Assembly (NCBI GenBank): GCA_005879585.1
Contig: VBKG01000312.1
Span: 4,400 to 68,399 of the forward strand
Length of the DNA: 64,000 bases
Reading direction: 5' to 3'
DNA from: Deltaproteobacteria bacterium
Lineage (GTDB): Bacteria > Desulfobacterota > Binatia > DP-6
Part shown: positions 1-64,000 of the stretch, in pieces
Numbering within the stretch: the first letter of the stretch is position 1
Layout: each line of letters opens with the position of its first letter
The notes under the pieces: generated by a model
Told to the model about the DNA's origin: nothing
What the model saw: the letters and a program-made list of their open reading frames with translations, nothing else
Databases searched by the model: none
Program-made: the position numbers and the translations under genes

Positions 1-4
1 CGCG

Positions 5-541
5 ATGACCGGCTGGAACGTGCTCGCGACCTCGCTCGAGGGACAGCGAGACACGCTCCTCTCGCTGCTGCGGCGGTTCGGCCGGTTCCGCCGGGCCGGG
101 TATCGCAACGTCGTCGTCGGCCGGGTGGACGACGTGCCGGCCGTGCTCGACGGGGTGCGGGACGCGCTCGCGAGCGATCCCTTCCTGCCGAGCGTGCTCG
201 CCAAGCTGCTGCCGATCGAGAGGACCGTACGGATCGAACCGCGCACGGCCGTCGCGACGCTCGTCGACGCCGCCGAGCCGTTCCTCGACCGCCTCGCCGG
301 CGGCTCCTTCTTCGTCCGCCTCGAGCGCCGGGGTCTCAAAGGCCAGCTCCACACGCCAACGCTCGAGCGCGAGGTGGCCGAGCCGATCTGGCGAGCCCTC
401 GAGCGCCGGGGCGCGACTCCCCGGGTCGATTTCGCGGACCCCGACAGCATTCTCGTGATCGAGACGGTCGGCGAGGAGGCCGGGCTCGCCGTGCTCGGCC
501 GCGCGCTGCGCCGCGACTACCCGTTCATCAAGGTCCGCTAA
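5..541 (+). CDS. THUMP-domain-like protein (may be 5'-truncated at window edge)
   Basis: 178-aa ORF with ATG at 5 and TAA at 539-541; hairpin immediately downstream. Confidence 0.55.
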   Translation: MTGWNVLATSLEGQRDTLLSLLRRFGRFRRAGYRNVVVGRVDDVPAVLDGVRDALASDPFLPSVLAKLLPIERTVRIEPRTAVATLVDAAEPFLDRLAGGSFFVRLERRGLKGQLHTPTLEREVAEPIWRALERRGATPRVDFADPDSILVIETVGEEAGLAVLGRALRRDYPFIKVR

Positions 542-546
542 GAAGC

Positions 547-571
547 CGACCCGAGACTTCGTCTCGGGTCG
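547..571. repeat. 25-nt perfect hairpin CGACCCGAGAC-TTC-GTCTCGGGTCG directly after the stop of the 5..541 gene (REP-like / terminator-like)
   Basis: 11-bp stem and 3-nt loop read directly; an identical element in inverted orientation lies at 721-745. Confidence 0.6.
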
Positions 572-720
572 GGTGTCCGAAGCGAGCATGGGGTGTCGGT
601 GCGTCGAATGCGCTTTTTTTCGGGATTCACCCCGCCGTTCCGGAAAAGTCTGCGGCGCCGGCTCTGTCGGCCGCCGCATGGCGCGCGCGTCGGTCACCGG
701 GCGACATTTCGGGGTCCGGC

Positions 721-745
721 CGACCCGAGACGAAGTCTCGGGTCG
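721..745. repeat. Inverted copy of the 25-nt hairpin (loop GAA), directly after the stop of the convergent 751..2490 gene
   Basis: Exact reverse complement of 547-571; both convergent transcripts would end in the same RNA hairpin. Confidence 0.6.
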
Positions 746-750
746 ATCTC

Positions 751-2490
751 CTAGAGCTGCGTCGACCCGAGGAGGTTTCCGCCGAGGCGTGCGTGGCCGA
801 CGCGCGGATCGCCGATCACGTTCACCACCGACGACTTGCCCGACGCCATCGCGCGCTCGAGCGCCGGCCGGATCTCGTCGGGACGCGTCACGTGCTCGCC
901 GTGACAGCCGATCGCCTCGAACATCCGGTCGTAACGGAGGTCGGGAAGCATATCGAAGGGGTCGACCCGACCCTTCAGCATCGGCATCTGGTCGAAGCTC
1001 GGTCCCCAGGAGCTGTTGTTCCAGAGGACGACGACGAGGGGCAGCCGGTGCTTGAGCGCCGTCTCGAGCTCCATCGCGCCGATGCCGAAGCCGCCGTCCC
1101 CGATGACGACGATCACCTGCTTTCCCGGACGAGCGAGCTGCGCCCCGATCCCCATGCCGATGCCATGCCCGACGGGGGCCAGGGGTCCCGCGTCGACGAC
1201 CTGGCCGGCGAAGCGCGCACCGAAGCACTGCGAGAGCCATCCCGACAGCGTGAAGCTGTCGACCACGAGAGTGGCATCGTCGTCCATGGCGGCGACGAGG
1301 TCGTGCACGAGGCGCGCGGGATGGATCGGCACGGCGTCGTGCACCGCGCTCGTCTGCTCGGCGAGAGCCCGATCGAACGTGGCGCGGACGTCCGCGGCCG
1401 CGCGTCGCCAGGCCGCATACGGCGCGCCGTCGAGGCCGCGCGCCCTGGCGCCGTTCAGCAGCTGGGCGAGAACGAGCTTCGGGTCGCCGGCGATCGCGAT
1501 CTCCGCCGGCACGTGCCAGCCGATGCGCTCCGGTGCGGCATCCACCTGGATGTACGTGGCCGCGCCGTTCCACGTGGGTGGTCGGCCGAAGTGCTCGCCA
1601 CTCCAGAACTTGAAACCGACCGCCAGCACGACGTCGGCGCCGCCCGTGAGCGGCTTCTTCCACGCGCCGCGCACGGCCAGGGGATGGTCCTCCGGGACGG
1701 CGCCCTGGGCGGCACGTCGCGTGTACACCGGGATCTCGAGCTGCGCGGCGAAGGCCAGCAGCTCCGGCGCGGCGTCGGACCAGAACACCCCGTCGCCCGC
1801 GACGATGAGCGGGCGCGTGGCGTGCGCGAGCGCGTCGAGCGCGCGTTCGACGGCGGCGGGGTCGGCGGCGCTGCGCAGCTCCGAGGGGGCATAGAGGCGC
1901 GCGCCGGGGAGCTGCCGCGCCACGTCGCCCTCCTCGTAGAGGACGTTCGTCGGGATCTCGACGACCGCCGGGCCGGGCGGCGGGCTCAGGGCGGCGCGAA
2001 AGCCCGACCGTAGATCCACCTCGATCGTGGACCAGTCGAGGACGCGCTTCGTGAACTTCGAGAACGTCCGGCAGATCTCGCTGCCGTACGCTTCCTGGAA
2101 CGAGCCGAGCTGATCTTCGGTCGTCGGGTGCTGGCCCGCGATGCAGACGACGGCGCTGCCCGCGAGCCCCGCGACGCAGAGTCCGGTGACCGCGTTCGTG
2201 AGCCCGCAGCCGGCGGTGACGGACAGCACGCCGGGCCGCGCGCTCGTCCGCGCATATCCGTCGGCGGCGTAGCTGCACGATTGCTCGTGACGCATGTGGA
2301 TCATCTGCACGCCGTGGTCGCGGAGGTGCGCCAGGATCGGCCAGATGTGGCCCCCGTTCACCGTGAACAGGTACCGGACACCGGCGTCGTGGAGGACACG
2401 TGCGACGAGGGCACCGCCGTCGGTGCGTGCCGCCGCCGGCCCCGCCGCCGCGCGGCCGAGCGACTCGCCCATCTTGCGCGTTCCCTCCAT
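751..2490 (-). CDS. Thiamine-pyrophosphate-dependent enzyme (acetolactate synthase large-subunit-like)
   Basis: 579 aa; GDG(X)24-27N TPP-binding region (VVIGDGGFGIGAMELETALKHRLPLVVVLWNNSSWG), three-domain TPP-enzyme layout. Confidence 0.85.
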   Translation of the reverse strand: MEGTRKMGESLGRAAAGPAAARTDGGALVARVLHDAGVRYLFTVNGGHIWPILAHLRDHGVQMIHMRHEQSCSYAADGYARTSARPGVLSVTAGCGLTNAVTGLCVAGLAGSAVVCIAGQHPTTEDQLGSFQEAYGSEICRTFSKFTKRVLDWSTIEVDLRSGFRAALSPPPGPAVVEIPTNVLYEEGDVARQLPGARLYAPSELRSAADPAAVERALDALAHATRPLIVAGDGVFWSDAAPELLAFAAQLEIPVYTRRAAQGAVPEDHPLAVRGAWKKPLTGGADVVLAVGFKFWSGEHFGRPPTWNGAATYIQVDAAPERIGWHVPAEIAIAGDPKLVLAQLLNGARARGLDGAPYAAWRRAAADVRATFDRALAEQTSAVHDAVPIHPARLVHDLVAAMDDDATLVVDSFTLSGWLSQCFGARFAGQVVDAGPLAPVGHGIGMGIGAQLARPGKQVIVVIGDGGFGIGAMELETALKHRLPLVVVLWNNSSWGPSFDQMPMLKGRVDPFDMLPDLRYDRMFEAIGCHGEHVTRPDEIRPALERAMASGKSSVVNVIGDPRVGHARLGGNLLGSTQL

Positions 2491-2554
2491 CGCCGCGGCT
2501 GTAGCAAGGCGAACCCGCGCGAGGCAAGCAACCGTCCGTCACGGGTAGCGGGGC

Positions 2555-2956
2555 GTGACAAGCGGGGGTCGCGTGACTATCGTGGCGCGGATGACGGGTC
2601 GAGAGGCATTGCTCAGCGCGTTCGACCGGCTGTTCGACGCGGCGGCCAAGAAGCTGAACGTCGCCTGCACGCCCGAGGAACGCACCGAGGCCAAGGAGCA
2701 GTTCGCGAGCCGATTCGACGCGGCGCTCGAGGTTGCCAAGGGCGTCCAGGTCGCGGCGCTTCCCGAGGAAGCGCTCGCGCAGATGGAGGCCGCGATCGAG
2801 CAGCTGTCGCCGGCCGAGCTCGCGGGCGTCATCGCCTCGATCCCGCTTGCCCAGCAGACGCACGAGATGCTGCGCGCCGTGGCCTTCCGGCAGGCGGAGC
2901 AGCGTTTGCTCGAGCATATGGCGGGTCAGGCCGATACACGCTACGGCGGGAACTGA
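2555..2956 (+). CDS. Hypothetical protein
   Basis: 133-aa ORF with protein-like composition; alternative GTG 2573 has a GGGGG Shine-Dalgarno 6 nt upstream. Confidence 0.4.
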   Translation: MTSGGRVTIVARMTGREALLSAFDRLFDAAAKKLNVACTPEERTEAKEQFASRFDAALEVAKGVQVAALPEEALAQMEAAIEQLSPAELAGVIASIPLAQQTHEMLRAVAFRQAEQRLLEHMAGQADTRYGGN

Positions 2957-3033
2957 GCGGGCTGCCGCCTAGCTTCCTCTTTTCCCTTCTGTGCGTTGAC
3001 CTTCGACGAGGGCGCTGGTAGCTTGCGCGCGCC

Positions 3034-3480
3034 GTGGCGGAGACGCGCGCTAAGGTGATCGAGGTCGACTTCGCCGCCCGCCGCCGGGTGCGGCCGGTTC
3101 GGCGGCCACAGGCCGTGCGGATCCAGCAGCTGAGCGCCGTCCACGCGCTCCGCCGGTCGGGAGACTTCGTCGTGTTCTGGCGGCCGCCGGCGCGGCGCCA
3201 CGCCGGCGAGTATCTCGGGGGACGATGGGACTGGGGCTGGACGCTGTTCGTGTGGACGAGCGATTCGGCGGTCGGCCCGGTGTGGGGCGACCTGGTGAAC
3301 GGCCGGGGATACGTTCCGCAACGGATGAGCCGCTCCGGGTTCTTCGCGTTCCTGCGGCGCGCCAGCGACGTCGGCGGACTCCTCATGGACGGCGAACTCG
3401 ACGGCGGTGGCCACGTGATCCGTGCCGATACGGAACAGCTGATCCGGCGTGACGAAGCGCTCGTCGCACTCGGACGCTGA
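3034..3480 (+). CDS. Hypothetical protein
   Basis: 148-aa ORF with GTG start, aromatic-rich non-repetitive sequence. Confidence 0.4.
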   Translation: MAETRAKVIEVDFAARRRVRPVRRPQAVRIQQLSAVHALRRSGDFVVFWRPPARRHAGEYLGGRWDWGWTLFVWTSDSAVGPVWGDLVNGRGYVPQRMSRSGFFAFLRRASDVGGLLMDGELDGGGHVIRADTEQLIRRDEALVALGR

Positions 3481-3518
3481 CGGACCTGCCGCCGTCAGGC
3501 GGCGCTGAGGTAGCGGGG

Positions 3519-4700
3519 ATGAGGGGAACGGGACGCGTACTGATGGTGGCGGCGTGGGGCGCGCTCATCGCCTCTGCGGCGGCAGCCAGGACCCACCGGC
3601 CCGAGGCCACAACCGCCGCAACCCAGCCGGCCGCCTACCTCGTTCTCGACGCGGACAGCGGCACCGTGCTCGCCGAGCACGAGGCCCACCGCCGCTGGCC
3701 GCCGGCGTCCATGACCAAGATGATGACCGTCCTCATCGCCATGGAGCGCGTGCAGGACGGCTCGCTGTCGCTCGACACGCCGGTGCACACGTCGGCATGG
3801 GCGAGCCGCATCGGCGGCTCGCAGGTCTACCTCGCCGCGGGCGAGACCTTTCCGCTCGGCGAGATGCTGAAGGCGATCATGATCGCCTCCGCCAACGACG
3901 CCGCCGTCGCCGTGGCCGAGCACATCGCGGGATCGTCGGCCGCCTTCGTCGAGCTGATGAACGCGCGCGCGAAGGCCCTCGGTCTCGCGGACACGACGTA
4001 CCAGAGCCCGCACGGTCTGCCGCCGGGCAAGGGACAGACGGCCGACATCACGAGCGCGCACGACCTGGCGGTGCTCGGGCGCGAGCTCATGAAGTTCCCG
4101 GAGGTGATGCGCTGGGCGGGGATGCCGGCCGCGGGGTTCCGGAACGACACCTTGCAGATGTCGAACACGAACCACCTGGTCCGCACCTATCCGGGCGCGA
4201 CGGGCCTCAAGACGGGCTACTATCAGGAAGCCGGCTTCGAGGTGACCGCGACCGCGACACGCAACGACCTGCGGCTCATCGCCGTCGTCCTCGGCGTCGT
4301 CACCAAGCCGGGGTGTTTTGCAGAAGCGGCCCGCCTGATGAACGACGCGTTCGCCAACTATCGGGTGATTGCTGCGGCGCATCGTGCGGCGGTCGTGAGC
4401 GAGGTACCGGTTGCCGGCGGCACCGACGACCGTGTGAAGGCGCTCGCGACCGGCGACCTCCTGCTGCTCGTGAAGCGGGCCGAGGACCGCGGAATCGTCG
4501 TCGAAGCGCGCGTGCCGCGGCTGCTGCAGGCGCCGGTCAGTCGGAGTCAGCCACTCGGTGATGTGGTCGTGCGTCGCGGTGCCGAGGAGCTCGGCAAGGT
4601 CACGGTCGTCGCCGATCGGGACGTCGAGGCGACCGGCTGGCTCTCGTGGCTCTGGAACCGAGCGTTGTCGGGGCGGACGGCTCGCAGCGCGGCGCGCTGA
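3519..4700 (+). CDS. Serine-type D-Ala-D-Ala carboxypeptidase (PBP5/6 family)
   Basis: Signal peptide; SxxK (SMTK), SxN (SAN) and KTG motifs. Confidence 0.9.
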   Translation: MRGTGRVLMVAAWGALIASAAAARTHRPEATTAATQPAAYLVLDADSGTVLAEHEAHRRWPPASMTKMMTVLIAMERVQDGSLSLDTPVHTSAWASRIGGSQVYLAAGETFPLGEMLKAIMIASANDAAVAVAEHIAGSSAAFVELMNARAKALGLADTTYQSPHGLPPGKGQTADITSAHDLAVLGRELMKFPEVMRWAGMPAAGFRNDTLQMSNTNHLVRTYPGATGLKTGYYQEAGFEVTATATRNDLRLIAVVLGVVTKPGCFAEAARLMNDAFANYRVIAAAHRAAVVSEVPVAGGTDDRVKALATGDLLLLVKRAEDRGIVVEARVPRLLQAPVSRSQPLGDVVVRRGAEELGKVTVVADRDVEATGWLSWLWNRALSGRTARSAAR

Positions 4701-4733
4701 GCGACCGGTCGAACCGCCGGCTTTCGAGCGACT

Positions 4734-4952
4734 TCAGGCCCGGACCGCCGCCTCCGGTGCCTCGACGCAGATGTCGTCGGGCAGCACCATGAGGGACGGA
4801 CCGGAGTCGAAGTCGACGAAGACCAGGATTCGGCCGATGTTTTCGAGCGCGTAGCGAATCGTACCCGCGGTCTCGCGCGGCAGTTGGCCGCGGTGATGAG
4901 CGACCGGGCGAACCGTGCGACATCGCGTTCCGCAGAGCGTTCGGTCCATCAC
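4734..4952 (-). CDS. Possible small hypothetical protein
   Basis: 72-aa ORF in an otherwise gene-free 440-bp gap; no recognisable family. Confidence 0.2.
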   Translation of the reverse strand: MMDRTLCGTRCRTVRPVAHHRGQLPRETAGTIRYALENIGRILVFVDFDSGPSLMVLPDDICVEAPEAAVRA

Positions 4953-5136
4953 TGCTCATGCGTAGCAACCCGCGTACCAGCCTCGAAATCCATTGAGGCG
5001 CAGAATTCTGTGGGTCCGATAAGTCGGCATTCCCGCCACGTCGCCACGAAACCGCTCACGGCTGCGCGGTTTCACGAGTGTCGCGCGCGACGGCGGCGGG
5101 TTTGAGAGTCGAAAGGGTCGCCGGTAGCGTTCGAGC

Positions 5137-5448
5137 ATGGTTCGCATCCGGCTTGGCCACGCCAGGCCGCACATGCACCTCGGGCGCGCGGTGCTCGGGG
5201 CGGATGGGTGCGTGCTGGCGGGGGCCGGGACGACGCTCGGGCCGGCGGTGATTCGCTCGCTCGCACGGCTCGGCGTGCGTAGCGTCGAGGTCGTGGAGGA
5301 CGGCGAGGTGGCTGCGTGGGAGGAGGACAAGGATCCGATTCGCGCGCTCGCCGATCTCGAGGCACGGTTTGCCGGGGAGCCGGCAGACCCGATCCTCGAG
5401 CTCTTGAAGCAGGCGCTCGCGCGGTACCTCCAGGCGGGCACGTGCTGA
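5137..5448 (+). CDS. Hypothetical protein, first gene of the HDOD/sigma-54 activator operon
   Basis: 103 aa; its TGA overlaps the GTG of the next gene (GTGCTGA). Confidence 0.45.
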   Translation: MVRIRLGHARPHMHLGRAVLGADGCVLAGAGTTLGPAVIRSLARLGVRSVEVVEDGEVAAWEEDKDPIRALADLEARFAGEPADPILELLKQALARYLQAGTC

Positions 5449-6278
5449 GCGACGGCGAGGAGATGCGGCGCCGCGTCGAACGGCTCCGCGATCTGCCGAC
5501 GCTGCCGATCGTGATCGAGCGCGTCATCGAGACGCTCGACCGGCCGGACGGCGGCCACGCCGAGGCGGCGGCGCTCATCGAGACCGACCAGGTGCTGACC
5601 GCCCAGCTGCTCCGGGTCGCCAACTGCGCCTTCTACGGGCTCTCGGGCACGATCGCCTCCGTCGGCCAGGCGCTCACGATCCTCGGCACGACCGTCGCCC
5701 GGAGCCTCGTCTGCACGACCGCGCTGCTCGACCTGCGCATCGAGCTCCGCGGCTTCTGGGAGCACTCCGTCGGCACGGCGGTGGCAGCGGGTGCCATCGC
5801 CCGCCATCTCCGCCTTCCCCATCCGGAGGAGATCTCCGGGGCCGGTCTCCTGCACGACCTCGGCAAGGTCGTGCTCTACCGTCAGGCGCCGGAGGTCTTC
5901 GCGGCGATCCTCGAGCGGGCCGCTACCGACGGCATCCGGTTCGGCGACGCGGAGCGCATCCTCCTCGGCGTCGACCACACGGAGATCGCAGGGTGGCTGC
6001 TCGCGCGCTGGCGCGTCCCCGCGCGGGTCCTCGAACCGGTCGTGTTTCACCATGCCCCCGAGCGCGCGCGGACGGCGCCCACGGAAGCCGCGATCGTGCA
6101 CGTCGCCAACACGCTCGTGCGCGCATACGGCTACGGCTTCGGTGGCGACGGCCGCATCCCGGCGATCGCGCCGGCGGCGTGGGAGCGTCTCGGCCTCGGT
6201 CCGCGCGACCTCGACCGCGTGATCGCGTCGTTCGAGGCGGATCTCCTGCGCGCCTGCGAGGCGATGGCGCAGCATTGA
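5442..6278 (+). CDS. HDOD domain protein
   Basis: HD-related output domain (LLHDLGK, FHHAPE); GTG 5442 or ATG 5463 start; TGA shares the A with the next ATG. Confidence 0.8.
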   Translation: MLSDGEEMRRRVERLRDLPTLPIVIERVIETLDRPDGGHAEAAALIETDQVLTAQLLRVANCAFYGLSGTIASVGQALTILGTTVARSLVCTTALLDLRIELRGFWEHSVGTAVAAGAIARHLRLPHPEEISGAGLLHDLGKVVLYRQAPEVFAAILERAATDGIRFGDAERILLGVDHTEIAGWLLARWRVPARVLEPVVFHHAPERARTAPTEAAIVHVANTLVRAYGYGFGGDGRIPAIAPAAWERLGLGPRDLDRVIASFEADLLRACEAMAQH

Positions 6279-7798
6279 TGGAGGAGAAGCGACTCGAGCG
6301 GGCGCTGCGCGAGGCGAGCAGCGCGCTCATCCACCGTCTCGAGGAGCTCTCGTTCCTCCGTGTCGTCGGCGACTCCCTGGTCGGCGAGAACGAGCCCGAT
6401 GCAGTCGCGCGGCGGCTCGTCGGTCTCTTGTGCGACGAGTTGGGCCTCGAGTTCGCGGGCTTCTGGACGGTCGACGATGCCGCCGGCGGCCTCCGCCTCG
6501 CCGCGTGCGCGCCCCCTGCGACCGCACCTGACGCGCCGCTCGTCCCCTTCACCGCGGGCCCGCTCGGCGCCGCCGTCGCGGGGACACCCGTGCGCGCCGT
6601 CGACCTCGGGCCTGACGCGGCGCTCCCGCCCGATGCGGCCGGCCTCGCCTCCTGGCTTTGCTTTCCGATCGTCGCCCGCGGCCGGACGGTTGCGGTCCTC
6701 GTGCTCGGCGCGGCGCGGACGGGCGCCATCGACGACGAGCACGAGCGGCTGCTGGCGCTCGTCGCCCCGACCGTCGCTCTGGCGCTCGAGAGCGCGACGC
6801 TCGTCGAGCGTCTCGCGTCGGAGAACCGCACGCTCCGGACCGAGCTCGGCGAACGCGCTGCGCCATGCGGTCTCGTTGGCACGAGCCCCGCTCTCCGCCG
6901 CCTCGTCGCCACGGTCGCTCGGCTTGCCGACAGCGACGTTACGGTGCTCGTGCTCGGCGCGAGCGGCACCGGCAAGGAGATGGTGGCGCGCGCGCTGCAT
7001 CACGGCGGCCGTGGCCGCGGGGCGCCGTTCGTGGCCGTCAACTGCGCAGCGTTGCCGGAGACGCTGCTCGAGAGCGAGCTCTTCGGAATCGAGCGCGGGG
7101 TAGCGACGGGTGTGGAGCGCCGCGCAGGGCTGATCGAGCGTGCCAATGGAGGGACGCTCTTTCTCGACGAGATCGGCGACATGAGCCCCGTCGTGCAGGC
7201 GAAGCTGCTGCGCGTCTTGCAGGAGCGCGAGGTGACGCGCGTCGGGGGCGCGCGCCCGATGCGGGTCGACGTCCGGGTGATCGCCGCCACCCATCGCGAC
7301 CTGGAGCACGCCGTCCGGGAAGGCGGATTCCGCGAGGACCTGTATTTCCGTCTCAAGGTGGCGACCGTCTCCGTGCCGACGCTCGCCGAGCGCAGCGAGG
7401 ACATCCCGCTGCTCGCACAGCATTTTCTCGCCCGGGCCGCGGCGCGCCATGGGCGCGCCGGTCTCCGCCTCGCGCCGGAGACGCTCGTCGCGCTCGCGGC
7501 GCGATCGTGGCCGGGAAACGTCCGCGAGCTCGAGAACGTGATCGAGCAGGCCGTCGTGATGGGCGATGGGCCCGTCATCGCGCCGGCCGACATCGGCGGC
7601 ACGGGCGGGGCGGCGCCAAGCCACGAGCTCGACTATCGCGGCGCGGTCGGCGCCGCGGTCGACCAGACCGAACGCGCGCTGATCGCGCGCGCCCTGGCGG
7701 CGGCCGGGCAGAACCGCACGGCCGCTGCGCGCCTCCTCGGCATCGGCCGGCGGACGCTGCTGTACAAGCTGAAGCGTTTCGGGCTCGTCGAGCCCTGA
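6278..7798 (+). CDS. Sigma-54-dependent transcriptional activator (GAF + AAA+ + Fis HTH)
   Basis: Walker A GASGTGKE, GAFTGA-like ESELFGIERG, C-terminal HTH; ATG 6278 inside the TGATG overlap. Confidence 0.9.
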   Translation: MEEKRLERALREASSALIHRLEELSFLRVVGDSLVGENEPDAVARRLVGLLCDELGLEFAGFWTVDDAAGGLRLAACAPPATAPDAPLVPFTAGPLGAAVAGTPVRAVDLGPDAALPPDAAGLASWLCFPIVARGRTVAVLVLGAARTGAIDDEHERLLALVAPTVALALESATLVERLASENRTLRTELGERAAPCGLVGTSPALRRLVATVARLADSDVTVLVLGASGTGKEMVARALHHGGRGRGAPFVAVNCAALPETLLESELFGIERGVATGVERRAGLIERANGGTLFLDEIGDMSPVVQAKLLRVLQEREVTRVGGARPMRVDVRVIAATHRDLEHAVREGGFREDLYFRLKVATVSVPTLAERSEDIPLLAQHFLARAAARHGRAGLRLAPETLVALAARSWPGNVRELENVIEQAVVMGDGPVIAPADIGGTGGAAPSHELDYRGAVGAAVDQTERALIARALAAAGQNRTAAARLLGIGRRTLLYKLKRFGLVEP

Positions 7799-7815
7799 CG
7801 CTGCGCGGCCCGTTG

Positions 7816-7847
7816 CACCGCTGCGCAATCGACCGCACAGCGGCCCG
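7816..7847 (+). terminator. Putative stem-loop terminator after the sigma-54 activator
   Basis: CCGCTGCG..CGCACAGCGG inverted repeat 18 nt after the stop; no U-tract. Confidence 0.3.
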
Positions 7848-8118
7848 GCGACGCACCGGCGCGCGGATGTCCGCGAGCGCCGGGGACAGGCGCGCACCGC
7901 GCCGCACACCCCCGCCGAAATCTTCCCGGCCGCGCGATGGTACGCGCGATGCGTTGGAGCGCCGCCATGGAGTCGCTGCCCGCGCTGCGCAGACCGAGAG
8001 CGGTCCTCGTTCCCGAGGTGCTGCCCCCGGCCTGGCCGTACGACGCCGAGCGGGCGCCTTCGACGGCCCCGCGTGAGTACGCACAATCGCCGGCGGCGGT
8101 CGGACTCCTGCTCGACGT

Positions 8119-8838
8119 CTACGGGTGAACCCGTAGGTCGAGAGTCGACCCGAGCTCGGCAAGCGTCCGGATGCACGTCACGCCGGCGGGCAGCCGCGGC
8201 AGGTGCCCGTCGCGCGCCAGCAGGACGGCCTGCAGGCCTGCCGCACGCGCGCCCTCGACGTCCGCCACGACGTCGTTGCCGACGTGCATCGCGCTCGCCG
8301 CCGCGACGCCGAGCGCGTCGAGCGCCGCGCGGAAGATGGCCGGATCGGGTTTGGCGGCCCCCGCGCGCGTCGAGTGGACGACGCAGTCGAGGAGGGGCGC
8401 CACGTCCAGGCCGTCGAGCAGCCCGGCCAGGCGGGCGTCGAAGTTCGAGACGATGCCGACGCGGAGCCCGCGCGCGCGGACCTCGCGCAGCGCTCCGGGC
8501 GCGTCAGGGAAGACCCGCCAGGCGGCCGGCTCCGCGTAGAGGTCGAACAGGTCCGCGAAGCACGCGTCGAAGCCGGGCGACGCGGCGGCGCCGCCGAACG
8601 TACGCCGAACGACCGCGTACCACCACGCGCGCTCGTGGTCGGGTAGGCGAACGGGACTCGCGCCGGGGAAGGCGAGCGGCGGGGCTCCGGCGAGGGCGGC
8701 CCGGAACGCCCGGTCGAGCTCCGTCGCGGTGACGCCGATGCCGTGGCGGGCGGCGACACGCGCGTATGTGACGCCCACGGGCTCGGCGACCTCGAACAGC
8801 GTGCCCGCGGCGTCCAGAGTGACGGCGCCGAGCGGCAT
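8119..8838 (-). CDS. HAD-family hydrolase
   Basis: 239 aa; motif I DAAGTLF, motif III GNDVVADVEGA; ATG 8838 overlaps the upstream TGA. Confidence 0.8.
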   Translation of the reverse strand: MPLGAVTLDAAGTLFEVAEPVGVTYARVAARHGIGVTATELDRAFRAALAGAPPLAFPGASPVRLPDHERAWWYAVVRRTFGGAAASPGFDACFADLFDLYAEPAAWRVFPDAPGALREVRARGLRVGIVSNFDARLAGLLDGLDVAPLLDCVVHSTRAGAAKPDPAIFRAALDALGVAAASAMHVGNDVVADVEGARAAGLQAVLLARDGHLPRLPAGVTCIRTLAELGSTLDLRVHP

Positions 8839-9644
8839 CAAGCGCGGCGCGCGGGATCTTGCAGCAGGAGGGTGGCGCCGTCGAGCTCGACGACCGCCGT
8901 TCCGTCCGCGCGGACGGGACGGAGGCCTTCGTCCTCGAGCCGTGCCACGAAACGGTCGAGCGGCTCGACGTCGATCGTGAGATGACGGAAGCCCTCTGCC
9001 GAGCCGGCGCTCTCGACGAGCTCGAGCTCGTAGCCCGCCAGCCGTAGCGTGCGCGAATTGCCGGCGCCGTCTCGCGACAGCTCGACCGGGAACGTCCGCC
9101 GGAACCACGCGAGCGCATCGTCGAGCGACCGCACGCCGACCACCGGCCGCCGCACGCGGAAGCGGATCCCGTCGCGCTCGGCGACCGGCTCCGTCGGGTG
9201 GTCGGCGGGCTGCTCGCCGCGCCAGCCCGGCACCTGCCAGAACTGGACGAGGATGCCGGGCGCGGTGCGCGGCGAGATGAAGGCCGTCTCGTCGCCGTTG
9301 CCGTAGTCGCCGCGGTCGACGATCCGGAGCCCGTCGCGCTCGAGCGCAGCCGTGTAGCCGTCCAGCTGGCCCTCCTCGACTTCGAGGGAGAGATGGTGCC
9401 ACCGCTCGCCGTACGCCGCGAGGAAGCGCTCGACGAAGCTGCCGCGCCGCGCGCTCTCGATCAGCTCGAGCTTCCGGTCGCCGAGGAAGAAGTCCGTCCA
9501 GTGGAACTCATCGTCGTAGCCCGAGCGGGGCGACATCCGGGGGCGGATCGGGAAGAGCCGCTGCCAGCGCGCCAGCGTGGGCTCGATCGCCCGCACCGCG
9601 ATCGATAGGTGGTCCACCCGCATGGCGGGAAAGGGTCCCGTCAT
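8838..9644 (-). CDS. VOC-family protein (tandem glyoxalase/dioxygenase-like domains)
   Basis: 268 aa, two VOC-like halves; ATGA overlap with the upstream gene. Confidence 0.75.
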   Translation of the reverse strand: MTGPFPAMRVDHLSIAVRAIEPTLARWQRLFPIRPRMSPRSGYDDEFHWTDFFLGDRKLELIESARRGSFVERFLAAYGERWHHLSLEVEEGQLDGYTAALERDGLRIVDRGDYGNGDETAFISPRTAPGILVQFWQVPGWRGEQPADHPTEPVAERDGIRFRVRRPVVGVRSLDDALAWFRRTFPVELSRDGAGNSRTLRLAGYELELVESAGSAEGFRHLTIDVEPLDRFVARLEDEGLRPVRADGTAVVELDGATLLLQDPARRA

Positions 9645-10330
9645 GCGCGCCAGCTCCGCAGCTCGGCCGTGACGCGCGCACCGTCGTCGTCCACGACCAC
9701 GTATCCTCCGTCGCGCAGCGCGCCCGGATTCAGCACGACGGTGCGGCCCAGGTGGTCGATCCCGCGGCCTTCGTGGATGTGGCCGACGACGGCGACGTCG
9801 GGCTGGCGTCGCTCGATGAAGGTCCGCACGGCGGGGCTGCCGACGGGCGTCCCGTTCATCAGGCAGTCGAGGCGGGTGTCGTAGGGCGGGGTGTGACAGA
9901 CGAGTAGCCGACGGGGCGCGTCTGCTACCGTGGCGTGTGCCTGCTCGAGGATCGTCGCGAGTTCGTCCTCCTGGAGCTCCGTCGGCGTGTCCATTGGCGT
10001 GATGTTGGAGCCGCCGCACCCGAAGACGGCGAGGCCGCCGAGTCGCCGCCCCTCGCCGTGCAGCGAGATGCCGTCGGCGCGGAATGCGTCGATGACCCAC
10101 GGCATGTCGAGGTTGCCGGTCACGGCGAGCACGGTAGGGCAGTGCTGCCGGACCGCGTCGACCACGCGGAACGCATCGGGCGGGTCGCCGAAGTTGGTGA
10201 GGTCGCCCGTCAGGACGGCGCAGTCGGCTTCGCGGAGCACGGGACCGAGCCGCTCGATCGCCCGAAAGGCCATGTGGATGTCACCGAAGCAGACGAGCCG
10301 CACCGGCCCCGTTTTTAGCCGCCGGCCCAC
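9641..10330 (-). CDS. Metallophosphoesterase (calcineurin-like)
   Basis: GDIH, GDLTNFG, GNLD and GHIH metal-binding motifs. Confidence 0.8.
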   Translation of the reverse strand: MGRRLKTGPVRLVCFGDIHMAFRAIERLGPVLREADCAVLTGDLTNFGDPPDAFRVVDAVRQHCPTVLAVTGNLDMPWVIDAFRADGISLHGEGRRLGGLAVFGCGGSNITPMDTPTELQEDELATILEQAHATVADAPRRLLVCHTPPYDTRLDCLMNGTPVGSPAVRTFIERRQPDVAVVGHIHEGRGIDHLGRTVVLNPGALRDGGYVVVDDDGARVTAELRSWRA

Positions 10331-10543
10331 GTCGTCGCAACGCGGCGCGTATCGTCGGGATGAGCGCGGGCTAGTTTCGCGCCACGCTGATGCGAGCGAT
10401 TTCGTCCTGACTCAGGAGAAGCGTGCGCGCGTTCCAGTTCTCTTCGAGGTGCTCGTCGGTCATGACGGCGGTCGAAAATTCGCGAGGCGCGAGCGTTCTC
10501 TTCTAGCGCGAGGGCCGCCCCGCATGGTAGGGTCGGCGGCCCG

Positions 10544-10756
10544 GTGGGCGAGGTCATCGCGTTCGAGGAGCTCGTGCGGATGCGGCGCCGTCGCGTGGCG
10601 CTCGCCGTCCACGCGCGCTGTCGCTTGATCCTCGCCGATTCCGTGGCGGCCGCCCGTGACGCGCTGGTGACGGCGCCGGCGAGCGACCGTCTCGTGCGGC
10701 TCGCCCGCCTGCGCAAGCTCGAAGAACTCGAGGAGTACGCGAGCGCACTCGGATAG
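10544..10756 (+). CDS. Small hypothetical protein
   Basis: 70-aa ORF 37 nt upstream of rmuC on the same strand. Confidence 0.35.
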   Translation: MGEVIAFEELVRMRRRRVALAVHARCRLILADSVAAARDALVTAPASDRLVRLARLRKLEELEEYASALG

Positions 10757-10792
10757 GCACACCCGGGCGGCGCCGAGGGGAGAGGAGGGGCG

Positions 10793-11893
10793 ATGGTGAC
10801 GCAGGCCGGGCTCGTGGTCGTGCTCGCGATACTGGTGCTCGCGATCGCGGTGGCGGTCTTGGTCGCCGCCCGACGGGGAGGAGCCCTCGGGCTCGTGCAG
10901 CAGCAGCTCGAGGCGCTGCGCACGCAGGTCGGCCAGGCGCTCGGCGGGCAGGCGGAGCTCCTCGGGCAGGAGATCGGCCGCCTGACGGCGCAGCTGAACG
11001 AGCGGCTCCGCGAGAGCGGCGAGCTCGTGCAGCGCTCGCAGACCTCCGTCGGCGAGCGCCTCGACCACACCGCCCGCGTCGTGGGCGAGGTGCAGCAGGG
11101 GCTCGGCGAGCTGCGCGAGGCGACGGCGCGCGTCCGCGACATCGGCCGCGACGTCGTCTCGCTGCACGACATCCTGCGGGCGCCGAAGCTGCGCGGCGGT
11201 CTCGGCGAGCTCCTGCTGGGCGACCTGCTCGCGCAGGTGCTGCCGGCGCGCCACTTCACCTTGCAGCACACGTTCCAGAACGGCGAACGCGTGGACGCCG
11301 TCGTCCGGCTCGGGCCGGCGCTGGTCCCGGTCGACGCCAAGTTCCCGCTCGAGGACTTCCGCCGGCTGCTCGAAGCGGGCGACGACGAGACCCGGACGCG
11401 GGCGCGGCGGGCGTTCGTCGCCCGCGTCCGCAAGCACATTGACGACGTCGCCACCAAGTACATCCTCCCCGACGAGGGCACGTACGACTTCGCGCTGATG
11501 TACGTCCCCGCCGAGAACGTCTACTACGAGGCCATCGTGCGCGACGACGGCGGGAACGACCGCGAGCTCTCTGCCTACGCCCTCGAGCGGAAGGTGATTC
11601 CCGTCTCGCCGAACTGCTTCTACGCCTACCTCCAGGCGATCGTGCTCGGGCTCCGCGGACTCCGGATCGAGGCGCGCGCGCAGGAGGTCGTGGGACAGCT
11701 CGCGCGGCTGGCGGGCGACCTCGGACGGCTGCAGGACGATTTCCGCGTGCTCGGCCGTCACGTGACCAACGCGGCGCAGGCACATGCCGCGGCCGATCGC
11801 CGCCTCGATCGCCTGACCGCGAAGCTCGCCGAGATCGCGGCCGACGAGAATGCGGAAGAGCCCGAGCAGCAGCCCCTGCTCCGGGCGCAGTGA
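10793..11893 (+). CDS. rmuC: DNA recombination protein RmuC
   Basis: N-terminal TM helix, long coiled coil, conserved RmuC C-terminal nuclease-like region (MYVPAENVYYE, PVSPNCFYAYLQAIVLG). Confidence 0.9.
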   Translation: MVTQAGLVVVLAILVLAIAVAVLVAARRGGALGLVQQQLEALRTQVGQALGGQAELLGQEIGRLTAQLNERLRESGELVQRSQTSVGERLDHTARVVGEVQQGLGELREATARVRDIGRDVVSLHDILRAPKLRGGLGELLLGDLLAQVLPARHFTLQHTFQNGERVDAVVRLGPALVPVDAKFPLEDFRRLLEAGDDETRTRARRAFVARVRKHIDDVATKYILPDEGTYDFALMYVPAENVYYEAIVRDDGGNDRELSAYALERKVIPVSPNCFYAYLQAIVLGLRGLRIEARAQEVVGQLARLAGDLGRLQDDFRVLGRHVTNAAQAHAAADRRLDRLTAKLAEIAADENAEEPEQQPLLRAQ

Positions 11894-11905
11894 CGGAGGG
11901 CAAGG

Positions 11906-13054
11906 ATGATCAGTGTCCCGGCGATCCGCCTTCACCAGTTCGGCGTCGTGCTCTACCAGGCGATCCTCGGCGCCCGCGACGTCGACCGGCTCGTCCGCTT
12001 CGAGGTGCTCTCCTACGAGGGGGGCGACGCGGCGCACGGCGCCCGGCCGGGCAGCGGCAAGCGCAAGGGGAAGGCGAAGCCGTCGCGCGTGAACTGGGAG
12101 CTCCTCGAGAAGCGCATCGCGGCCAGCGCCGAGGCATACCAGCGGCCGGTCATCCGCAAGAAGATCTCCGACCTCGTCGAATACTACCTCCAGTGCTCGG
12201 AGATCGGGAACCTGCCGGCGATCCCCGGGGCGGTCCTGCTGGTGGCGGACCGGCGGCTCGAGTTCACGCCGACCAGCTCGCATCGTGTGCTGGGCGTGCT
12301 CGAGATCCCCGGCGAGGAGGGCGCGCTGCGTGCGCTCGACGGCCAGCACCGGCTGCTCGCGCTGCACCAGATGATCACGGCGGGGCAGGCGGAGGAGGTG
12401 CAGGTGCCCGCCGTCGTGTTCGACCGCCTGACGCCCGATCAGGTCGTCGAGCTGTTCGTCACGATCAACGCCAAGCACACCAAGCTGAATCCGTCGCACC
12501 TGATCAGCCTCGCCGGCCGGCGCCTCTACCCGGACCCGGAGCTCGCGGCGAGCCACGACATCATCCGTGCGCTCAACGAGCACGGCGATTCGCCGTTGCA
12601 CGGCGAGATCAAGATCTTCGGCGTCGGGCACGGCCGCGTCGCGCAGGCGCCGCTCGCGGAGGAGCTGAAGGGCATCTTCACCGCCCTCGACGCGCTCGGG
12701 GGACGGCAATCGGATCGGTTCCGCGACACCGCCCAACGGTTCTTCCTCAACTACTTCAAGCAGATCGCGCGTGTCTTTCCGCGTGCCTGGGTTGGACGCA
12801 AGTACAGCATCAAGACCGGCACCGCGTTGCGAGCGTTCCTGCGCGTGGTGCCCGACGTGTTGAACGCGATCCGCAGGAACGGCGGCGACGTGCTCGATGC
12901 GCACGCGATCGGGCGCGTGATCGCGCCGTGGGGCGAGCTCGTCGGCGACAGCCGCTTCGAGACCGAGAGCGAATGGCGCCAGAAGCAGGCAGGCGGCACG
13001 CGCGGCACGGTCGAGATGCTGGCGCGCGAGCTACGGGCGGCGCTCCGCGGCTGA
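11906..13054 (+). CDS. DGQHR-domain protein (DndB-like, ParB/Srx superfamily)
   Basis: Literal DGQHR motif (ALDGQHRLLALHQ); 382 aa; 12 nt after the rmuC stop. Confidence 0.85.
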   Translation: MISVPAIRLHQFGVVLYQAILGARDVDRLVRFEVLSYEGGDAAHGARPGSGKRKGKAKPSRVNWELLEKRIAASAEAYQRPVIRKKISDLVEYYLQCSEIGNLPAIPGAVLLVADRRLEFTPTSSHRVLGVLEIPGEEGALRALDGQHRLLALHQMITAGQAEEVQVPAVVFDRLTPDQVVELFVTINAKHTKLNPSHLISLAGRRLYPDPELAASHDIIRALNEHGDSPLHGEIKIFGVGHGRVAQAPLAEELKGIFTALDALGGRQSDRFRDTAQRFFLNYFKQIARVFPRAWVGRKYSIKTGTALRAFLRVVPDVLNAIRRNGGDVLDAHAIGRVIAPWGELVGDSRFETESEWRQKQAGGTRGTVEMLARELRAALRG

Positions 13055-13067
13055 GCTCGAGCACCGC

Positions 13068-13781
13068 ATGCGCGAGGAGCACCTTCTCTACGACCTCCGC
13101 GATTCGCCCTTCTGCATGAAGGCCCGGATCTGTCTCCACCTGAAGGGCGTCTCGTACCGGACGGTGACGGTGACCGCCCGGCGCTACCGCGAGCTGCGGC
13201 GGCTGAATCCGCTCGGCAAGGTGCCCGTGCTCGTGCACGACGGCGAGGTGATCGCCGATTCGAGCAGCATCGCGCGCTGGGCCGACACGCGCTATCCCGA
13301 TCCGGTTCTCATCCCTGACCAACCCGAGGCGCGCGCGTACTGTCTCCTCATGGAGGAATGGGCCGACGAGGCGCTCTACTTCATCGTCGGCGCGTTCAAG
13401 TGGCTGAACCCCGTGAACCGCAACGCCGCGCTGACGAATACCGTGACGGACATCACCACCGGCGCGCTGGCGCCGCTCGTCGGTTGGACGCTCGCGCGGC
13501 GCATCCGGCGGCGGTACGCGGCGTGGGGATACACACCCGCTCGCCTCGACGCGCTCGAGGCGCGCATGCGCCAGAACCTCGAGGTGCTCGCGGCGCTGCT
13601 CGCTGACCGGCCGTTTCTGCTCGGGCGGTCGGCGTCACTCGCCGACGTCGCCACGTTCGCCCAGCTGAGCTGGATGCGACGCTACGCCGAGGCGCGGCTC
13701 CTCGACGACGTTCCGAACGTCGTCGACTGGCTCGATCGGCTCGCGTCGTCGCCGCCGGTCGCTGCCGCGTTGTCGGCTTGA
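13068..13781 (+). CDS. Glutathione S-transferase family protein
   Basis: Thioredoxin-like N-domain with KVPVLVHDGEVIADSSSI plus helical C-domain. Confidence 0.85.
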   Translation: MREEHLLYDLRDSPFCMKARICLHLKGVSYRTVTVTARRYRELRRLNPLGKVPVLVHDGEVIADSSSIARWADTRYPDPVLIPDQPEARAYCLLMEEWADEALYFIVGAFKWLNPVNRNAALTNTVTDITTGALAPLVGWTLARRIRRRYAAWGYTPARLDALEARMRQNLEVLAALLADRPFLLGRSASLADVATFAQLSWMRRYAEARLLDDVPNVVDWLDRLASSPPVAAALSA

Positions 13782-13813
13782 CCCTTCCGGAGGCCCGTGT
13801 CAGAAGCCCGCGC

Positions 13814-14119
13814 ATGGCCAACTTCGTGAAAGCCGCCGATGCCGGCGAAGTCGCGCCGGGCACGGGAAAATGCGTGACGGTCAACGGGAAGGAGATCGCG
13901 CTGTTCAACGTCGGCGGCGTCTTTCATGCGATCGACAACACGTGTCTCCATCGCGGCGGCCCGCTCGGCGAAGGCGAGCTCGACGGCACGACGGTCACCT
14001 GTCCGTGGCACGGCTGGCAGTACAACGTGACCACCGGCCGAAACATCATGGATGAAAGCGAAGGCGTCGATCGCTACGAGGTGAAGGTGGAAGGCGGCGC
14101 CGTGCTGATCGCCGTCTGA
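13814..14119 (+). CDS. Rieske [2Fe-2S] domain protein (NirD-like)
   Basis: CLHRGGPL..CPWHGW Rieske motifs; ATG 13814. Confidence 0.85.
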   Translation: MANFVKAADAGEVAPGTGKCVTVNGKEIALFNVGGVFHAIDNTCLHRGGPLGEGELDGTTVTCPWHGWQYNVTTGRNIMDESEGVDRYEVKVEGGAVLIAV

Positions 14120-14123
14120 CGCG

Positions 14124-15104
<981 letters not shown>

Positions 15105-15341
15105 GGTCACGGCCCGATCCACCAGCGGCTGGCGTGGACCTGGACGGCGTCGAACGGCATCACGCCGGCGACGATAACACGCGAAGCGACGGCGGCGCCA
15201 TGCAGGTCGCGCTTCCGCATCCGCGGGAGATGCTCGGTCCGACGAATGCGTCGCACCATCTGGACGCCGACCGCGCGCCGGGGGTAAAAGGCGCCGAGCT
15301 CGACGTGCGGGCCGGCCTCGACGCCCGCGGAGGAGGAAGGG

Positions 15342-16677
15342 ATGGCGGTGGGTCGAACGGTCGGTCGCAACGAGCCGTGCCCGTGCGGAAGCGGCAGGAA
15401 GCACAAGCGGTGCTGTCTCGCCGCCGGCGTGGAGATCGACGGCGGCGTGGGCGGACTTCCGCGGCCTGGAGGCCCACGAGCCGACCCCGTCCGACGAATC
15501 GGAGTTCGAGCAGCTCTTCATCCCGTGGCTCGTCTTCAACTGGACGGCCGACCCGGACGACGCCGAGACTCCGGACGACTGGCCCGACAGGCCGCTCGCG
15601 CTCGCCTGCCTGGAGCGGGAGCCCTCCCGATTCGACACGTTCGCGCGCCGCTTCCTCGAGGTTGCATGCGCGCGGCCCTACAGCTTCTACGTCGTCACCC
15701 GGGTAGAGCGGGGCCGGAGCCTCGGGCTGCGGGACGTCATCACGGGACGGGAGTTCGACGTCCTCGAACGCCAGGCGACGGCGCAGGCAGAGGCGGGCCT
15801 TCTCCTCTTCACCCGCGTCGTGCCGCTCGACGGCGCTGCCATCATGGTCGGTGGCGCGCCGCTGCTGATACCGCCGACCTACCGCCTGCGGCTGATCGAG
15901 CTCCGCGAGGACATGGCCGCGGGTGGCATGCCGGACGAGAGCGCCTTGCACGACTGGGACATCGTGCTCCGGGAGACCTACTTCGGGATCAAGCACGAGG
16001 TGTACCACCCGCGCCCGCCGGAGCTTCGCAACACCGACGGCGAGCCGCTCCTCCCGACCACGCTCCACTTCGTGCTGGCCTGCTCGCCGCGCGAGGCCTT
16101 CGATCGCCTCAAGTCCCTCGCCCTCGAGGCGTCCGATGAAGAGCTGCTCACCGATTCCACCCGCGATCCGGCGGGCGAGCTGCGCGCCGTGCGGTTCCCC
16201 TGGCTCAAGCGGGGCAACGCGCAGCACCGGAGCTGGGACAACACGATCATGGGGCACATCGCCATCGACGCGAGCGCTCTCGTGGTCGAGGTGAACTCCG
16301 AGCGGCGCGCGCGCGAGGTCCGCGCCGAGGTGGAGAAGCGGCTCGGCGACCTCGCGGTACTGCAGACGAGCGTCGCTGAGCCGCTGGCCCCCCAGCTCGA
16401 GGAGGCGCGTGCGGAGCGGGAGCCGAAGGGTCGCCTCGAGGAACCGCCCGAGATGCGCGAGGCGCTGCGACACTTCATCGCCGAGCACTGGGAGAGCTGG
16501 CTCGACGAGAAGGTCCCGGCGCTCCGCTTCGAGACCCCGCGCGAGGCGGTGCGGAGTCCGGAGGGTCGAGAGCGGCTGGAGGCGCTGCTCGCCCAGTTCG
16601 AGTGGCAGGGCAGGCGCGCTCCCGAGCCCGAGCTCGCACCCGACGTCGCGGCCCTGCGGGCACGGCTGGGGCTGTAG
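15342..16677 (+). CDS. SEC-C motif protein, apparently frameshifted (+1) after the SEC-C motif
   Basis: Strong RBS GGAGGAGGAAGGG before ATG 15342; N-terminal [13 protein letters not shown] in frame 0; protein-like sequence then continues only in frame +1 from about 15440 to 16677, with no start codon in that frame before 15820. Confidence 0.6.
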
Positions 16678-16689
16678 CTCCGGGGGGAC

Positions 16690-17110
16690 GTCGGGCGCGC
16701 GCCGGTTCCGCACACGCCGGCCTGGACCCTGGTGCGTGGCGACGACAGTGCAGCGCTCCTGCGTCGAGGCCAGCGCCTTGTGCACCTCGCGCGGCGTCGT
16801 GAGCACCCGGGCATGATATCTGTCGATCATGCCGATGGGCGGCGACGCGTGCGGCCGCGGCGCGCGCCTCGGTCGCGAGCTGGCTCGGGCTCGCCGCCCA
16901 TGCCGACGCGTTTCGGCTTTCGCGGGCGATCTTCGCTGCCCGGGATGTTCGCAACGTCGGCAAGCGGCTCCTCGTCGCCCGGCTTCGCCATGAACCGCGA
17001 GCATGCCATGGTCCTCGACGTGGCGCGGAAAGCCCTGCCCGTGCGGATCATCGATGAGCGTCCCGTGAGGCCGGCGGTGGGCAGATGGCCCAGGAGGTCG
17101 CGCGCGTTCG
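16690..17110 (-). pseudogene. Decayed partial copy of the IS200-like transposase
   Basis: Minus strand encodes ..EDHGMLAVHGEAG..PPIGMIDRYHARVLTTPREVHKALA, paralleling QDDHVHLIAEAEH..WDDRYHARALATPREVHNALA of the intact copy; about 85% DNA identity at 16770-16830 vs 17340-17400. Confidence 0.5.
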
Positions 17111-17129
17111 ACGCAAGCGCCCCGCGATG

Positions 17130-17801
17130 TCATCCCCTCTTTGGCCGCCCGTCCGCGACGATCAGCCCGTGTCGCTGCCAACCGATCCGGGCGAGCCAGG
17201 TATGCGCGACTGCGACAGGCCGCGGCCCGCTTTGGTCCGCCGACCGCGGCGGGCGCCAGCCGGCAAACCAGGGAGCTGAAGAGCATGGATCGATATCGGC
17301 TCCGGTGTGGCCGTGTCGCCGGAAGTTCAGCAGCACATAGGCGAGCGCGTTGTGCACCTCGCGGGGCGTCGCGAGCGCCCGGGCGTGATACCTGTCGTCC
17401 CAGACTCTTCCGCGCCGGCCGAGAGCGCGGTTTATCGCGTGGGCAAGGCGGATCGCCAGGCCGCGGACGCCGCTCGCGAGCGCCCGCGTGTGCTCGGCCT
17501 CGGCGATCAGATGGACGTGGTCGTCCTGGACTGAAAATTCGACGATCCGGAAGTCGGCGTGTGAGGAGACGGCGAGCGCGCGGCGGACGGATGGGAACAC
17601 CCGGTCGCACCGAAGGCAGCGGATGGCTGTGACCGCGCGCAGCGTCACGTGCACGGGATGGGTGGCGACATGCTGAGGCCGACCCCGATGCGGCACCCCA
17701 GGCCGGCGTCCGGGCGTCCGTTTCCGGCCGGCACCGGGGCGGCGCCCGCCCCACGTGCGGGCGAGGATCGCGAGAGTGAGTTGAGCGGGACGCCGGGCCA
17801 T
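17130..17801 (-). CDS. IS200/IS605-family Y1 (HuH) transposase, long form (COG1943 / RAYT-like)
   Basis: 223 aa; HuH motif DDHVHLIAEAEH and catalytic-Tyr region WDDRYHARAL; AT-rich promoter patch upstream. Confidence 0.8.
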   Translation of the reverse strand: MARRPAQLTLAILARTWGGRRPGAGRKRTPGRRPGVPHRGRPQHVATHPVHVTLRAVTAIRCLRCDRVFPSVRRALAVSSHADFRIVEFSVQDDHVHLIAEAEHTRALASGVRGLAIRLAHAINRALGRRGRVWDDRYHARALATPREVHNALAYVLLNFRRHGHTGADIDPCSSAPWFAGWRPPRSADQSGPRPVAVAHTWLARIGWQRHGLIVADGRPKRG

Positions 17802-18133
17802 GAACTTGATTAGGCTAATACCATTCTACGTTTGCGTTGTCAAGAGGCGGCGGACGTGGGGCGCGTGCTATCTCGGAAATCATAAGATCAGGCGACCTGA
17901 GACTCGCCGGATTTCGAGGCCGGCCCGCAATGCAGACGTCGGAGGATCGGCGTAGGCCGCCGCGGGCGGCGAGCTGTCACGCGTCGCACGGCGCGCGACG
18001 CTGCCGGCCTTCCGCCGCTCGGCGTCGCGGTCCCCCTGATCGTGACGGCGCTGTCGCTTGGACACCGTGGGCGCAATCGCGCTCCGCCCTGGACCCTTCG
18101 CGCGCGGGCGCCGCCGTCAACAGGCCCGCGTGT

Positions 18134-19033
18134 CTACGACTTCCGGAACCGCGGCGGGCGCTTCTCTAAAAAGGCCTTGCGGCCTTCCTCGGCCTCTTCC
18201 GTCCCGTAGTAGAGCTCGAGCGCGCTGAAGCCGAGCTCGGTGATGCCGCCGAGCTGCTCCGTGTCCGCATTGAACGACTGCTTTGCGAGCCTGAGTGCCG
18301 TCGGGCTCTTCTCGAGGAGCTCGCGGCACCAGCGTTCCGTCTCGGTACGAAGTTGCGCGGCCGGGACGACGGCGTTGACGAGGCCCATCGCGAGCGCCTC
18401 CTGCGCCGTGTACTGCCGGCAGAGGTACCAGATCTCCCGCGCCTTCTTCTCGCCGACGATGCGCGCCAGGTACGCGGTGCCGAACCCCGGATCGACGCTG
18501 CCCACGCGTGGCCCGACCTGTCCGAAGATCGCCGTGTCGGCGGCAATCGACAGGTCGCACAGCACGTGGAGCACGTGACCGCCGCCGATCGCGAAGCCGT
18601 TGACCATCGCGATCACGGGCTTTGGAATCGCGCGGATCACTCCGTGAAGCCCGTGGACGTCCATGCCGAGGCCGCTGGCGCCGCCGTAGCCGCTCGTGCC
18701 GCGCTCGCGCTGGTCGCCGCCGGCGGAGAAGGCCTTGTCGCCCGCGCCGGTCAGCACGGCCACGCCGACCGCGCGATCGGCCCAGGCGGCGCGGAAGGCG
18801 CGGATCAGCTCGTCGACGGTCTGGGAACGAAACGCATTCCGCACGTCGGGGCGGTTGATCGTGATCCATGCGATCCCGTCGCGCGCGTCGTAGAGGATGT
18901 CTTCGAAGGTCACGCGCTTCCCTTCAGCCAGCCGTGGGCCCTTGTCAACACGGGGCGGCGAGCGCAAGGTGTCGCGACGACGATGCTCGAGACGGCGCTC
19001 CACGCGCACCTCGCGGCCCGCGGCGCGACCCAC
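18134..19033 (-). CDS. menB: 1,4-dihydroxy-2-naphthoyl-CoA synthase-like crotonase (MenB family)
   Basis: [26 protein letters not shown] is typical of MenB; maximal ORF given, true start probably internal (TTG 18967 or GTG 18913), which would leave a divergent promoter gap before the next gene. Confidence 0.8.
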
Positions 19034-20023
19034 GCGGACGACCGTGGCGTCCTCTTACCGCGTCAGTTCGGCGACGCCGCCGGCGAGTACCGAGCGCTCC
19101 GCGAAGGCGCGGCGCTCGTCGACCTCGGCTTCCGTACCGTGCTCCATGCACGCGGTGCCGACCGCGTGACGTTCCTCCAGGGTATGTTGTCCAACGACGT
19201 GGCGGCGCTCCGGCCCGGCGACGGGTGTCCGGCTCTGCTCCTCACCATCCAGGGACGCGTCGTCGCCGACGCGCGCGTGGCGGCGACCGACGACGCGCTG
19301 CTCCTCGACGTCGACGTGCGTGCCCGCGAGGCCTTCGTCGAGGCCCTCGAGCGCCTGATCGTCGCCGACGACGTCGAGCTGGTCACGCCCGAGACCAGGG
19401 TCGCGCTCGTCGGCGTCGAAGGGCCGGACGCGGAGCGCCTCGTCGGCCGGCCGCTCGCCCCGTATGCGCACGCCGAGACGGACGTCACCGGCATCGCGGT
19501 CCGTGCGGTGCGCGCGAGCGAGGTGCGCGGTTCCGGCGTTGTGTTTCACGTCGCCGCCGAACGAGCTCCTGCACTCTGGGACGCGCTCGTGGCGCGCGGC
19601 GCACGGCCATGTGGCATGGACGCGCTCGAGGGCCGCCGGGTGGAGGTCGGGGTGCCGCGGGTGGGGCTCGACATGGACCTCGGCACGCTCGCGCTCGAGG
19701 TGCCCGTCGACGAGGCGCTGAGCGCCACCAAGGGTTGCTATCTCGGCCAGGAGGTCGTGGCGCGCGGGACCGCGCGCGGCCACGTGAACCGCAAGCTCAC
19801 CGGCCTGCTGATCGACGGCCCGGTGCCGCCGGGCGGCGTGCCGCTCGTGCGCGAGGGGAAGGAAGCCGGCCGGCTCACGACGGTCGCGTGGGCTTTCGGC
19901 GCCGGCGCGCCCGCCGCTCTCGGGTTCGTCCGGCGGGAGCATTGGGAACCGGGGACGGAGCTGCGTGTCGAGCACGGCCATGCGGTGACCCTCGTCCGCG
20001 TCGCCGCGCTGCCACTCGCCTAG
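18983..20023 (+). CDS. GcvT-family folate-binding protein (YgfZ-like)
   Basis: 346 aa from ATG 18983; aminomethyltransferase fold with a C-terminal barrel. Confidence 0.75.
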
Positions 20024-20061
20024 GCTTCCCCGTCCGGCGGCTTTCTGGTACGGGACCGCCC

Positions 20062-20205
20062 ATGGCGATGCAGCTCGGCAAGCGGTACCTCTGCGACACC
20101 TGCGGCACGGAGGTCCTCTGCAACAAGCCGGGCGGGGGCGGCCTCACGTGCTGCGGTCACGAGATGAAGCTGAAGGAAGCGAAGCCGCTTCCGTCCTCCG
20201 ACTGA
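20062..20205 (+). CDS. Desulforedoxin-like mini-protein
   Basis: 47 aa; GKRYLCDTCGTEVLCNKPGGGGLTCCGHEM matches desulforedoxin [30 protein letters not shown]; hidden in the tail of a spurious long ORF. Confidence 0.7.
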   Translation: MAMQLGKRYLCDTCGTEVLCNKPGGGGLTCCGHEMKLKEAKPLPSSD

Positions 20206-20272
20206 CCGCCGCCGAGACGCTCGTCGAGAACGCACGGGTCGTGACGCTGACACTCGTCGGCGGCAGGGTGGC

Positions 20273-21004
20273 GTGGCCGGCATGAGGCCGTTCTCGACCC
20301 TTCGCTACGAGAAGCGGGGCGCGATCGCGATCGTGACCCTCGACCGACCCGCGAAGCTGAACGCGTACAACGTCGCCATGCGTGACGATCTCTACGAGGC
20401 GCTCGGCGCGGCGGACCAGGATCCGGACGTCCGCGCGCTCGTGCTGCGCGGTCGCGGGCGCGCTTTCTCCACGGGCGGCGACGTGAGCGAGTTCGGGACG
20501 GCGCCGTCTCCGCTCGTCGCGCGCTTCGTCCGCTGGCAGCGCGACGTGTGGGGCCGGCTCCTCGATCTCCGGGCGGCGACGATTGCGGCCGTCCACGGCT
20601 ACGCGGTCGGCGGGGGGATGGAGATGGCGCTCTGCTGCGATTTCTGCCTCGCAGCGGACGATGCGCGCTTCGCCCTGCCGGAGACCGGTCTCGGTATGAT
20701 CCCGGGCGTCGGGGGGACGCAGACGTTGCCCCGGCGAGCCGGTGTCGCGCGCGCTCTCGACCTCGTGCTGACGGGTCGGGGACTCGACGCAGAGGAGGCG
20801 CGCGCCGCGGGGATCGTGCTGCGCGTCGTTCCACGGGCGCGGCTCGACACGGCCGCACTGGCGCTCGCCCGCCGGCTGGCTCGTCTGGAGCCCGCCCTGG
20901 TCGCGGGTGTGCGACGTGCGGTGCGTGCGGCACACGACCTGGCGCTCGCGGACGGCCTCGACCTCGAACGACGGCTCGCCGCCGCAACTCGCCGCCGTAC
21001 TTGA
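20273..21004 (+). CDS. Enoyl-CoA hydratase/isomerase
   Basis: Crotonase fold (AVHGYAVGGGMEMALCCDF). Confidence 0.85.
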   Translation: MAGMRPFSTLRYEKRGAIAIVTLDRPAKLNAYNVAMRDDLYEALGAADQDPDVRALVLRGRGRAFSTGGDVSEFGTAPSPLVARFVRWQRDVWGRLLDLRAATIAAVHGYAVGGGMEMALCCDFCLAADDARFALPETGLGMIPGVGGTQTLPRRAGVARALDLVLTGRGLDAEEARAAGIVLRVVPRARLDTAALALARRLARLEPALVAGVRRAVRAAHDLALADGLDLERRLAAATRRRT

Positions 21005-21038
21005 GCGGCGGCGCGCGGCCGCGCTAGAAGCGCCGCCG

Positions 21039-22589
21039 ATGAACACGCTCGGCTTCCTCGCGATCCCGGCCGAGATCGTCCCCGACCAGGAGGCGGTGGT
21101 GACCGAGGGGGGCCGGTTCACGTACGCCGAGACGCTGTCGCGCGTGCGGCGCCTCGCGAGCGCGCTCGCGCGCCTCGGCGTTCGGCCGGGCACGCGCGTG
21201 GCGGTTCTCCACACCAATTCCCACCGTTACGTCGAGGCCTACTACGCCGCGGCGATGCTCGGCGCCGTCTTCATCCCACTCAACTACCGTGCGAAGCGCC
21301 CCGAGCTCGAGCACATGCTGCGCGCAGGCGGCGTCGAGTTGGTGCTCGTCGGCGCGCGTTATCTCGAGCATCTGGACGCCGTCCGCGGCGCTCTCCCGGC
21401 GCTCCGGACGGTCATCGGTCTCGACGGCCCGGCGGGGAGCCTGCCGGCCTACGAGGAGCTCGTCGCCGAGGCCGCGGAGCATGCGGGCGAGGCAGGCGTC
21501 GAGGACGACGACGTGACGATCCTCATGTTCACGAGCGGCACCACGGCACTGCCGAAGGGCGTCATGCTCACGTTCGGCGACTTCACGGCCTACGTGACCG
21601 CCAACGTCGAGCTGGCCGACGGGACGCCGCGCGGCGCGGCGCTCCTCTGCGTGCCGCTCTACCACATCGCCGGCGCGACCAACATGATGACGACGCTCTG
21701 GACGGGCCGCCGCCTCGTGCTCATGCCGCAGTTCGAGCCCCGGGGCTGGCTCGACCTCGTCGAGCGCGAGCGCATCAGCCACGCGTTCCTCGTCCCGACG
21801 ATGCTGAAGCAGCTGCTCGACCAGCCGGATCTCGAGCGCCGCGATCTTTCGAGCCTGGAGATCCTCTCGTACGGCGGAGCCGCCATGCCGTTCCCGGTCA
21901 TCCGGCGCGCGATCGAGCGCTTTCCGAAGACCGTCGGCTTCGTGAATGCGTTCGGCCAGACGGAGACCACCTCGACGCTCACGCTCCTCGGCCCCGAGGA
22001 TCATCGGCTCGAGGGCACGGCAGAGGAGATCGAGCGGCGCACGCGCCGGCTCACGTCGATCGGCCGTCCGCTGCCCGACGTCGAAGTGCGGATCGCGGAC
22101 GACGACGGGCACGCGCGCGGTGCCGGAGAGGTCGGCGAGATCTGGGTACGGACGCCGCGTGTGATGAAGGGCTACGCCGGCGCTGGAGGTTCACCGCTCG
22201 TCGCGGACGGATGGCTGCCGACGCGCGACATGGGCTGGGTGGACGAGGACGGCTATCTCTACGTCGCCGGGCGCAAGGACGACATGATCATCCGCGGCGG
22301 GGAGAACATCGCGCCGGCGGAGGTCGAGGCCGTCCTGCAGTCGCATCCGGCGGTCGAGGAAGCGGCCGTCGTCGGCGTGCCGGACGTCGAGTGGGGCCAG
22401 CGGGTGGCCGCGTTCGTCGTCGTGCGCCCGGGCGCTTCCCTGTCGCCCGACGCGCTCACGGACTTCTGCCGCGAGCGGCTCGCGAGCTTCAAGAAGCCCG
22501 AGCTCGTCCGCTTCGTCACCGAGCTGCCGAAGAACCCGATGGGAAAGATCCTCCGCAAGGACCTGCGCGCGGAGCTCGGCGCCGCGTGA
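21039..22589 (+). CDS. AMP-dependent acyl-CoA synthetase/ligase (possibly MenE-like)
   Basis: AMP-binding motif FTSGTTALPKGV; 516 aa. Confidence 0.9.
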   Translation: MNTLGFLAIPAEIVPDQEAVVTEGGRFTYAETLSRVRRLASALARLGVRPGTRVAVLHTNSHRYVEAYYAAAMLGAVFIPLNYRAKRPELEHMLRAGGVELVLVGARYLEHLDAVRGALPALRTVIGLDGPAGSLPAYEELVAEAAEHAGEAGVEDDDVTILMFTSGTTALPKGVMLTFGDFTAYVTANVELADGTPRGAALLCVPLYHIAGATNMMTTLWTGRRLVLMPQFEPRGWLDLVERERISHAFLVPTMLKQLLDQPDLERRDLSSLEILSYGGAAMPFPVIRRAIERFPKTVGFVNAFGQTETTSTLTLLGPEDHRLEGTAEEIERRTRRLTSIGRPLPDVEVRIADDDGHARGAGEVGEIWVRTPRVMKGYAGAGGSPLVADGWLPTRDMGWVDEDGYLYVAGRKDDMIIRGGENIAPAEVEAVLQSHPAVEEAAVVGVPDVEWGQRVAAFVVVRPGASLSPDALTDFCRERLASFKKPELVRFVTELPKNPMGKILRKDLRAELGAA

Positions 22590-23353
22590 CGAGAGCGCTG
22601 CGCGCAGAGGACGCCGTCGAGGTCGTCGTGCGCGACGGGGTGGCGTGGATGACGCTCGCGCGTCCCGCCACGGGGAACCGCCTCGATGCCGAGCTGCTCG
22701 GTGCGCTCGCCGACGCGTGCGTCGCCGTCGAGGACGACGATCGCGTCCGCGTGGTCGTGCTTGGTGCCCGCGGCCGGGTGTTCTCGGGAGGCTTGCCCGA
22801 CGGCTGTGCGTGGCCGGACCCGGCGTGGCCCGACGGCATCGGCGCGATGGCGGCGGTCACGAAGCCCGTCTTGGGATCGATCGGCGGGGACGCCGTCGGC
22901 TGGGGGTTCGCGCTCGCGCTCGCATGCGACGTGCGCATCGCCGCCACGACGGCCACGTTTGCGTTCACCGACGTCGAGCGCGGCCATCCGCCTGGAGGCG
23001 GCATCACGCAGCGTCTCACGCGGATGGTGGGACCCGCGCGGGCCCTCGACCTCGTTCTCCTCGGGACGCCGCTGCCGGCGCGGCGCGCCGCCGCGTGGGG
23101 CGTCGTCGCCGCGACGGTCGAGCCCCGGCGGCTCGATGCCGCAGTCGAGGCGACGGCCCGAGCGCTGGCGAGCCGCGCGCCGCTGGCGCTGCGGCTCGGC
23201 AAGGAGGCGGTCGTGCGCGCCCTTGATCTTCCCCTCGCGGAAGGCATCAGGTTGGAGCAGGACCTGTACGTGCTATTGCAGACGACCGCGGACCGTCGCG
23301 AGGGCATCACGGCCTTCCGGACGCGCCGCGGCGCGCGATTCCGGGGCCGGTAG
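22586..23353 (+). CDS. Enoyl-CoA hydratase/isomerase family protein
   Basis: GTG 22586 overlaps the ligase TGA (GTGA); crotonase fold. Confidence 0.8.
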   Translation: MTRALRAEDAVEVVVRDGVAWMTLARPATGNRLDAELLGALADACVAVEDDDRVRVVVLGARGRVFSGGLPDGCAWPDPAWPDGIGAMAAVTKPVLGSIGGDAVGWGFALALACDVRIAATTATFAFTDVERGHPPGGGITQRLTRMVGPARALDLVLLGTPLPARRAAAWGVVAATVEPRRLDAAVEATARALASRAPLALRLGKEAVVRALDLPLAEGIRLEQDLYVLLQTTADRREGITAFRTRRGARFRGR

Positions 23354-23367
23354 GAGGACGACAGGAC

Positions 23368-23487
23368 ATGCCGAATCAGATCGGGAAGATCTATATCTGC
23401 ACGCAGTGCGGCGCGCAGGTGATCGTGACCAAGGGTGGGGCCGGGACGATCAGCTGTTGCGGGACCGAGATGCAGCAGAAGAAGTGA
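23368..23487 (+). CDS. Desulforedoxin-like mini-protein (second paralog)
   Basis: 39 aa MPNQIGKIYICTQCGAQVIVTKGGAGTISCCGTEMQQKK; RBS TAGGAGGACG; absent from the ORF track. Confidence 0.7.
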   Translation: MPNQIGKIYICTQCGAQVIVTKGGAGTISCCGTEMQQKK

Positions 23488-23500
23488 CGGAGGACGTCGT

Positions 23501-24001
23501 ATGAATCCGATCGCTGTGTATCCCGGGTCCTTCGACCCGATCACGAACGGCCACGTCGACATCGTCCGCAGGAGCCTGCAGGTGTTCGACCAGGTGATCG
23601 TCGCCGTCGCCTTCAACGCGCAGAAGGACTCGGCCTGGTTCACGCCGGAGGAACGGACGGACATGATCCGGGACACGTTCCGGGGCGACGGCAAGCGCGT
23701 CGTGGCGGACGCGTTCTCCACGTTGCTCGTCGACTACGTGTCGTCGAAGGGTGCGGGCGTGATCATCCGCGGTCTCCGTGCGGTCGCGGACTTCGAGTAC
23801 GAGTTTCAGATGACGATGATGAACCGCCATCTGCGGCCGCAGGTCGAGACCATCTTCATGATGACCGGAGAATCGCACTTCTACACGAGTTCGCGTCTCG
23901 TGAAGGAAGTGGTGAGCCTCGGCGGTAACGTCGCCGGTCTCATCCCCGACGCGGTGCTCCCCCGGCTCGTCGAGCGCGCCGCACGCTTCCGGTCGCGGTG
24001 A
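23501..24001 (+). CDS. coaD: Phosphopantetheine adenylyltransferase
   Basis: 166 aa; AVYPGSFDPITNGH nucleotidyltransferase motif; RBS GGAGGA. Confidence 0.9.
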   Translation: MNPIAVYPGSFDPITNGHVDIVRRSLQVFDQVIVAVAFNAQKDSAWFTPEERTDMIRDTFRGDGKRVVADAFSTLLVDYVSSKGAGVIIRGLRAVADFEYEFQMTMMNRHLRPQVETIFMMTGESHFYTSSRLVKEVVSLGGNVAGLIPDAVLPRLVERAARFRSR

Positions 24002-24005
24002 AACG

Positions 24006-24428
24006 TCAGTAATTCGCCGGCCGTACGCCGGTGCGCCGGAAGCGGAAGTAGTCGGCGAGGATCTGCGCGTGATCGAAGGCAAGCGGCGCGGGCAGATCGT
24101 CTGCGCCGAACAGCGCCACGCCGGCGGCGTCGTCGCCCGCCTGCGGCACGCCGGTGGCGCGACCGATGAAGACCGTCGAGATCGTCGGGCCGCGCGGGTC
24201 GCGCGTCGGGTCCGAGTAGACGCCGAGAACGTCGGTCAGCTCGACCTCGAGCGCCGTCTCCTCGCGCGCTTCGCGGCGCGCGGCGTCGCCGACGCGCTCT
24301 CCGGCGTCGATGAAACCTCCCGGTAGCGCCCACCCGTGCGGCGGGTTACGGCGCCGGATGAGCACGATGCGGTCGCCGATCTCGATGACGACGTCGACCG
24401 TGGGGAGCGGGTGGGGTCGGTCAGCCAT
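24006..24428 (-). CDS. NUDIX hydrolase
   Basis: Nudix box GGFIDAGERVGDAARREAREETAL. Confidence 0.85.
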   Translation of the reverse strand: MADRPHPLPTVDVVIEIGDRIVLIRRRNPPHGWALPGGFIDAGERVGDAARREAREETALEVELTDVLGVYSDPTRDPRGPTISTVFIGRATGVPQAGDDAAGVALFGADDLPAPLAFDHAQILADYFRFRRTGVRPANY

Positions 24429-24439
24429 GGAACGGAAAA

Positions 24440-24476
24440 CAAAAAAGGCGACGGCTTGCGCCCCCGCCTTCTTTGC
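24440..24476 (-). terminator. Intrinsic terminator of the lipoprotein gene
   Basis: Minus-strand hairpin AAGGCG..CGCCTT followed by TTTTTTGTTTT. Confidence 0.5.
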
Positions 24477-24494
24477 CGCGAAAACGCGAGTCCC

Positions 24495-24737
24495 TTACTT
24501 GCGAATGTGCTTCGAGAACATCCGATCCGCCTTCTCGGCGGCTGCTTCGGCGCGCTGCGCTGCCGCCTCGACGCGGCTCGCGGCCGACTCCGCCCGGCGC
24601 GCGGCATCCTCGGCACGGGCCGCCGCCTGCTCAGCTCGGGTGGCCGTCCCGGTGTCCTCCTTCTTCGCGCAGCCGGCAGAAAGCATGGTGAGCACCATCA
24701 AGCTCGCTACGCTGGCACCAATAGTCTGTAACCGCAT
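24495..24737 (-). CDS. Small alanine-rich lipoprotein (Lpp-like)
   Basis: 80 aa; signal peptide plus lipobox LSAGC; RBS GGAGGTGAGCGG. Confidence 0.6.
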   Translation of the reverse strand: MRLQTIGASVASLMVLTMLSAGCAKKEDTGTATRAEQAAARAEDAARRAESAASRVEAAAQRAEAAAEKADRMFSKHIRK

Positions 24738-25195
24738 CCGCTCACCTCCTTTGGGCCCCAAGCTGGGGTGGCTGAAAAACGCGCTCCTCTTGGCACAAAA
24801 GGTCAAGCCTCGCAAGCTAGCCCCGTTCGCTAGTATTCCTCCACGTCGCACACGTGTGTCGCTCCCGTGTCGCTACCCTTCTTCTTTTCCGGCTTCTCGG
24901 CGCGTTGCGTGATGAGCAGCATCGCAGCGGGCCGCGATTCGACGCCGCCCGTCCGTCGATGAACGGGCGCGGATGCCGCAGAGTCGCCGGCGCTGCGTTC
25001 TAGAGCAATGTCGGCGATCAGTGGGCTTCGCGGCGCGTTTGGGCACATCGGGGTGCACTATCACGCGGTATTTCCAGGCATCGGCGCAAGCCAGACCGTC
25101 CACGAGCGAAAAATGCCGTTTCGCTTGTGATCCCGGTAGGTTAAGACCGCGAATCGAGCCTGTCGTTGCAGAAATGCGCGCTTTTCGAAAAGACA

Positions 25196-25225
25196 TTGAC
25201 GGGGGCCCTAGCGGGCTCCTAAAAT
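25196..25225 (+). promoter_or_regulatory. Sigma-70-type promoter of carD (TTGACG, 18-nt spacer, TAAAAT)
   Basis: Hexamers read directly, 40 nt upstream of carD ATG 25266 (RBS GGAGGG). Confidence 0.5.
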
Positions 25226-25265
25226 GCAGGATTGCCGTCACTGACGGTCGGAGGGTGCCGATAGC

Positions 25266-25757
25266 ATGGTCGGAACGTTCAAGGTTGGGGAGAAGGTCGT
25301 TTATCCCGCGCATGGTGTCGGCGTGATCGAGGGCGTTCAGACGAAGGTGATCTCCGGTAGTGAGCGCAAGTTCTACATGCTCCGCATCATCGACAGCGAT
25401 ATGACGATCATGATCCCGACGGAAAACGTGAACTCCGTCGGGCTTCGACGCATCATCGGGAAAGACATGGTCGCCAAGGTCTACCGGATCCTGCGCGACA
25501 AGAAGGTCGAAATAGACCAGCAGACGTGGAACCGTCGTTATCGGGAGTACACGGAAAAGATCAAGACCGGCAGCGTGCTCGAGATCGCCAAGGTGCTGCG
25601 CGACCTGTTCGTCCTGAAGGGCGACAAGGAGCTCTCCTTCGGCGAGCGCAAGATGCTGGATACGGCGCGGAACCTCCTCGTCAAGGAACTCGCCATCGCG
25701 AAGTCCCATACCGAGGAAAAGATCATGGAGGAGCTCCGCGGCATCTTCGCGAACTGA
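25266..25757 (+). CDS. carD: CarD/CdnL-family RNA-polymerase-binding regulator
   Basis: N-terminal RNAP-interacting domain FKVGEKVVYPAHGVGVIEGV; 163 aa; locally lower GC. Confidence 0.9.
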   Translation: MVGTFKVGEKVVYPAHGVGVIEGVQTKVISGSERKFYMLRIIDSDMTIMIPTENVNSVGLRRIIGKDMVAKVYRILRDKKVEIDQQTWNRRYREYTEKIKTGSVLEIAKVLRDLFVLKGDKELSFGERKMLDTARNLLVKELAIAKSHTEEKIMEELRGIFAN

Positions 25758-25778
25758 CAATCGGTCCGTCCCGCGTGC

Positions 25779-26639
25779 CTAGCGGATGCGAAGGGCCGGG
25801 GGTAACCCCCCGGCCCTTCGTGTTTTCGCGGCCGGGAGCGTCTCGTTGAGGCTGCCGCTCCGGAAGCCCTGGAGATCGAGCGCGACGTACGCGAAGCCGA
25901 GCCGCTTGAGCTCCTGAACCACCGCTTCACGCACTCCGGGAGCGAGGAGGCGGGGCATATCGGCGATGGGCACCTCGAGCCGCGCGATGTGCTCGTGGTG
26001 GCGTACGCGGAACTCGCGCAGTCCCTGCGCGCGCAGGAAACGCTCCGCCGCCGCCACCTGCGCCAGACGTTCGGCGGTAATCCGCGTCCCGTACGCGAAC
26101 CGCGACGAGAGACACGGGCTCGCCGGACGGTCCCACGTGGACAGACCGAGCGTCTGGCTCGCGTCGCGAATCTCCGGCTTGGAGAACTCCGCCTCGACGA
26201 GCGGATGGCGGACGCCGTGGGCGGCCGCGGCCTGCAGGCCCGGACGATGATCGGCGAGGTCGTCGACGTTCGCCCCGTCGAGCACGGCGGCGAGGCCGCG
26301 ACGGCGAGCCTCGGCGACGGCGACCGTGAACAGATTGTCCTTGCAGAAGAAGCAGCGGTTACTCGCGTTGGCGGCGTAGCCCTCGATCGTGAGCTCGTCG
26401 ACGTCGACGACGACGTGTGCGGCGCCGAGCGCCGCGGTGAGCCGTTTCGCCGTCTCGAGATCCTCCTCCGGCGTGGCGGCCGACACGGTCGTGAGGGCGA
26501 GACAGTGCGGCCCGAGCACCTCGTGCGCGACGCGAAGCAGGAAGCTCGAGTCGACGCCGCCCGAATACGCGATTAGCGCCGACGGCAGCTCCGCGAGAAG
26601 CTCGCGGAGGCGTGCGACCTTCGCGTCGACCGACGTCAC
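25779..26639 (-). CDS. PP-loop ATP pyrophosphatase, LarE-like sacrificial sulfur transferase family
   Basis: SGGVDSS PP-loop and a conserved Cys (CLSSRF); GTG start overlaps the cysK TAG (TAGTG). Confidence 0.8.
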   Translation of the reverse strand: MTSVDAKVARLRELLAELPSALIAYSGGVDSSFLLRVAHEVLGPHCLALTTVSAATPEEDLETAKRLTAALGAAHVVVDVDELTIEGYAANASNRCFFCKDNLFTVAVAEARRRGLAAVLDGANVDDLADHRPGLQAAAAHGVRHPLVEAEFSKPEIRDASQTLGLSTWDRPASPCLSSRFAYGTRITAERLAQVAAAERFLRAQGLREFRVRHHEHIARLEVPIADMPRLLAPGVREAVVQELKRLGFAYVALDLQGFRSGSLNETLPAAKTRRAGGLPPALRIR

Positions 26640-27583
26640 TAGACCGTCTCCGCGCGGAAGAGGCGGGTGGTGAGGTAACGCTCGCCCGTGTCGCAGAAGA
26701 CCGTCAGCACGACGGCCCCGCGGCCGAACCGTCGCGCCGTGCGGATCGCGGCCGCGCAGTTCGCGCCCGACGAGATGCCGACGAGCAGCCCCTCGTAGCG
26801 TGCCAGCGCGCGTGCGTGCACCACCGCCTCCTCGTCCGTTACGGGCAGTACTTCGTCGTAGACCTCGGTATTCAGGATCTCCGGGACGAAACCGGCCCCG
26901 ATGCCCTGGATGTCGTGGTATCCCGCCTCGCCGCCCGACAGGACCGGCGACGCGGATGGCTCGACCGCGTAGATGCGGGCGTGCGGCCGCTCGGCTCGCA
27001 GCACCTCGCCGACGCCCGTGATCGTGCCGCCCGTCCCCACGCCCGCGACGAACGCGTCGATCTGCGCGAGCTGCGTCAAAATCTCCGGCGCCGTCGTGCG
27101 CCGGTGTGCTTCCGGATTGGCGGGATTCGTGAACTGCTGCGGCATGTACCATTCCGGATGCTCGGCGAGCAGCTCCTCGGCGCGGCGGACCGCCCCGTGC
27201 ATGCCCTTCGTGTCCGGCGTCAGCACGAGGCGCGCGCCGTAGGCGACCAGCAATGACCGCCGCTCCTCGCTCATCGTGTCGGGCATGGTGAGCACGAGCC
27301 GGTACCCCTTGACGGCGGCCACGAGGGCGAGGCCGATGCCGGTGTTGCCGCTCGTCGGCTCGATGATCGTCCCGCCGGGCGCGAGGAGGCCGTCGCGCTC
27401 CGCCGCCTCGACCATTGCGAGGCAGATGCGATCCTTCACGCTGCCGCCGGGGTTCAGGTTCTCGAGCTTCGCCCACACCTCGGCGCCGACGCCATCGAGC
27501 TGCGGCAAGCGGTTCAACCGCACCATCGGAGTGGAGCCGATCAGGTCGAGCGCCGTGCGCGCAGTCTGACAGGGAAGCGGCAT
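26639..27583 (-). CDS. cysK: Cysteine synthase A (O-acetylserine sulfhydrylase)
   Basis: PLP lysine motif SVKDR, GTGGT glycine loop; 314 aa from MPLPC. Confidence 0.9.
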   Translation of the reverse strand: MPLPCQTARTALDLIGSTPMVRLNRLPQLDGVGAEVWAKLENLNPGGSVKDRICLAMVEAAERDGLLAPGGTIIEPTSGNTGIGLALVAAVKGYRLVLTMPDTMSEERRSLLVAYGARLVLTPDTKGMHGAVRRAEELLAEHPEWYMPQQFTNPANPEAHRRTTAPEILTQLAQIDAFVAGVGTGGTITGVGEVLRAERPHARIYAVEPSASPVLSGGEAGYHDIQGIGAGFVPEILNTEVYDEVLPVTDEEAVVHARALARYEGLLVGISSGANCAAAIRTARRFGRGAVVLTVFCDTGERYLTTRLFRAETV

Positions 27584-27625
27584 GGAGCGTTGCGCCGGCC
27601 GGCAGGCGAAAACCATATATAGTGC

Positions 27626-28588
27626 GTGTGCGCGGAGTCAATTGAATCGGTCGCGCTCGTCTTTCCCGGCGCGCTCGGCGACTTCCTGCTTGCGATGCCG
27701 GCACTGCGTGCGCTGCGCCCGTCTCACACGGGCGCGCGCGTCACGATCGTCGTCAGCCAGCCACTCGTCGGGCTCGCGGCCCTTGCGGCCGTTGCGGACG
27801 AGGTCGCGAGCCTCGACGCGTCCGCCTCCGCCTGGCTGTTCGGGGCGAGCGAGCAACCGCGATGGCTCGTCGGACGGCCGACGGTCTACAGCTGGCTCGG
27901 CGCCACCGACGCGGAGATGCGCGCGCGCATCGGGGCGGTGGCGCGCGGCGCGAGCTTCTTCACCGTCGAGCGCGGCGACGGGCCACGGCACGCGGCCGCC
28001 GCATACGCACGGGCGGTCGGAGCGCCGGCGAGTCTCGCCACGCTCCGCCAGCGAGGACGGATCGAGCCGCCTCAGTCGGCGGCGGCGGACCGTCTGTATG
28101 CCACGTTGATCCCGCCTGTACTGGCGATGCACGCCGGCGCGGGCGCCCCGGCCAAGCAGTGGGCCGTCGAGGGGTATCGCCAGGTTGCGGGCTGGTGGCG
28201 GGCGACCGGCGGCGCCGTCATCGAGGTGTCCGGGCCCGCGGAGGCCGGACGCCGAGTCATTCCCGACGCTCCCGTCGCTTGCGATCTCGCTCTACCGGAC
28301 CTCGCGGCCGTTCTCGCGCGCGCCGCGTTCTACGTCGGCAACGACAGCGGCGTCAGCCACCTGGCGGGCGCCGTCGGCGCGACCGGCGTGGTGCTCTTCG
28401 GTCCGACGCGCCCCGGCCGCTGGCGACCCCTCGGCGGTCGTCTCGCGCCGCTTGAGGCGGCGGGTGCGCATCGGGCCACCGGCATCTCGCTCGCTGCGCT
28501 GCCGCCGACGCGCGTGCTTGCCGTCTGCCGCCGCGTCATGCGCGCCGCCGCGCGCGCTCCGGTTGACAAGGGGGGACCCCGATATTAG
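27626..28588 (+). CDS. Glycosyltransferase family 9 (heptosyltransferase-like)
   Basis: N-terminal ALGDFLLAMPALRAL and C-terminal GNDSGVSHLAGAVG signatures. Confidence 0.8.
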   Translation: MCAESIESVALVFPGALGDFLLAMPALRALRPSHTGARVTIVVSQPLVGLAALAAVADEVASLDASASAWLFGASEQPRWLVGRPTVYSWLGATDAEMRARIGAVARGASFFTVERGDGPRHAAAAYARAVGAPASLATLRQRGRIEPPQSAAADRLYATLIPPVLAMHAGAGAPAKQWAVEGYRQVAGWWRATGGAVIEVSGPAEAGRRVIPDAPVACDLALPDLAAVLARAAFYVGNDSGVSHLAGAVGATGVVLFGPTRPGRWRPLGGRLAPLEAAGAHRATGISLAALPPTRVLAVCRRVMRAAARAPVDKGGPRY

Positions 28589-28668
28589 CTTCGCCGCGGG
28601 TCTATTTTCGCGGCCCAGAATGAGTTCCACCGGCTTTCCGTCTAATGTCGAGGACGGAAGGTTCGCCC

Positions 28669-29520
28669 ATGTCGAACGCCATCAAGACGACCGCCCTGCT
28701 CGGTCTCCTGACCGGTCTGCTGCTGTGGATCGGTCAATGGCTCGGCGGTCCGCAGGGCCTCGTCATCGCGCTCGTCTTCGCGGCGGCGATGAACTTCGGC
28801 AGCTACTGGTTCGCCGATCGGTTCGTGCTCGCGATGTACGGCGCGCGGGAGCTGTCGGAGCAGGACGCACCCGATCTCTTCCGCATCGTGCGCGAACTCG
28901 CCACCGGGATCGCGATGCCGATGCCGCGCATCTACCTCGTTCCGAGCGATTCGCCGAACGCCTTCGCGACGGGCCGGAGCCCCGAGCACGCCGCCGTCGC
29001 GGTGACGGAGGGCATCCTGAAGCTCCTCACGCCCGACGAGCTGCGCGGCGTCCTCGCGCACGAGCTGTCCCACGTGCGCAATCGCGACACGCTGATCAGC
29101 GCCGTGGCCGCCACGCTGGCGGGCGTCATCATGATGGTGGCGCGCATGGCGTACTGGGCAGCGCTGTTTGGCGGCATGCGCCGCGACGAGCGCGAGGAAG
29201 GCGGCAGCCCGTTCGGGTTCCTCGCCATGATCATCGTCGCACCCATCGCCGCCACGTTGATCCAGCTCGCGATCTCCCGCGCGCGCGAGTACCAGGCTGA
29301 TGCGTCCGGCGCGCACATCCTGCACCGCCCGCAGGAGCTCGCCGACGCGCTCGAGAAGATCGCGCGCGTCTCCAGCCGCATCCCGCTGGCGGCCGCAGGC
29401 CCCGCGACCGCGCATCTCTGGATCGTGAATCCGCTCAAGGGTGACCGTCTCGCCAACCTGTTCAGCACCCATCCGCCGATCGAGGAGCGCATCCGCCGGC
29501 TGCGCGCGATGAGCCGTTGA
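28669..29520 (+). CDS. htpX: Zinc metalloprotease HtpX (M48)
   Basis: HELSH zinc motif, four TM helices; ATG 28669. Confidence 0.9.
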   Translation: MSNAIKTTALLGLLTGLLLWIGQWLGGPQGLVIALVFAAAMNFGSYWFADRFVLAMYGARELSEQDAPDLFRIVRELATGIAMPMPRIYLVPSDSPNAFATGRSPEHAAVAVTEGILKLLTPDELRGVLAHELSHVRNRDTLISAVAATLAGVIMMVARMAYWAALFGGMRRDEREEGGSPFGFLAMIIVAPIAATLIQLAISRAREYQADASGAHILHRPQELADALEKIARVSSRIPLAAAGPATAHLWIVNPLKGDRLANLFSTHPPIEERIRRLRAMSR

Positions 29521-29548
29521 GCCCGACAGGCTCATCCTCGCTTCGGGC

Positions 29549-29983
29549 ATGATCATGGACAACGAGAAAGAGGAGCGACGCGGATTTCGCGTCACGGACC
29601 GCCGGCGCTTCGCGGAGAGCGGCGAGGCCCGCGACGACGCACCGCCGGAACCGTCGGTCGACCCGAAGCCGTCCGGGCCTGCCGCTGCGGCGCCGCCTCA
29701 CACTGCGGCAGCCGCTGCCGAGGGCGTGCCGCCCGGGCCGGTGAACTTCTCGACCTTCGTCATCGGTCTCAGCACCCAGGCGCTGCTGCACCTGGGTGAG
29801 ATTGCGAACCCGATGACCAATGCGGTCGAGCGCGACCTCGAAGCCGCGAAGCACGTCATCGACATCCTGGGGATCCTGCAGGAGAAGACCCGCAACAACC
29901 TCGATGCCGGGGAGGAGACGTTGCTGTCGTCCGTTCTGTACGACCTCCGCATGCGGTACGTCGACCTGGTGCGGGAGAGCTGA
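29549..29983 (+). CDS. DUF1844 domain protein
   Basis: FSTFVIGLSTQALLHLGE core is typical of DUF1844. Confidence 0.7.
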   Translation: MIMDNEKEERRGFRVTDRRRFAESGEARDDAPPEPSVDPKPSGPAAAAPPHTAAAAAEGVPPGPVNFSTFVIGLSTQALLHLGEIANPMTNAVERDLEAAKHVIDILGILQEKTRNNLDAGEETLLSSVLYDLRMRYVDLVRES

Positions 29984-30013
29984 AGGAGTGGTCATGATCG
30001 GAAGCGGAGACGT

Positions 30014-31534
30014 ATGAACGGCGGCACGAGCCGGCGGGCGTTGCTGTTCGTCGCGTTGATCGGTTTCGCGGTCGGCCTCGCGGTGAGCGTCCGCTTCGAT
30101 CTCTTTCCGGCCAGCCAGGCGATCAACCTCTTCGGTGGCGGGGAGAAGGGCGGCGCCGAGGAGTCACCGACGGGCGCGCCGCCCGCGGTCACACTCCCCG
30201 ACTTCGCCGGCCTCGCGGAGCATCTCTCCCCCTCCGTCGTCAACATCTCGAGCACGCAGGAGGTGAAGGGCGGGCCGAGTCTCGGCATCCCGGGCGGACC
30301 CGGTGGCGGTGGCGGAGAGGGTGATCCGTTCCACGAGTTCTTCGAACCGTTCGAGAAGTTCTTCGGACAGCCGCGGCGACCCTACAAGGCGAAGAGCCTC
30401 GGGTCGGGCTTCATCATCGATACCAAGGGTTACATCCTCACCAACAACCACGTCGTCGAGAACGCGGACGAGATCGTCGTCAAGCTGTTGACCGGCAAGG
30501 AGTTCAAGGCCAAGGTCGTCGGCCGCGACCCGAAGACGGACATCGCGCTCATCGAGATTCACGGCGCGTCGGACCTGACCCCCGTGGTGCTCGGCGACTC
30601 CGACGGTCTCAAGGTCGGTCAGTGGGTGGTGGCCATCGGCAACCCCTTCGGCCTCGAGAACACCGTGACGGCGGGCATCGTCAGTGCGCTCGGCCGGCAC
30701 ATCAACCAGGGGCCGTACGACAACTTCATCCAGACCGACGCGGCCATCAATCCGGGAAACTCCGGCGGACCTCTCATCAACACGCGGGGCGAGGTGGTGG
30801 GCATCAACACCGCGATCTTCAGCCGCGGCGGCGGCAACATCGGCATCGGCTTCGCGATCCCCATCAGCCTGACCAAGGAGATCGTGCCGCAGCTGAAGGA
30901 GAAGGGGCACGTGACGCGGGGCTGGCTCGGCGTCATGATCCAGAAGGTCACGCCGGACATCGCGGACTCGCTCGGGCTGCCGAGCGCCAAGGGCGCGCTC
31001 GTCGCGGACGTCGTGAAGGAAGGACCCGCCGAGGCTGCCGGCATCAAGCAGGGCGACGTGATCATCGAGTACGACGGCAAGCCGGTGACCGACTCCGCCG
31101 AGCTACCGCTGCTCGTGGCGCGAACCCCTGTCGGCAAGACCGTCAAGCTGAAGGCGATCCGCGACAAGAGCGAGCAGAACTTCACCATCAAGATCGCGGA
31201 GCTGAAGGAAGAGGAGACCGCGCAGGCGGGGACCGGCACCGCCGAGGATCTCGGCCTGACCGTGCAGACGCTCACGCCGGAGGTGGCCGAGAACCTCGGC
31301 CTCGACCGCAGCCTGAAGGGCGTCATCGTCACGCAGGTCGACGCAGGCGGCCCCGCCGCCGACGCCGGCCTCCGGCGCGGCGACGTCATCCTCGAGGTCA
31401 ACCGCACCCCCGTGAAGGACGTCGACGCCTACCGCAAGGGCCTCAAGTCTTCCGGCAAGGGCAAGAGCGTCCTCTTCCTCGTCCGCCGCGGCGACAACAC
31501 GATCTTCCTCGCGGTCAAGCCGTCGTCGGGGTAG
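30014..31534 (+). CDS. degP: Periplasmic serine endoprotease DegP/HtrA (trypsin + 2 PDZ)
   Basis: GNSGGPL catalytic serine motif, two PDZ domains, signal peptide. Confidence 0.9.
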   Translation: MNGGTSRRALLFVALIGFAVGLAVSVRFDLFPASQAINLFGGGEKGGAEESPTGAPPAVTLPDFAGLAEHLSPSVVNISSTQEVKGGPSLGIPGGPGGGGGEGDPFHEFFEPFEKFFGQPRRPYKAKSLGSGFIIDTKGYILTNNHVVENADEIVVKLLTGKEFKAKVVGRDPKTDIALIEIHGASDLTPVVLGDSDGLKVGQWVVAIGNPFGLENTVTAGIVSALGRHINQGPYDNFIQTDAAINPGNSGGPLINTRGEVVGINTAIFSRGGGNIGIGFAIPISLTKEIVPQLKEKGHVTRGWLGVMIQKVTPDIADSLGLPSAKGALVADVVKEGPAEAAGIKQGDVIIEYDGKPVTDSAELPLLVARTPVGKTVKLKAIRDKSEQNFTIKIAELKEEETAQAGTGTAEDLGLTVQTLTPEVAENLGLDRSLKGVIVTQVDAGGPAADAGLRRGDVILEVNRTPVKDVDAYRKGLKSSGKGKSVLFLVRRGDNTIFLAVKPSSG

Positions 31535-31705
31535 CGCGTGCGGCGCCGGAGTGCCGTGCGCGGGAGCGGGGGCACCGGCTCGGCTCCCGGTCCTGGCCGT
31601 AAGCGCGCGGACGAGAATGCGGCGTCCCACCGAATGCCGGTGTCGGTGCGTGGCGCGGCGACGCCGTGGAAGGCGGGACGGGGTGCCGCCGCGGCGACCT
31701 CCGCA

Positions 31706-31799
31706 GCCTCCGCACGCGCCTGCAGCTGCGGGGGGACGTTGCAGCTTCGAGGCGTGCGTGAGGCGAGGACCGGGAGCCGCGGCGGCACCCCGTCCCGCC
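31706..31799 (+). repeat. Copy A of a roughly 95-nt conserved structured intergenic element (candidate ncRNA / 3'UTR element)
   Basis: About 75% identical to 53290-53386, same orientation; contains CGGGGGGACG and GAGGACCGG blocks; complementary arms CGCACGCGCC / GGCGTGCGTG. Confidence 0.55.
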
Positions 31800-31835
31800 A
31801 CCCCGCCGCGATCAAGCGGCGCGCCTGACGACGTC

Positions 31836-32849
31836 GTGCTCATTCTCGGCATCGAGAGCTCGTGCGACGACTCCGCGGCCGCCGTGCTCGACGGCGGCAC
31901 GCTGCGCTCGTCGGTGGTCTCGTCGCAGGACGCGGTCCATGGGCCGTACGGCGGCGTGGTGCCCGAGCTCGCCTCGCGCCATCACGTGCGCAACATGCTG
32001 CCGGTGATCGACGCGGCCCTGTCGCGCGCCGCCGTCGATCTCGATGCCGTCGACGGGATCGCGGTGACGTGCGGTCCCGGGCTCATCGGCTCGCTCCTCG
32101 TGGGGCTGTCGGTCGCGAAGGGAATCGCGCAGGCACGTCGTCTTCCGCTGGTCGGCGTGAACCACCTGGAGGGCCATCTGCTCGCCGCCAACCTCGACCG
32201 GCCGCCCGACGACCCGATCCCGTTTCCCTTCCTCGGCCTGATCGTCTCCGGTGGCCACACGGGCCTCTATCTCGCGCGCGGCGCAGGGGATTATCGCTGC
32301 CTTGGCCGGACGCGCGACGACGCCGTCGGCGAGGCGTTCGACAAGGTCGCGAAGCTCCTGGGTCTCGGCTACCCGGGCGGGCCGGCGATCCAGCGGCTCG
32401 CCGAGCGCGGCAACCCGGGGGCGGTCCGCTTGCCGCGCGCGCGCCTGAAGCGCGGACGGTTCGACTTCAGCTTCAGTGGCTTCAAGACCGCGGTCTGGCA
32501 GCGCGTGCACGACGAGCCGCCGGCTCCCGACGCTCTTCCCGACCTCGCCGCGAGCGTGCAGGAGGCGCTCGTCGACATGCTCGTCGGCACGACCGTCGAA
32601 GCGCTCGAAGAGACGGGCGTGGCTCGTCTTGTCGTCTCGGGTGGCGTGTCGGCCAACCGCCGGTTGCGGGCGCGGATGGCGGACGCGGGCAGCGAGCTCG
32701 GCGTCGACGTGGTGTTCCCGCGCTTCGAGCTCTGCACCGACAATGCCGCCATGATCGCGCTCGGCGGCGCGCGCCGGCTCGAGGCGGGGGAGGACGACGG
32801 CCTCGCGATTGGCGCCGAGGCCGACTTGCCGCTCGGCGCCGCCGGGTGA
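31836..32849 (+). CDS. tsaD: tRNA N6-adenosine threonylcarbamoyltransferase
   Basis: Kae1/TsaD family (GIESSCDD, metal-binding His pair); GTG 31836. Confidence 0.9.
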   Translation: MLILGIESSCDDSAAAVLDGGTLRSSVVSSQDAVHGPYGGVVPELASRHHVRNMLPVIDAALSRAAVDLDAVDGIAVTCGPGLIGSLLVGLSVAKGIAQARRLPLVGVNHLEGHLLAANLDRPPDDPIPFPFLGLIVSGGHTGLYLARGAGDYRCLGRTRDDAVGEAFDKVAKLLGLGYPGGPAIQRLAERGNPGAVRLPRARLKRGRFDFSFSGFKTAVWQRVHDEPPAPDALPDLAASVQEALVDMLVGTTVEALEETGVARLVVSGGVSANRRLRARMADAGSELGVDVVFPRFELCTDNAAMIALGGARRLEAGEDDGLAIGAEADLPLGAAG

Positions 32850-33682
32850 TGGGCGCGCGGCGGGAGGCGCGCGAGGCGCTCGCCGCCGCCGGCCTCCGGC
32901 CGAGAAAGGGCTGGGGCCAGCACTTTCTCTGCGACCCGGGGGTCGCCCACCGCATCGTCGAGACGGCGGACGTCGGGCCGCGGAGCGTGGTGCTCGAGAT
33001 CGGTCCCGGGCTCGGCGCCCTCACCGACGAGCTCGCGGGCCGCGCGGGACGGCTGTACCTCGTCGAGGTCGATCCCGTGCTCGCCGCGCGCCTGGCCGCG
33101 CGCTACGCCGAGAACCCGCGCGTGCGGACGGTCGCAGGCGACGTGCTCGCGGTCGATCTCGAGACCCTCGTCACCGAGCCGGCGGTGACGGCGGTCGGCA
33201 ATCTGCCCTACAACATCGCCATTCCGATCCTCTTCCGCCTGCGTGAGGCGCGCGCCCGGCTGCCGCGTGCCGTCGTCATGATCCAGCGCGAGGTTGCCGA
33301 GCGGCTGGTCGCGCGTCCCTCGACGGCGGACTACGGCGTGACGACCGTGCTCATCCAGGCGGTCGCCGACGTACGCCTCGCGTTTCGCGTCTCCCGGCGG
33401 AGCTTCTTCCCGCCGCCGCGCGTCGAATCGGCCGTGGTCGACGTCCGGTGGACCGCGCGACCACGCGTCGAGCTCGGCGACGAGCAGGCGTTTCGCGAAG
33501 TCGTGCGCGCGGCCTTCGGGCAGCGGCGGAAGATGCTGCGGAACGCGCTCGCCACGCTGGCAGCGTGCCGCGGGGTCGATCTCGAGGACGCCTGCGCACG
33601 CGCCGGCGTGGCGCCGAGCGCGCGTGCCGAGACCCTCGACCTTGCCGCCTTCGCGCGCCTCGCGCGGGCGCTCGAGGGCTAG
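32849..33682 (+). CDS. rsmA: 16S rRNA (adenine1518/1519-N6)-dimethyltransferase
   Basis: SAM-binding VLEIGPGLGALT and NLPYNI motifs; ATG in TGATG overlap with tsaD. Confidence 0.9.
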   Translation: MGARREAREALAAAGLRPRKGWGQHFLCDPGVAHRIVETADVGPRSVVLEIGPGLGALTDELAGRAGRLYLVEVDPVLAARLAARYAENPRVRTVAGDVLAVDLETLVTEPAVTAVGNLPYNIAIPILFRLREARARLPRAVVMIQREVAERLVARPSTADYGVTTVLIQAVADVRLAFRVSRRSFFPPPRVESAVVDVRWTARPRVELGDEQAFREVVRAAFGQRRKMLRNALATLAACRGVDLEDACARAGVAPSARAETLDLAAFARLARALEG

Positions 33683-33685
33683 CCG

Positions 33686-34498
33686 TTGCCCGAGCTGCCC
33701 GAGGTCGAGACCGTCGCGCGCACCCTGGCCCCGGCCCTGGTCGGGCGCCGCGTCGTCGCCGTTCGGGTGCGAGAGCGGCGGCTCCGTGGCGGCGTGGCGA
33801 GGAGCTTCGCGGCGCGCCTCGAGGGCCGTCGGCTGGAAGCGGTCACCCGGCGCGGCAAATACATGGTGGTCGGACTCGACGATGGACGGCTCTGGCTCGT
33901 CCACCTCGGCATGACGGGCCAGCTGACGCTCGCCCCGTCCGACCGGACCGCGCGGCGCCACGATCACGTCGTGATCGAGCTCGATGACGGCCGCCTGGTC
34001 ACCTACAACGACCCGCGTCGCTTCGGCCGCATGGCGGTGATCGACGCGACGGCGCTCGCCGCCGAGACCGGGGCCGGGGTCGACCCGCTCGATGACGCGT
34101 TCACGCCCGAGACGCTCTTCGCGCTCACCCGCGCCCGGCGGACGCCGATCAAGGCGCTGCTGATGGACCAGCGACGGGTGGCGGGCCTGGGTAACATCTA
34201 TACGAACGAGATCCTGTTCCGCGCCGGCGTACGGCCCGGGCGGCGCGCGGCGCGGCTGGCGCGCGAGGAGTGCCGCCGCATCGTCGCCGCAAGTCACCTC
34301 GTCCTCGCCGAGGCGATCCGCCGTGGCGGCTCGTCGATCTCCGACTACCGGGATGGTCTCGGCCGGGAGGGCTGGTTCCAGCTCGATCACTGCGTCTACG
34401 ATCGCGCCGGCGAGCCGTGTCCGGGGTGTCGGACGCCGATCCGGGCCCGCGTCCTGGTCGGCCGCTCCACCTTCTACTGTCCGCGCTGTCAGCGCTGA
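33686..34498 (+). CDS. mutM: Formamidopyrimidine-DNA glycosylase
   Basis: N-terminal PELPEVE, H2TH, C-terminal CPGC..CPRC zinc finger. Confidence 0.9.
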   Translation: MPELPEVETVARTLAPALVGRRVVAVRVRERRLRGGVARSFAARLEGRRLEAVTRRGKYMVVGLDDGRLWLVHLGMTGQLTLAPSDRTARRHDHVVIELDDGRLVTYNDPRRFGRMAVIDATALAAETGAGVDPLDDAFTPETLFALTRARRTPIKALLMDQRRVAGLGNIYTNEILFRAGVRPGRRAARLAREECRRIVAASHLVLAEAIRRGGSSISDYRDGLGREGWFQLDHCVYDRAGEPCPGCRTPIRARVLVGRSTFYCPRCQR

Positions 34499-34505
34499 CG
34501 TCGCC

Positions 34506-35392
34506 CTACGCGACGGCGAAGCGCGACGGTGCCAGCCGCGCGGCGAAGAAGCCGCGCAGGCGCGGATCTTCCCCGACCACCGGGACGCGGTCCGGCGCGA
34601 ACGTCCGGAGGCCCGCCCATCTCCGACGCACCGCCCGTGGCACGAGGGACGGCGCGAGCGCCGCGAGCCGCTCGAAGCCCGACGCCACGGCCACGTCGTC
34701 GGGCACCGGGTCGCAGGCCTCGATCGGCTCCTCGTCCATCGGGCTCAGCTTGAGCCCGCCGGACTCCGGCGCGAAGTACAGGCGGTTTTCGTCGCTCGCC
34801 ACCAGCGGCCAGGCACGGACGTCGAGCGGCACGTCGAAGACGACGATCGTCCGGCGGTGCGGCACGAGTGCCGCGGGCGTCGCGCCCGCGAGGGTGCCGA
34901 TCGCCGACGCCCATGCGCCGGCGGCGTTCACCACCCAGCGGGTCGGGATCTCGCCGTCGTCGGTCAACACGGCCTGCGCGCGGCCGCCCGCGACGCGCAC
35001 CCCGCGTACCGTCACGCCGAAGCGGTGCACGACGCCGCGCCGCCGGGCGTGGCCGAGATAGGCCCAGAGAAGCGCGTGGACGTCGATGCGTCCGTCCTCC
35101 GGCAGCAGCACGGCGCCATCGATGCGGTCGGCGACGAGCGCGGGCACCCGGGCGGCCGCGTCGCCGGCGGACAGGAGGTCGAGCCGCGTGCCCGCGCGCG
35201 CGATCGCGGGCGCGAGCGCACGGATCGCGCTCCACACGGGCTCGCGGAAGAGCAGCATGATCCCGGTCGGTGCCAGGAGAGGCGTCTCGGAGAAGCCCTC
35301 CGGAGGGTGGCGGAGGAAGCCGGCGCTCGCGACCTTCAGCGCGCACCCGCGATGCCGCCGCCGACGACCACGACGTCGAACGCGCGCGTCAC
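34506..35392 (-). CDS. FAD-dependent oxidoreductase (DAO family), apparent -1 frameshift near the N-terminus
   Basis: GTG 35392 gives MTRAFDVVVVGGGIAGAR then a stop at 35336-38; the rest of the protein runs in another frame to 34506; one extra G in the CCC/GGG run at 35346-48 would join them. Confidence 0.65.
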
Positions 35393-36219
35393 GACGGCGT
35401 CATGCGGCCGGCGCCGTCGAGCCGCACGTCGAGAAGGTCTCGCAGCCCGTCGCCGAGCAGCTGGAGCGCGAGCACGGCGAGTGCGAGGGCGAGACCGGGA
35501 AAGACGACGAGGTGCGGCGCGACGAGCAGGAACGGCCGCCCCTCGTCGATCATCGCGCCCCAGGACGGCAGCGGCGGCGGGGCACCGACGCCGAGGAAGG
35601 AGAGGCTGCCCTCGGCCACCATCGCGCCCGCCATGCCGAACGTCGCCTGGACGAGGAGGACGGGCCCCGCGAGCGGCAGGAGATGGCGCGCCACGATCCG
35701 GACGGGGCGGGCCCCGAGGGCACGCGCCGCGGCGACGAACTCCCGCTCGCGGAGGCTCATGACGGCGGCGCGCGCCAGCCGGGCGTAGCCCGTCCAGCCG
35801 AGCACGCTGAGTGCCAGGACGACGTTCGGCAGGCTCGGCCCGCGGACGGCGGCGAGGGCGATCGCGAGCAGCAGGCCGGGAAACGCGAGCAGCACGTCGA
35901 TCACGCGCGTGAGCGCCTCGTCGACCCAGCCGCCGGCGTACCCGGCGACGCAGCCGAGCACCGTGCCGGCAGCGAGCGACAGCCCGACGGCGGCCGTCGC
36001 GACGCCAAGGGAGATGCGGGTCCCGTAGAGGACGCGCGCGAGCACGTCGCGGCCGAGCGTGTCCTGCCCGAGGAGGTGCGCGCCGCCCGGCGCTCCGAGC
36101 CGCGCGCCCAGGTCCGGCGTGTAGGGACCCGTGGGAGCGAGCCACGGTGCCGCGGCGCCTGCGAGCGCGATCACGATCAGGCCGGCGACGCCCGCCACGA
36201 CGCCGAGGCGGCTCGTCAC
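35389..36219 (-). CDS. ABC transporter permease (DppC/OppC-like)
   Basis: Six TM helices with an EAA-like loop; GTGA overlaps at both ends. Confidence 0.85.
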   Translation of the reverse strand: MTSRLGVVAGVAGLIVIALAGAAAPWLAPTGPYTPDLGARLGAPGGAHLLGQDTLGRDVLARVLYGTRISLGVATAAVGLSLAAGTVLGCVAGYAGGWVDEALTRVIDVLLAFPGLLLAIALAAVRGPSLPNVVLALSVLGWTGYARLARAAVMSLREREFVAAARALGARPVRIVARHLLPLAGPVLLVQATFGMAGAMVAEGSLSFLGVGAPPPLPSWGAMIDEGRPFLLVAPHLVVFPGLALALAVLALQLLGDGLRDLLDVRLDGAGRMTPS

Positions 36220-37139
36220 GCCGGCTCCGCCAGGCGCGGGTCGATCGCCCGCACGAGCACGTCGGCCGCCGTGTTGATCGCGACGTAGGTCACCCCGATC
36301 ACGAGCACGCATCCCTGGACCAGCGGATAGTCCCGCGCCTGGATGGCCTGCACGACGAGCCGGCCGATCCCGGGCCACGCGAAGATGGTCTCGGTGATGA
36401 CGGCGCCGGCGAGGAGTGCGCCCGCCTGCAGGCCGAGGACGGTGACGACCGGCACGAGGGCGTTCCGGAGCGCGTGGACGCCGACCGCCCGCCAGCGCGG
36501 CGCGCCCTTGGCCCGCGCCGTGCGCACGTAATCCTCGCCGAGCGCCGCGAGCACGCTCGCCCGGGTCAGCCGGACGAGGATGCCGCCCATGCCGAGCGCC
36601 AGCGTCGCGGCGGGCAGGACGAGGTGCGCGAGTCCGCCACGGCCCGACACGGGCAGCCAGTCGAGTCGCATGGCGAAGGCGAACATCAGGACGGGACCGA
36701 GCCAGAAGCTCGGCAGGCACACGCCCGCGAGGCTCGCCAGGCGGACGATGCGGTCGAGGGCACGGCCGCGCCACACCGCGGCCAGGACGCCGAGCGGCAC
36801 GGCGCCGCCGACGGCGAGGAGTAGCGCAGCGATCGCGAGCTCGACGGTCGCCGGATAGCGATCGGCGATCACGCGGGCGACGGGAGCGCGAAAGGCGATC
36901 GACTGGCCGAAATCGCCGCGTGCGGCATGCCCGACGAAGCGAACGTACTGGGCGGCGAGCGGCCGGTCGAGGCCGAGGTCGCGCCGCAGCGCCACCGCGT
37001 CGGCGGGTGCGGCCCAGTCCCCGAGCATGATCTCGACGGGGTCGCCCGGCAGCAGGTGGAGGAAGGCGAAGACCAGCGTCACGACGCCGAGCACGGTGGG
37101 CAGGAGGAGGACCAGCCGCCGGCCGGGGAGGGTGCCCAT
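36216..37139 (-). CDS. ABC transporter permease (DppB/OppB-like)
   Basis: ATG 37139 shares a nucleotide with the binding-protein TGA; BPD permease fold. Confidence 0.85.
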   Translation of the reverse strand: MGTLPGRRLVLLLPTVLGVVTLVFAFLHLLPGDPVEIMLGDWAAPADAVALRRDLGLDRPLAAQYVRFVGHAARGDFGQSIAFRAPVARVIADRYPATVELAIAALLLAVGGAVPLGVLAAVWRGRALDRIVRLASLAGVCLPSFWLGPVLMFAFAMRLDWLPVSGRGGLAHLVLPAATLALGMGGILVRLTRASVLAALGEDYVRTARAKGAPRWRAVGVHALRNALVPVVTVLGLQAGALLAGAVITETIFAWPGIGRLVVQAIQARDYPLVQGCVLVIGVTYVAINTAADVLVRAIDPRLAEPA

Positions 37140-38776
37140 CAATCGAGCCGGGCGGTGGCGAGGCTGCGCAGGTCGCCGCTCGGCGACGGCTCGAATCCGC
37201 GCAGCCGTCGCGTATGCACGGCGATCCGATCCTCCCACCACAGGGGCACGATCGGGACGTCGTGCGCGAGCCGCCGCTGCACGCGCGCGTAGATGGTCCG
37301 CCGCTCGAGCGGGTCGAAGGTCCGCCGCCCGGCGCTCGTCAGACGATCGGTCACGCGGCTCACGTAGGCGCCGCGGTTGTAGCCCGCGGGCGGCACCATG
37401 GTCGAGTGGAATGCCAGGTAGTACAGGTCCGGGTCGGTGACGCCGACCCAGGCGAGCGACGCCATCTCGAAGTTGCCGCTGCGGACGTCGGCATAGAGAG
37501 TGCCCCACTCGTAGACCCGCACGTCGACCGCGATGCCGACGTTCGCGAGATCCGCCTGCACGGCTTCCGCCAGCCGTCGCCGCAGCGGCTGGGCGGACGT
37601 CTTGTAGACCAGGCGGAAGCGTGGCGTGCCGCGACCCCGCGACGGGTAGCCTGCTCGCGCGAGGAGACGTCGCGCGCGCCGGGGATCGTGGCGACGCGCT
37701 GGCGCCGGGGCGTATGCCCAGTGCTCGGGCGCCAGGAGCCCGGTCGCGGGCCGCGCGGCGCCGCCCAGGACGTACCGCACGAGCCCGTCCCGGTCGACGG
37801 CGAGGGCGATGGCCTCGCGGACGCGCCGGTCGGCGAGCCGGGGGTCGCGCAGGTTGAGCGCGAGGTACACGAAGCTCGTCCCCGGCGCCCTGCGGACGAC
37901 CAGGGTGGGTGCGGCGGCGAGCCAGGTCACCATCTCGGGCTCGGGCGCATCCTCGAGCAGGTGAATGCCGCCGCGCCGGAGCTCGAGCACCCGGACGGTC
38001 TCGTCGGGCACGATGCGGATGACCAGGGGGTCGAGCCGCGGCGGCCCGTCGGGGTAGTAGGGGTTCGGCGCGAGGACGAGCCGGTCGCCGCGGACGACCG
38101 ACACCAGCCGGAACGGTCCGGCGCCGGTCGTGACGTCGTCCGCCTCCCGGGCTCGGGCCGCGGGCAGGATGCCGAGGCCGGTCGCGTCAAGGAACGAGGC
38201 CGAGGCGTCGGTGAGGTGCATGACGACGGTCGTCGCGTCGGGCGTGTCGATGACAGACAGCGCGGCGAGCGCTGTACGCTTTGGCGACGCGAGTGCGGGG
38301 TCGCGCACGGCATCGTAGGTGGCCTTGACGTCTGCAGCGGTGACCGCCGTGCCGTCCGCGAACCGGAAATCCGGACGCAGGTGGAAGACGACCGTGCGCC
38401 GATCCTCCATGGTCCAGCTGCGCGCGAGCTCCGGAACGCGCCGGCCGGTCGGATCAGCTCGGGTGAGGGCGACGTGAAGCAAGTCGCCCAGCCGGGCGCC
38501 GTTGGCGTCGGTCTGGAACCGGGGGTCGAGGCTCCGCGGGTCGCTGTCGAAGGCGACGACCAGCCCGCCGGGAGGGGGCGCCACCTCGCCGCAGCCGGTG
38601 GCGAGCGCGCCGAGCAGCGTCAGAACAATGCCGGTCGCAGACGACGGTTTGACTCTGTTCGAAACGCTTTGGTAGCATGCCCGTAGCTTGCTTTCGCGTG
38701 CACGACGGCAGGCAAGGGGCCAGTGGAGGCCAATGCGCGTCAAGCTGGGTTTTCTAGTAGCCTTCTTTTTCACCAC
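37139..38776 (-). CDS. ABC transporter substrate-binding protein, family 5 (peptide/nickel/opine type), lipoprotein
   Basis: Lipobox LLGALATGC; SBP_bac_5-like body; start ambiguous (GTG 38776 / TTG 38743 / ATG 38809), no start codon directly before the signal peptide. Confidence 0.75.
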   Translation of the reverse strand: MVKKKATRKPSLTRIGLHWPLACRRARESKLRACYQSVSNRVKPSSATGIVLTLLGALATGCGEVAPPPGGLVVAFDSDPRSLDPRFQTDANGARLGDLLHVALTRADPTGRRVPELARSWTMEDRRTVVFHLRPDFRFADGTAVTAADVKATYDAVRDPALASPKRTALAALSVIDTPDATTVVMHLTDASASFLDATGLGILPAARAREADDVTTGAGPFRLVSVVRGDRLVLAPNPYYPDGPPRLDPLVIRIVPDETVRVLELRRGGIHLLEDAPEPEMVTWLAAAPTLVVRRAPGTSFVYLALNLRDPRLADRRVREAIALAVDRDGLVRYVLGGAARPATGLLAPEHWAYAPAPARRHDPRRARRLLARAGYPSRGRGTPRFRLVYKTSAQPLRRRLAEAVQADLANVGIAVDVRVYEWGTLYADVRSGNFEMASLAWVGVTDPDLYYLAFHSTMVPPAGYNRGAYVSRVTDRLTSAGRRTFDPLERRTIYARVQRRLAHDVPIVPLWWEDRIAVHTRRLRGFEPSPSGDLRSLATARLD

Positions 38777-40157
38777 GTTGCCGGTCGTCGCGGTCCGCGC
38801 GGACGACACGCACGCCGACTTTCCGCGTCCGGCGGGCCTGGAGTCACAGGTTCGGTTCTGGCGCCAGATATTCGTCGAGTACTCCGTTCACCAGGTCGTT
38901 CTGCACGACGCCGTCCACCTCGACAAGGTCTACAAAGTGCTCGATTTCCGGCCCGAGCTCGACGACGGCATGAGCCCGCTCCGGGTGGAGCGGTTGCAGC
39001 GCGCGGAGACGGACCTCGAGCTCGAGCGCATCCACAACACGCTGCTCCGGTTGCACTCGCTCGGCGGGGCCGTCGACGGGCTCAGCAGCGACGAGCGGCG
39101 CATCTACGACATGTTCGCCGACGACTCGAGCCCCGATCGGTTCCTCGTCGCCGCCGACGACAAGCATCTCCGAGCCCAGCGCGGGCTCCGCGAGCGCTTC
39201 GCCGAGGGCATCCGCGTCTCGCGCCGCTACCTTCCCGAGATGGAGCGCATCTTCCGCGAGGACGGCCTGCCTCCGGAGCTCACGCGGCTGCCGCTCGTCG
39301 AGTCGTGCTTCAACCTGCACGCCTACTCCAAGGTCGGCGCGGCCGGGATCTGGCAGTTCATGCCCGCGACGGGCCGTCGGTTCCTGCGCGTCGACAACCT
39401 CGTCGACGAGCGGCGCGACCCGATCTTCTCGACGCGCGCCGCGGCGCGCTTCCTCGACGAGATGCACGACTCGCTCGGCGCCTGGCCGCTGGCGATCACC
39501 GCCTACAATCACGGTCCCGAGGGCGTTGCACGCGCCGTCGGCCAGTGCGGCACCAGGGACATCGCCACGATCGTGCGCGACTACCACGGCAGCGCCTTCG
39601 GATTCGCGTCGCGGAACTTCTACGCGGAGTTCCTCGCCGCGCTCGACGTCGAGCGGAACTACCGCGAGTACTTCGGGAACATGCCCGTCGAGGCGGCGCC
39701 GAGGACGCGCGAGCATCGCCTGGATCGCGCGCTCGGCATCCAGCAGGCGGCGCACATGGCGCACGCCGACCGCGACGTCCTGGCCACGCTGAACCCGTCG
39801 CTCTCCTCCCTCGTCCTCGCCGGCCGCCGTCCGATCCCCCGCGGGGCTCGTCTCCGGCTGCCGGAGGGTGGCGCGAGCGGCTTCGAGACCCGGCTCGCCG
39901 AGGCGCCGGTCGAGGAGCGGGTCGTCGAGCACAAGGTGACGCCGGCCGTCGCGCGCCATGCAGCTCACGCCGGACGCGTCCGCCCGGCGGTGCTCACGTA
40001 TCGCGTGCAGCGCGGCCAGACGCTCTCCCACATCGCCAAGCGGTACCGGGTGAGCGTCGCGAGCCTGTGCACGACGAACGGGATCGGCAAGACGGGCCGC
40101 CTGCGGCCCGGTCAGACCCTCCGGATCCCGCGCGGCGTGCGCCGCAGCGCGGCCTGA
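38733..40157 (+). CDS. Membrane-bound lytic murein transglycosylase D-like (SLT domain + LysM)
   Basis: SLT catalytic region ESCFNLHAYSKVGAAGIWQFMP and a C-terminal LysM. Confidence 0.85.
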   Translation: MRVKLGFLVAFFFTTLPVVAVRADDTHADFPRPAGLESQVRFWRQIFVEYSVHQVVLHDAVHLDKVYKVLDFRPELDDGMSPLRVERLQRAETDLELERIHNTLLRLHSLGGAVDGLSSDERRIYDMFADDSSPDRFLVAADDKHLRAQRGLRERFAEGIRVSRRYLPEMERIFREDGLPPELTRLPLVESCFNLHAYSKVGAAGIWQFMPATGRRFLRVDNLVDERRDPIFSTRAAARFLDEMHDSLGAWPLAITAYNHGPEGVARAVGQCGTRDIATIVRDYHGSAFGFASRNFYAEFLAALDVERNYREYFGNMPVEAAPRTREHRLDRALGIQQAAHMAHADRDVLATLNPSLSSLVLAGRRPIPRGARLRLPEGGASGFETRLAEAPVEERVVEHKVTPAVARHAAHAGRVRPAVLTYRVQRGQTLSHIAKRYRVSVASLCTTNGIGKTGRLRPGQTLRIPRGVRRSAA

Positions 40158-40206
40158 GCACCGCTCGTTTCGACCGCGTTTTGCTTCTGGTACCATCCAG
40201 GAGCGG

Positions 40207-40860
40207 ATGCGGACCCATCCGGTCTTCCTGCGCCTGGAGGGCAGGCGATGCGTGGTGATCGGCGCCGACGCCCCGGCGGCGGCGAAGGCCACGGCCTGCC
40301 TCCGTGCGGGTGCGAGCGTGACGGTGATCGCGCCCGAGCTGCCGACGGCGCTCGAAACGCACCCGGAGCTCCGACACGTCGCGCGGGAGTATCGTCGGGG
40401 CGATCTCGGTGGGGCCTTCCTCGCCTACGCGTCGACCCGCGATCCGGCGTTCATCGCCGAGCTCCGAGACGAGGCCGGGCGCGCCGGCGTGCTGCTCAAC
40501 GTCATCGACGTCCCGGCTGCGTCCACGTTCTTCTCGCCCGCCGTGCTCGAGCGCGGCGACCTCGCGATCGCGATCGGCACCGGGGGCGCGAGCCCGGCGC
40601 TCTCGGCGCGCATCCGGCGCGAGCTCGAGGCGCGGGTCGGACCGGAGTACGGACCGTACGTCGCGATCCTGGGCGCGGTTCGACGGGTGCTGGAGGGCGA
40701 GGCCGGACGCGCCGACGTCCTCGCCGCGCTCCTCGACGCTCCGCTCCTCGATCTCGTGCGCCGCGGTGCGCGCGAGGACATCGATCGGGTGCTCGCGCGC
40801 GTGGCCGGCGACGGGGTCACGCTCCAGCGCCTCGGCGTCGTGCTCGACGCGGAAGGGTAG
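40207..40860 (+). CDS. Precorrin-2 dehydrogenase / sirohydrochlorin ferrochelatase (SirC / CysG N-domain-like)
   Basis: Rossmann GxGxxA (VVIGADAPAAAKA); position upstream of hemA. Confidence 0.8.
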   Translation: MRTHPVFLRLEGRRCVVIGADAPAAAKATACLRAGASVTVIAPELPTALETHPELRHVAREYRRGDLGGAFLAYASTRDPAFIAELRDEAGRAGVLLNVIDVPAASTFFSPAVLERGDLAIAIGTGGASPALSARIRRELEARVGPEYGPYVAILGAVRRVLEGEAGRADVLAALLDAPLLDLVRRGAREDIDRVLARVAGDGVTLQRLGVVLDAEG

Positions 40861-40862
40861 GC

Positions 40863-41810
40863 ATGGAGCTCGGACTGCTGCGCCTCGCCACGCTCCTCTA
40901 CCTCGGGGCGACGTTCGACGCGCTCGCGGGCATCGCGATGCAGCGCGAGCTGCCACGCTGGCTGCTTCCCCGGCTGCTGCTCGGCGGACTCGCCGTGCAT
41001 GGCGCCGCCATCATCCTGCGGTCCGCGGCGGCAGGACACATCGCGGTCACGACCTTCGCCGAGGCCCTGTCGTTTCTGGCAGTGGTGCTGGTGGCGATCT
41101 TCCTGGCGGTCCAGGCCCGCCGGCCGCTCGTGGCCCTCGGGGCGGTGGTGAGCCCGCTCGCCTTCGGCCTCGTGCTCGCTGCCGACGCCGCGTACAGCGG
41201 CGCGCGGCCGCTGCCCCCGGTCCTGCACAGTGCCTGGCTCCCGGTGCACGTCGTGCTCGCGACCCTCGGCGACGCCGTCTTCGCGCTCGCCTTCAGCGTC
41301 GTGCTCGCTGCCGACGCCGCGTACAGCGGCGCGCGGCCGCTGCCCCCGGTCCTGCACAGTGCCTGGCTCCCGGTGCACGTCGTGCTCGCGACCCTCGGCG
41401 ACGCCGTCTTCGCGCTCGCCTTCAGCGCGAGCCTCCTCTACCTGATCCAGGAGCGGCGTCTGAAGACGCACCGGGGCCGCGGCGTCCTGCGCCATCTGCC
41501 GTCGCTGGAGACGCTCGACCGGGTGAACTACGCGTGCCTCGTCTGGGGTCTCGTGCTGCTGACGCTCGGCATCATGAGCGGCATCGTCTGGGCGCACGAG
41601 GCGTGGGGTCGATCCTGGTCCACCGACCCGAAGCTCGTGTTCTCGCTTCTCACCTGGGCCGTGTACGTCGTCCTCCTGCAGGGCCGGATGACGGCCGGGT
41701 GGCGTGGACGCTGGGCGGCGACGCTCACGATCGCGGGCTTCGCCGTGATCGTCCTGTCCCTCGTCAGCGTCAATGTGCTCGCCCTCGGCAATCACGGGAA
41801 GGCGTTCTAG
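40863..41810 (+). CDS. Cytochrome c assembly protein, CcsA/ResC/HemX-like (WWD domain)
   Basis: WWD motif IVWAHEAWGRSWSTDPK, multiple TM helices; carries an internal 129-bp perfect tandem duplication. Confidence 0.8.
   Translation: MELGLLRLATLLYLGATFDALAGIAMQRELPRWLLPRLLLGGLAVHGAAIILRSAAAGHIAVTTFAEALSFLAVVLVAIFLAVQARRPLVALGAVVSPLAFGLVLAADAAYSGARPLPPVLHSAWLPVHVVLATLGDAVFALAFSVVLAADAAYSGARPLPPVLHSAWLPVHVVLATLGDAVFALAFSASLLYLIQERRLKTHRGRGVLRHLPSLETLDRVNYACLVWGLVLLTLGIMSGIVWAHEAWGRSWSTDPKLVFSLLTWAVYVVLLQGRMTAGWRGRWAATLTIAGFAVIVLSLVSVNVLALGNHGKAF
41170..41427 (+). repeat. Perfect 2 x 129-bp in-frame tandem duplication inside the ccsA-like gene
   Basis: 41170-41298 is identical to 41299-41427; duplicates 43 aa VLAADAAYSGARPLPPVLHSAWLPVHVVLATLGDAVFALAFS. 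Confidence 0.9.
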
Positions 41811-41811
41811 C

Positions 41812-43107
41812 GTGGAGCAGCGGACGATCGTCCTGGTCGGCCTGAACCACCGGACGGCCCCGGTCGAGGTGCGGGAGCGGCTGGCGTTCGGCAACGGCCG
41901 CCTCGAGCCCGCGTTGCGCGAGCTGATCGCCGTGCCCGGCATCCTCGAAGGCGCGATCGTCTCGACGTGCAACCGGGTCGAGGTGATCGCGTGCGGGGCC
42001 GATGCGGCCGCTGTCGGGAGCGCGCTGCCGGCGTTCCTCGCCCGCGAGCACGGCGTCGCGGACCCCGCCCTGGCGACGCACCTCTACACGCACGCCGATC
42101 GCGAGGCGGTTCGTCACCTCTTCCGCGTCGCCGCCAGCCTCGATTCGATGGTCGTCGGCGAGTCGCAGGTCCTCGGGCAGCTGAAGGAGCAATACGGGGT
42201 GGCGGCGTCGGTCGGTGCGTCGGGTCGCGTGCTCCATCGCTGCTTTCACAAGTCGTTCTCGGTCGCCAAGCGCGTGCGGAGCGAGACCGGGATCGCAGAG
42301 AAAGCCGTCTCCGTCGGCTCGGCGGCCGTCGAGCTGGCGCGCGGCATCTTCGACCGCCTCGAGGACAAGACCGCGATGCTGATCGGCGCAGGCGCGATGG
42401 GCGAGCTCACGGCGCGCCAGCTCCTCGCGCACGGCGTCGGCTCGGTGATGGTGGTGAACCGCACCTACGAGCGCGCGATGGACGTGGCTCGTGAGCTCGG
42501 TGGGATGCCCGTGCCCTTCGACCGCCTGGCGCGCTACCTGCCGCTCGCGGACCTCGTGATCGGCACCGCGAGCGGCGAGGACTTCCTCCTGGCGCCGCCG
42601 CTCGTCGACGAGGCGATGCGCGAGCGGCGCCGGCGGCCGATGTTCTTCATCGACCTCGCGGTGCCCCGCGGCCTGGACCCCGGTATCAACGCGATCGACG
42701 ACGTCTACCTGTTCGACATCGACGACCTGGAAGGCGTCATCGCGGACAACAAGGGCGCGCGGGCCCGCGAGGCGGTCAAGGCCGAGACGATCATCGACGC
42801 CGAGGTCGACGCCTTCTGGCGCTGGTTCACGAGCCTCGACGTCGTGCCCACCATCGTCGCGCTGCGCGACAAGGTGGAGGGCATCCGCCGCCGCGAGCTG
42901 GCGCGCGCCCTCGCCGCCGTCGGTGACGCGGACCCGCGCATGGGCGAGGTGCTCGAGCGCGTCACGAGCGCGATCGTCAACAAGATCCTGCACGGTCCGC
43001 TGACCGCACTCCGGCGCCACGAGGCGCAGGCCGGCGAGGCCTTCTACGTCGATGCGGCCCGCCGCCTCTTCCGTCTCGGCGCCGATCCCGACGACGAGGA
43101 AGACTAG
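41812..43107 (+). CDS. hemA: Glutamyl-tRNA reductase
   Basis: CNR active-site motif STCNRVEV plus NADPH domain; GTG 41812 just after the ccsA-like TAG. Confidence 0.9.
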   Translation: MEQRTIVLVGLNHRTAPVEVRERLAFGNGRLEPALRELIAVPGILEGAIVSTCNRVEVIACGADAAAVGSALPAFLAREHGVADPALATHLYTHADREAVRHLFRVAASLDSMVVGESQVLGQLKEQYGVAASVGASGRVLHRCFHKSFSVAKRVRSETGIAEKAVSVGSAAVELARGIFDRLEDKTAMLIGAGAMGELTARQLLAHGVGSVMVVNRTYERAMDVARELGGMPVPFDRLARYLPLADLVIGTASGEDFLLAPPLVDEAMRERRRRPMFFIDLAVPRGLDPGINAIDDVYLFDIDDLEGVIADNKGARAREAVKAETIIDAEVDAFWRWFTSLDVVPTIVALRDKVEGIRRRELARALAAVGDADPRMGEVLERVTSAIVNKILHGPLTALRRHEAQAGEAFYVDAARRLFRLGADPDDEED

Positions 43108-44024
43108 TGGGAGCCGCTCCCAGCCGGCTGCGGCTCGGCACGCGCGCGAGCCCGCTGGCGCGGGTGCAGGCCGAGGGCGTCCGCGCCGCGCTCGCGGCGC
43201 GCCATCCGGGCCTCACGGTGGAGCTGGTCTTCGTCCGGACGACCGGCGACCGAGTGACGGGACCGCTCGCTGCGGCGGGCGGCAAGGGGCTCTTCGTGAA
43301 GGAGATCGAGGAAGCCCTGCTCGACGGCCGGATCGACGCGGGCGTGCACTCGATGAAGGACGTGCCGGCGCGGCTTGCCGCCGGGCTCGTGATCGGCGCG
43401 GTACCCGAGCGTGCTGACGCCCGCGACGTGCTCATCGGCGGCGACGGGGGGCTCGCCGGCCTGCCGCCCGGCGCGCGTATCGGGACGGCGAGCCCGCGGC
43501 GGCGGGCGCAGCTCCTCGCGCACCGCCCCGACCTCGTGGTGGTGCTCCTCCGCGGCAACGTCGACACTCGCCTGCGAAAATGGCGGGCCGGTGAGGTCGA
43601 TGCACTCCTGCTCGCCGCGGCGGGGCTCGCGCGGCTCGGGATCAGCGAGCCCGCAGCTCAGCCGCTCCCGGTCGACGAGTTCCTGCCCGCCGTCGGCCAG
43701 GGCGCGCTCGCGCTCGAATGCCGCGCCGACGACGGTGCGACGCGGGCGCTTCTCGCCGCCGTCGACCAGCCGGCGGCCGCAACCGCGGTCGCGGCCGAGC
43801 GGGCATTCCTCGCCGCGGTCGGCGGCGACTGCAACAGCGCCATCGCGGCACACGCGACGCTCGCCGGCGGCCGGCTGACGCTGCGCGCGCTGGTCACCGA
43901 TCCCGACGGCCGCCGCCGTCTCGAGGAGCGCGACACGGCCCCCGCCGCCGACGCGGAGGCCCTCGGCCGCACCGTGGCGACCCGCCTCCTCGCCGCCGGC
44001 GCCGCGGCACTGATGGGTCGATGA
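43107..44024 (+). CDS. hemC: Hydroxymethylbilane synthase (porphobilinogen deaminase)
   Basis: LRLGTRASPLARVQAE N-terminus and cofactor Cys region; TAGTG overlap with hemA. Confidence 0.9.
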   Translation: MGAAPSRLRLGTRASPLARVQAEGVRAALAARHPGLTVELVFVRTTGDRVTGPLAAAGGKGLFVKEIEEALLDGRIDAGVHSMKDVPARLAAGLVIGAVPERADARDVLIGGDGGLAGLPPGARIGTASPRRRAQLLAHRPDLVVVLLRGNVDTRLRKWRAGEVDALLLAAAGLARLGISEPAAQPLPVDEFLPAVGQGALALECRADDGATRALLAAVDQPAAATAVAAERAFLAAVGGDCNSAIAAHATLAGGRLTLRALVTDPDGRRRLEERDTAPAADAEALGRTVATRLLAAGAAALMGR

Positions 44025-45574
44025 GCGGGCGCGTCTATTTGGTGGGTGCGGGGCCGGGCGATCCGGGTCTCCTGACCCTTCGCGGCCAGCGCTGCCTCGC
44101 CGCCGCCGACGTCGTCGTGCACGACGACCTCGTGAGCCGCCGGCTGCTCGAGCATACGCGACCGGCCGCCGAGATCGTCGCCGTGGGCGGCGCGCACGGC
44201 GATCCGGCGCGTCTCGGCCAGGACGCGATCGAAGCGCTGCTCGTGGCCCGCGCGCGGGCGGGCAAGACCGTGGTGCGGCTCAAGAACGGCGATCCGTTCC
44301 TCTTCGGCCGGGGTGCGGAGGAGGCCGAGGCGCTCCGTCGCGCGGGGATCCCGTTCGAAGTCGTCCCAGGCGTGACTGCCGCCCTCGCCGTCCCGGCGTA
44401 CGCCGGCATCCCGGCGACGCATCGCGATCACGCCTCGCTCGTGACGATCGCCACCGGCCATCAGGCGCGGTCCGCGTCGGGCGCGGAGCCGACGGTGCCG
44501 GCGCTTCCGTGGGCCGCGCTCGCGCGCCAGGGCGGCACGCTCGTCTTCCTGATGGGCATGCGCCAGCTGCCGGGGATCATGGCAGCGCTCATGGAGCACG
44601 GGCTCGGCGGCGACACGCCTGCCGCAGCCGTGGCGCACGGCACGACGGGCGGCCAGCGGACCGTCGTCGCCACCGTGGCGACGCTCGCCGAGCGCGTGCA
44701 CGCCGCCGGCGTCGGCCCGCCCGCCGTCGTCGTGGTCGGCAGCGTCGTGAATGTCCGGGAGCGGATCCGCTGGCTCGAGGATCGGCCGTTGTTCGGCCGC
44801 CGCGTCGTCCTGACGCGCCCGCGCGCGCAGGCGGGCGAGCTCGCACGGCTCCTCGAGGACGCCGGCGCGGAGGTCGTCCTCTTTCCCACGATCGCGATCG
44901 GCCCGCCGCCGGACGCGGCGGCCCTCGACCGTGCCGTGGCGCACGCGGCGGAGTACGACTGGATCGTGTTCACCAGCGTCAACGGCGTACGCGTCTTCTT
45001 CGAGCGCTTCACCGCGCAGAGACGCGACGTCCGGGCGTTCGCCGGGGTGCGGCTCGCGGCGATCGGCCCCGAGACCGCGGCGGAGCTCGCGCGCCGTCAC
45101 CTGCACCCCGACGTCGTGCCGGCGGAGTACCGGGCCGAGGGCTTGATCGCGGCGCTCGGCGGCGAGGACGTGCGCGGCCGGCGCTTCCTCCTGCCGCGCG
45201 CGGCCGGCGCCCGCGCCATCCTTCCCGAAGCGCTCGCCGCGCGCGGCGCGGTCGTCGACGAGGTCGTCGCCTACGAGGCCGTCCTGCCGCCCGACGCCGA
45301 CGTCAGCGGCCTGCGGGCGGCGCTCGGCGAAGGATCGATCGATGCGGTCGCGTTCACGAGCAGCTCGACGGTGCGGAACTTCGTGACGCTCGTCAGCGAG
45401 GACGACGTCGGCCGCCTGATCCGCGACGGCCGGCCCGCCATCGCGTGCATCGGCCCGGTGACGGCCGAGACGGCGCGGGCGGCCGGCCTCGCCGTCGCCG
45501 TCGAGCCGCAGGCGTACACCGCGGCCGCGCTGGCCGCGGCGCTGACGGAGCATCTCCGCACGCAGCGCCGGTGA
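44021..45574 (+). CDS. Uroporphyrinogen-III C-methyltransferase / uroporphyrinogen-III synthase fusion (CobA-HemD)
   Basis: N-terminal [15 protein letters not shown] methylase plus C-terminal HemD domain; ATGA overlap with hemC. Confidence 0.9.
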
Positions 45575-45625
45575 GCGGACCCCGTTTTTGCAAAGGCTCC
45601 GCCGATCAACTATCGGAAGGGGGCG

Positions 45626-45671
45626 CGTGAGCGCGAGCGAAGGATATTCATGAGCGCGAGCGAAGGATATT
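45626..45671 (+). repeat. 2 x 23-bp tandem duplication of the hemB translation-initiation region
   Basis: GTGAGCGCGAGCGAAGGATATTC / ATGAGCGCGAGCGAAGGATATTG then ATGAGCCGC of hemB; creates two 7-8-codon mini-ORFs whose TGA stops nest into the next start. Confidence 0.8.
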
Positions 45672-46650
45672 GATGAGCCGCTTCCCCGCCTATCGCCCGC
45701 GGCGGCTCCGCCGCAGCGAGGCGCTCCGCCGTCTCGTTCGCGAGACCCGCGTCGTCACGGAGCAGCTCGTCCAGCCGCTCTTCGTCGTACCGGGCGACGG
45801 CGTCGAGCGAGCGGTCGAGTCGATGCCGGGCGTGGCGCAGCGCTCGGTCGACCGCACGGCCGAGGAATGCCGGCGGCTGGCCGACGTCGGCGTCCCGGCG
45901 GTGCTGCTCTTCGGCATCCCGGAGGAGAAGGACGCGCGGGGCCGCGGCGCGACCGACCCGGGCGGCATCATCCCGCGCGCGCTCCACGCGGTCCGCCGGG
46001 CCACCCCGGGCCTGGTCCTCATCACCGACGTCTGTCTCTGCGAGTACACCGATCACGGCCACTGCGGGGTCGTCCGCGAGGGCGACGTCGACAACGACGC
46101 CACACTCGAGCTGCTCGCGGCCGAGGCGCTGGCGCACGCGCGGGCCGGCGCCGATGTCATCGCGCCGTCGGACATGATGGACGGCCGCGTCGGTGCCATC
46201 CGTGGCGCGCTCGACGCCGCCGGCTTCTCGCATCTTCCCATCATGTCGTACGCCGCGAAGTTCGCGTCCGCGCTGTACGGCCCGTTTCGCGATGCTGCCG
46301 AGTCGACACCGGCCTTCGGCGACCGCCGCTCCTACCAGATGGACCCGGCCAACGCGGAGGAAGCACTGCGGGAAGTCGCGCTCGACGTCGAGGAGGGCGC
46401 CGACGTCGTGATGGTGAAGCCTGCGCTCCCGTATCTCGACGTCGTCCGCCGCGTGAAGGAGCGGTTCGGGTATCCCGTCGCGGCCTACCAGGTGAGCGGT
46501 GAGTACGCGATGGTGAAGGCCGCTGCCGCGCGCGGCTGGCTCGACGAGGCGCGCGTCGTCGACGAGAGTCTGCTGGCGATCAAGCGCGCCGGCGCCGACG
46601 TCATCATCACGTACTTCGCGAAGGACGTCGCCGCCCGGAGGCGGGCGTGA
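45670..46650 (+). CDS. hemB: Porphobilinogen synthase (delta-aminolevulinate dehydratase)
   Basis: Conserved ALAD active site ([12 protein letters not shown] zinc-type Cys cluster). Confidence 0.9.
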
Positions 46651-48077
46651 GGCGACGGCACCCGGCACGGGCCCTCGCGCTCGCAACGGCGCTCGCCGTC
46701 GCCGCTCCGGCGGCCGCCGTCGACGAGCGCGAGCTGGGCCGCCATTTCCTGCTCGCGGCACGCGGCGAGCTGCCGATCGTGCAGGATCCCGTGGTGGCGG
46801 GCTACGTCGAGCACATCGGGGAGAAGCTCGTCGGCGCCCTCGGCGCCCAGAGCTTCGACTACCGGTTCTACGTGGTCCAGCACCCGGCGCTGAATGCGTT
46901 CGCCGTCCCGGGCGGGTACGTGTTCGTCTTCTCGGGCCTCCTCGCGCGCATCGGCAACGACGACGAGCTCGCCGGCGTCCTCGCGCACGAGATCGGCCAC
47001 GTGCACGGCCATCACCTGCTGCGGCAGCAGAAGGAGGGCCAGGTGTGGACGGCGGCCGCCCTGCTCGGGCTGCTCATCTCCGCGGTGAATCCGGTCCTCG
47101 GCGCCGCCGGCATCGCCGCGGCGGAGACCGCGCAGCTCAAGTACTCGCGCGAGTTCGAGCAGGAGGCCGACTACCTCGGGCTCCGCTACGCGAGCGAGGC
47201 GGGCTACGACCCGCACGCGCTCGGCTCCTTCTTCAAGGAGCTCCTCGCCGACCAGCGGATCAACTCGGCCGGCGTACCGGCCTACATGCTGACCCACCCG
47301 CTCACCGAGGACCGGGTGGCGAACGTCGCGACCGCCATCAATTCGCAACACCTGAAGACGCCGGCGGGGCGGCCGGCGTCCGCCAAGGAGCTCCCCGAGG
47401 TGCAGGCCGTGGCGCGGGCCATCGCGGAGCCCACCGACGTCGTGATCGCCCGCTATCGCCGCATGGCCGACGACAAGCCCGACGACGCCGAGCGGCAGCT
47501 GCTCCTCGGGCGCGTGTACCAGACCGTCGGCCAGCTCGACGCGGCGCGGAACGCGCTCGAGCGGTGCCGTGCCCTCGGCGGCCTCGACGGGCGCGTCGAC
47601 CGGCCGCTAGGCACGGTGTACGTCGCGCTCAAGAAGCCCGCCGACGCCCGCGAGGCCCTCGGCCGGTATCTCGCCAAGCACCCGGAGGACGGCTGGTCGC
47701 ACCTCCAGCTCGGCAAGGCGCTCGCCGACGCCGGCGACGACGGCGGCGCGCTCCGCGAGTTCCAGCGCGCGATCACGTGCGACCCGGAGCTCGACGAGGC
47801 GCAGCGGCTCGCCGGGGTGGCGCTCGGCCGGCGCGGCAACGAGGCCGAGGGCTTCTACCGCCTCGCGGTCGCGTCGCGGCTCCGTGGCGAGCTCGAGCAG
47901 TCGCTCAGTCACTTCCAGCGCACGAAGCCGCTGCTCGACCCGTCGAGCGCGCGCCGCCAGGAGGTCGACCAGGCGATCGCCGAGCTCGTGCCGCTCGTGC
48001 GCGAGCGGGAGCGCGAGCGGATGGAGCGGCGGCGCGGCCCGCGGCGCGGCGCGTCGCTCGGCGCGCTGCGGCCGTAG
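46647..48077 (+). CDS. M48-family metalloprotease with TPR repeats (BepA/YfgC-like)
   Basis: HEIGHV zinc motif and signal peptide; GTGA overlap with hemB. Confidence 0.85.
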
Positions 48078-48115
48078 GCGGCGCCGGAATCCGGAGGCGA
48101 CGTCCGGGCGAACCC

Positions 48116-48838
48116 ATGTACCGGGGGCTCTCCGTGATCGCCGTCGTGCCGGTCCTGAACGAGGAAGGGAAGATCGGCCGCGTGCTCGGTCGCATGCCGC
48201 GCGCGGTCGTCGACGAGATGCTGGTGGTCGACGACGGCTCGACGGACCGCTCGCCGGAGATCGCCCGTCAGCTCGGCGCGAGCGTACTGCCGATGGGCCG
48301 GGTCGCCGGCGTCGGTGCGGCGCTCCGGGCCGGCTACCGCTACGGCGTCGACCACGGCTACGATGTCGTGGTGGTCATGGCGGGCAACGACAAGGACGCG
48401 CCGGAGGAGGTCCCGCTGCTCCTCGACCCGATCGCCGACGACCGCGCCGACTTCGTCCAGGGCTCCCGCTTCCTGAAGCCGCGGGCGAGCTTCGGCGCGA
48501 TGCCGTTCTACCGCCGCATCGCGACCCGGGTGCACCCGTTGCTGTTCTCGCTGGCGGCACGGCGCTGGGTGACGGAATCCACCAACGGCTTCCGGGCCGT
48601 CCACCGCCGCGTGCTCGCCGACCCACGCCTCGACCTGTCCCCCACGTGGCTCGACGCGTACGAGCTCGAGCCGTTCCTCTACCTGCGCGTCATCCAGCTC
48701 GGCTACCGGACGGCGGAGGTGCCGGTCACGAAGGTCTACCCCGCCCGCCACCTCGGCCAGACGAAGATGCGGCCCATCACCGGCTGGTGGTCGATCCTGC
48801 GCCCGCTCGTCTACGCGAGCCTCCGGCTCCGCCGATGA
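48116..48838 (+). CDS. Glycosyltransferase family 2
   Basis: GT-A fold with DDGSTD motif. Confidence 0.8.
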   Translation: MYRGLSVIAVVPVLNEEGKIGRVLGRMPRAVVDEMLVVDDGSTDRSPEIARQLGASVLPMGRVAGVGAALRAGYRYGVDHGYDVVVVMAGNDKDAPEEVPLLLDPIADDRADFVQGSRFLKPRASFGAMPFYRRIATRVHPLLFSLAARRWVTESTNGFRAVHRRVLADPRLDLSPTWLDAYELEPFLYLRVIQLGYRTAEVPVTKVYPARHLGQTKMRPITGWWSILRPLVYASLRLRR

Positions 48839-49854
48839 TCCGCGTCGCCGTCATCGGTGCCGGGCAATGGGGCCCGAACCTCATCCGCAACTTTCACAAC
48901 CACCGGACGAGCGAGGTCGTCTGGGTGGTCGACGCCGACGCGGGACGGCTCGACCAGGTCCGGGCGCGGTTCCCCGACGTCGGCCTCGACACCGCGGCCG
49001 ACTCCGTGATGGCCGACGGCCGGGTCGACGCCGTGGTGATCGCGACGCCGACGAGCACGCACCACACACTGGTGAAGCGCGCGCTCGAGGCCGGCAAGCA
49101 CGTGCTCGTCGAGAAGCCGATCACAGCCGATTCGTCGCAGGCCGAGGAGCTCTGCGCCCTCGCCGCGCGCATGGACCGGATCCTCATGGTCGGGCACGTC
49201 TTCGTGTACAACCCCGGCGTCCAGCGCGTGAAGCAGCTCCTCGATGCGGGCGACCTCGGGCGCGTCTACTACGTGACGATGGTGCGCACGAACCTCGGCC
49301 CCATCCGGGTCGACGTGAACGCCGCCTGGGACCTCGCCTCGCACGACGTGTCGATCGCGAACTACTGGCTCGGCACCGCCCCGGCGACCGTGTCCGCCGT
49401 CGGCGGGGGCTGGATCAACCCGGGCGTCGAGGATGCCGTCTTCGCCACCCTCCGGTACCCGAACGACGTCCTCGTGAACCTGCACGTGTCGTGGCTGAGT
49501 CCGCGGAAGACGCGCGAGATCACGCTCGTCGGCGACCGGCGCATGCTGACCTTCGACGACATGAACCTGAGCGAGCCGGTTCGCCTCTACGACAAGCAGG
49601 TGACGGACGTCCGCACCCCGGCGCCCTACATCGACTCCTTCGCGTCGTTCCGGGCGAGCCTCCGCGAGGGCGACATCACGATCCCGAGGATCCCCCTCGG
49701 CGAGCCGCTGAAGGTGGAGTGCGATCACTTCCTCGAGTGCATCGCCGCCGGCAAGCCGCCGCTGACCGGTGGCCGGGAGGGGCTGACGGTCGTGCACGCG
49801 CTCGAGGCGATCCAGCGCTCGGTCCGCGCCGCCGGCCGCGAGGAGCCGGTCTGA
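48835..49854 (+). CDS. Gfo/Idh/MocA-family sugar-nucleotide oxidoreductase (WbpB-like)
   Basis: N-terminal Rossmann IRVAVIGAGQWG; ATGA overlap with the GT2 gene. Confidence 0.85.
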   Translation: MIRVAVIGAGQWGPNLIRNFHNHRTSEVVWVVDADAGRLDQVRARFPDVGLDTAADSVMADGRVDAVVIATPTSTHHTLVKRALEAGKHVLVEKPITADSSQAEELCALAARMDRILMVGHVFVYNPGVQRVKQLLDAGDLGRVYYVTMVRTNLGPIRVDVNAAWDLASHDVSIANYWLGTAPATVSAVGGGWINPGVEDAVFATLRYPNDVLVNLHVSWLSPRKTREITLVGDRRMLTFDDMNLSEPVRLYDKQVTDVRTPAPYIDSFASFRASLREGDITIPRIPLGEPLKVECDHFLECIAAGKPPLTGGREGLTVVHALEAIQRSVRAAGREEPV

Positions 49855-50948
49855 TGGCGGGTATCCCGCTGGTCGACCTGCGGGCGCAGCACCGGCAGGT
49901 GGCGGACGACGTCGCGCGCGGATTCGCGCGCGTCCTCGACAGCGGGTGCTTCATCCTCGGCCCGGAGGTCGAGGCGTTCGAGGCGTCCTTCGCGCGCTTC
50001 TCGGACGTGCGCCACTGCGTCGGCGTCGCGAACGGGACCGACGCGCTCGAGATCGCGCTCCGTGCCGCGGGCATCGGGCAGGGCGACGAGGTCATCGTGC
50101 CGGTCAACTCCTTCATCGCGACCGCGCTCGCCGTCGCGCGCGCGGGCGCCGTGCCGGTGCTGGTCGACTGCGACCCCGACCATCTCCTGATCGACGTCGC
50201 CCAGGTACGACGGAAGATCGGGCCGCGCACGCGGGCGGTCGTCCCGGTGCATCTCTATGGCCAGATGGCGCCGATGGAGGAGCTCGCCTCGCTCGGCCTC
50301 GTGCTCGTCGAGGATGCCGCACAAGCGCAGGGTGCGACGCGACGGGGAAGGGGGCCCGCCGCCGTTGCCGTCGCCGCGGCGACGAGCTTCTACCCCGGGA
50401 AGAACCTCGGCGCCTACGGCGACGCGGGCGCCCTCCTCACCAACGACGAGGCCGTCGCGCGCCGCGCGCGCGCACTTCGCAACTATGGCAGTGAGGCGAA
50501 GTACGTCCATCCGGAAACGGGCTTCAACTCGCGCCTCGATCCCCTCCAGGCGGTCGTGTTGAGCGCCAAGCTCGCGCACCTCGCGCGCTGGAACGCGGAG
50601 CGGCGCGACGCTGCGCGGCGCTACGCCGCGCTCCTCGCCGGCGTCCCCGGCGTCGTTCTCCCTGCCACGCTGCCGGGCAACGAGGCGGTGTGGCACCTCT
50701 ACGTGGTGCAGGTGCCCCGCCGCGATGACGTGCTCGCGAAGCTCCGCGCCGCCGGCATCGAGGCGGGCGTCCACTACCCGACGCCGATCCACCTCCAGGG
50801 CGCCTTCCGCGCGCTCGGCCACCGACCCGGCGACTTTCCCGTGGCCGAGGCCGCGGCGGCGCGCGTGCTGTCGCTGCCGATCTATCCCGGGATCACCCCG
50901 GCCCAGCAGGAACGCGTCGCCGACGCGCTCCGGACGGCCATCGGCTGA
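49854..50948 (+). CDS. DegT/DnrJ/EryC1/StrS-family sugar aminotransferase (WbpE-like)
   Basis: PLP-dependent fold, [15 protein letters not shown]; TGATG overlap. Confidence 0.9.
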
Positions 50949-50949
50949 G

Positions 50950-51525
50950 ATGGCGCGCGATCCCTCGGTCTTCGTCCACGAGAAGGCGCTCTGCGAGAGC
51001 GACCAGGTCGGGCCGCGCACCCGTGTCTGGGCGTTCGCCCACATCATGGCGGGGGCGACGATCGGCGCCGACTGCAACGTCTGCGACCACGCGTTCATCG
51101 AGACCGGCGCGACGCTCGGGAACCGGGTCATCGTCAAGAACAGCGTGCTCGTCTGGAAGGGTGTGACCGTCGAGGACGACGTCTTTCTCGGCCCGAACAT
51201 GGTGTTCACGAACATCCGGAACCCGCGCGCGGCCTTTCCGCCGCCGCCCGAGCAGTTCGCGCCCACGATCGTGAAGCGCGGCGCGGCGATCGGCGCCAAC
51301 GCCACGATCGTCTGTGGCGTGACGATCGGCGAGCAGGCGTTCGTCGGCGCGGGCAGCGTCGTCATCGCCGACGTGGCGCCGTACGCGCTCGTGGTCGGCA
51401 ATCCGGCGCGTCGCGTGGGCTGGGCCTGCGTGTGCGGCTTCCCGCTCGACGCCGATCTCGCCTGCGGCTGCGGCCGGCAGTACCGGCTGCTCGACGAGCG
51501 TCGCGGCCTCGCTCCGAAGCCGTGA
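50950..51525 (+). CDS. Hexapeptide-repeat acetyltransferase (WbpD-like sugar N-acetyltransferase)
   Basis: Left-handed beta-helix hexapeptide repeats. Confidence 0.85.
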
Positions 51526-53243
51526 GCCGTCCCGCGGTCGACCGACGGCCGGGTCTCATCGGCCCCGCGCTGGTGCTCGTCGTCGCCGTCTTCGCCGCGT
51601 TCGCGCCGACCCTGCAGAACGGCTTCGTCCTGTGGGACGACGACATGATCCTCACCGACAACACCGACTTCCGCGGCCTGTCGCCGAGCCACCTCCGCTG
51701 GATGTTCACGACGTTTCTCGGCGGGCAGTACCAGCCGCTCACCTGGATGAGCTTCGCCGTCGATAATGCCCTCTGGGGCATGAGCGCCGCCGGCTACCAT
51801 CTGACCAGTCTCGCACTGCACGTCGCGAACGCGGTGCTCGTCTACATCCTCATCCGGACGCTCCTCGCGCGGACGGCGGTGGGTTCGCGGGCGCTGCACG
51901 CGGCCGCGATCGCGGGCGCGCTCGCGTTCGCGATCCATCCGTTGCGCGTCGAATCGGTGGCGTGGGCGACGGCCCGCCGCGACGTGCTCTCCGGCCTCTT
52001 CTATCTCCTGACGATCCTCACCTACCTCCGGATGGCCTACGAGCGCGACCGCGGCGGTGGGTGGTCGCCGTGGTTCGTCGCGTCGCTCGCCTGCTTCACG
52101 CTGTCGCTCCTCGCGAAGACGTGGGGCGTGACGCTGCCGTTCGTGCTGCTCGCGCTCGACGTGTACCCGCTCCGCCGATGGTCGCGCGGCGCGCTCGCGG
52201 AGAAGGCGGCGTACGGTGTGGTCGCGGCCGCCGGCGTGATCGTCACGCTTCTGATGCTCCGCCACTTCTCGGACGTGAAGAGCCTCGCGCAGCACGGCCT
52301 CTTCGCGCGCGCCGCGCAGGCGGCGTACGGCCTCTGCTTCTACGCGTGGAAAACCGTCGTCCCGCTCAACCTCTCGCCGCTCTACATGATCGAGCCGACG
52401 CTCGACCCGTTCCGGCCGCGGTACGTGGCCTGCGCACTTGCGGTGCTCGTGACCGGCACGGCGCTCGTCGCGCTCCGTCGTCGCGTTCCCTGGGCGCTTG
52501 CCGCGGCTGCCTGCTACGCGGTCGTCGTGGCGCCGATGCTCGGCGTCATGCAGACCGGGCCGCAGATCGCCGCCGACCGCTACACGTACCTCGCCTGTCT
52601 CCCATGGGCGGTGCTCGCCGCCGCGGCGCTTCATCGCTGGCCGCGCTTCTTCCCCCTGGCAGCCGCGGCACTGGTCGTGCTCGGCGTGCTCACGTGGCGG
52701 CAGACGACGATCTGGAAGGACACGCCGGCGCTCTGGGAGCATGCGCTCCGGGTCGACCCGGACGACTACTTCGCGCACCTGAACCTCGGCTGGGAGCGGC
52801 AGGTGCACGGCGACCTCGAGGGCGCCTACCGCCGGTACGACGAGGCGCTCCGCATCAACCCGAAGTTCACGCTCGCGCTCAACAACCGCGGCAACGTCTC
52901 GCAGGCGCGCGGCAACTACGACGCCGCGATCGCGGATTTCACCGCGGCGATCGAAGCCAACCCGCAGTACGCGTCGCCGTACATGAACCGCGGCACGCTA
53001 CGGCTCGCGCAGGAGGACCTCGACGGCGCGCTCGCCGACCTGAACGAGGCGGTGCGCCTGGATCCGGAGGACGGCCGCAACTACAACAACCGGGCGCTGG
53101 CGCGACAGGCCAAGGGGGACGTGACCGGGGCCCTCGCTGATTACCGCGAGGCGCTGGCGCGCTTCCCACCGGGCACGCCTGGCCGCCCAATGATCGAGCA
53201 GAACCTGGCCGACCTCCAGGCGGCGGTGAGGGCGAGACACTAG
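51522..53243 (+). CDS. Polytopic membrane protein with PMT/ArnT-like N-domain and C-terminal TPR repeats (putative glycosyltransferase)
   Basis: GTG start overlaps the acetyltransferase TGA; about 10 TM helices then 5-6 TPR units. Confidence 0.8.
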
Positions 53244-53289
53244 TTGCGAGCGTCGGTCCGCGGGCGCGGGGCGCCGGCAGCGCGACCCG

Positions 53290-53386
53290 CAGCTCCCGCG
53301 CACGCACGTAGCTTCGGGGGGACGCCACTTTTACGAGGTGCGCGTGGAGCGAGGACCGGAGCGCAGCCGGCGCCCCGTGCCCGCGG
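53290..53386 (+). repeat. Copy B of the roughly 95-nt conserved structured intergenic element
   Basis: Aligns with 31706-31799; sits between the convergent TPR gene and the radical-SAM gene. Confidence 0.55.
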
Positions 53387-53426
53387 ACCGACGCGGCCGC
53401 CCGTCTCGCCGACGTCGATGCGAGCG

Positions 53427-54749
53427 TCAGGCCGGGAGGTCGTTCTTCGGGAGCATCGAGGCGGACGCACGGCGGTCGCGGCGGTGGTCGATCGCGTGGC
53501 CGTTTTCGGCGGTCTCGGGCGCGACCGTGTCGGCCCATTCCTCGAAGCCGACGTGCTGCGCGAGATCCGCCCAGCCGTAGCGGTAGTCGCAGCGGGCGCA
53601 GTAGGGAAACGACTTCTCGACGGAGTCGTCGTTCACCGTCCGCCGGAGCGCCTGATACTTCTCGCTGTTCCAGATGTCGCGGAAAGCGGTGCTGTCGTCG
53701 TCGTACACTTTGCCCATGCTGATCGCTTCCCAGGCGCGATAGCAGGGGAGGACGCGGCCGTCGGTGTCGATCTTCACGAAGCGCCACGGTGCGCGGCAGC
53801 GTGACGGCTGCTGGCGTTTCGGCTGCTCGTCGTGCACGGCGGGGGGCAGGTTGACGCGCAGGCGCGGGTAGCGGGCTGCCACGCGGCGTGCCTCGGTGAA
53901 GATGCGGCTCATGAGGTCCTGGTGGAAGTAGAGGCTCTCCTGCGGGTCGATGCCGTTGCAGACCGCGAGGTAGCCGCAGTCCATGCGGTCGATGCCCATC
54001 TCGCCCCAGCGCTCGACGGCGTCCGGCAGTTCCTCGACGTTGGACCGCATGAGCGCGTAACGGATGATGGTGCGCGGCTCGCGCTTCCCCTCTTCCTCGC
54101 GCACGCGTAGCACCATCCGGATCTTTTCCAGGATTGTGTCGAGCTTCGCATTCACGCGGAGTCGCTCGACCGTCGCAGGATGGAATCCGTCGACGGAGAA
54201 GCCGTGCGTCGTGATGAGACCTTCGCGGACGATCGTCCGCACGCGGTCTTCGCGCACCAGCATGCCGTTCGACAGCACCCAGGTGGCGACGCGGTGCCGG
54301 CGCGCGACGCGCAGCAGGTCCTCGAGCCCCTTGTGGAGATACGGCTCGCCGCCGGAGCAGATGCTCACGAGCCGCGCGGTAGGGAAGAGCTGGCGCGCGA
54401 CGCGCTCGAAGTTCTCGAGCGAGATGCGCTTCGCGCCCGGAGTCTCGTAGTCGACGCAGAACGTGCAGGCGAGGTTGCACGCCTTGGTGAGGACGATGTC
54501 GACGTTCTGGGGCAACGAGCGGACGACCGTCGACTGGAGGCGGAACTCGACCTCGTTGAGGCCGGTGTTCAGCGCCTGGCGTGCCGTGAAGCGTCGCATG
54601 GGACGTCGGTCGAGCGCCGACGCTAGCGCCGGCCGTCTCGGACGGTCAAGCAAAAGGGTGGCCACGAATGGCCCGGTGCGGGACGGATCGGCGCCCCCCC
54701 GTGGTCGCCATGCCTTGCAGCTGCGCAAGGCGTTCGCTGTGCCTTGCAT
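53427..54749 (-). CDS. Radical SAM / SPASM-domain protein
   Basis: CNLACTFC (CxxxCxxC) and a C-terminal Cys-rich CARCDYRYGW; start at 54749 (MQGT, SD AGGCGGG) or 54599 (MRRF). Confidence 0.85.
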   Translation of the reverse strand: MQGTANALRSCKAWRPRGGADPSRTGPFVATLLLDRPRRPALASALDRRPMRRFTARQALNTGLNEVEFRLQSTVVRSLPQNVDIVLTKACNLACTFCVDYETPGAKRISLENFERVARQLFPTARLVSICSGGEPYLHKGLEDLLRVARRHRVATWVLSNGMLVREDRVRTIVREGLITTHGFSVDGFHPATVERLRVNAKLDTILEKIRMVLRVREEEGKREPRTIIRYALMRSNVEELPDAVERWGEMGIDRMDCGYLAVCNGIDPQESLYFHQDLMSRIFTEARRVAARYPRLRVNLPPAVHDEQPKRQQPSRCRAPWRFVKIDTDGRVLPCYRAWEAISMGKVYDDDSTAFRDIWNSEKYQALRRTVNDDSVEKSFPYCARCDYRYGWADLAQHVGFEEWADTVAPETAENGHAIDHRRDRRASASMLPKNDLPA

Positions 54750-54750
54750 G
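54709..54750. promoter_or_regulatory. Palindromic element GCCTTGC-N6-GCAAGGC with a flanking direct repeat CATGCCTTGCA, at the 5' end of the radical-SAM gene
   Basis: Inverted and direct repeats read in sequence. Confidence 0.3.
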
Positions 54751-54791
54751 CCCGCCTGACGGGCGTCGGGGCGGGCAGGGCGCCCGGGGTT

Positions 54792-55856
<1,065 letters not shown>

Positions 55857-56300
55857 CTACTTCACCGCCTTGATGCGGCGGGGCGCCCGACCGTCGTCGA
55901 AGGTCTCGGGCTCGGGATTGCGCAGGTGGCGCTCGGCCACCTCGACGGCCTGCCGGGCCCGGTCGGGCAGCCGGGTCAGGATGTCGACGAAGCGCGTCCA
56001 GCGGTCTTGGTCGGCGTCGGCCAGCTCGTACAGCCGCATCGCGCCATCGATGTCCTTGCGCTTCAACGCCGCGTCGCCGAGCGTGAGGAAGCGGTCGCGC
56101 GGCAGCGGCACGGAGCCGAGCTCGCAGATGCGGACGGCATCATTGATGCGGTTCCGCTCCATCAATCGGTCGGCGAGACCCGTCCAGTCGCCCGCCGTGA
56201 CGAGCTCCGCGTTTCGCACGAAGAGCTTCATGGCGGCGTCGAGGAAGCCTCGCTCGAGATAGCGGCGGCCGACGAGCACCTCGGACTGACTGGCAGGCAT
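55857..56300 (-). CDS. Hypothetical protein
   Basis: 147 aa; strong RBS AAGGGGGGG before ATG 56300; its TAG is in frame with hisC. Confidence 0.5.
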   Translation of the reverse strand: MPASQSEVLVGRRYLERGFLDAAMKLFVRNAELVTAGDWTGLADRLMERNRINDAVRICELGSVPLPRDRFLTLGDAALKRKDIDGAMRLYELADADQDRWTRFVDILTRLPDRARQAVEVAERHLRNPEPETFDDGRAPRRIKAVK

Positions 56301-56479
56301 CAGGTCGCCCCCCCTTGGGGTCACGAACCGTCAACTTACTGGCGCCGTGTGGCGTTTGCAAGACAAACAGACGCACGTCGAACCGCACAGCACTTGCACG
56401 ATCGACGCGTTCGGAGCGCTGCGTTGACGCTAAAGCCGAGCGAAGGCGCTGCCGATAACCATCCCGCTGCTGCGCGACG

Positions 56480-56731
56480 ATGAAGCTCAACATCACCTAC
56501 AGCGCCTACCGCGAGCTGGAGATGATCCCGCAGGTTCCGCTGCGTCACATCGGCGAGGCGATCATCGGTCTCGCCGAGGACCCCTATCCGCCGGGCTCGT
56601 CTCTGCTGCAGGGCATCGGCGGCTGCTACTACCTCGCGATCGACAACTACTACATCCTCTACCACATCGATGACGACGGGGCGTTGACCGTGCTCGGCGT
56701 CCTCGACGGTCCGTACCACCCGCTGCATTAA
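56480..56731 (+). CDS. RelE/ParE-family toxin-like protein (orphan; no adjacent antitoxin)
   Basis: 83 aa; EDPYPPGSSLLQGIGGCYYLAIDNYYILYHIDDDGALTVLGVLDGP fits the RelE/StbE/ParE pattern ENPRPPGxKKLKG..YRIRVGDYRIIYEIDD..IxxIGHR. Confidence 0.6.
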   Translation: MKLNITYSAYRELEMIPQVPLRHIGEAIIGLAEDPYPPGSSLLQGIGGCYYLAIDNYYILYHIDDDGALTVLGVLDGPYHPLH

Positions 56732-56890
56732 GTAAACTCCTCGGGGGCCCGTGCGGTGCTCGCGCGCTTCGCGCGCTGCGCTCCTCCGATGCCCCCGAAC
56801 CCCGTCGGCCAGGATGGCAGCTCTCGCTGCCGGCCTCGCGTGGCCAGGGCGAACTTCCGCTGTCGCCGCGGTCCCGCTAAGCTCCGCGGG

Positions 56891-59263
56891 ATGGTGACGT
56901 CGCGCCGCCTGCGCCGGGCCGCCCACGCGCTCGTCGTCCTCGGCGTCTGTGCGCTCGTGGCCGCCGGCTGCCGGCGCCAGCCGCTGCCGGCGGCAAAGCC
57001 CGCCCTCCCTCGCGTGGGCGACGCGGTCGACCGCGTGCACGTCCTCATGGTGAACGGCGGCGGGAGCAAGGCGATGAACTACCAGTCGCACCTGCTCCAC
57101 GTGCAGCAGCTCCTCGACGTGCTGCGCCATGCGGGCATCCGGCCTGACCAGGTGTCGGTCTTCAGCGGCGACGGCGCCGACCCGGCCGAGGATCTCGCGG
57201 TGCGCGAGGTCCAGCCCGAGGCGGAGTTCTGGCTGCTGCGCGGCACACGGCTCGAGCACCAGCTGGCCACGCCGATCACCTACGCCAACTCCTCGGTCCC
57301 CGGCGTCGAGCTGCAGGCGGCCACCAAGGAGAACCTGCGGCGCTGGTTCAAGCGCGCGCACCGTGCGCTCGGCCGCCGCGACACCCTCCTCCTCTACGTG
57401 ACCGACCACGGCCAGAAGAACGCGGAAGACTCGCTCAACAACTCGATCACGCTCTGGGGACCCAAGGAATCGCTTTCAGTGAGCGAGCTGCGCGAGCTCC
57501 TCCGGATGCTGCGCCCCGGGGTCCGCGTCGTCATGCTGATGTCGCAGTGCTACTCGGGAGCGTTCGCACATCTCGTCGCGGTCGAGCCCGACGCGCCGCC
57601 GACCGGCAACCTCTGCGGCTACTTCTCCTCCACCGCCGATCGCCCGGCCTACGGGTGCTATCCGGAGAACCGCGGCAAGGAGAACGTCGGCCACTCGTTC
57701 CACTTCATCCAGGCGCTCGCGATCGCACGCCGCTTCCCCGACGCCCACCTGCAGGTGCTCGTCAGCGACGCCACGCCCGACGTGCCGCTGCGGACCTCCG
57801 ACGTCTACCTCGAGGATCTGCTGCGGCGGAAGGCGGCGGCCGGCGGCGAGGACCTCACCCCGATGGTCGACGGACTCCTGCGCGAGGCGTGGCGGGACAA
57901 GGCGGCGTGGGAGCCCGAGATCCGCCTCCTCGACCGCATCGGACACGCCTTCGGCTGCTTCAGCCCTCGCTCGCTCGCCGAGCTCGACGCCCTCCAGGTG
58001 GGCGACATCACCGACAAGCTGAAGACGTACAAGAGCGCCTGGGAGTCGAGCCTCAAGAGCCTCGCGGGCGAGAACCTCGACCGCTTCGTCGCGTCCAGTC
58101 CGGGCTGGAAGGAGCGAACCGCGCCCGAGCACATCCTCGCGCTCGACGCCGGCGGCACGCGGGCGCTGGCGCGCGCGCTGCTGGTCGACCTCTCCGCGTA
58201 CACCGACGGCGACGTGCCGACGGCGCGGCGGCTCGGCGTCCTCCGGAAGAAGAGCCAGGTGGCGGAATCGGCGTCGTATCGCATGGAGGTCCGCCTGGGC
58301 GTCGTGCTGCGGATGCGCGCGATCCTCACCGCCGTCGCGGGGCGCGTGTACCTGGCGTCGCGCGGGACGCCGGAGGAGCGCGCGGCCTACGAGGCGCTGC
58401 TGCGCTGCGAGGCGCTCGCCCTGCCACCCGCCGACACGCCGCTGCCGGAGTCGACGACCACCGTCGCCGAGCCGTTTCCTCCCTACGAGGACGACGTCCG
58501 GCTCGCCGCGAAGGTGCTGCCCGCCTGGATGGGGATCCGCTTCAAGCAGGCGGAGCAGGAGGCCCGGGACAAGCACCACCTCGAGGCCGGCGCGAGCGTC
58601 GTCGAATCGGTCTATCCGGATTCGCCCGCGGAGGCCGCCGGCGTGCAGGCGGGCGACGTCATCCTCGGCCCGCCGGGCGCGCCGTTCAAGGAGAACCAGC
58701 AGATCCGCGAGTGGACCATGCTGTCCAAGATCGACGAGCCGAAGCCGCTCGTCGTCCTGCGCGGCGATCACGAGGTGCGGCTGACGCTCGCGCCGAAGGC
58801 CTACCCGCTCCAGTGGACGACGGTGGCGGGCCCGCCGAAGGTGGACGCACCGGCGCCCGCCGTCACGCTGACCGCGTACCGCGGCAGCGTGCCGCCCGCG
58901 CTCTCCGACGGCACGTCGCACCTGCTGTTCTTCTGGGCGACGTACTGCGGCCCGTGCAAGGCATCGCTGCCCGAGGTGCTCGCCTTCGAGCGCGAGCGCC
59001 ACACGCAGGTCATCGCCGTGACGGACGAGCTCCGCGAGCAGCTCGATACCTTCTTCAAGAAGTTCGACGCACCCTTCCCCGAGACGGTTGCGATGGACGA
59101 GTACCGCAAGGCCTTCCTCGCCTACGGCGTGAGCGGGACGCCGACCTTCGTGCTGCTCGACGGCACCGGCAAGGTGCGGAGCTACGCGACGGGCTATTCC
59201 GCGGACAAGGGGCTCGGCATCGCGGGGTGGTCGTGGACGAAGCCTGCCCCGGCGGGCGGGTGA
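56891..59263 (+). CDS. Lipoprotein: clan-CD cysteine peptidase-like (legumain C13 / caspase-like His-Cys dyad) + PDZ + TlpA-like thioredoxin (CGPC)
   Basis: Lipobox VAAGC; YVTDHG and MSQCYSGAF dyad context; PDZ GVQAGDVILG; WATYCGPCKASLPEV redoxin motif. Confidence 0.8.
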   Translation: MVTSRRLRRAAHALVVLGVCALVAAGCRRQPLPAAKPALPRVGDAVDRVHVLMVNGGGSKAMNYQSHLLHVQQLLDVLRHAGIRPDQVSVFSGDGADPAEDLAVREVQPEAEFWLLRGTRLEHQLATPITYANSSVPGVELQAATKENLRRWFKRAHRALGRRDTLLLYVTDHGQKNAEDSLNNSITLWGPKESLSVSELRELLRMLRPGVRVVMLMSQCYSGAFAHLVAVEPDAPPTGNLCGYFSSTADRPAYGCYPENRGKENVGHSFHFIQALAIARRFPDAHLQVLVSDATPDVPLRTSDVYLEDLLRRKAAAGGEDLTPMVDGLLREAWRDKAAWEPEIRLLDRIGHAFGCFSPRSLAELDALQVGDITDKLKTYKSAWESSLKSLAGENLDRFVASSPGWKERTAPEHILALDAGGTRALARALLVDLSAYTDGDVPTARRLGVLRKKSQVAESASYRMEVRLGVVLRMRAILTAVAGRVYLASRGTPEERAAYEALLRCEALALPPADTPLPESTTTVAEPFPPYEDDVRLAAKVLPAWMGIRFKQAEQEARDKHHLEAGASVVESVYPDSPAEAAGVQAGDVILGPPGAPFKENQQIREWTMLSKIDEPKPLVVLRGDHEVRLTLAPKAYPLQWTTVAGPPKVDAPAPAVTLTAYRGSVPPALSDGTSHLLFFWATYCGPCKASLPEVLAFERERHTQVIAVTDELREQLDTFFKKFDAPFPETVAMDEYRKAFLAYGVSGTPTFVLLDGTGKVRSYATGYSADKGLGIAGWSWTKPAPAGG

Positions 59264-59271
59264 GCAGGGGC

Positions 59272-59310
59272 TTGACTCTGTATCACAATGTAGTTAGTGC
59301 GTATCACGCG
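59272..59310 (+). promoter_or_regulatory. Promoter/operator of the RHH regulator gene: TTGACT followed by GTATCACAATGTA and GTATCACGCG
   Basis: -35-like hexamer and two GTATCAC half-sites ending 1 nt before ATG 59311. Confidence 0.4.
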
Positions 59311-59748
59311 ATGGCGAGGCGCCCGGCCGATCTGCCCGACGAAGACGAGCCGAAGGACCGGGTCCTTCACACCCGCATCCCCGAGTCGCTCGAGGATGCG
59401 ATCAAGAGCAAGGCGCGTCGTCTGCGCATCCCGGTCTCGAACCTCGTGCGGAACGTGCTCGAGCAGACGTTCCAGCTCGTCGAAGACGTGGTCGGCGACG
59501 GCCTCGAGATCGCCAGCACAGCCAGACGGGGCGCGGCGCGCGTGCGCCAGGCGGCGACCGGCGTCGGCAGCCAGGCTGCCGGCATCTACGGCTGGCAGGA
59601 GCTGATACTGAACCGCGACGAGCGATGCGGGCATTGCGGTGTGGAGCTCGATCGTGGGGCTCGTGCGTGTCGCAGCCTCTCGGACCGGCCGGACGCGGCG
59701 CCCGTGTTTCTGTGCCCGGTGTGCGTCGCGGAGGTCGGCAAGGGCTGA
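59311..59748 (+). CDS. Ribbon-helix-helix (CopG/Arc-like) DNA-binding protein with C-terminal zinc ribbon
   Basis: HTRIPESLEDAIKSKARRLRIPVSNLVRNVLEQ RHH signature; CGHCG..CPVC; 145 aa. Confidence 0.7.
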   Translation: MARRPADLPDEDEPKDRVLHTRIPESLEDAIKSKARRLRIPVSNLVRNVLEQTFQLVEDVVGDGLEIASTARRGAARVRQAATGVGSQAAGIYGWQELILNRDERCGHCGVELDRGARACRSLSDRPDAAPVFLCPVCVAEVGKG

Positions 59749-59765
59749 ATTTTTTTCGCCGTCGC

Positions 59766-59778
59766 GTATCACAAAGTA
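59766..59778 (+). promoter_or_regulatory. Second copy of the GTATCACAAWGTA operator motif, upstream of the small gene at 59814
   Basis: GTATCACAAAGTA versus GTATCACAATGTA at 59280-59292 (12 of 13 identical). Confidence 0.35.
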
Positions 59779-59813
59779 CCACAACGGGCGGCTGAGACCG
59801 CCAAGGAGGCCAC

Positions 59814-60017
59814 ATGGACCGGAGGATCGAAGACATGACCCGGACGGGTACGGAGCTCGCCGCCGACTACGTGGGCGACGTCCTCAACGCGGCCAACAAG
59901 CTGATGGACACGCTCATGCGCAACGTCGAGAAGCTCACCCGCGGCGTCATCGAAGACGCCGGGAAGGTGGCCGCCGCAGCGTGCGACGCATTCTCGACGT
60001 CGCGCGATGCTCGCTAG
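59814..60017 (+). CDS. Small hypothetical protein
   Basis: 67 aa; strong RBS AAGGAGG 7 nt upstream; its stop overlaps the hydrolase start. Confidence 0.5.
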   Translation: MDRRIEDMTRTGTELAADYVGDVLNAANKLMDTLMRNVEKLTRGVIEDAGKVAAAACDAFSTSRDAR

Positions 60018-60930
60018 CAGCGACCTCCGACCGGCGACGGAGCTCCACTCCGTGACCCTGCACGGCCATCGGGTGGGGCTCCGTCTCGCCGGTCACGGGC
60101 CCGTCCTGCTGCTCGTTCACGGGATGGCGAGCAACTCGGAGGCATGGACGCGGGTCAGCTCGCTGCTCGCCGGCGGGTTCGCGATCGTCGCGCCGGACCT
60201 CCTCGGCCACGGGCAGACGGCGCAGCCGGCGGGTGACTATTCGCTGGGCGCGCACGCGACGCTCCTCCGGGATGTTCTCGTCGTCCTCGGGCACGAGCGC
60301 GCCACGGTCGTCGGACACTCGTTCGGCGGCGGCGTGGCCATGCAGTTCGCCTACCAGTTCCCGGAGCTCTGCGAGCGCCTCGTGCTGGTTGGGAGCGGCG
60401 GTCTCGGGCGGGAGGTGAACCTGCTGCTGCGGGCCCTCGCCCTTCCCGGCGCGGAGCACGTGCTCCGGCTCTTCTGTCGCGCGTCGGTGACCGAGGCGGG
60501 CCGCACCGTCGTCGAGTGGGCTCGGCGTGTCGGCTTCGGCCCGACTCCCGCCGCCGAGGAGATCGGCCGCGGCTACAACGCGCTGACCGATCCGTACGGC
60601 CGGACGGCTTTTTTTCGGACGCTCCGTGCCGTGATCGGCGTCGGCGGCCAGAGCATCAGCGCCAACGACCGGTTGCCGCTCGCCGCCGATCTCCCCACCC
60701 TCATCATCTGGGGCGCTCGCGACCCGATCATCCCGGTGCAGCATGCGCAGCGAGCGCATGACGCGATCGCGGGCAGCCGCCTCGAGATCTTCGACGGGGT
60801 CGGCCACTTCCCGCAGTGCGAGGCCCCGGAACGGTTCGCGCGGACGGTCTCGGACTTCGTCGTTTCGACGGAGCCGGCACGTCTGTCGCAGGAGCGCCTC
60901 CGCATGCGCCTGCAGGCCGGCGGACTGTAA
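60007..60930 (+). CDS. Alpha/beta-fold hydrolase
   Basis: Nucleophile elbow GHSFGG, LLLVHGMASNSEAW, C-terminal His region. Confidence 0.85.
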   Translation: MLASSDLRPATELHSVTLHGHRVGLRLAGHGPVLLLVHGMASNSEAWTRVSSLLAGGFAIVAPDLLGHGQTAQPAGDYSLGAHATLLRDVLVVLGHERATVVGHSFGGGVAMQFAYQFPELCERLVLVGSGGLGREVNLLLRALALPGAEHVLRLFCRASVTEAGRTVVEWARRVGFGPTPAAEEIGRGYNALTDPYGRTAFFRTLRAVIGVGGQSISANDRLPLAADLPTLIIWGARDPIIPVQHAQRAHDAIAGSRLEIFDGVGHFPQCEAPERFARTVSDFVVSTEPARLSQERLRMRLQAGGL

Positions 60931-60984
60931 GCGCCTGGACACTCCGGGGGCCCGCCCGCTATCTGCCGTGCGGGAGGGATGCCC

Positions 60985-62202
60985 ATGGCCGACGTCACCT
61001 GGGACTTCACCGGCAAGGTCGCGCTCGCGAGCGGCGGCGCATCGGGGATCGGCCGTGCGGCAGCGACGGCGTGGCTCGCGGCCGGAGCGCGGGTCGCGAT
61101 CCTCGACCAGAGCGCCGAGCGCCTCGAGGAGACGACAGGAGCCCTCGGCGCAGATCGGCTGCTCGCAATCTCCGGCGACGTCAGCGAGCCGGCCGACTGC
61201 GACCGCGCCATCGACGAGACGGTCCGGCGCTTCGGTCGCCTCGACGTCGTGCTCAACGCGGCGGGCATCGGCGGCATCGGGCGCGTGTGGGAGCTCGATC
61301 CGCTCATCTGGGACCGCGTGCTCGCCGTCAACCTGCGCGGCACGTTCCTCCTGACCCGCGCCGCGACGCGCTGGATGGTCGAGCACGAGCGGCCCGGGCG
61401 CGTCATCAACATCGCGTCGACCAACGCGACCGTGCCGACCACGGGGCACTCCCCGTACTGTGCGTCGAAGGCGGGCGTCGTCGCGCTGACGCAGGTCGCC
61501 GCGCTCGAGCTGGCCCCCCGTCAGGTGACCGTCAATGCGATCGCGCCGGGGCCGGTCGACACGAACCTCACCGCGCCGCTGTTCGCGATGGCCGGAGCGC
61601 GCGAAGAGTTCCTCCGCCACATCCCCCTCGGCCGGGTCGGCCGTGCCGAGGACATCGCGCAGATGATCCTCTTCCTCGCTTCGGACGCGGCGGAGTGGGT
61701 GACCGGACAGTGCTTCTACGTCGAGCAAAAAATGGTGAGGCGTCCGTTTGTCCGTTGCCCGGACGCTTGCCGGGGCTGCAGAGTCGTCGCCACCCGAAGG
61801 GGAGGAGGTCGACATGGCGGCGCGCAGACTCGAGACGATGGTTGCGCTCCTGATCCTGGTCACCGGCATGACGCGACCGGTCGCCGCGGCCCCGCGGCCG
61901 AACGTCGTGTTCATCCTGACCGACGACCAGCGGTGGGACACGATCGACAAGAAGCACTCGGTCGACGGCATCACTCCCGTCATGCCGAAGGTGCAGAGCC
62001 TGCTCGTGAGAAGGAACTCTACAACCTCGACCGCGACGCGTTCGAGCTCACCAACGTCGCCGGCAACTCGGCGAACGCCGGGCTGATCGCTCTCATGGCC
62101 GCCCGGCTGCGCGAGCTCGACCCGGGCTGGACCGGGAGCGCCCCATCGGCGCCGGCGTCCGCGGCGCCACCCGACTACGCCAACGACGACGCGTTCGAGT
62201 GA
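60985..62202 (+). CDS. SDR-family oxidoreductase with a non-native 3' extension (reads through into a sulfatase remnant)
   Basis: TGKVALASGGASGIG cofactor site, YxxxK (YCASK); SDR domain complete by about 61737, then an A6 run (61727-61732) and about 150 extra codons. Confidence 0.75.
   Translation: MADVTWDFTGKVALASGGASGIGRAAATAWLAAGARVAILDQSAERLEETTGALGADRLLAISGDVSEPADCDRAIDETVRRFGRLDVVLNAAGIGGIGRVWELDPLIWDRVLAVNLRGTFLLTRAATRWMVEHERPGRVINIASTNATVPTTGHSPYCASKAGVVALTQVAALELAPRQVTVNAIAPGPVDTNLTAPLFAMAGAREEFLRHIPLGRVGRAEDIAQMILFLASDAAEWVTGQCFYVEQKMVRRPFVRCPDACRGCRVVATRRGGGRHGGAQTRDDGCAPDPGHRHDATGRRGPAAERRVHPDRRPAVGHDRQEALGRRHHSRHAEGAEPAREKELYNLDRDAFELTNVAGNSANAGLIALMAARLRELDPGWTGSAPSAPASAAPPDYANDDAFE
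61814..62202 (+). pseudogene. Sulfatase remnant (N-terminal about 60 aa joined out of frame to the C-terminal tail; catalytic core deleted)
   Basis: RBS GGAGGAGG; MAARRLETM..PNVVFILTDDQRWDT sulfatase N-terminus in one frame; ELYNLDRDAFELTNVAG..LRELD sulfatase C-terminus in another. Confidence 0.6.
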
Positions 62203-62205
62203 CCG

Positions 62206-63591
<1,386 letters not shown>

Positions 63592-63605
63592 CGTGCCATC
63601 CTCCC

Positions 63606-64000
63606 TCAGTGGTGAGCTGCGATAGCCCGGCCGATACGCGTCATTCTCGCAGGGACCCGTGCGGAGACGGGGCCGCGAGCATACGCGTCGATGAAATCCG
63701 CAATCAGCACCGCCGCATGCGGCACGTTTCGGTAACTCGGGAAGTAGTTCAGATCCACGACCAAGGGCCCATCCGCACTCTCTACAATGTCCAATCCATA
63801 CAAGCGTAAGTCGAACAGGCGGCCGCAGCGCAGCGCGATCTCCCGTACGTCGCGGCTGATCGGGCAGGTCCAGCGCGGGGCGTCCCTCGACGGCCCGCGC
63901 GTGCGCATTGCGAAGACTTCCTCACCGATGACGTAGACCTTCAACTCTTGCTCATGCCGGACATATTCCTGGATCAGTACCGGCTCGCGCGGCCGCGGGG
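63606..64000 (-). CDS. ATP-grasp domain protein (RimK-like), 5' end beyond window
   Basis: C-terminal ATP-grasp segment ([33 protein letters not shown]); frame continues upstream past 64000. Confidence 0.6.

Follow-up and report, generated by a model that had tools for sequence, protein, structure and literature searches.

Does the perfect repeat inside the hemX-like gene of this Deltaproteobacteria contig record a mutation that took place in a cell, or was it produced when a scaffold was assembled, and what would it do to the encoded protein? We addressed these questions in the whole stretch of DNA that was analysed, 64,000 nucleotides long and called the window below. The gene lies at 40863-41810 on the forward strand, starts with ATG and stops with TAG, and encodes a PF01578 protein of 315 residues with the duplication and 272 without it. 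The first-pass annotation had described a perfect, in-frame 129-bp tandem duplication at 41170-41427, and self-comparison of the DNA, TRF and the open reading frame all return exactly these coordinates. Copy 1 (41170-41298, forward strand) and copy 2 (41299-41427, forward strand) agree at 129/129 positions, and the exact self-match cannot be extended by one base on either side. In the 64-kb window TRF detects just one long tandem repeat, the array at 41155-41427 (period 129, 2.1 copies, 98% matches), and no further long perfect direct repeats, including any other of a k-1 size, were found in the 64 kb. Chance identity over 129 bases is negligible, given a match probability of ~0.31 per base in a window of 71.5% GC. 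Since 129 bp make 43 codons, the segment VVLAADAAYSGARPLPPVLHSAWLPVHVVLATLGDAVFALAFS is encoded twice, in frame. Copy 1 corresponds to residues 103/104-145, comprising the end of TM4, a periplasmic loop and the start and body of TM5. Within it lies the CAC codon (41247-41249, forward strand) of an invariant histidine, residue 129 of the single-copy protein in the motif LPVH, which recurs in copy 2 at 41376-41378. The novel junction, AGCG/TCGTG, falls at 41298/41299, in the wider sequence CTTCAGCG/TCGTGCTC (slashes mark the join).

The 315-aa protein is identical to NCBI TMB52539.1 ('MAG: hypothetical protein E6J56_16020 [Deltaproteobacteria bacterium]'), which is encoded on a 74,139-bp contig, and its host is an uncultured Candidatus Binatia soil MAG, probably of BioProject PRJNA449266. 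Neither the 315-aa protein nor the neighbouring SirC has an exact match in the gene-position index. Upstream of the gene we find a sirC-like precorrin-2 dehydrogenase / siroheme synthase N-terminal domain (40207-40860, forward strand; PF13241, PF14824, TIGR01470). Downstream come hemA, encoding glutamyl-tRNA reductase (41812-43107, forward strand; TIGR01035 at 1.4e-129, GTG start), hemC, encoding porphobilinogen deaminase (43107-44024, forward strand; PF01379, PF03900), a cobA/hemD fusion for uroporphyrinogen-III methyltransferase and synthase (44021-45574, forward strand; PF00590, PF02602) and hemB, from 45673. The gene order in the window is therefore sirC-hemX-hemA-hemC-cobA/hemD-hemB, and the neighbours of hemX on the two sides are haem-synthesis and SLT/LysM genes. 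The GTG start of hemA is one base past the hemX stop codon (41808-41810), and the adjacency of hemX and hemA is kept in 28/28 related genome loci, mostly from Candidatus Binatia MAGs, with more distant ones from Desulfuromonadales and Syntrophorhabdales.

PF01578 (Cytochrom_C_asm) matches the window allele with E = 2.1e-43, in two separate stretches, and the single-copy allele P0121 with E = 2.3e-41, in one. Against TIGR03144, which has a cut-off of 187.6 bits, the single-copy allele scores 174.0 and stays below, while the duplicated allele reaches 190.7 and passes, because the repeated segment is scored twice, in two stretches. In an alignment to Helicobacter hepaticus CcsBA (7S9Y), the histidine of LPVH falls on His761, that of GNHGK on His897, and WGRSWSTDPK on WGRYWGWDSK; across 63 homologues both of these histidines, H129 and H268, are invariant. 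At the position of His858 the window protein has a glutamine, which is likewise invariant (Q230) in the 63 homologues. We take His761, His897 and His858 of CcsBA to be P-His1 (a periplasmic haem ligand), P-His2 and TM-His2, respectively. The suggestion that the duplicated segment bears a conserved histidine of the haem-handling type thus holds, as the LPVH histidine is family-invariant and aligns with His761. The gene had also been called ccsA/hemX-like and assigned to cytochrome c assembly. The first part stands, in that the product is a CcsA/HemX-like PF01578 protein; the second needs correcting, and the gene is HemX-type and not a demonstrated cytochrome c synthase, because it sits in a conserved hem operon, has an invariant glutamine at the His858 position and scores below the TIGR03144 cut-off as a single copy. 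We class it as an unexceptional member of the HemX family, located in a hem operon of Binatia.

Orthologues had been expected to carry a single copy, and this was borne out by homologues, alignment and conspecific contigs alike. The duplication occurs in 0/120 of the best 120 homologues, whose lengths run from 220 to 301 aa and are mostly 272 (that is, 315-43), and in a 64-sequence alignment the 43-residue insertion is private to the window protein. Removal of one copy makes the protein exactly equal to P0121, the commonest conspecific allele (76 collection blocks). At the DNA level, the duplication is absent from 13/13 conspecific contigs (L001-L003 and L035-L044; ~98-99.7% DNA identity), which comprise IDBA-UD-style scaffolds of several BioSamples and k141 assemblies; eleven of them have an uninterrupted 272-aa gene, and L003 has a 27-bp deletion. 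In three more sibling contigs (L032-L034) the locus is interrupted by a gap or cut short. The 33-base junction has 0 matches in JGI metagenome contigs, so the duplication is private to one scaffold. Its 20-base core gave 20 JGI matches, all of them attributable to chance and located in unrelated AFSVVLA-coding genes. A search of 5.8 billion proteins with the 61-aa junction peptide returned two candidates and no match, and is uninformative, since it missed known homologues too. Since all other copies of the gene were seen without the duplication, it is either a very recent slippage mutation, which would probably cripple the protein, or a scaffold-joining error. The first-pass annotation had rightly posed the same choice, and the evidence pulls both ways. 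Two clues are the main ones as to origin: a homeologous direct repeat at the boundary of the unit, and the coincidence of its length with k-1 of an assembler. The first-pass annotation mentions neither.

The first clue is found directly upstream of copy 1, where a tract that we call R1 (41126-41169, forward strand) matches the last 44 bp of the unit at 31/44 positions. This 70% identity compares with 0.34 +/- 0.076 for in-frame 44-mers, and 0/15,960 background comparisons in this gene reach 0.70; on the downstream side there is no similarity (27-32%). The match is closest at its end. There, 41155-41169 (CGCTCGCCTTCGGCC) agrees at 13/15 positions with R2, the last 15 bp of the unit (CGCTCGCCTTCAGCG; 41284-41298, forward strand), which forms the left side of the junction and recurs at 41413-41427. 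Matches of at least 13/15 occur at ~6.5e-5 of positions for in-frame offsets. Within these 15 bp lies an 11-bp exact repeat, CGCTCGCCTTC, at 41155 and 41284, whose spacing of 129 equals the period of the duplication; no short direct repeat in hemX is longer, and only three of at least 10 bp are spaced by up to 300 bp. A pre-existing direct repeat with a spacing of 129, ending at the unit boundary, is what slipped-strand mutation calls for. Such boundary homeology is what slippage, or an unequal exchange of the TM4-coding with the TM5-coding tract, typically leaves behind, and a blunt concatenation of contigs has no reason to coincide with a homeologous tract.

The following steps could produce the observed array. 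The 3' end of a nascent strand, after copying the TM5-coding tract that ends in CGCTCGCCTTCAGCG, would mispair with the TM4-coding tract CGCTCGCCTTCGGCC, which lies exactly 129 bp upstream, and the stretch between them would be copied once more; the product would be identical if these tracts had undergone unequal exchange. We consider that the best explanation, to which we would give an even chance, is a genuine and very recent tandem duplication allele in the Binatia population behind one scaffold. Since the junction AGCG/TCGTG is absent from single-copy sequence, a de Bruijn path through it would presumably need reads that bear the junction. Further, the 64-kb window contains no N, and the MAG set from which it most likely comes passed a step of scaffold-error correction (PMC6784897). 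It also speaks for a real allele that the unit is in frame and that the hemX stop lies beside the hemA start.

Several observations count against a real allele. It is known from one scaffold only and is absent from the 13 conspecific contigs and from P0121. Its junction shows zero microhomology: the switch comes after a terminal mismatch (AGCG vs GGCC), outside the identity block in which slipped-strand events would place it, and at the junction the sequence throughout is that of the downstream copy (AGCG). With simple slippage and proofreading, AGCC or GGCC would be more natural at the junction copy, and the extension of AGCG on GGCC past a terminal mismatch is not the commonest outcome of slippage. 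We also considered slippage on the bottom strand and exact-overlap mis-merging at the 11-bp core, and rejected both, as each predicts a GGCC-type junction, which is not seen. Finally, the allele is likely deleterious, with invariant residues doubled and a model of lower confidence, and should therefore rarely become the consensus of a population.

The second clue favours the assembler. The length of the unit, 129, is 130-1, and k = 130 belongs to the series used in the probable source study, an analysis of Angelo meadow soil in which 250-bp reads were cut to 200 and assembled by IDBA-UD with mink 30, maxk 200 and step 10, the scaffolding errors of the bins being corrected following an earlier study (PMC6784897). 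Contigs that IDBA_UD breaks at branch points have common k-1 ends (COBRA paper, PMC10914622), and Chen et al. (2020) described IDBA-UD scaffolds that retain both overlapping flanks as 'duplicate sequence', with Ns between them (PMC7111523); that paper and the Angelo meadow-soil study come from one laboratory. Two IDBA-UD contigs overlapping by 129 bp (k-1, k = 130) may therefore have been joined end to end, or joined by Ns that were later removed, with the overlap left uncollapsed, and we hold this to be a serious contender, if short of an even chance. It accords with a blunt junction that has no common base, with the perfect identity of the copies, with the exact recovery of the commonest allele on removal of one copy, with a junction that was seen nowhere else and with the structural implausibility of the product. 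Sibling scaffolds with a like naming scheme, L032 and L033, also have N runs or a chimeric join within the same 250-bp region.

Such a join, however, leaves unexplained why the boundary matches a 44-bp, 70% homeologous tract that ends 13/15, for which chance gives p ~1e-4 to 1e-3. Moreover, k = 130 is not the maximum k, which is 200 and from which a final overlap of maxK-1 = 199 is expected, and a length ending in 9 arises by chance in ~10% of cases. No Ns stand at the junction or anywhere else in the window, contrary to the joins described by Chen et al., though automatic correction could have removed them. A branch in the k = 130 graph would need a strain SNP at 41169 or directly after the unit, and the 13 conspecific sequences show no known SNP at either position. 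There is no second k-1 duplication within the 64 kb, and the assignment of the window to the Angelo study is itself inferred from the style of its NCBI name and accession and from the conspecific scaffolds. We also asked whether base composition could have been a sufficient cause of assembly trouble, and rejected it, since the GC content of the region (77-78%, vs 71.5 +/- 5%) is not extreme.

The locus shows other structural anomalies. L003, which comes from BioSample SAMN08902838 and encodes protein P0006 (263 aa), carries a 27-bp in-frame deletion in the same helix, flanked by CGTC, which removes VLATLGDAV with its invariant G-D-A. In L033, Ns replace 41138-41249, and the contig to their right begins at 41250; L032 contains Ns and a foreign segment and resumes at 41193; L034, a JGI contig, starts at 41252; and P0142, a read-assembled protein, is chimeric past 41258. 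The starts or breaks of L033, L034 and P0142 thus coincide with the left breakpoint of the L003 deletion, 41249-41258. These breaks fit a wild-type/deletion polymorphism that segregates in the population and disrupts graph assemblers, and they suggest a modest rise in the plausibility of real in-frame alleles at this site. One could go further and regard the TM4-TM5 segment as a hotspot of repeat-mediated in-frame alleles that are tolerated or favoured because glutamyl-tRNA reductase is then freed from its HemX brake. We think this rather unlikely; if it were true, tetrapyrrole flux would be naturally tuned by in-frame loss-of-function alleles that keep translation into the abutting hemA.

Contig breaks also bear on a rival reading, in which the duplication is a minor allele (or an in vitro template-switch chimera) that was present in the sample at low frequency beside the single-copy allele and was assembled as the assembler took the longer path. 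It would reconcile the slippage signature with the rarity of the allele, and polymorphism-linked contig breaks do occur here, with L032 resuming 4 bp past a SNP at 41189 and L033 and L034 starting at the breakpoint of the 27-bp deletion. Assemblers, on the other hand, usually take the branch of higher coverage or break the contig, and an in vitro chimera is expected as a singleton, and we judge this rival improbable. If it were nevertheless true, the scaffold would misrepresent the dominant population.

How do the two main clues weigh against each other? The k-1 coincidence has a chance of ~10% if the event is real, and the repeat coincidence one of ~1e-4 to 1e-3 if the array is a blunt-join artefact. 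Against this stands the prior, since in short-read soil MAGs artefacts are much likelier than fresh duplications in conserved genes. Taking these together, we leave a real and dominant allele at an even chance, see a considerable chance of a joining error, and reserve a small one for a real allele that is minor; the call is close to even.

If the allele is real, what would it do to HemX? The AlphaFold model of the single-copy protein (pLDDT 81.8, pTM 0.83) has eight long helices and superposes on the CcsA part of CcsBA (7S9Y) with a TM-score of 0.80. Its loop charges fit an N-out/C-out topology, in which the model places the histidine-bearing loop, the WWD-like loop and the C-terminal histidine all outside. 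The duplicated allele is modelled with less confidence (pLDDT 71.6, pTM 0.71): copy 2 takes the place of the canonical TM5, and residues 115-157 are left unplaced, with pLDDT <50 save at two single positions. The window allele has nine hydrophobic segments, in keeping with the earlier proposal that the duplication adds a TM helix; the added 19-mer, in which the start of TM5 is combined with the end of TM4, has a Kyte-Doolittle value of 2.29, vs 1.91 for the native helix.

It had further been proposed that the extra helix would flip the topology of the downstream WWD domain. This may happen under strict alternation, which inverts everything downstream, but it is only one of the outcomes to be considered, as the loop after TM5 has 7 Lys/Arg and copy 2 is canonical in the AlphaFold model. 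The TM7-TM8 loop has several Arg as well, and inversion would place these Arg-rich loops outside, contrary to the positive-inside rule. A frustrated topology, in which the extra segment stays on the periplasmic side, seems at least as likely as a flip. The protein would gain a ninth hydrophobic helix of chimeric origin and a further periplasmic loop, and both the invariant histidine and the GDA motif would occur twice; the arginine-rich loops downstream should keep the C-terminal half oriented as normal, and the extra helix, as a result, would be unable to span the membrane properly. On these models, a misfolded or impaired HemX is the likely consequence if the duplication is real.

The reading frame matters for the genes that follow. 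Since the spacing of the repeat is a multiple of three, the product would stay in frame, and translation would reach the hemX stop, a single base short of hemA. Even with a damaged HemX, the downstream genes hemA-hemC-hemD, which are essential, would thereby escape polarity. In Firmicutes, loss of HemX leads to more glutamyl-tRNA reductase (PMC5801465), and by analogy the duplication could raise HemA levels and tetrapyrrole flux. One might instead read the duplication as an adaptive, functional HemX of 9 or 10 helices whose architecture is kept by selection; the sole points in its favour are that the duplication is in frame and that the open reading frame and the downstream genes are intact. 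The two copies, however, have not diverged at all, the architecture is missing from the 120 best homologues and from 28 loci of related lineages, the rest of the protein is identical to P0121 with no compensating change, and model confidence is low for the insertion. We therefore rejected a new adaptive architecture, which we regard as extremely improbable.

A real duplication would show a polytopic haem-handling protein that has naturally received an odd number of extra helices, and an uncultured soil lineage in which HemX has probably lost its function in one allele; it would be of modest use for studying topology frustration and the control of haem synthesis by HemX beyond Firmicutes. If it is an artefact, database protein TMB52539.1 carries a false insertion of 43 residues, and this insertion lifts it over an NCBIfam equivalog threshold below which the true protein stays. 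Fresh repeat-mediated mutations and scaffold-join errors are both known phenomena, and in either case no new biological question is raised.

Lastly, we compared the locus with known systems. As an array, it resembles the short-repeat-mediated duplications of bacteria (slipped-strand, RecA-independent) in that its copies lie head to tail, without a spacer, and its period is the distance between the two halves of a short, imperfect direct repeat that was there before; the 27-bp deletion of the conspecific L003, with its flanking CGTC, is of a similar kind. The array differs from them in that the switch point lies just past a terminal mismatch and not within an identity block. With the duplications made by IDBA-UD scaffold joins it shares perfect identity, a blunt junction, a length that would be k-1 for one k of the probable source study and gapped sibling scaffolds, and it departs from these in having no Ns between the copies, a k of 130 that is not maxK and a boundary at a homeologous repeat. 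As a protein, the product has a fold in common with CcsA/CcsBA of H. hepaticus (7S9Y/7S9Z; Foldseek gives a TM-score of 0.80 over 271 columns and phmmer an E of 4e-12), as well as a W-rich, WWD-like loop (WAHEAWGRSWSTDPK) and both periplasmic histidine positions (761, 897). Unlike CcsBA, it has no fused CcsB part and bears a glutamine at the TM-His2 position (His858); unlike System II CcsA, its single-copy form scores under the TIGR03144 cut-off and its gene is surrounded by genes for haem synthesis and not for cytochrome c maturation. The protein also parallels HemX, which Choby et al. (2018) described as a PF01578 protein with eight predicted helices and both N- and C-termini outside, encoded with gtrR/hemA, and for which homologues in Desulfovibrio, Geobacter, Aquifex and Chlorobium have the same gene context (PMC5801465). 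The window gene differs from hemX of Firmicutes in lying upstream of hemA, whereas there it lies downstream, in belonging to an uncultured Candidatus Binatia host and in the ninth hydrophobic segment of its allele. What it shares with the Firmicutes genes (B. subtilis hemAXCDBL, S. aureus) is a product that, in the single-copy allele, is a membrane protein of ~270 aa with PF01578 and eight predicted helices, and a place next to hemA/gtrR amid uroporphyrinogen and siroheme genes.

When scored against the NCBIfam model TIGR03144 (the 'CcsB' equivalog, cut-off 187.6), the duplicated hemX allele (window 40863-41807) reaches 190.7 and lies above the cut-off because the repeat is scored twice, and the single-copy HemX protein, at 174.0, lies below it. 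The HemX of the window is thus an example of a family assignment inflated by an insertion.

The hemX gene of L003, a conspecific scaffold at 99% DNA identity, carries an in-frame deletion of 27 bp (locus L003:1387-2178; equivalent to window 41249-41275), which is flanked on both sides by the 4-bp repeat CGTC. Its product, protein P0006 (263 aa), has lost the residues VLATLGDAV, among them the family-invariant G-D-A, from the same helix as the window's duplicated segment. In addition, a gap, a break or a chimeric turn falls within window 41035-41258 in four independent assemblies, comprising IDBA-UD-style scaffolds, a JGI contig and a read-level protein assembly (sibling contigs L033:2898-2998, L032:2763-2950 and L034:1, and the read-assembled protein P0142). 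In L032 a foreign segment of ~180 bp is followed by an N run. The break point, at 41250-41258 in three of the four, coincides with the left breakpoint of the L003 deletion.

Elsewhere in the hemX cluster, a 23-bp tandem repeat (TGAGCGCGAGCGAAGGATATTCA, x2.2, 96%; window 45628-45678) lies immediately 5' of hemB. The repeat doubles the ATG along with the ribosome-binding region GAAGGA, generating a mini-ORF of seven codons (MSASEGY) whose TGA overlaps the hemB ATG. Conspecific contig L001 shares this repeat, with 2 SNPs, and the comparison indicates that it is fixed in the species and is not an assembly quirk.

Two further direct repeats were observed in the window. The copies of the first, 130 nt long and 89% identical, are 2 kb apart (60237-60366 and 62273-62402), the second copy being within the 3' part of the myo-inositol-1-phosphate synthase gene (62206-63591, minus strand). 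Since the longest ORF in the region of the first copy has no Pfam match, this region could represent either a paralogue or a fragment of a gene. The other, of 59 nt, has copies 88% identical and 572 bp apart (16767-16825 and 17339-17397).

Finally, HemX residue Q230 (wild-type numbering; codon at window 41634-41636 in the duplicated allele) is an invariant Gln in the Binatia HemX clade, aligned to His858, which we take to be TM-His2, of the System II cytochrome c synthase CcsBA. Both periplasmic His positions are invariant in the clade, as is H202, the His of WAH. Judging from this alignment, the invariant Gln together with the conserved His set may mark out proteins of the HemX type as binding or sensing haem and not exporting it.

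What the first reader, a model, noticed from the sequence alone, without database searches (positions are those of the whole stretch)
56301..56890. Orphan RelE/ParE-like toxin gene without a cognate antitoxin
An 83-aa protein matches the RelE/StbE/ParE fold signature (..DPYPPGS.LQGIGGCYYLAIDNYYILYHIDDDGALTVLGVLDGP). Neither the 180-bp upstream region nor the 160-bp downstream region encodes a plausible antitoxin; the only ORF is 50 aa, Arg-rich and antisense-like. An RHH-type DNA binder, the usual antitoxin class, exists 2.6 kb downstream (59311), but it is separated by the large lipoprotein gene.
Basis: partly seen in the sequence, partly recalled or inferred. Interest (0 to 1): 0.5.

Follow-up and report, generated by a model that had tools for sequence, protein, structure and literature searches.

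The report
Solo acidic RelE-fold protein of Binatia
The gene is real and has the RelE toxin fold with no antitoxin, but it is probably not a stray toxin: it belongs to a strongly conserved, vertically inherited family in the uncultured phylum Binatota that has lost the toxin's basic catalytic residues and sits behind a conserved flagellar-type (sigma-28-like) promoter.

Summary
The 83-aa ORF at 56480-56731 (+) exists as described. Its predicted structure (pLDDT 89.6) matches RelE toxins (TM 0.75-0.81), although Pfam ParE_toxin scores below threshold. No antitoxin is adjacent here or next to homologues in about 60 loci covering four or more genomic contexts. The RHH protein at 59311 is not near the gene in any other locus.

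The "orphan toxin" reading is probably wrong:
- The family is nearly confined to Candidatus Binatia and syntenic with housekeeping genes.
- It is more conserved than its neighbours (dN/dS 0.15 versus 0.26-0.30).
- It is acidic (pI about 4-5, versus 9.4-10.7 for the nearest canonical toxins).
- It lacks the equivalents of E. coli RelE Lys52, Lys54, Arg61 and Arg81.
- It has its own invariant residues: Cys49, His62, His80 and a C-terminal His in 93 of 96 members.

All 37 clade A and B loci carry T[CAT]AAG-N15-nCCGAnnn upstream (window: TAAAG-N15-GCCGATAA, 56431-56458). This matches the sigma-28/FliA promoter consensus and is unique in the window.

Best reading: a domesticated, non-toxic RelE-fold protein, possibly in the motility regulon. 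Its function is unknown. A His-based RNase activity is not excluded.

The parts
56480..56731 (+). Gene for an 83-aa acidic (pI 4.6) RelE-fold protein. Predicted topology: beta1 (3-5), alpha1 (7-14), alpha2 (18-33), beta (40-42), beta (49-54), beta (57-63), beta (69-76), then a flexible C-terminal tail DGPYHPLH ending in an invariant His.
   Evidence: ORF; fold; family alignment and invariant residues; pI; dN/dS 0.147.
56431..56435 (+). -35-like element TAAAG (gcTAAAG) of a sigma-28/FliA-type promoter.
   Evidence: Conserved as T[CAT]AAG in 37 of 37 clade A and B loci. Matches the -35 TCTAAAG of P. aeruginosa fliC (PMC12784957).
56451..56458 (+). -10-like element GCCGATAA, an 8/8 match to the sigma-28 consensus, exactly 15 nt after TAAAG.
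   Evidence: TGCCGATA is invariant in clade A. The spacer is 15 nt in 37 of 37 loci although 13-17 was allowed. The full motif is unique in the window, with 0 occurrences in 100 dinucleotide shuffles. All 19 strict matches in 544 kb lie upstream of this gene.
56459..56479 (+). Inferred transcription start (about 56465-56467) and a short leader of about 14 nt with no Shine-Dalgarno sequence. In relatives the -10 element ends only 10-22 nt before the ATG, so the mRNA would be leaderless or nearly so.
   Evidence: Inferred from the geometry of the fliC promoter, where the -10 element spans -15 to -8, and from the sequences. Not tested experimentally.
56732..56890 (+). Downstream spacer before the lipoprotein gene. 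It has no conserved ORF and no antitoxin.
   Evidence: The 48-aa ORF has no positional homologue in the other loci. The downstream neighbour differs between clades.

Best explanation
This is a member of an undescribed, lineage-specific family, mainly in Candidatus Binatia/Binatota, of domesticated RelE-fold proteins rather than a toxin that lost its antitoxin. An ancestral RelE/StbE-type toxin lost the Lys/Arg residues that bind ribosomal RNA and mRNA and catalyse cleavage, and it became acidic. It therefore no longer needs an antitoxin (inferred). It was kept as a single-copy, vertically inherited gene under strong purifying selection (shown). Its former active-site face now carries a new conserved set: Cys49 and His62, which I infer to be cross-strand neighbours, plus Thr70, Tyr51, Tyr58, His80 and an invariant C-terminal His83. 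That face is most likely a protein-, ligand- or metal-binding site (inferred). In the two main Binatia clades the gene appears to be transcribed on its own, as a short-leader mRNA, from a conserved sigma-28 (FliA)-type promoter. That would place it in the late flagellar/motility regulon (inferred from sequence only).
For: - Fold: AlphaFold2 pLDDT 89.6; Foldseek top hits are RelE toxins at TM 0.75-0.81.
- Solo everywhere: no adjacent small partner in the hisC-type context, the DinG/thiEGS context, the cysS-dnaB-recR context or the folD context.
- Vertical inheritance: 45 loci in GTDB species representatives, almost all Binatia or 'Deltaproteobacteria' MAGs. Synteny with the aminotransferase holds in every clade A/B locus whose contig reaches it, down to 51% aminotransferase identity.
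- Selection: protein identity is 77-94% versus 71-88% (aminotransferase) and 61-90% (155-aa neighbour). Median dN/dS is 0.147 versus 0.298 and 0.263.
- Loss of toxin determinants: pI 4.0-5.4 in 25 of the 26 aligned members, with 2-7 Lys+Arg; one member, P0096, is neutral at pI 7.3. The nearest canonical toxins have pI 9.35-10.7 with 15-22 Lys+Arg, and E. coli RelE has pI 9.67.
- Residue replacements: E. coli RelE K52, K54, R61 and R81 are replaced by Y, A, Y and G/P (RelE sequence verified; catalytic roles from PMC5027501).
- New invariants: C49, H62, T70, H80; C-terminal His in 93 of 96 members.
- Small, discrete family: only 32 representatives at 50% identity with E<=1e-10 among 1.84 billion proteins; canonical toxins join only at about 1e-9.
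- Promoter: T[CAT]AAG-N15-nCCGAnnn in 37 of 37 clade A and B loci with an invariant spacer. It is unique in the window, with 0 of 100 shuffles. All 19 strict hits in 544 kb are upstream of this gene. The consensus comes from PMC12784957.
- Flagella: Binatota encode flagella except in orders Bin18, HRBin30 and UBA1149 (PMC8262859). The clade without the motif includes a UBA1149 genome, L051.
Against: - No experiment or expression data exists, and the function is unknown.
- Loss of RelE's Lys/Arg does not prove loss of nuclease activity. HigB, YoeB and YafQ use His/Glu/Tyr, and HigB's catalytic D90-Y91-H92 includes its C-terminal His (PMC5027501). This family's invariant terminal His aligns with the column of RelE Tyr87.
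- The sigma-28 spacer is 15 nt here versus 14 in P. aeruginosa fliC.
- I could not check whether flagellar genes in the same genomes carry the motif, or whether this MAG encodes fliA.
- The clustering of Cys49, His62, His80 and His83 is deduced from beta-hairpin register, not measured on coordinates. The tail has pLDDT below 50.
- An antitoxin encoded elsewhere in the genome cannot be excluded from a 64-kb window.
Confidence: 0.6

Rival explanations
1. It is still an active toxin: an RNase using HigB/YoeB/YafQ-like His-based chemistry (His62, His80, terminal His83). It would be kept harmless by tight transcriptional gating from the sigma-28-type promoter, by an unlinked or non-canonical antitoxin, or by narrow substrate specificity.
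For: The invariant C-terminal His falls in the column of RelE Tyr87. HigB needs its C-terminal D-Y-H and His54 and does not depend on basic residues (PMC5027501). Strong conservation of polar residues on the former active-site face. Acidic RNases of the same broad fold class exist, such as RNase T1 and Sa (from memory).
Against: Net charge is about -7 with only 3 Lys+Arg, so binding in the rRNA-lined ribosomal A site is unlikely. Tyr79 and Asp76, the would-be D-Y-H equivalents, are not conserved outside clade A. No partner gene appears in any of at least four contexts. Phylum-wide vertical inheritance and dN/dS of 0.15 are atypical of TA toxins.
Confidence: 0.2
2. It works like a ParE-type protein: a protein-targeting modulator of DNA gyrase or another DNA-metabolism enzyme rather than an RNase. 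It would have been domesticated as a regulator.
For: The Pfam hit is to the ParE_toxin model. ParE structures are also retrieved, at TM 0.67-0.77. Two of the conserved contexts are DNA-metabolism neighbourhoods: dnaB-recR-[gene]-...-rmuC and a divergent DinG-like exonuclease-helicase.
Against: RelE structures fit better than ParE structures, with rmsd 1.8-2.3 A versus 2.9-5 A. The main Binatia context is an aminotransferase, not DNA metabolism. No ParD-like partner is present. Neighbourhood association is weak evidence for a monocistronic gene.
Confidence: 0.1
3. It is a decaying remnant of a RelBE or ParDE module whose antitoxin was deleted: a non-functional pseudo-toxin.
For: Canonical catalytic residues are absent and the Pfam score is below threshold.
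Against: dN/dS is 0.147, half that of the adjacent housekeeping aminotransferase. 24 columns are invariant across 26 sequences reaching down to 48% identity. Synteny is conserved in several lineages. A promoter is conserved.
Confidence: 0.03
4. The CopG-like RHH protein at 59311-59748 is the cognate antitoxin acting in trans.
For: Sub-threshold CopG_antitoxin match, E=1.8e-4. It lies 2.6 kb downstream on the same strand.
Against: It was not found within 5 kb of the homologue in any other locus. The intervening lipoprotein occurs only in the two closest relatives, and their contigs end before the RHH position. The RHH protein carries its own C-terminal zinc ribbon. An acidic RelE-fold protein is a poor match for a typical antitoxin C-terminal tail.
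Confidence: 0.03

Closest known systems
RelE/StbE-type ribosome-dependent mRNA endonuclease toxins (E. coli RelE; M. tuberculosis RelE1 Rv1246c and RelE2/RelG Rv2866)
   Same: Same fold and topology: TM 0.75-0.81, rmsd about 1.9 A. The N-terminal motif T-x-S-A-x-[KR]-E-L-x-x-[LI]-P, the DP-x-P loop, the [YW]-x-[IV]-[IVL]-Y strand and the 83-90 aa length are shared. These are the nearest sequence relatives outside the family, at E of about 1e-9 in the profile search.
   Different: Acidic rather than basic (pI 4.6 versus 9.4-10.7). Lys52, Lys54, Arg61 and Arg81 equivalents are replaced. No C-terminal helix or HRRDxYR motif; the protein ends in ...H-[PT]-[LVI]-H. No RelB-type antitoxin. Vertically inherited and syntenic rather than sporadic and mobile.
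HigB, YoeB and YafQ (His-dependent members of the RelE superfamily)
   Same: Conserved His residues on a beta-strand and at the extreme C-terminus. HigB's catalytic His92 is its last residue and YoeB's His83 is its second-to-last (PMC5027501).
   Different: Those toxins are paired with antitoxins, and as I recall they are basic and bind the ribosome. Structural similarity is lower (HigB2 TM 0.67-0.69). The D-Y-H triad is not conserved here.
ParE gyrase-inhibiting toxins (ParDE modules)
   Same: Same Pfam model (PF05016, sub-threshold) and same superfamily fold.
   Different: Poorer structural fit than RelE, no ParD partner, and shorter than the ParE structures retrieved (83 aa versus 91-103 residues).
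Sigma-28 (FliA/SigD/WhiG) class III flagellar promoters
   Same: -35 TAAAG and -10 GCCGATAA, an 8/8 match in the window. The element sits immediately upstream of the start codon, with a fixed spacer.
   Different: The spacer is 15 nt rather than 14. Clade B has a weaker -10 element (nCCGAAYn). The gene it drives is not a known flagellar or chemotaxis gene.
'Orphan' or solitary toxins reported in TA surveys (for example TASmania; Leplae et al. 2011; OrtT)
   Same: A toxin-family homologue without an adjacent antitoxin (one search lists this literature).
   Different: Solitary toxins in those surveys are, as far as I know, generally sporadic single-genome occurrences. This one is a conserved orthologous family with its own signature, conserved synteny and a conserved promoter.

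Membership tests
RelE/ParE superfamily (fold level) | Compact alpha/beta fold: beta1, two N-terminal helices, then a 3-4-stranded antiparallel sheet (microbial-RNase-like). | tested here: met
   AlphaFold2 pLDDT 89.6, pTM 0.80, with the expected element order. Eighteen PDB hits have E<=1e-3, all RelE, ParE or a pneumococcal toxin-antitoxin module (6af3/6af4).
RelE/ParE superfamily (sequence level, Pfam PF05016) | Score at or above the Pfam gathering threshold of 23 bits. | tested here: not met
   19.7 bits, E=1.3e-3. No NCBIfam model matches. A minority of homologues carry a precomputed PF05016 hit.
RelE-type mRNA endonuclease toxin | Catalytic or transition-state residues equivalent to E. coli RelE Lys52, Lys54, Arg61, Arg81 and Tyr87. 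| tested here: not met
   The aligned columns hold Y51, A53, Y58, G77/P78 and H83. The RelE sequence was verified. The roles of Lys52/54, Arg81 and Tyr87 come from PMC5027501; that of Arg61 is from memory.
RelE-type mRNA endonuclease toxin | Basic surface for binding 16S rRNA and mRNA in the ribosomal A site. | tested here: not met
   pI 4.58, with 3 Lys+Arg against 10 Asp+Glu. The family ranges over pI 4.0-5.4 (one member at 7.3), versus 9.35-10.7 for canonical neighbours.
Type II toxin-antitoxin module | Adjacent, co-transcribed antitoxin gene upstream or downstream. | tested here: not met
   None in the window. None next to homologues in at least four contexts.
Type II toxin-antitoxin module | Toxicity on expression, neutralised by the antitoxin. 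| not testable with these tools
   Requires an expression assay.
Type I or type III TA (RNA antitoxin) | Antisense or repeat RNA antitoxin next to the toxin gene. | tested here: not met
   No Rfam hit at E<=1. No tandem or direct-repeat array. One weak terminator-like site on the minus strand, within chance expectation.
ParE gyrase-inhibitor toxin | ParD partner and inhibition of gyrase. | tested here: not met
   No ParD- or RHH-type gene is adjacent in any locus. Gyrase inhibition is not testable here.
Sigma-28 (FliA)-dependent promoter | -35 TAAAG and -10 GCCGATAA elements. | tested here: met
   gcTAAAG at 56431-56435 and GCCGATAA at 56451-56458. Unique in the window with 0 of 100 shuffles. 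Conserved in 37 of 37 clade A and B loci. Consensus from PMC12784957.
Sigma-28 (FliA)-dependent promoter | Canonical spacer (14 nt between TAAAG and GCCGATAA in P. aeruginosa fliC). | tested here: inconclusive
   The spacer is 15 nt, invariant in 37 of 37 loci. That is one nucleotide longer than the reference promoter.
Sigma-28 (FliA)-dependent promoter | The host encodes FliA and flagella, and bona fide class III genes carry the same motif. | not tested
   Only the literature statement that most Binatota orders encode flagella (PMC8262859).

The most novel reading that the evidence does not exclude
A RelE-superfamily toxin fold has been permanently domesticated in a bacterial phylum as a non-toxic, antitoxin-free, acidic small protein. 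It belongs to the sigma-28 late-flagellar regulon and acts through a remodelled former active site, a Cys/His cluster plus an obligatory C-terminal His. It could act, for example, as a metal-dependent or protein-binding regulator of flagellar gene expression or assembly. As far as my searches found, this would be the first housekeeping-type, regulon-embedded derivative of a RelE toxin.
Probability: 0.3. Interest if true: 0.7.

Novelty: new variant of a known kind. Interest (0 to 1): 0.52.

Why it matters
Genome annotation pipelines label these proteins "RelE mRNA-degrading endonuclease" (the JGI names), and TA surveys would count them as orphan toxins. If the domestication reading is right, this family shows that a selfish-element toxin fold can be turned into a conserved, lineage-wide cellular protein that needs no antidote. 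It also gives a defined sequence signature for separating such derivatives from real toxins: acidic pI, loss of the YRxR / DYR / HRRDxYR basic positions, and a C-terminal His. The sigma-28-type promoter gives a direct, testable handle on function in an uncultured phylum, and a first candidate promoter motif for Binatota.

Tried and rejected
- NCBIfam and PADLOC scans of the protein and its neighbours found nothing.
- A profile search against PDB sequences gave spurious top hits to protein A repeat constructs. The RelE and ParE hits were only E=0.05-0.3, so I relied on structure comparison instead.
- The 155-aa TPR-like divergent neighbour is not a plausible partner. It is present only in clade A and has no homologue in clade B loci.
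- The 92-aa ORF downstream of the clade C homologue recurs only in a subset of clade C and matches no Pfam family.
- The gene upstream of P0118 is folD, not an antitoxin.
- tblastn of the small flanking ORFs was mostly Arg/Ala-rich off-frame noise.
- Apparent fusion proteins turned out to be frameshift products, a spurious repeat match, or canonical toxins with mis-called starts: P0109, P0114, P0129, P0141, P0152.
- The generic promoter/terminator scan found no sigma-70 promoter.
- Literature searches for a sigma-28-controlled RelE-like protein returned nothing relevant. The first was polluted by "release" and "relevant".
- Sigma-32 and sigma-54 readings of the upstream motif were considered by eye and dropped, because the spacing and hexamers do not fit.

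Full report
**Observation**

The window holds an 83-aa ORF at 56480-56731 (+) with the quoted peptide.
- It is compositionally a real gene: GC3 is 0.90 against a window GC of 0.715.
- It cannot be longer, because an in-frame stop lies 7 codons upstream.
- Sequence similarity to RelE/ParE is weak. Pfam ParE_toxin gives E=1.3e-3 and 19.7 bits, below the 23-bit cutoff. NCBIfam and PADLOC give nothing. PDB phmmer finds M. tuberculosis Rv2866 at E=0.004.
- The AlphaFold2 model built on a 26-sequence alignment is confident (pLDDT 89.6, pTM 0.80) with a beta-alpha-alpha-beta-beta-beta-beta topology.
- Foldseek against the PDB returns RelE toxins first: M. tuberculosis RelE1 and RelE2, E. coli RelE and archaeal RelE, at TM 0.75-0.81 and rmsd 1.8-2.3 A. 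ParE and HigB2 come lower.

So the RelE-fold observation is confirmed.

**No antitoxin, here or anywhere**

The flanks contain only Arg-rich off-frame ORFs.
- The 47-aa upstream ORF is about 55% identical in the two closest relatives, where the RelE-like protein is 93-94% identical. It is therefore non-coding.
- There is no Rfam hit, no repeat array and no convincing antisense element.

Gene calls around homologues show the same solo state in several unrelated, housekeeping-type contexts:
- Divergent from a hisC-type aminotransferase, with or without an intervening 144-155-aa gene.
- Between a DinG-like exonuclease-helicase and thiE-thiG-thiS.
- Downstream of cysS-dnaB-recR and convergent with rplU.
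- Downstream of folD.

The lipoprotein downstream in the window is shared only with the two closest relatives. The CopG-like RHH/zinc-ribbon protein at 59311 was not found within 5 kb of any homologue.

**What kind of gene it is**

The homologue search found 101 clusters, about 70 of them 75-99% identical. In GTDB species representatives the gene occurs at 45 loci. Almost all are Candidatus Binatia, UBP10 or "Deltaproteobacteria" MAGs, and the few other labels look like mis-binning.

Synteny with the aminotransferase holds in every clade A/B locus whose contig reaches it, down to 51% aminotransferase identity. The small protein is consistently more conserved than its neighbours: 77-94% versus 71-88% and 61-90%. 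Median pairwise dN/dS in clade A is 0.147, versus 0.298 for the aminotransferase and 0.263 for the 155-aa gene.

A second, lower-GC lineage keeps the gene behind recR across 39-74% identity. This is vertical inheritance under strong purifying selection. It is neither the sporadic pattern I would expect of TA modules nor decay.

An exhaustive profile search of 1.84 billion representatives found only 32 with E<=1e-10. Canonical toxins start at about 1e-9. So this is a small, discrete family.

**Toxin determinants**

The nearest canonical relatives are textbook basic RelE/StbE toxins (...YRIRVGDYRIIY...V.HRRDAYR) with pI 9.35-10.7 and 15-22 Lys+Arg. E. coli RelE has pI 9.67. This family has pI 4.0-5.4 with 2-7 Lys+Arg, apart from one neutral member (P0096, pI 7.3).

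In the joint alignment the E. coli RelE positions are replaced as follows (RelE sequence verified; roles from PMC5027501):

| E. coli RelE | This family |
|---|---|
| Lys52 | Tyr51 |
| Lys54 | Ala53 |
| Arg61 | Tyr58 |
| Arg81 | Gly77/Pro78 |

The C-terminal helix is missing.

The family has its own invariants instead: TYSAYRE.E..P (a sharpened version of the superfamily's N-terminal motif), Cys49, Tyr61-His62, LTVLGV, His80 and a C-terminal His in 93 of 96 members.

From the hairpin register in the model (strands 49-54, 57-63 and 69-76), Cys49, His62 and Thr70 should be cross-strand neighbours on the face that carries Lys52, Lys54 and Arg61 in RelE. The His-containing tail could fold onto that face. 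This is my inference. I had no coordinates to measure, and the tail has low confidence.

Caveat: HigB, YoeB and YafQ cleave mRNA with His/Glu/Tyr rather than Lys/Arg, and HigB's catalytic triad ends in its C-terminal His92. A His-based nuclease activity therefore cannot be excluded, although the acidic surface argues against ribosome binding.

**A conserved promoter**

Aligning the upstream regions of clade A revealed invariant non-coding blocks. The block next to the gene is T[CA]AAG-N15-GCCGATA. In the window it reads gcTAAAG (TAAAG at 56431-56435), 15 nt, then GCCGATAA (56451-56458).
- The published sigma-28 promoter of P. aeruginosa fliC has -35 TCTAAAG and -10 GCCGATAA, with a 14-nt spacer, and GCCGATAA is the general sigma-28 -10 consensus (PMC12784957).
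- The full motif occurs once in the 64-kb window and in none of 100 dinucleotide shuffles.
- In 544 kb of fetched DNA all 19 strict matches lie upstream of this gene.
- A relaxed form is present in 37 of 37 clade A and B loci with a spacer of exactly 15 nt, although 13-17 was allowed.
- In relatives the -10 element ends 10-22 nt before the ATG and there is no Shine-Dalgarno sequence. That implies a short-leader or leaderless mRNA.
- Clade C and the recR lineage lack the motif and have ordinary ribosome-binding sites.
[quoted passage not shown] Clade C includes a UBA1149 genome. This is consistent but rests on one data point.
- I could not fetch flagellar loci from these genomes to test whether they share the motif.

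**Interpretation**

The best-supported reading (confidence about 0.6) is a domesticated, non-toxic RelE-fold protein. It lost the basic RNA-binding and catalytic residues, which is why it needs no antitoxin. It was retained for a new function mediated by the remodelled face and C-terminal His. In most Binatia it is probably expressed from a sigma-28-type promoter, which would make it part of the motility regulon.

Rivals:
- A still-active His-dependent nuclease gated transcriptionally or by an unlinked antitoxin (about 0.2).
- A ParE-like protein-targeting modulator, hinted at by the dnaB-recR and DinG neighbourhoods (about 0.1).
- A decaying remnant (about 0.03, contradicted by selection).
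- The 59311 RHH as a trans antitoxin (about 0.03, no co-occurrence).

**Comparison and novelty**

At fold level this is a member of the RelE/ParE superfamily. It fails the tests for a RelE-type toxin (catalytic residues, basic surface) and for a type II TA module (partner gene). Public pipelines name it RelE. I found no description of a conserved solo acidic RelE-like family, or of a sigma-28-driven one.

I rate it a new variant of a known kind, of moderate interest. The phylum-wide domestication signature and the flagellar-type promoter are the unexpected parts, and both are directly testable.

Noticed in passing
window 56333-56361: Two further blocks are conserved in the clade A intergenic alignment: AACTTA and TTGCAA, 17 nt apart. 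On the minus strand they read TTGCAA-N17-TAAGTT, a weak sigma-70-like promoter (7 of 12 matches) aimed at the divergent 147/155-aa gene, whose conserved ATG is probably at 56300 rather than the GTG at 56324. A GCA.AGC...TGC partial palindrome lies between the two promoters.
   Followed up: partly
window 54792-55857 (-): The hisC-type aminotransferase is listed as a 275-aa ORF. However, about 70 conserved N-terminal codons continue in frame up to the stop codon of the upstream 155-aa gene, with no ATG, GTG or TTG among them. This means either a non-canonical start codon or an assembly error. The two genes are in the same frame, separated by one stop codon.
   Followed up: partly
window 56891-59263 (+): A 790-aa lipoprotein (lipobox LVAAGC) with an unusual fusion: Peptidase_C13 (legumain-like) plus PDZ plus a thioredoxin/redoxin domain. 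It is present downstream of the RelE-like gene only in the two closest relatives.
   Followed up: no
window 59311-59748 (+): A 145-aa protein with a sub-threshold CopG-like RHH N-terminus (E=1.8e-4) and a C-terminal CxxC...CxxC zinc ribbon. It has no adjacent toxin-like gene on the evidence seen.
   Followed up: partly
L053/L054 3949-4227 (+); L048, L050, L051 at the equivalent place: A 92-aa ORF matching no Pfam family lies about 150-170 nt downstream of the clade C homologue on the same strand. It is conserved at 34% identity in a subset of clade C and absent from L055-L057 and L007. It could be a subset-specific partner or an unrelated gene.
   Followed up: partly
L007 4364-5020 (-): A PIN plus MazE/AbrB (VapBC-type) pair sits immediately next to the homologue on the opposite strand. 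This is a bona fide TA module by domain content and is unrelated to the RelE-like gene.
   Followed up: no
L023, L032, L038, L044: Contigs labelled Limnocylindria, Enterobacteriaceae, Ryanbacteria and Nitrosopumilus carry this Binatia-type gene, L023 and L032 with Binatia-type synteny. This probably reflects MAG mis-binning or mislabelling.
   Followed up: no
L058-L063 (GC 0.44-0.49): A second, lower-GC lineage keeps the gene in a cysS-dnaB-recR-[gene]-rplU arrangement across 39-74% identity to the window protein, 57-120 nt after recR on the same strand. It may be co-transcribed with recR. The taxon was not identified.
   Followed up: partly

What the first reader, a model, noticed from the sequence alone, without database searches (positions are those of the whole stretch)
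56891..59263. Unusual lipoprotein: legumain/caspase-like (clan CD) domain + PDZ + CGPC thioredoxin-like domain
After a lipobox (VAAGC) the protein carries a His-Gly ... Cys dyad in the spacing and context of clan-CD peptidases (LLLYVTDHGQKN ... VVMLMSQCYSGAF; compare legumain ..FTDHG.. / ..EACESGS..). A PDZ domain follows. A C-terminal TlpA/redoxin-like domain carries an intact CGPC active site. I do not know this combination of protease, substrate-tethering PDZ and disulfide oxidoreductase in one periplasmic lipoprotein as a described architecture. It would fit a redox-regulated processing enzyme or an envelope-stress or effector-maturation factor. It sits in an accessory-looking island between the RelE-like gene and the RHH regulator operon.
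Basis: partly seen in the sequence, partly recalled or inferred. Interest (0 to 1): 0.7.

Follow-up and report, generated by a model that had tools for sequence, protein, structure and literature searches.

The report
Legumain-like lipoprotein with PDZ and thioredoxin
This gene encodes a real, widely conserved but unstudied exported protein of uncultured soil bacteria (Binatia) that joins a legumain-like cysteine protease, a helical domain with no specific structural match, a peptide-binding PDZ domain and a thioredoxin-like redox domain; this domain combination was not found described in the literature searched.

The parts
56891..56971 (+). Signal peptide with lipobox LVAAG|C (Cys27). The n-region is positively charged (RRLRR) and a hydrophobic core follows.
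   Evidence: Read from the sequence. Most homologues with a complete N-terminus have a signal peptide ending in a lipobox-like Cys. Some have a Cys-less signal peptide, and some gene calls are truncated.
57026..57775 (+). Clan-CD / family-C13 (legumain-like) peptidase domain, res ~46-295. The triad equivalents are N63 (57077-57079), H173 (57407-57409) and C220 (57548-57550). C242 and C256 are also invariant.
57776..58420 (+). Family-specific all-helical domain, res 296-510. It opens with the invariant PDVP..SD junction and ends with invariant C506-E507 (58406-58411).
58421..58510 (+). Lower-confidence linker, res 511-540, carrying the conserved EPFPPY motif (58469-58486).
   Evidence: pLDDT is 64-72 for residues 511-530. 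P528, F529 and P530 are invariant or nearly so.
58511..58801 (+). HtrA-type PDZ domain, res 541-637. It has a conserved W-M-G-I loop (58526-58537) where the carboxylate-binding loop is expected.
   Evidence: Pfam PDZ_6 scores 31.7 bits and PDZ_2 30.3 bits, both above the cutoff of 27. PDB sequence and fold hits go to PDZ domains of HhoA, HtrA1/3, MucD, DegQ/DegS and AlgW. W546 and G548 are invariant.
58841..59215 (+). TlpA/ResA/DsbE-like thioredoxin-fold domain, res 651-775. The active site is C686-G-P-C689 (58946-58957), and G749-T750-P751 (59135-59143) lies where the cis-proline loop is expected.
59261..59263 (+). Stop codon of the gene.

Best explanation
The gene encodes an exported, lipid-anchored cell-envelope cysteine peptidase of the legumain (clan CD, family C13) fold.

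Shown:
- The peptidase domain has an intact Asn-His-Cys triad.
- A family-specific helical domain follows it directly.
- An HtrA-type PDZ and a TlpA/ResA-like CxxC domain complete the protein.
- The four-part architecture is conserved across many uncultured Binatia-type bacteria.
- The peptidase + helical + PDZ unit is the core; the thioredoxin domain is an add-on.

Inferred:
- The PDZ tethers the C-termini or exposed peptides of envelope or extracellular proteins.
- The C13 domain cleaves them. Its P1 preference probably differs from legumain's Asn.
- The fused thioredoxin-like domain acts in cis as a reductase, presumably re-reduced by a DsbD/CcdA-type membrane electron donor.
- Its role would be to keep the exposed catalytic thiol C220 free of sulfenylation or mixed disulfides in an oxidising compartment.
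- This parallels PilB, where a fused Trx-like domain recycles the Msr domains, and DsbG, which rescues sulfenylated periplasmic cysteines.
For: - Domain calls: Pfam hits for all three annotated domains are above threshold.
- Active site: N63/H173/C220 align with legumain N42/H148/C189. They are invariant in the 120-sequence alignment of close homologues and in representatives down to 33% identity.
- Model: the full-length AF2 model is confident (pLDDT 88.7, pTM 0.86), and the catalytic residues sit at strand ends as in clan CD enzymes (PMC4357240).
- Export: a lipobox or signal peptide is present.
- Thioredoxin domain: its closest relatives are extracytoplasmic proteins, namely DsbE, ResA, CcmG, TlpA and Etrx. 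The nucleophilic Cys and the cis-Pro-position proline are invariant.
- Accessory status: natural forms lacking the thioredoxin domain, and forms with a degenerate CxxC, keep the triad and C242/C256/C506. This fits a supporting rather than a core role.
- Precedents: PilB (PMC6210582), DsbG and DsbD (PMC3322552), Etrx lipoproteins (PMC3914529).
Against: - There is no biochemical or genetic evidence, and no cultured organism carries the gene among the loci examined.
- Neighbouring genes are not conserved, so no substrate or partner can be proposed.
- Model coordinates could not be inspected. Proximity of the CxxC to C220, and the pairing of the conserved cysteines, are therefore unknown.
- Forms without the thioredoxin domain show the peptidase can do without a fused reductase.
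- NCBIfam ResA, DsbE and TlpA models score far below their cutoffs.
Confidence: 0.5

Rival explanations
1. Reduce-and-cleave enzyme. The thioredoxin-like domain opens disulfide bonds in substrate proteins held by the PDZ, so that the legumain-like domain can cut them. This would serve envelope quality control of mis-oxidised proteins, or scavenging of disulfide-rich extracellular proteins. It would be a bacterial one-polypeptide analogue of lysosomal GILT working alongside legumain (own knowledge).
For: The domain evidence is the same as for the best explanation. PDZ plus protease is the layout of HtrA and Ctp quality-control proteases, whose PDZ domains are the closest matches. The three CxxS variants keep the nucleophilic Cys, and such variants tend to form lasting mixed disulfides with targets.
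Against: Forms without the thioredoxin domain, and forms with a degenerate CxxC, are common, so substrate reduction cannot be essential to the core reaction. No substrate gene is linked. Nothing distinguishes this from the in-cis protection model with the data available.
Confidence: 0.25
2. Redox-gated zymogen. The helical domain caps the active site, as legumain's C-terminal domain does. An inhibitory disulfide involving the catalytic C220 and invariant C506 (or C256) is opened by the thioredoxin domain. Activation would then be redox-driven rather than pH-driven.
For: A helical domain directly follows the peptidase domain, as in prolegumain (PMC4357240). C506-E507 and the PDVP..SD junction are invariant, even in forms without the thioredoxin domain. 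Besides the CxxC pair, four cysteines are conserved, one of them catalytic. pTM of 0.86 implies packed domains.
Confidence: 0.12
3. Transpeptidase or ligase rather than hydrolase. Like the GPI transamidase subunit or plant peptide asparaginyl ligases, the C13 domain would remove a C-terminal signal recognised by the PDZ and transfer the protein to an acceptor.
Against: No conserved neighbouring substrate, acceptor-synthesis or sorting-signal gene was found. Legumain's S1 residues are replaced. Hydrolysis is the default for bacterial clan CD enzymes.
Confidence: 0.08
4. It is essentially a thiol-disulfide oxidoreductase, as annotated in databases, with a catalytically inert caspase-fold scaffold. 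Alternatively, it is an assembly artefact joining separate genes.
For: The only names given by sources are 'thiol-disulfide isomerase/thioredoxin' and 'redoxin domain-containing protein'.
Against: The triad is invariant in all 120 aligned sequences, and in distant representatives with the region present, apart from two substitutions of the catalytic Cys. Natural forms without the thioredoxin domain exist. The same full-length architecture recurs in hundreds of independent assemblies.
Confidence: 0.03

Closest known systems
Legumain / asparaginyl endopeptidase (MEROPS C13, Pfam PF01650; human legumain 4aw9)
   Different: Identity is only about 15%. Legumain's S1 residues R44, S216 and D231 are replaced by Q65, A253 and H268; the last mapping is by spacing only. 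E187 is replaced by S218. The helical domain is unrelated to LSAM. This protein is bacterial and lipoprotein-anchored, and it carries PDZ and thioredoxin-like domains that legumain lacks.
PilB (Trx-like domain fused to MsrA/MsrB) of Neisseria, and the Etrx1/2-MsrAB2 system of S. pneumoniae
   Same: In these systems an extracytoplasmic TlpA/DsbE-like thioredoxin module is fused to, or partnered with, an enzyme that uses a catalytic cysteine. PilB's module is re-reduced via DsbD (PMC6210582, PMC3914529). Pneumococcal Etrx2 (4hqz) is among the best PDB sequence hits of the C-terminal domain.
   Different: The partner enzyme here is a clan-CD peptidase, not a methionine sulfoxide reductase. A peptidase needs no stoichiometric reduction in each turnover. 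The domain order also differs.
HtrA/DegP/DegS and Ctp/Tsp PDZ-proteases
   Same: These are envelope proteases in which a PDZ domain reads C-termini or exposed peptides. The PDZ here is most similar to HtrA-family PDZ domains.
   Different: There is no trypsin-like or S41 serine protease domain. The catalytic domain here is a cysteine peptidase of an unrelated fold.
GSU0716 (PDB 3bij) and bacterial C14 orthocaspases/metacaspases
   Different: Pfam assigns this family to C13, not C14. Structural similarity is higher to legumain. From my own knowledge, orthocaspases are mostly cytoplasmic and lack this PDZ plus thioredoxin architecture.

Membership tests
Clan CD, family C13 (legumain/GPI8; Pfam PF01650) | Profile match above the curated threshold | tested here: met
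   PF01650 scores 31.9 bits against a gathering cutoff of 22.8, over res 57-268. Many homologues carry the same precomputed hit.
Clan CD, family C13 (legumain/GPI8; Pfam PF01650) | Caspase-haemoglobinase fold | tested here: met
Clan CD, family C13 (legumain/GPI8; Pfam PF01650) | Catalytic His-Gly ... Cys dyad (plus Asn42 in legumain) at the homologous positions | tested here: met
   H173/C220/N63 align with H148/C189/N42. They are invariant in the 120-sequence alignment and in distant representatives.
Clan CD, family C13 (legumain/GPI8; Pfam PF01650) | Legumain S1 pocket (R44, H45, S216, D231) giving Asn/Asp specificity (PMC4357240) | tested here: not met
   R44 is replaced by Q65 (109/120 Q) and H45 aligns with H67. 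S216 is replaced by A253. D231 is replaced by H268, a mapping made by equal spacing from C256/G267 and lying outside the hhalign-aligned region.
Clan CD, family C13 (legumain/GPI8; Pfam PF01650) | C-terminal LSAM (death-domain-like) prodomain | tested here: not met
Clan CD, family C13 (legumain/GPI8; Pfam PF01650) | Peptidase or transamidase activity | not testable with these tools
   This needs biochemistry.
PDZ domain (HtrA type) | Profile match and a carboxylate-binding hydrophobic-Gly-hydrophobic loop | tested here: met
   PDZ_6 scores 31.7 bits and PDZ_2 30.3 bits against cutoffs of 27. The W546-M-G548-I loop has W and G invariant. The loop assignment is by position and was not structurally verified.
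HtrA/DegP serine protease family | Trypsin-like catalytic domain | tested here: not met
   NCBIfam DegP and HhoA models match only the PDZ segment, far below their cutoffs: 39.7 bits against 416.2 for DegP and 28.7 against 450 for HhoA.
TlpA/ResA/DsbE-like extracytoplasmic thioredoxin fold (Pfam Redoxin/Thioredoxin_8) | Thioredoxin fold with CxxC and a cis-Pro loop | tested here: met
TlpA/ResA/DsbE-like extracytoplasmic thioredoxin fold (Pfam Redoxin/Thioredoxin_8) | Membership of a specific named subfamily (ResA, DsbE/CcmG, TlpA, StoA) | tested here: not met
   All NCBIfam models score far below their cutoffs: ResA 46.5 bits against 170, DsbE 32.5 against 123, TlpA 16.1 against 230.
TlpA/ResA/DsbE-like extracytoplasmic thioredoxin fold (Pfam Redoxin/Thioredoxin_8) | Reducing (rather than oxidising) function, with electrons from DsbD/CcdA | not testable with these tools
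Bacterial lipoprotein | Signal peptide ending in a lipobox with invariant Cys | tested here: met
   The N-terminus reads MVTSRRLRRAAHALVVLGVCALVAAG|C27. A similar Cys is present in most homologues with complete N-termini, but some have Cys-less signal peptides. No dedicated predictor was available.
   GC is like the surroundings and there is no tRNA in the window. PADLOC gives no hit for the target protein. Neighbours are not conserved across 80 loci. No mobility-gene family appeared among the Pfam hits of the ten neighbouring ORFs.

The most novel reading that the evidence does not exclude
A self-contained, redox-gated legumain-like enzyme. The family-specific helical domain would hold the catalytic C220 in an inhibitory disulfide, for example with invariant C506. 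The fused thioredoxin domain, fed by a membrane electron donor, would open that disulfide. Redox state, rather than pH, would then switch on an envelope protease or transpeptidase in a whole class of uncultured bacteria.
Probability: 0.12. Interest if true: 0.8.

Novelty: new variant of a known kind. Interest (0 to 1): 0.5.

Why it matters
- I know of no biochemically characterised bacterial member of the legumain family. The best structural matches of this peptidase domain in the PDB searches were eukaryotic legumains, asparaginyl endopeptidases/ligases, metacaspases and the GPI transamidase subunit.
- This family offers a large, well-conserved bacterial branch: 584 clusters at 50% identity with E <= 1e-10. 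It has an intact active site, a changed specificity pocket and a helical domain with no specific structural match.
- The fusion to a thioredoxin-like domain suggests a testable answer to how a thiol protease can work in the oxidising cell envelope.
- Legumain-type enzymes are valued as peptide ligases and cyclases. A soluble bacterial scaffold with a different P1 preference could therefore be useful in biotechnology.
- The family is also a widespread envelope protein of Binatia, a phylum known only from metagenomes.

Tried and rejected
- **Conserved neighbours.** I ran tblastn of the window's neighbours against 80 related loci and clustered all flanking ORFs against each other. No neighbour occurs in more than 16 of 81 loci. 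The recurrent ones are common paralogous families: histidine kinase, ABC-F and penicillin amidase. No operon partner emerged.
- **Split-gene test.** Four homologues lacking the thioredoxin domain were located on contigs. All are complete genes, and none has a thioredoxin gene next to it.
- **Defence or mobile-island reading.** PADLOC gave no hit, the window has no tRNA and composition is ordinary.
- **Mis-assembly.** This is rejected by recurrence of the architecture.
- **Technical failures.** The afdb50 library was unavailable, so UniProt-annotated structural neighbours could not be surveyed. Model coordinates are not exposed, so His-Cys and Cys-Cys distances and thioredoxin-to-active-site proximity could not be measured.
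- **Literature.** Searches for bacterial legumains or C13 plus thioredoxin fusions found nothing relevant.

Full report
**What is there**

The window carries an ORF at 56756..59263 (+). It matches a 98%-identical 790-aa database protein over 100% of its length. The upstream in-frame extension is absent from the N-termini of the homologues.

The N-terminus, MVTSRRLRRAAHALVVLGVCALVAAG|C27, is a signal peptide with a lipobox.

Pfam places three domains above their gathering thresholds:
- Peptidase_C13, res 57-268, 31.9 bits against 22.8.
- PDZ_6/PDZ_2, res 547-632.
- Redoxin/Thioredoxin_8/Thioredoxin, res 651-770.

**The peptidase domain**

A profile of 45 family N-terminal regions (A2) aligns with human legumain at 95.6% probability and E 1.3e-8. 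The alignment pairs N63, H173 and C220 with legumain's N42, H148 and C189. It also pairs AYGC256Y with SYAC219Y.

The best PDB sequence hit of the profile is the caspase-fold protein GSU0716 (3bij, E 5.4e-5), with the same His and Cys aligned.

The full-length AlphaFold2 model is confident (mean pLDDT 88.7, pTM 0.86). H173 and C220 lie immediately after strands 165-171 and 212-217. That is the position of the dyad in all clan CD enzymes (PMC4357240).

Foldseek finds legumain 7fqh_D at E 5.6e-7.

In a 120-sequence alignment of the window protein with its 119 full-length homologues (52-98% identity to the query), several residues are invariant. These are N63, S66, H67, D172-H173-G174, S218, C220, S222-G223, C242, C256 and C506-E507. 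They also hold in representatives down to 33% identity.

Legumain's specificity pocket (R44, H45, S216, D231; PMC4357240) is not kept:
- R44 becomes Q65.
- S216 becomes A253.
- E187 becomes S218.
- D231 becomes H268, by equal spacing from the aligned Cys and Gly. This last step is inference.

So this is a C13-like enzyme, but asparagine specificity should not be assumed.

Residues ~296-510 form a conserved all-helical domain with long helices. It starts at an invariant PDVP..SD junction and ends with invariant C506-E507.

**PDZ and thioredoxin-like domains**

The PDZ is most similar to HtrA-family PDZ domains such as HhoA, HtrA1/3, MucD, DegQ/DegS and AlgW. It has a conserved W-M-G-I loop where the carboxylate-binding loop is expected.

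The C-terminal domain is most similar to extracytoplasmic TlpA-type proteins. These include 2yp6 and 4hqz (4hqz is pneumococcal Etrx2), DsbE 3gl3, ResA, CcmG and TlpA.

- C686 is present in 120/120 sequences.
- C689 is present in 117/120; the other three have CxxS.
- P751, at the position expected for the cis-proline, is present in 120/120.

No named subfamily model of NCBIfam reaches its cutoff. SdbA and MPT53 have the same fold and appear at similar Z. From my own knowledge they are disulfide-forming enzymes. The redox direction therefore cannot be decided computationally.

**Distribution and variants**

The word-indexed search returned 1079 hits at E <= 0.001 among the 8000 candidates scored. 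Of the best 120, 119 are over 700 aa, and the only source names are generic.

A scan of one genome per species found 296 stretches encoding relatives. All 80 loci fetched are MAGs. Most are labelled Candidatus Binatia or carry older delta-proteobacterial or Myxococcales labels.

An exhaustive search with residues 44-530 found 1165 50%-identity clusters at E <= 1e-3. Of these, 584 are at E <= 1e-10 and 230 at E <= 1e-30.

About a quarter of the long representatives (29 of 111) have no aligned CxxC. Many of these end soon after the PDZ. Four were checked and are complete genes inside contigs, with no thioredoxin gene beside them.

A few representatives have degenerate CxxC motifs, and some carry a 100-160-aa N-terminal extension. 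All keep the triad and C242/C256/C506. The conserved core is therefore peptidase + helical domain + PDZ, and the thioredoxin domain is a frequent add-on. The fusion is plainly not an assembly artefact.

**Genomic context**

The local genes are:
- upstream: a radical SAM/SPASM protein, an aminotransferase, a small TPR-like protein, and an 83-aa ORF with only a sub-threshold ParE hit;
- downstream: a weak CopG/RHH plus zinc-ribbon protein, an alpha/beta hydrolase, an SDR and a myo-inositol-1-phosphate synthase.

Only the 83%-identical orthologous locus L001 shares the upstream genes. L066 and L049 retain some of them several kb away. Clustering all flanking ORFs of 81 loci found no neighbour in more than 16 loci.

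GC content is like the surroundings. The window has no tRNA, and PADLOC gives no hit for the protein. The "accessory island" reading is not supported. This is a stand-alone, apparently vertically inherited gene.

**How it most likely works**

Shown:
- The protein is exported.
- The legumain-type active site is intact and strongly conserved.
- A PDZ and a redox-competent CxxC domain sit in the same chain.
- The thioredoxin domain is dispensable in some lineages.

Inferred:
- The PDZ tethers substrate termini for cleavage by the C13 domain.
- The thioredoxin-like domain acts as a reductase in the oxidising envelope.

The reading I favour (about 0.5) is that the reductase protects or reactivates the exposed catalytic thiol. 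DsbG does this in trans for sulfenylated periplasmic cysteines (PMC3322552). The fused Trx-like domain of PilB does it in cis for its Msr domains, using DsbD (PMC6210582).

Rivals:
- Reduction of substrate disulfides before cleavage (0.25).
- A redox-gated zymogen in which the helical domain and C506 mask C220 (0.12).
- A transpeptidase role like the GPI transamidase or the plant ligases (0.08).
- An inert scaffold or an assembly artefact (0.03), largely refuted by the data above.

**Novelty**

No paper in the searchable library describes a bacterial legumain or this architecture. No curated family model covers it beyond the individual domains.

It is a new variant of a known kind. It is a C13-type clan CD peptidase with a changed S1 pocket, a helical domain with no specific structural match and an unusual PDZ plus thioredoxin extension. 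Interest is moderate: it is a large uncharacterised family with a clear, testable redox-protease hypothesis, but there is no contextual clue to its substrate.

Noticed in passing
window 56480-56731 (+): This 83-aa ORF lies 160 bp upstream of the target gene. It has only a sub-threshold ParE_toxin match (E 0.0013, 19.7 bits against a cutoff of 23), and the ORF listing shows no + strand ORF of at least 50 aa upstream that looks like an antitoxin. It is 94% conserved in the orthologous locus L001 and was not found in the other 79 loci.
   Followed up: partly
window ~59317-59748 (+): This small protein has a weak CopG/RHH N-terminus (E 1.8e-4, below the cutoff) and a CxxC...CxxC zinc-ribbon-like C-terminus. 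It starts about 50 bp after the target's stop codon, with no terminator-like site between the two genes. A hairpin followed by a T-run sits exactly at its own stop (59735-59748). It may be co-transcribed with the target in this genome. A homologue in L049 lies 7 kb away from the target gene there.
   Followed up: partly
window 60979-62202 (+) and 61748-62086 (+): The SDR ORF is 407 aa, but the SDR domain ends near residue 250. The tail, together with an overlapping ORF starting 'NVVFILTDDQRWDT', looks like N- and C-terminal remnants of a sulfatase. The Pfam Sulfatase match is only E 0.037. This may be a decayed sulfatase gene between the SDR and the inositol-phosphate synthase.
   Followed up: partly
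window 53427-54749 (-): A radical SAM/SPASM-domain protein lies next to an aminotransferase. This is the kind of pair seen in peptide-modification or cofactor-maturation loci. No precursor peptide was looked for.
   Followed up: no
window 58469-58486 (res 527-532, EPFPPY) and 57776-57802 (res 296-304, PDVPLRTSD): Two short, almost invariant proline-rich motifs sit at domain boundaries: peptidase to helical domain, and helical domain to PDZ linker. They could be docking or autoprocessing sites. Nothing was tested.
   Followed up: no
P0212, P0230, P0237, P0240, P0242, P0260, P0263 (family representatives, 850-985 aa): A subgroup of distant family members carries an extra 100-160-aa N-terminal region. 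It had no Pfam match in the four members scanned (P0212, P0230, P0240, P0260).
   Followed up: no
window 62206-63591 (-): A myo-inositol-1-phosphate synthase gene is present (Pfam Inos-1-P_synth, E 1e-35). From my own knowledge this enzyme is uncommon in bacteria outside actinobacteria and a few other groups.
   Followed up: no

Follow-up and report, generated by a model that had tools for sequence, protein, structure and literature searches.

A gene for a 145-aa protein with a predicted ribbon-helix-helix (RHH) N-terminus is preceded by a motif that returns in front of the next gene, within the window (the whole 64-kb stretch of DNA that was analysed). The question raised by this locus is whether the repeated motif is an operator of the RHH protein and which genes would be controlled through it. 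The sequence-only reading had suggested an autoregulated module, possibly antitoxin-like, with a small protein, a hydrolase and an SDR as the downstream operon. The motif, the half-site, the ribosome-binding site and the open reading frames that it named were all found where it had placed them. The features of the locus are as follows.

59272 to 59277, + strand: -35-like hexamer TTGACT of P1, the putative promoter of the regulator gene (direct read; TTGAC is conserved in relatives)
59280 to 59296, + strand: core of the predicted operator O1, GTATCAC-AAT-GTAGTTA, with a canonical left subsite and a right subsite that is a clade-specific degenerate GTGATAC
59301 to 59307, + strand: predicted third subsite of O1, GTATCAC, which repeats the first subsite directly at a distance of 21 bp and ends 3 nt before the ATG
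59311 to 59748, + strand: gene of the 145-aa protein with RHH, long helix and Cys4 zinc domain (ATG at 59311, TGA at 59746-59748)
59750 to 59756, + strand: T7 run directly 3' of the regulator stop codon
59766 to 59782, + strand: predicted operator O2, GTATCAC-AAA-GTACCAC, two subsites in inverted orientation
59787 to 59802, + strand: stem-loop GGCGG-CTGAGA-CCGCC in the 5' UTR of the putative small-protein mRNA, abutting the ribosome-binding site
59803 to 59809, + strand: Shine-Dalgarno sequence AAGGAGG of the small-protein gene (direct read; the GGAG core is conserved in the alignment)
59814 to 60017, + strand: gene of a 67-aa acidic protein (pI 4.9), predicted to be a single long amphipathic helix
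60007 to 60930, + strand: gene of a 307-aa alpha/beta-hydrolase whose nucleophile elbow reads GHSFG (Pfam Abhydrolase_1, E 6e-32)
60985 to 61724, + strand: SDR-family oxidoreductase (Pfam adh_short_C2, E 2e-61, residues 19-247)

Read directly, GTATCACAATGTA occupies positions 59280-59292, GTATCAC(GCG) positions 59301-59307(10) and GTATCACAAAGTA positions 59766-59778. Chance frequency of the motif had been named beforehand as the outcome that would speak against an operator. With up to two mismatches, the 13-mer had 2 matches in the whole 64-kb window while 0.07 were expected, at least two matches were obtained in 0/100 shuffled sequences, and in relatives the site is fixed at the promoter position. 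A chance origin of the pair in the window is excluded. The bare heptamer by itself was not significant, with 4 copies observed and 1.6 expected in the 64 kb. No credible further operator copies were found in the window, either as the 13-mer with up to two mismatches or as the palindrome with up to three. Sequence comparison indicates that the 13-mer is part of a 17-19 bp unit (7-N3-7), so that the predicted operator is longer than the 13-mer and is built of 7-bp subsites, (T)GTATCAC, that lie 10-11 bp apart; O1 has three of them and spans 59280-59307. The idea of a repeated operator was borne out decisively by comparison, in which the motif keeps its position in all relatives amid random flanks, but its unit is 7-N3-7 and not the 13-mer.

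A survey covered 106 related loci from Binatia and related metagenome assemblies. The clade of the window was termed clade A and its sister clade was termed clade B, and they provided 30 and 54 non-redundant loci for O1, respectively, while counts for O2 and the T-run refer to 27 non-redundant clade-A loci. An O1-type site was present at the same promoter position in every Binatia-type homologue with enough upstream sequence. The core columns of O1 were 90-100% conserved in the 30 clade-A loci, and the flanks about 35-45%. In clade B, a perfect 17-bp palindrome, GTATCAC-N3-GTGATAC, was found at the same place in 54/54 loci. A TTGAC hexamer lay 2-3 nt 5' of the operator in 28/30 clade-A loci and 1-2 nt 5' of it in 38/54 clade-B loci, with a column conservation of 70-90% compared with about 40% in the flanks. 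The half-site noticed earlier at 59301 proved to be a conserved third subsite, which reads GTATCAC, GTAGCAC or GTAACAC in most clade-A loci and is missing from a few in which 10 nt separate O1 from the start codon. The genes 5' of the regulator vary among loci, which indicates that the operator travels with the regulator gene. The O2 form GT(A/G)TCAC-N3-GTAnnnC was kept in 27/27 loci. All homologues examined have the motif 5' of the gene, and every clade-A member has it a second time ahead of the small-protein gene. The operator form tracks the protein clade: clade A combines GTAGTTA as the right half of the operator with V at strand residue 18, and clade B combines GTGATAC with W. Upstream of L106, a distant family member, the sequence differs, and GTATCAC is therefore specific to the Binatia-type clades. 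Altogether, the sequence features are strictly conserved and co-occur with the regulator gene in more than 80 non-redundant loci.

The N-terminal part of the regulator matched Pfam CopG_antitoxin with an E-value of 1.8e-4 and 22.7 bits, which is under the gathering threshold of 28 bits; 13/30 family members matched this model at E<0.01, and the match to RHH_3 was weak. The three-dimensional fold agreed with that of an RHH protein; the AF2 model was of moderate confidence (pLDDT 70), with the N-terminal strand not formed in the monomer. In the C-terminal domain, where the AF2 confidence was 64-81, C135 and C138 are invariant in the family alignment and conservation reaches at least 90% at C106 and C109, in agreement with the CxxC..CxxC ribbon proposed at the outset. 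These four conserved metal ligands sit in two CxxC knuckles on beta-hairpins, as in a zinc ribbon or zinc finger. When PDB sequences were searched with the family profile, the only matches were chance ones (histone H4, LIM domains) with E>0.1, Foldseek with the regulator model gave no significant match, and NCBIfam gave no match for the regulator. PADLOC and PHROGs scans of the regulator, the small protein and the clade-B partner showed no defence or phage family, and a literature search found nothing relevant on an RHH plus zinc-ribbon regulator or on the motif. At 50% identity, the family falls into about 715 clusters; neither Pfam nor NCBIfam has a model for it, and its members are currently annotated at best as "hypothetical" or "BrnA antitoxin family".

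Judged from these sequence features, the 145-aa protein is probably an RHH repressor, a negative autoregulator that also controls downstream genes. RHH dimers would most likely insert paired beta-strands into successive major grooves at the 7-bp (T)GTATCAC subsites, with the invariant H20 and R22 among the strand residues that would face the DNA. Because of their 10-11 bp spacing, the subsites would lie on one face of the helix, and the long helix and the zinc domain would probably hold the dimers together. O1 fills the gap between the -35 hexamer and the start codon, and its occupancy would exclude RNA polymerase, resulting in negative autoregulation. The regulator gene has no Shine-Dalgarno sequence, so its mRNA probably has little or no leader. 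In 51/56 clade-B loci, 9-12 nt separate the operator from the start codon, likewise with no Shine-Dalgarno sequence; this gene is thus probably leaderless too, and the operator probably covers its -10/+1 region. A consensus scan of 59100-62300 found no sigma-70-type promoter under its criteria, and the candidate -10 hexamers are poor (TAGTGC at P1 and TACCAC at P2). At O2, the protein would most likely repress a second promoter, P2, placed before the stem-loop, the ribosome-binding site, the small protein and the hydrolase (plus the SDR in the window), or would block read-through. The inducing signal may come from the small helical protein as a partner, from the condition of the Cys4 site, or from a hydrolase-linked metabolite. 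We infer the DNA binding and the oligomeric state of the protein, the promoter positions, and repression rather than activation.

The genes that would be controlled through O2 are conserved to different degrees. A single-helix protein of 64-72 aa follows the RHH gene in 23-24/25 informative clade-A loci, and hydrolase orthologues with 54-87% identity follow the module in about 18/24, so the small protein and the hydrolase were rightly taken as a downstream unit. For the 67-aa protein, AF2 predicted a helix over residues 3-66 (pLDDT 92), and the hydrophobic moment peaks at 100 degrees. Only 39 homologues were found, all on contigs with a clade-A RHH gene, and the HMM search that had been suggested for it gave no family match in Pfam, NCBIfam, PADLOC or PHROGs. 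An origin as a shortened clade-B partner or a relative of the regulator helix was considered and rejected, with hhalign probabilities of 0.8% and 5.9%, respectively. The hydrolase start (first ATG at 60007) overlaps the stop of the small gene by 11 nt. An N-terminal ELHS motif is conserved in the hydrolase orthologues, which supports a start at or near 60007 and not the 292-aa start of the gene callers. The alpha/beta-hydrolase fold is indicated by the Abhydrolase profile match together with the G-x-S-x-G elbow. The hydrolase was below every NCBIfam equivalog cut-off (the best was an AcoC-like model with 129 of 307 bits), its PDB relatives are generic lipases and meta-cleavage-product hydrolases, and orthologues also occur in one clade-B lineage (L010/L092).

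The place of the SDR in the operon was only partly upheld: it follows in the window and in close relatives (WIN-type, L031, L034, L036 and L053), but no linkage to the module was seen elsewhere, and its normal 3' end is lost here. It is collinear with its relatives only to 61724, the last 23 or so codons are replaced, and the open reading frame reads through to 62202. Near-identical contigs carry the normal C-terminal residues (about 23) that are replaced in the window, so the SDR of the window may be impaired. Two metabolic readings were tried. A link to lipid storage had been suggested by a weak "Senescence" Pfam match (E 0.009), lipase-like PDB matches, and a WS/DGAT gene beside the module in L003; a WS/DGAT gene next to the module recurs in only one further locus, so this link is a weak lead only. 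PHB mobilisation, by a depolymerase plus a 3-hydroxybutyrate dehydrogenase, was rejected with NCBIfam scores of 80 of 300 and 175 of 258 bits, far under the cut-offs.

Whether O2 belongs to a promoter depends on the region between the regulator and the next gene, which in clade A is 66-118 nt long and has the order stop codon, T6-9 run, 9-10 nt, O2, stem-loop and ribosome-binding site. The T-run of the window may be the TTG of the P2 -35 element plus an UP-like tract, a weak terminator tail, or both. We regard it as unlikely that O2 is not a promoter operator, with T7 being the tail of an intrinsic terminator and the O2-bound protein acting as a roadblock or modulator of P1 read-through. The T-run stands directly after the stop codon in 27/27 loci, a weak terminator-like site was called by a scan at 59735-59748 together with the T-run, and in several loci FLC codons (TTCCTC) pair with the last codons (GGAG) to form a stem reaching to the T-run, with -15 to -20 kcal/mol; however, this hairpin is inconsistent among loci and weak or absent in many of them, and in the window the stem has 5 pairs with 3 GC. 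The -35 element of P2 is poor in most loci (TTCGCC in the window, which is weak), yet a perfect consensus TTGACA is located exactly 2 nt before O2 in L003, matching the arrangement at P1. The T-run always lies 9-10 nt before O2, and such a fixed gap suits a promoter (TTGnnn, a 17-nt spacer, and TAnnnC within O2), whereas a terminator needs none. In addition, the stem-loop begins about 5 nt past O2 in about 22/27 loci, where a P2 transcript would begin, with stem sequences that vary by locus (GCGGC/GCCGC, GGCGACGC/GCGTCGCC, TCGGCC/GGCCGA, and CTCCGGC/GCCGGAG); an Rfam scan of 59000-62600 returned only sub-threshold miRNA noise. The T-run as an intrinsic terminator was therefore only partly supported.

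The antitoxin-like idea found no support. A type II toxin-antitoxin pair, with the RHH protein as the antitoxin, the 67-aa protein or the clade-B partner as the toxin, and autoregulation of the pair through the palindrome, is very unlikely. A tightly coupled two-gene operon under one autoregulated promoter was found in clade B, where the partner (150-170 aa) is translationally coupled to the regulator by an ATGA overlap, and not in clade A, where the second gene begins at least 66 nt past the regulator and has its own operator, T-run and 5' UTR with stem-loop and Shine-Dalgarno sequence. The second gene product had no toxin-family match in Pfam, NCBIfam, PADLOC and PHROGs, the 67-aa protein is an acidic single helix, and L020 has no gene for it and carries O2 directly 5' of the hydrolase gene. 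The C-terminus of the regulator is a folded Cys4 domain and not a disordered toxin-binding tail. The clade-B partner, which also has helical and His/Arg/Cys-rich segments, contains a Cys4 domain homologous to that of the regulator (hhalign probability 96.6%) and is therefore a paralogue rather than an enzyme-like toxin. It is extremely improbable that the motif is bound by another factor or is a plain promoter element, with the RHH protein binding elsewhere or not binding DNA. DNA binding by the RHH protein is a prediction, and the likely -10 element (TGnTAC) shares positions with the right half of the palindrome, whose conservation could thus partly reflect promoter function. However, the left GTATCAC lies in the spacer, where sigma-70 promoters vary, and is nevertheless at least 90% invariant. 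The two-fold symmetric repeat with a spacing of one turn is typical of dimeric repressors, and the site stands beside this family in every locus despite unrelated neighbours, changes its form with the clade, and is otherwise absent from the 64 kb.

Most likely, then, the regulator is a repressor of the ordinary, self-regulating type whose zinc-binding tail is unusual, and it belongs to an unstudied but widespread family. This uncharacterised family gains a concrete, testable function with an exact predicted operator sequence, the gene starts that presently translate the operator are corrected, and a conserved hydrolase and a tiny helical protein are pointed out as the regulated cargo. To our knowledge, no member of the phylum Binatia has been cultured or is genetically tractable, and the locus offers a ready-made regulator-operator pair from this phylum, with predicted binding. 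It is rather unlikely that the Cys4 domain is a new interaction or sensing module common to the repressor and its partner, which together would form an undescribed repressor/anti-repressor (or co-repressor) feedback switch. In clade A, the partner in such a switch may be the 67-aa single-helix protein, placed under the second operator of the repressor and replacing the clade-B partner. The switch might respond to metal or redox state, or a PARP-like zinc finger might make extra DNA contacts. If true, it would be widespread in Binatia, Myxococcota and Methylomirabilota.

The circuit of this repressor is mechanistically familiar, and the gain is an annotation and an experimental handle and not a new principle, unless the zinc domain and the paralogous partner prove to be a sensing switch. 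The comparison with PARP-type and C1-type zinc fingers concerns the C-terminal domain alone; their ligands are CCHC, whereas the ligands here are Cys4. No sequence match to them was found, Pfam zf-PARP was not reported at E<=1, and the Foldseek E-values were at least 0.23. Small zinc folds match each other easily. Unlike the RHH antitoxins (BrnA/CopG_antitoxin PF12441, KacA/TacA, ParD and FitA), the regulator has no cognate toxin and has a folded Cys4 C-terminus, its second gene is separately controlled, and the conserved cargo is a metabolic hydrolase. NikR also combines an RHH domain with a C-terminal metal-binding, oligomerising domain and has a palindromic operator at the regulated promoter, and the half-site of E. 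coli NikR, GTATGA, resembles GTATCA here. However, NikR has an ACT-like C-terminal domain that binds Ni via His/Cys and half-sites 16 bp apart, whereas the present protein has a Cys4 zinc-finger-like fold, half-sites 3 bp apart, no NikR_C match in Pfam, and a module with no link to metal transport.

P22 Mnt and Arc are likewise small proteins of the RHH type: as dimers of dimers, they occupy a short symmetric operator (about 17-21 bp) that overlaps a promoter, and in Mnt a C-terminal helical domain joins the two dimers. Helix 42-84 and the zinc domain may have this role here. In contrast to the present protein, Mnt and Arc lack a zinc domain, are phage-encoded and have unrelated operators, and no sequence relationship was found. 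The omega RHH repressor binds 7-bp (T/A)ATCAC(T/A) subsites, direct or inverted, at its own and further promoters (PMC4627068). Omega of the inc18 plasmids (pSM19035) shares the ATCAC core with the subsite here, TATCACA/G. The omega protein has 71 aa and no zinc domain; it is encoded on Firmicutes plasmids and also serves as a centromere-binding protein. Its 6-10 heptads follow one another without a gap in a 7-bp register, whereas those described here are 10-11 bp apart with 2-3 copies. Sequence homology to omega was not detectable by hhalign (probability 0.4%), for which the omega sequence was verified against inc18 plasmids. In the best hhalign alignment, which is not significant, the invariant R22 lies opposite R31 of omega, which we take to be its base-contacting arginine. 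As with omega, this family has subsites in both orientations: subsites 1 and 3 of O1 are direct, and those of O2 and of the clade-B palindrome are inverted.

The regulator gene and the sites around it are arranged in the window as follows.

Layout of the regulator module in the window
59272-59277: TTGACT hexamer, read from the sequence
59280-59292: GTATCACAATGTA, read from the sequence
59301-59307: further GTATCAC, read from the sequence
59311-59748 (+): regulator ORF of 145 codons, from ATG 59311 to TGA 59746-59748
59750-59756: T7 run after the regulator stop
59766-59778: GTATCACAAAGTA, read from the sequence
59787-59802: small stem-loop
59803-59809: AAGGAGG
59814-60017: small-protein ORF of 67 codons
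60007 onward: alpha/beta-hydrolase ORF (first ATG), overlapping the stop of the 67-codon ORF
60985 onward: SDR

The base composition of the window is ~70% G+C. The 13-nt motif that the sequence-only reading had placed ahead of both genes is real and far beyond chance: allowing up to 2 mismatches, only 2 sites were present in the 64-kb window against 0.07 expected, and 0 of 100 shuffles contained two. The frequency of the heptamer by itself in the 64-kb window was without significance.

Loci carrying homologues of the regulator were surveyed by script (15 from reference genomes, 80 from metagenomes and 11 by exact-protein look-up), and the surveyed family comprised two clades, in both of which the site is conserved together with the gene. 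Clade A, which includes the window, showed 67-100% identity to the window protein, and its 30 non-redundant promoters gave the consensus GGGGcTTGACTnT-GTATCAC-AAT-GTAGTTA-gnC-GTAtCaC-GcgATG, with conservation of 90-100% in the operator columns versus a random level of ~35-45% upstream of the -35. Clade B showed ~45-55% identity (54 non-redundant promoters), and every locus had TTGAC followed after ~2 nt by the perfect palindrome GTATCAC-N3-GTGATAC, which is 19 bp long once the flanking T and A are counted. The genes upstream of the module were unrelated and differed from locus to locus; therefore, the GTATCAC site is a property of the RHH gene and not of its neighbour. In the window, the upstream gene (56756-59263, +) codes for an 835-aa protein in which a peptidase-C13 (legumain-like) domain is joined to a PDZ domain and, at the C-terminus, a thioredoxin/redoxin-like domain. 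This architecture is unusual, and other lineages do not have the gene linked to the module.

These alignments redefine the operator. The proposed 13-mer does mark a conserved site, but it consists of the left subsite, a 3-bp spacer and the first 3 bases of the right subsite, and the unit is 7-N3-7 with a third subsite. The half-site proposed at 59301 is this real, conserved third subsite, located 21 bp (two turns) past the first. The subsites are spaced by 10-11 bp, and thus all lie on one face of the helix. Upstream of the gene for P0162, a distant family member from a low-GC organism (L106, 2980-3050), TTGACA-N18-TATGAT was present without a GTATCAC site, so the operator sequence is specific to the Binatia-type clades and not to the whole family (~715 clusters).

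The regulator itself gave a sub-threshold match to Pfam CopG_antitoxin at residues 13-52 (E 1.8e-4) and a faint Pfam zinc-ribbon match, and searches of NCBIfam, PADLOC, PHROGs and PDB sequences gave no match. Its 239 close homologues are all unnamed and come from metagenome bins labelled 'Candidatus Binatia' or 'Deltaproteobacteria'. An exhaustive profile search found 715 clusters at E<=1e-3, of which 492 reached E<=1e-10; the clusters reach into Methylomirabilis and Polyangiaceae, and one cluster carries the NCBI name 'BrnA antitoxin family protein'. Four blocks of the alignment were invariant: LH.R, within the predicted strand RVLHTRI (R17-I23); PVS..RN.LE, where the second helix begins; YGW.E..LN; and C106-x2-C109 ... 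F-L-C135-x2-C138. The AlphaFold2 model (pLDDT 70) contained a helix at 25-38, a long helix at 42-84 and a beta-rich C-terminal domain, and Foldseek returned no significant match for it. The protein was accepted as an RHH regulator with a predicted Cys4 zinc domain, the class of which is left general. Literature searches turned up no account of either an RHH-zinc-domain regulator or a GTATCAC-type motif.

The position of the operator bears on the start of the regulator gene. In clade B (L004-L015, L055-L105), 51 of 56 non-redundant loci had their first in-frame ATG or GTG 9-12 nt past the palindrome; the two start codons were about equally common and a Shine-Dalgarno sequence was absent. The last 3 bases of the palindrome and the next 3 (TACAnn) form a candidate -10, which lies 16 nt past TTGAC with a TG before it and is followed by the start codon 6-9 nt downstream. 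Such a distance would be the signature of a leaderless mRNA, consistent in Binatia-type genomes. Clade-A loci without the third subsite may share this geometry, and in those with it, including the window, the leader would be 3-5 nt. A generic scan of the region for promoters gave no site matching the sigma-70 consensus. Several gene callers put the protein start upstream (162 or 153 aa), so that the operator is translated as '...LYHNVV...' or 'MYHDVIH'. Among public gene calls covering window 59260-59310 or its counterparts (P0001, P0048, P0114 and P0161), the forms 'LYHNVV', 'MYHNVV', 'TYHDVIH' and 'MYHDVIH' were seen. These N-terminal extensions of family members are probably annotation errors.

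The second operator, O2 (59766-59782), had a regular setting. In all 27 non-redundant clade-A loci, a run of T6-9 began 0-6 nt past the regulator stop codon and was followed, after 9-10 nt, by GT(A/G)TCAC-N3-GTAnnnC. O2 of the window is GTATCAC-AAA-GTACCAC, and other loci have GTAATAC, GTAGTGC or GTGCTAC as their right half. The constant spacing fits a promoter in which TTGnnn would come from the end of the T-run, a 17-nt spacer would hold the left subsite and TAnnnC would lie within the right subsite; L003 has a perfect TTGACA 2 nt ahead of O2, the same placement as in the regulator's own promoter. The T-run could instead be a terminator, with a protein at O2 acting as a roadblock. A hairpin ahead of the T-run is strong in some loci and keeps this alternative live, but it is weak in the window and inconsistent across loci, for which reason terminator plus roadblock is ranked below the promoter reading. 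On the 3' side of O2 there is usually CAACGTG and, past it, a stem-loop, the stem sequence of which varies by locus in an apparently compensatory way; a second stem, CCCCCG...CGGGG, stands just ahead of the ribosome-binding site in many loci. The 5' UTR element (CAACGTG and stem-loop) is at 59783-59802 in the window, and its position is kept in L002, L023, L025 and L031-L054. No Rfam match was found for it, and its mean folding z-score was only -0.9, the position being more persuasive than the energy.

The gene 3' of O2 encoded a protein of 64-72 aa in 23-24 of 25 informative loci. Only 39 homologues of it were found among 5.8 billion proteins, all on clade-A contigs. The 67-aa protein of the window is acidic (pI 4.9), had no family match in Pfam, NCBIfam, PADLOC or PHROGs, and was predicted with high confidence (pLDDT 92) to form a single amphipathic helix at residues 3-66. 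An orthologue of the window alpha/beta-hydrolase (59-87% identity) followed the small gene in ~18 of 24 loci, usually after a gap of 0-15 nt or with an overlap. L020 was without the small gene, and O2 was directly ahead of the hydrolase. The hydrolase was also present in one clade-B lineage (L010/L092), and where it was missing the next gene was unrelated (SelO, Rieske oxygenase or a convergent gene). It is a generic hydrolase, with an Abhydrolase_1 match, a GHSFG elbow, scores under all NCBIfam cut-offs, and lipases and meta-cleavage-product hydrolases as PDB relatives. Of the proposed small-protein/hydrolase/SDR operon, the first two genes are thus conserved, but the SDR lies outside the conserved unit and followed the module only in the closest relatives.

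Several further observations concern the 3' flank. Over segment 61725-62007, the window loses collinearity with near-identical metagenome contigs (compare L016, 4092-4583), in which the SDR has the normal end ...GQCFYVDGGQSLVALPPYIDLVERLLGAT*. In the window, CAAAAAATGG... stands in place of the last ~23 SDR codons, and next comes the beginning of a sulfatase gene (5' end with ATG 61815, signal peptide, PRPNVVFILTDDQRWDT). This 5' end is fused out of frame to a fragment from the 3' part of a sulfatase gene at 62008-62202; because of this join, the SDR ORF extends to 62202 (407 aa). Gene decay, a rearrangement at strain level or an assembly join could account for the break. A 130-nt partial hydrolase copy (62273-62402), 90% identical to 60237-60367 (the GHSFGG elbow region), lies between the sulfatase remnant and an opposite-strand inositol-1-phosphate synthase gene. 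The related contigs L016, L017 and L027 carry this copy too, so it is a natural gene remnant. At L020 7417-7608 and L025 6679-6864, the hydrolase was followed by a gene for a conserved protein of 61-63 aa, predicted to lie in the membrane (MNY...SPTYGWLTL...REYPDAA); it is absent from the window and no Pfam match was found. In L003, a wax-ester synthase/DGAT gene (5806-7200, -) was convergent to the small-protein gene, and in L014 another (371-1741) lay 3 kb ahead of the module. A storage-lipid link joining WS/DGAT, the amphipathic-helix protein and the lipase-like hydrolase was considered but is a weak lead, as the association was not recurrent across loci.

In clade B (L004-L015, L055-L105), the RHH gene was followed by a gene for a 147-172 aa partner, mostly with an ATGA start/stop overlap. 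In the partner, a helical N-terminal part (WEHVGRAAEHFARRVARDA...) is joined by a linker rich in His, Arg and Cys to a C-terminal Cys4 domain, which is homologous to the zinc domain of the regulator (hhalign probability 96.6%, E 6e-10), with the common pattern W..V.NR...C..C....G........F.C..C. The zinc domain is therefore common to the regulator and a dedicated partner, which hints at a role in interaction or sensing. Some partner N-termini are His/Cys-rich (MTTTHCGHDHE, MTTTDHHGCHG), a hint of metal binding. No relationship between the 67-aa protein and the partner was detectable by hhalign.

A classical RHH repressor is the best-supported reading of the regulator, and the proposal of an autoregulated RHH/zinc-ribbon protein with an operator repeated before downstream genes is supported. 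The comparisons show conservation, co-occurrence and fold; from here we infer DNA binding by the regulator, its stoichiometry, the transcript starts and the sign of regulation. Dimers would read the (T)GTATCAC subsites via paired strands, with V/W18, H20 and R22 as the likely DNA-facing residues (H20 and R22 are invariant), and the long helix and/or the zinc domain may tie adjacent dimers together. The first operator, O1 (59280-59307), would overlap the promoter of the regulator gene itself (spacer, -10 and +1), so that negative autoregulation would result. For the downstream genes (small protein, hydrolase and, in the window, SDR), O2 would span a second core promoter or block read-through. 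The module helps to annotate a large family that lacks a name and offers a clean experimental handle on a phylum without cultured members; the circuit type is well known, so it is no surprise in principle.

Among known systems, RHH antitoxins are nearest to the regulator in sequence and structure, but their defining toxin partner and single-operon layout were not found in the window, which speaks against the antitoxin-like role suggested earlier. Mnt/Arc bind a short symmetric operator as a dimer of dimers and have a C-terminal oligomerisation helix, and NikR combines RHH with a C-terminal metal domain; these are architectural analogues of the regulator and not relatives. The omega repressor, from inc18 plasmids, also belongs to the RHH proteins and binds 7-bp (T/A)ATCAC(T/A) heptads, direct or inverted, at its own and other promoters (PMC4627068). 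The regulator is not a member of the omega family (hhalign probability 0.4%, with the omega sequence verified), and omega, unlike the regulator, uses contiguous heptads and is without a zinc domain. Omega is nevertheless the functionally closest system, with the same subsite core.
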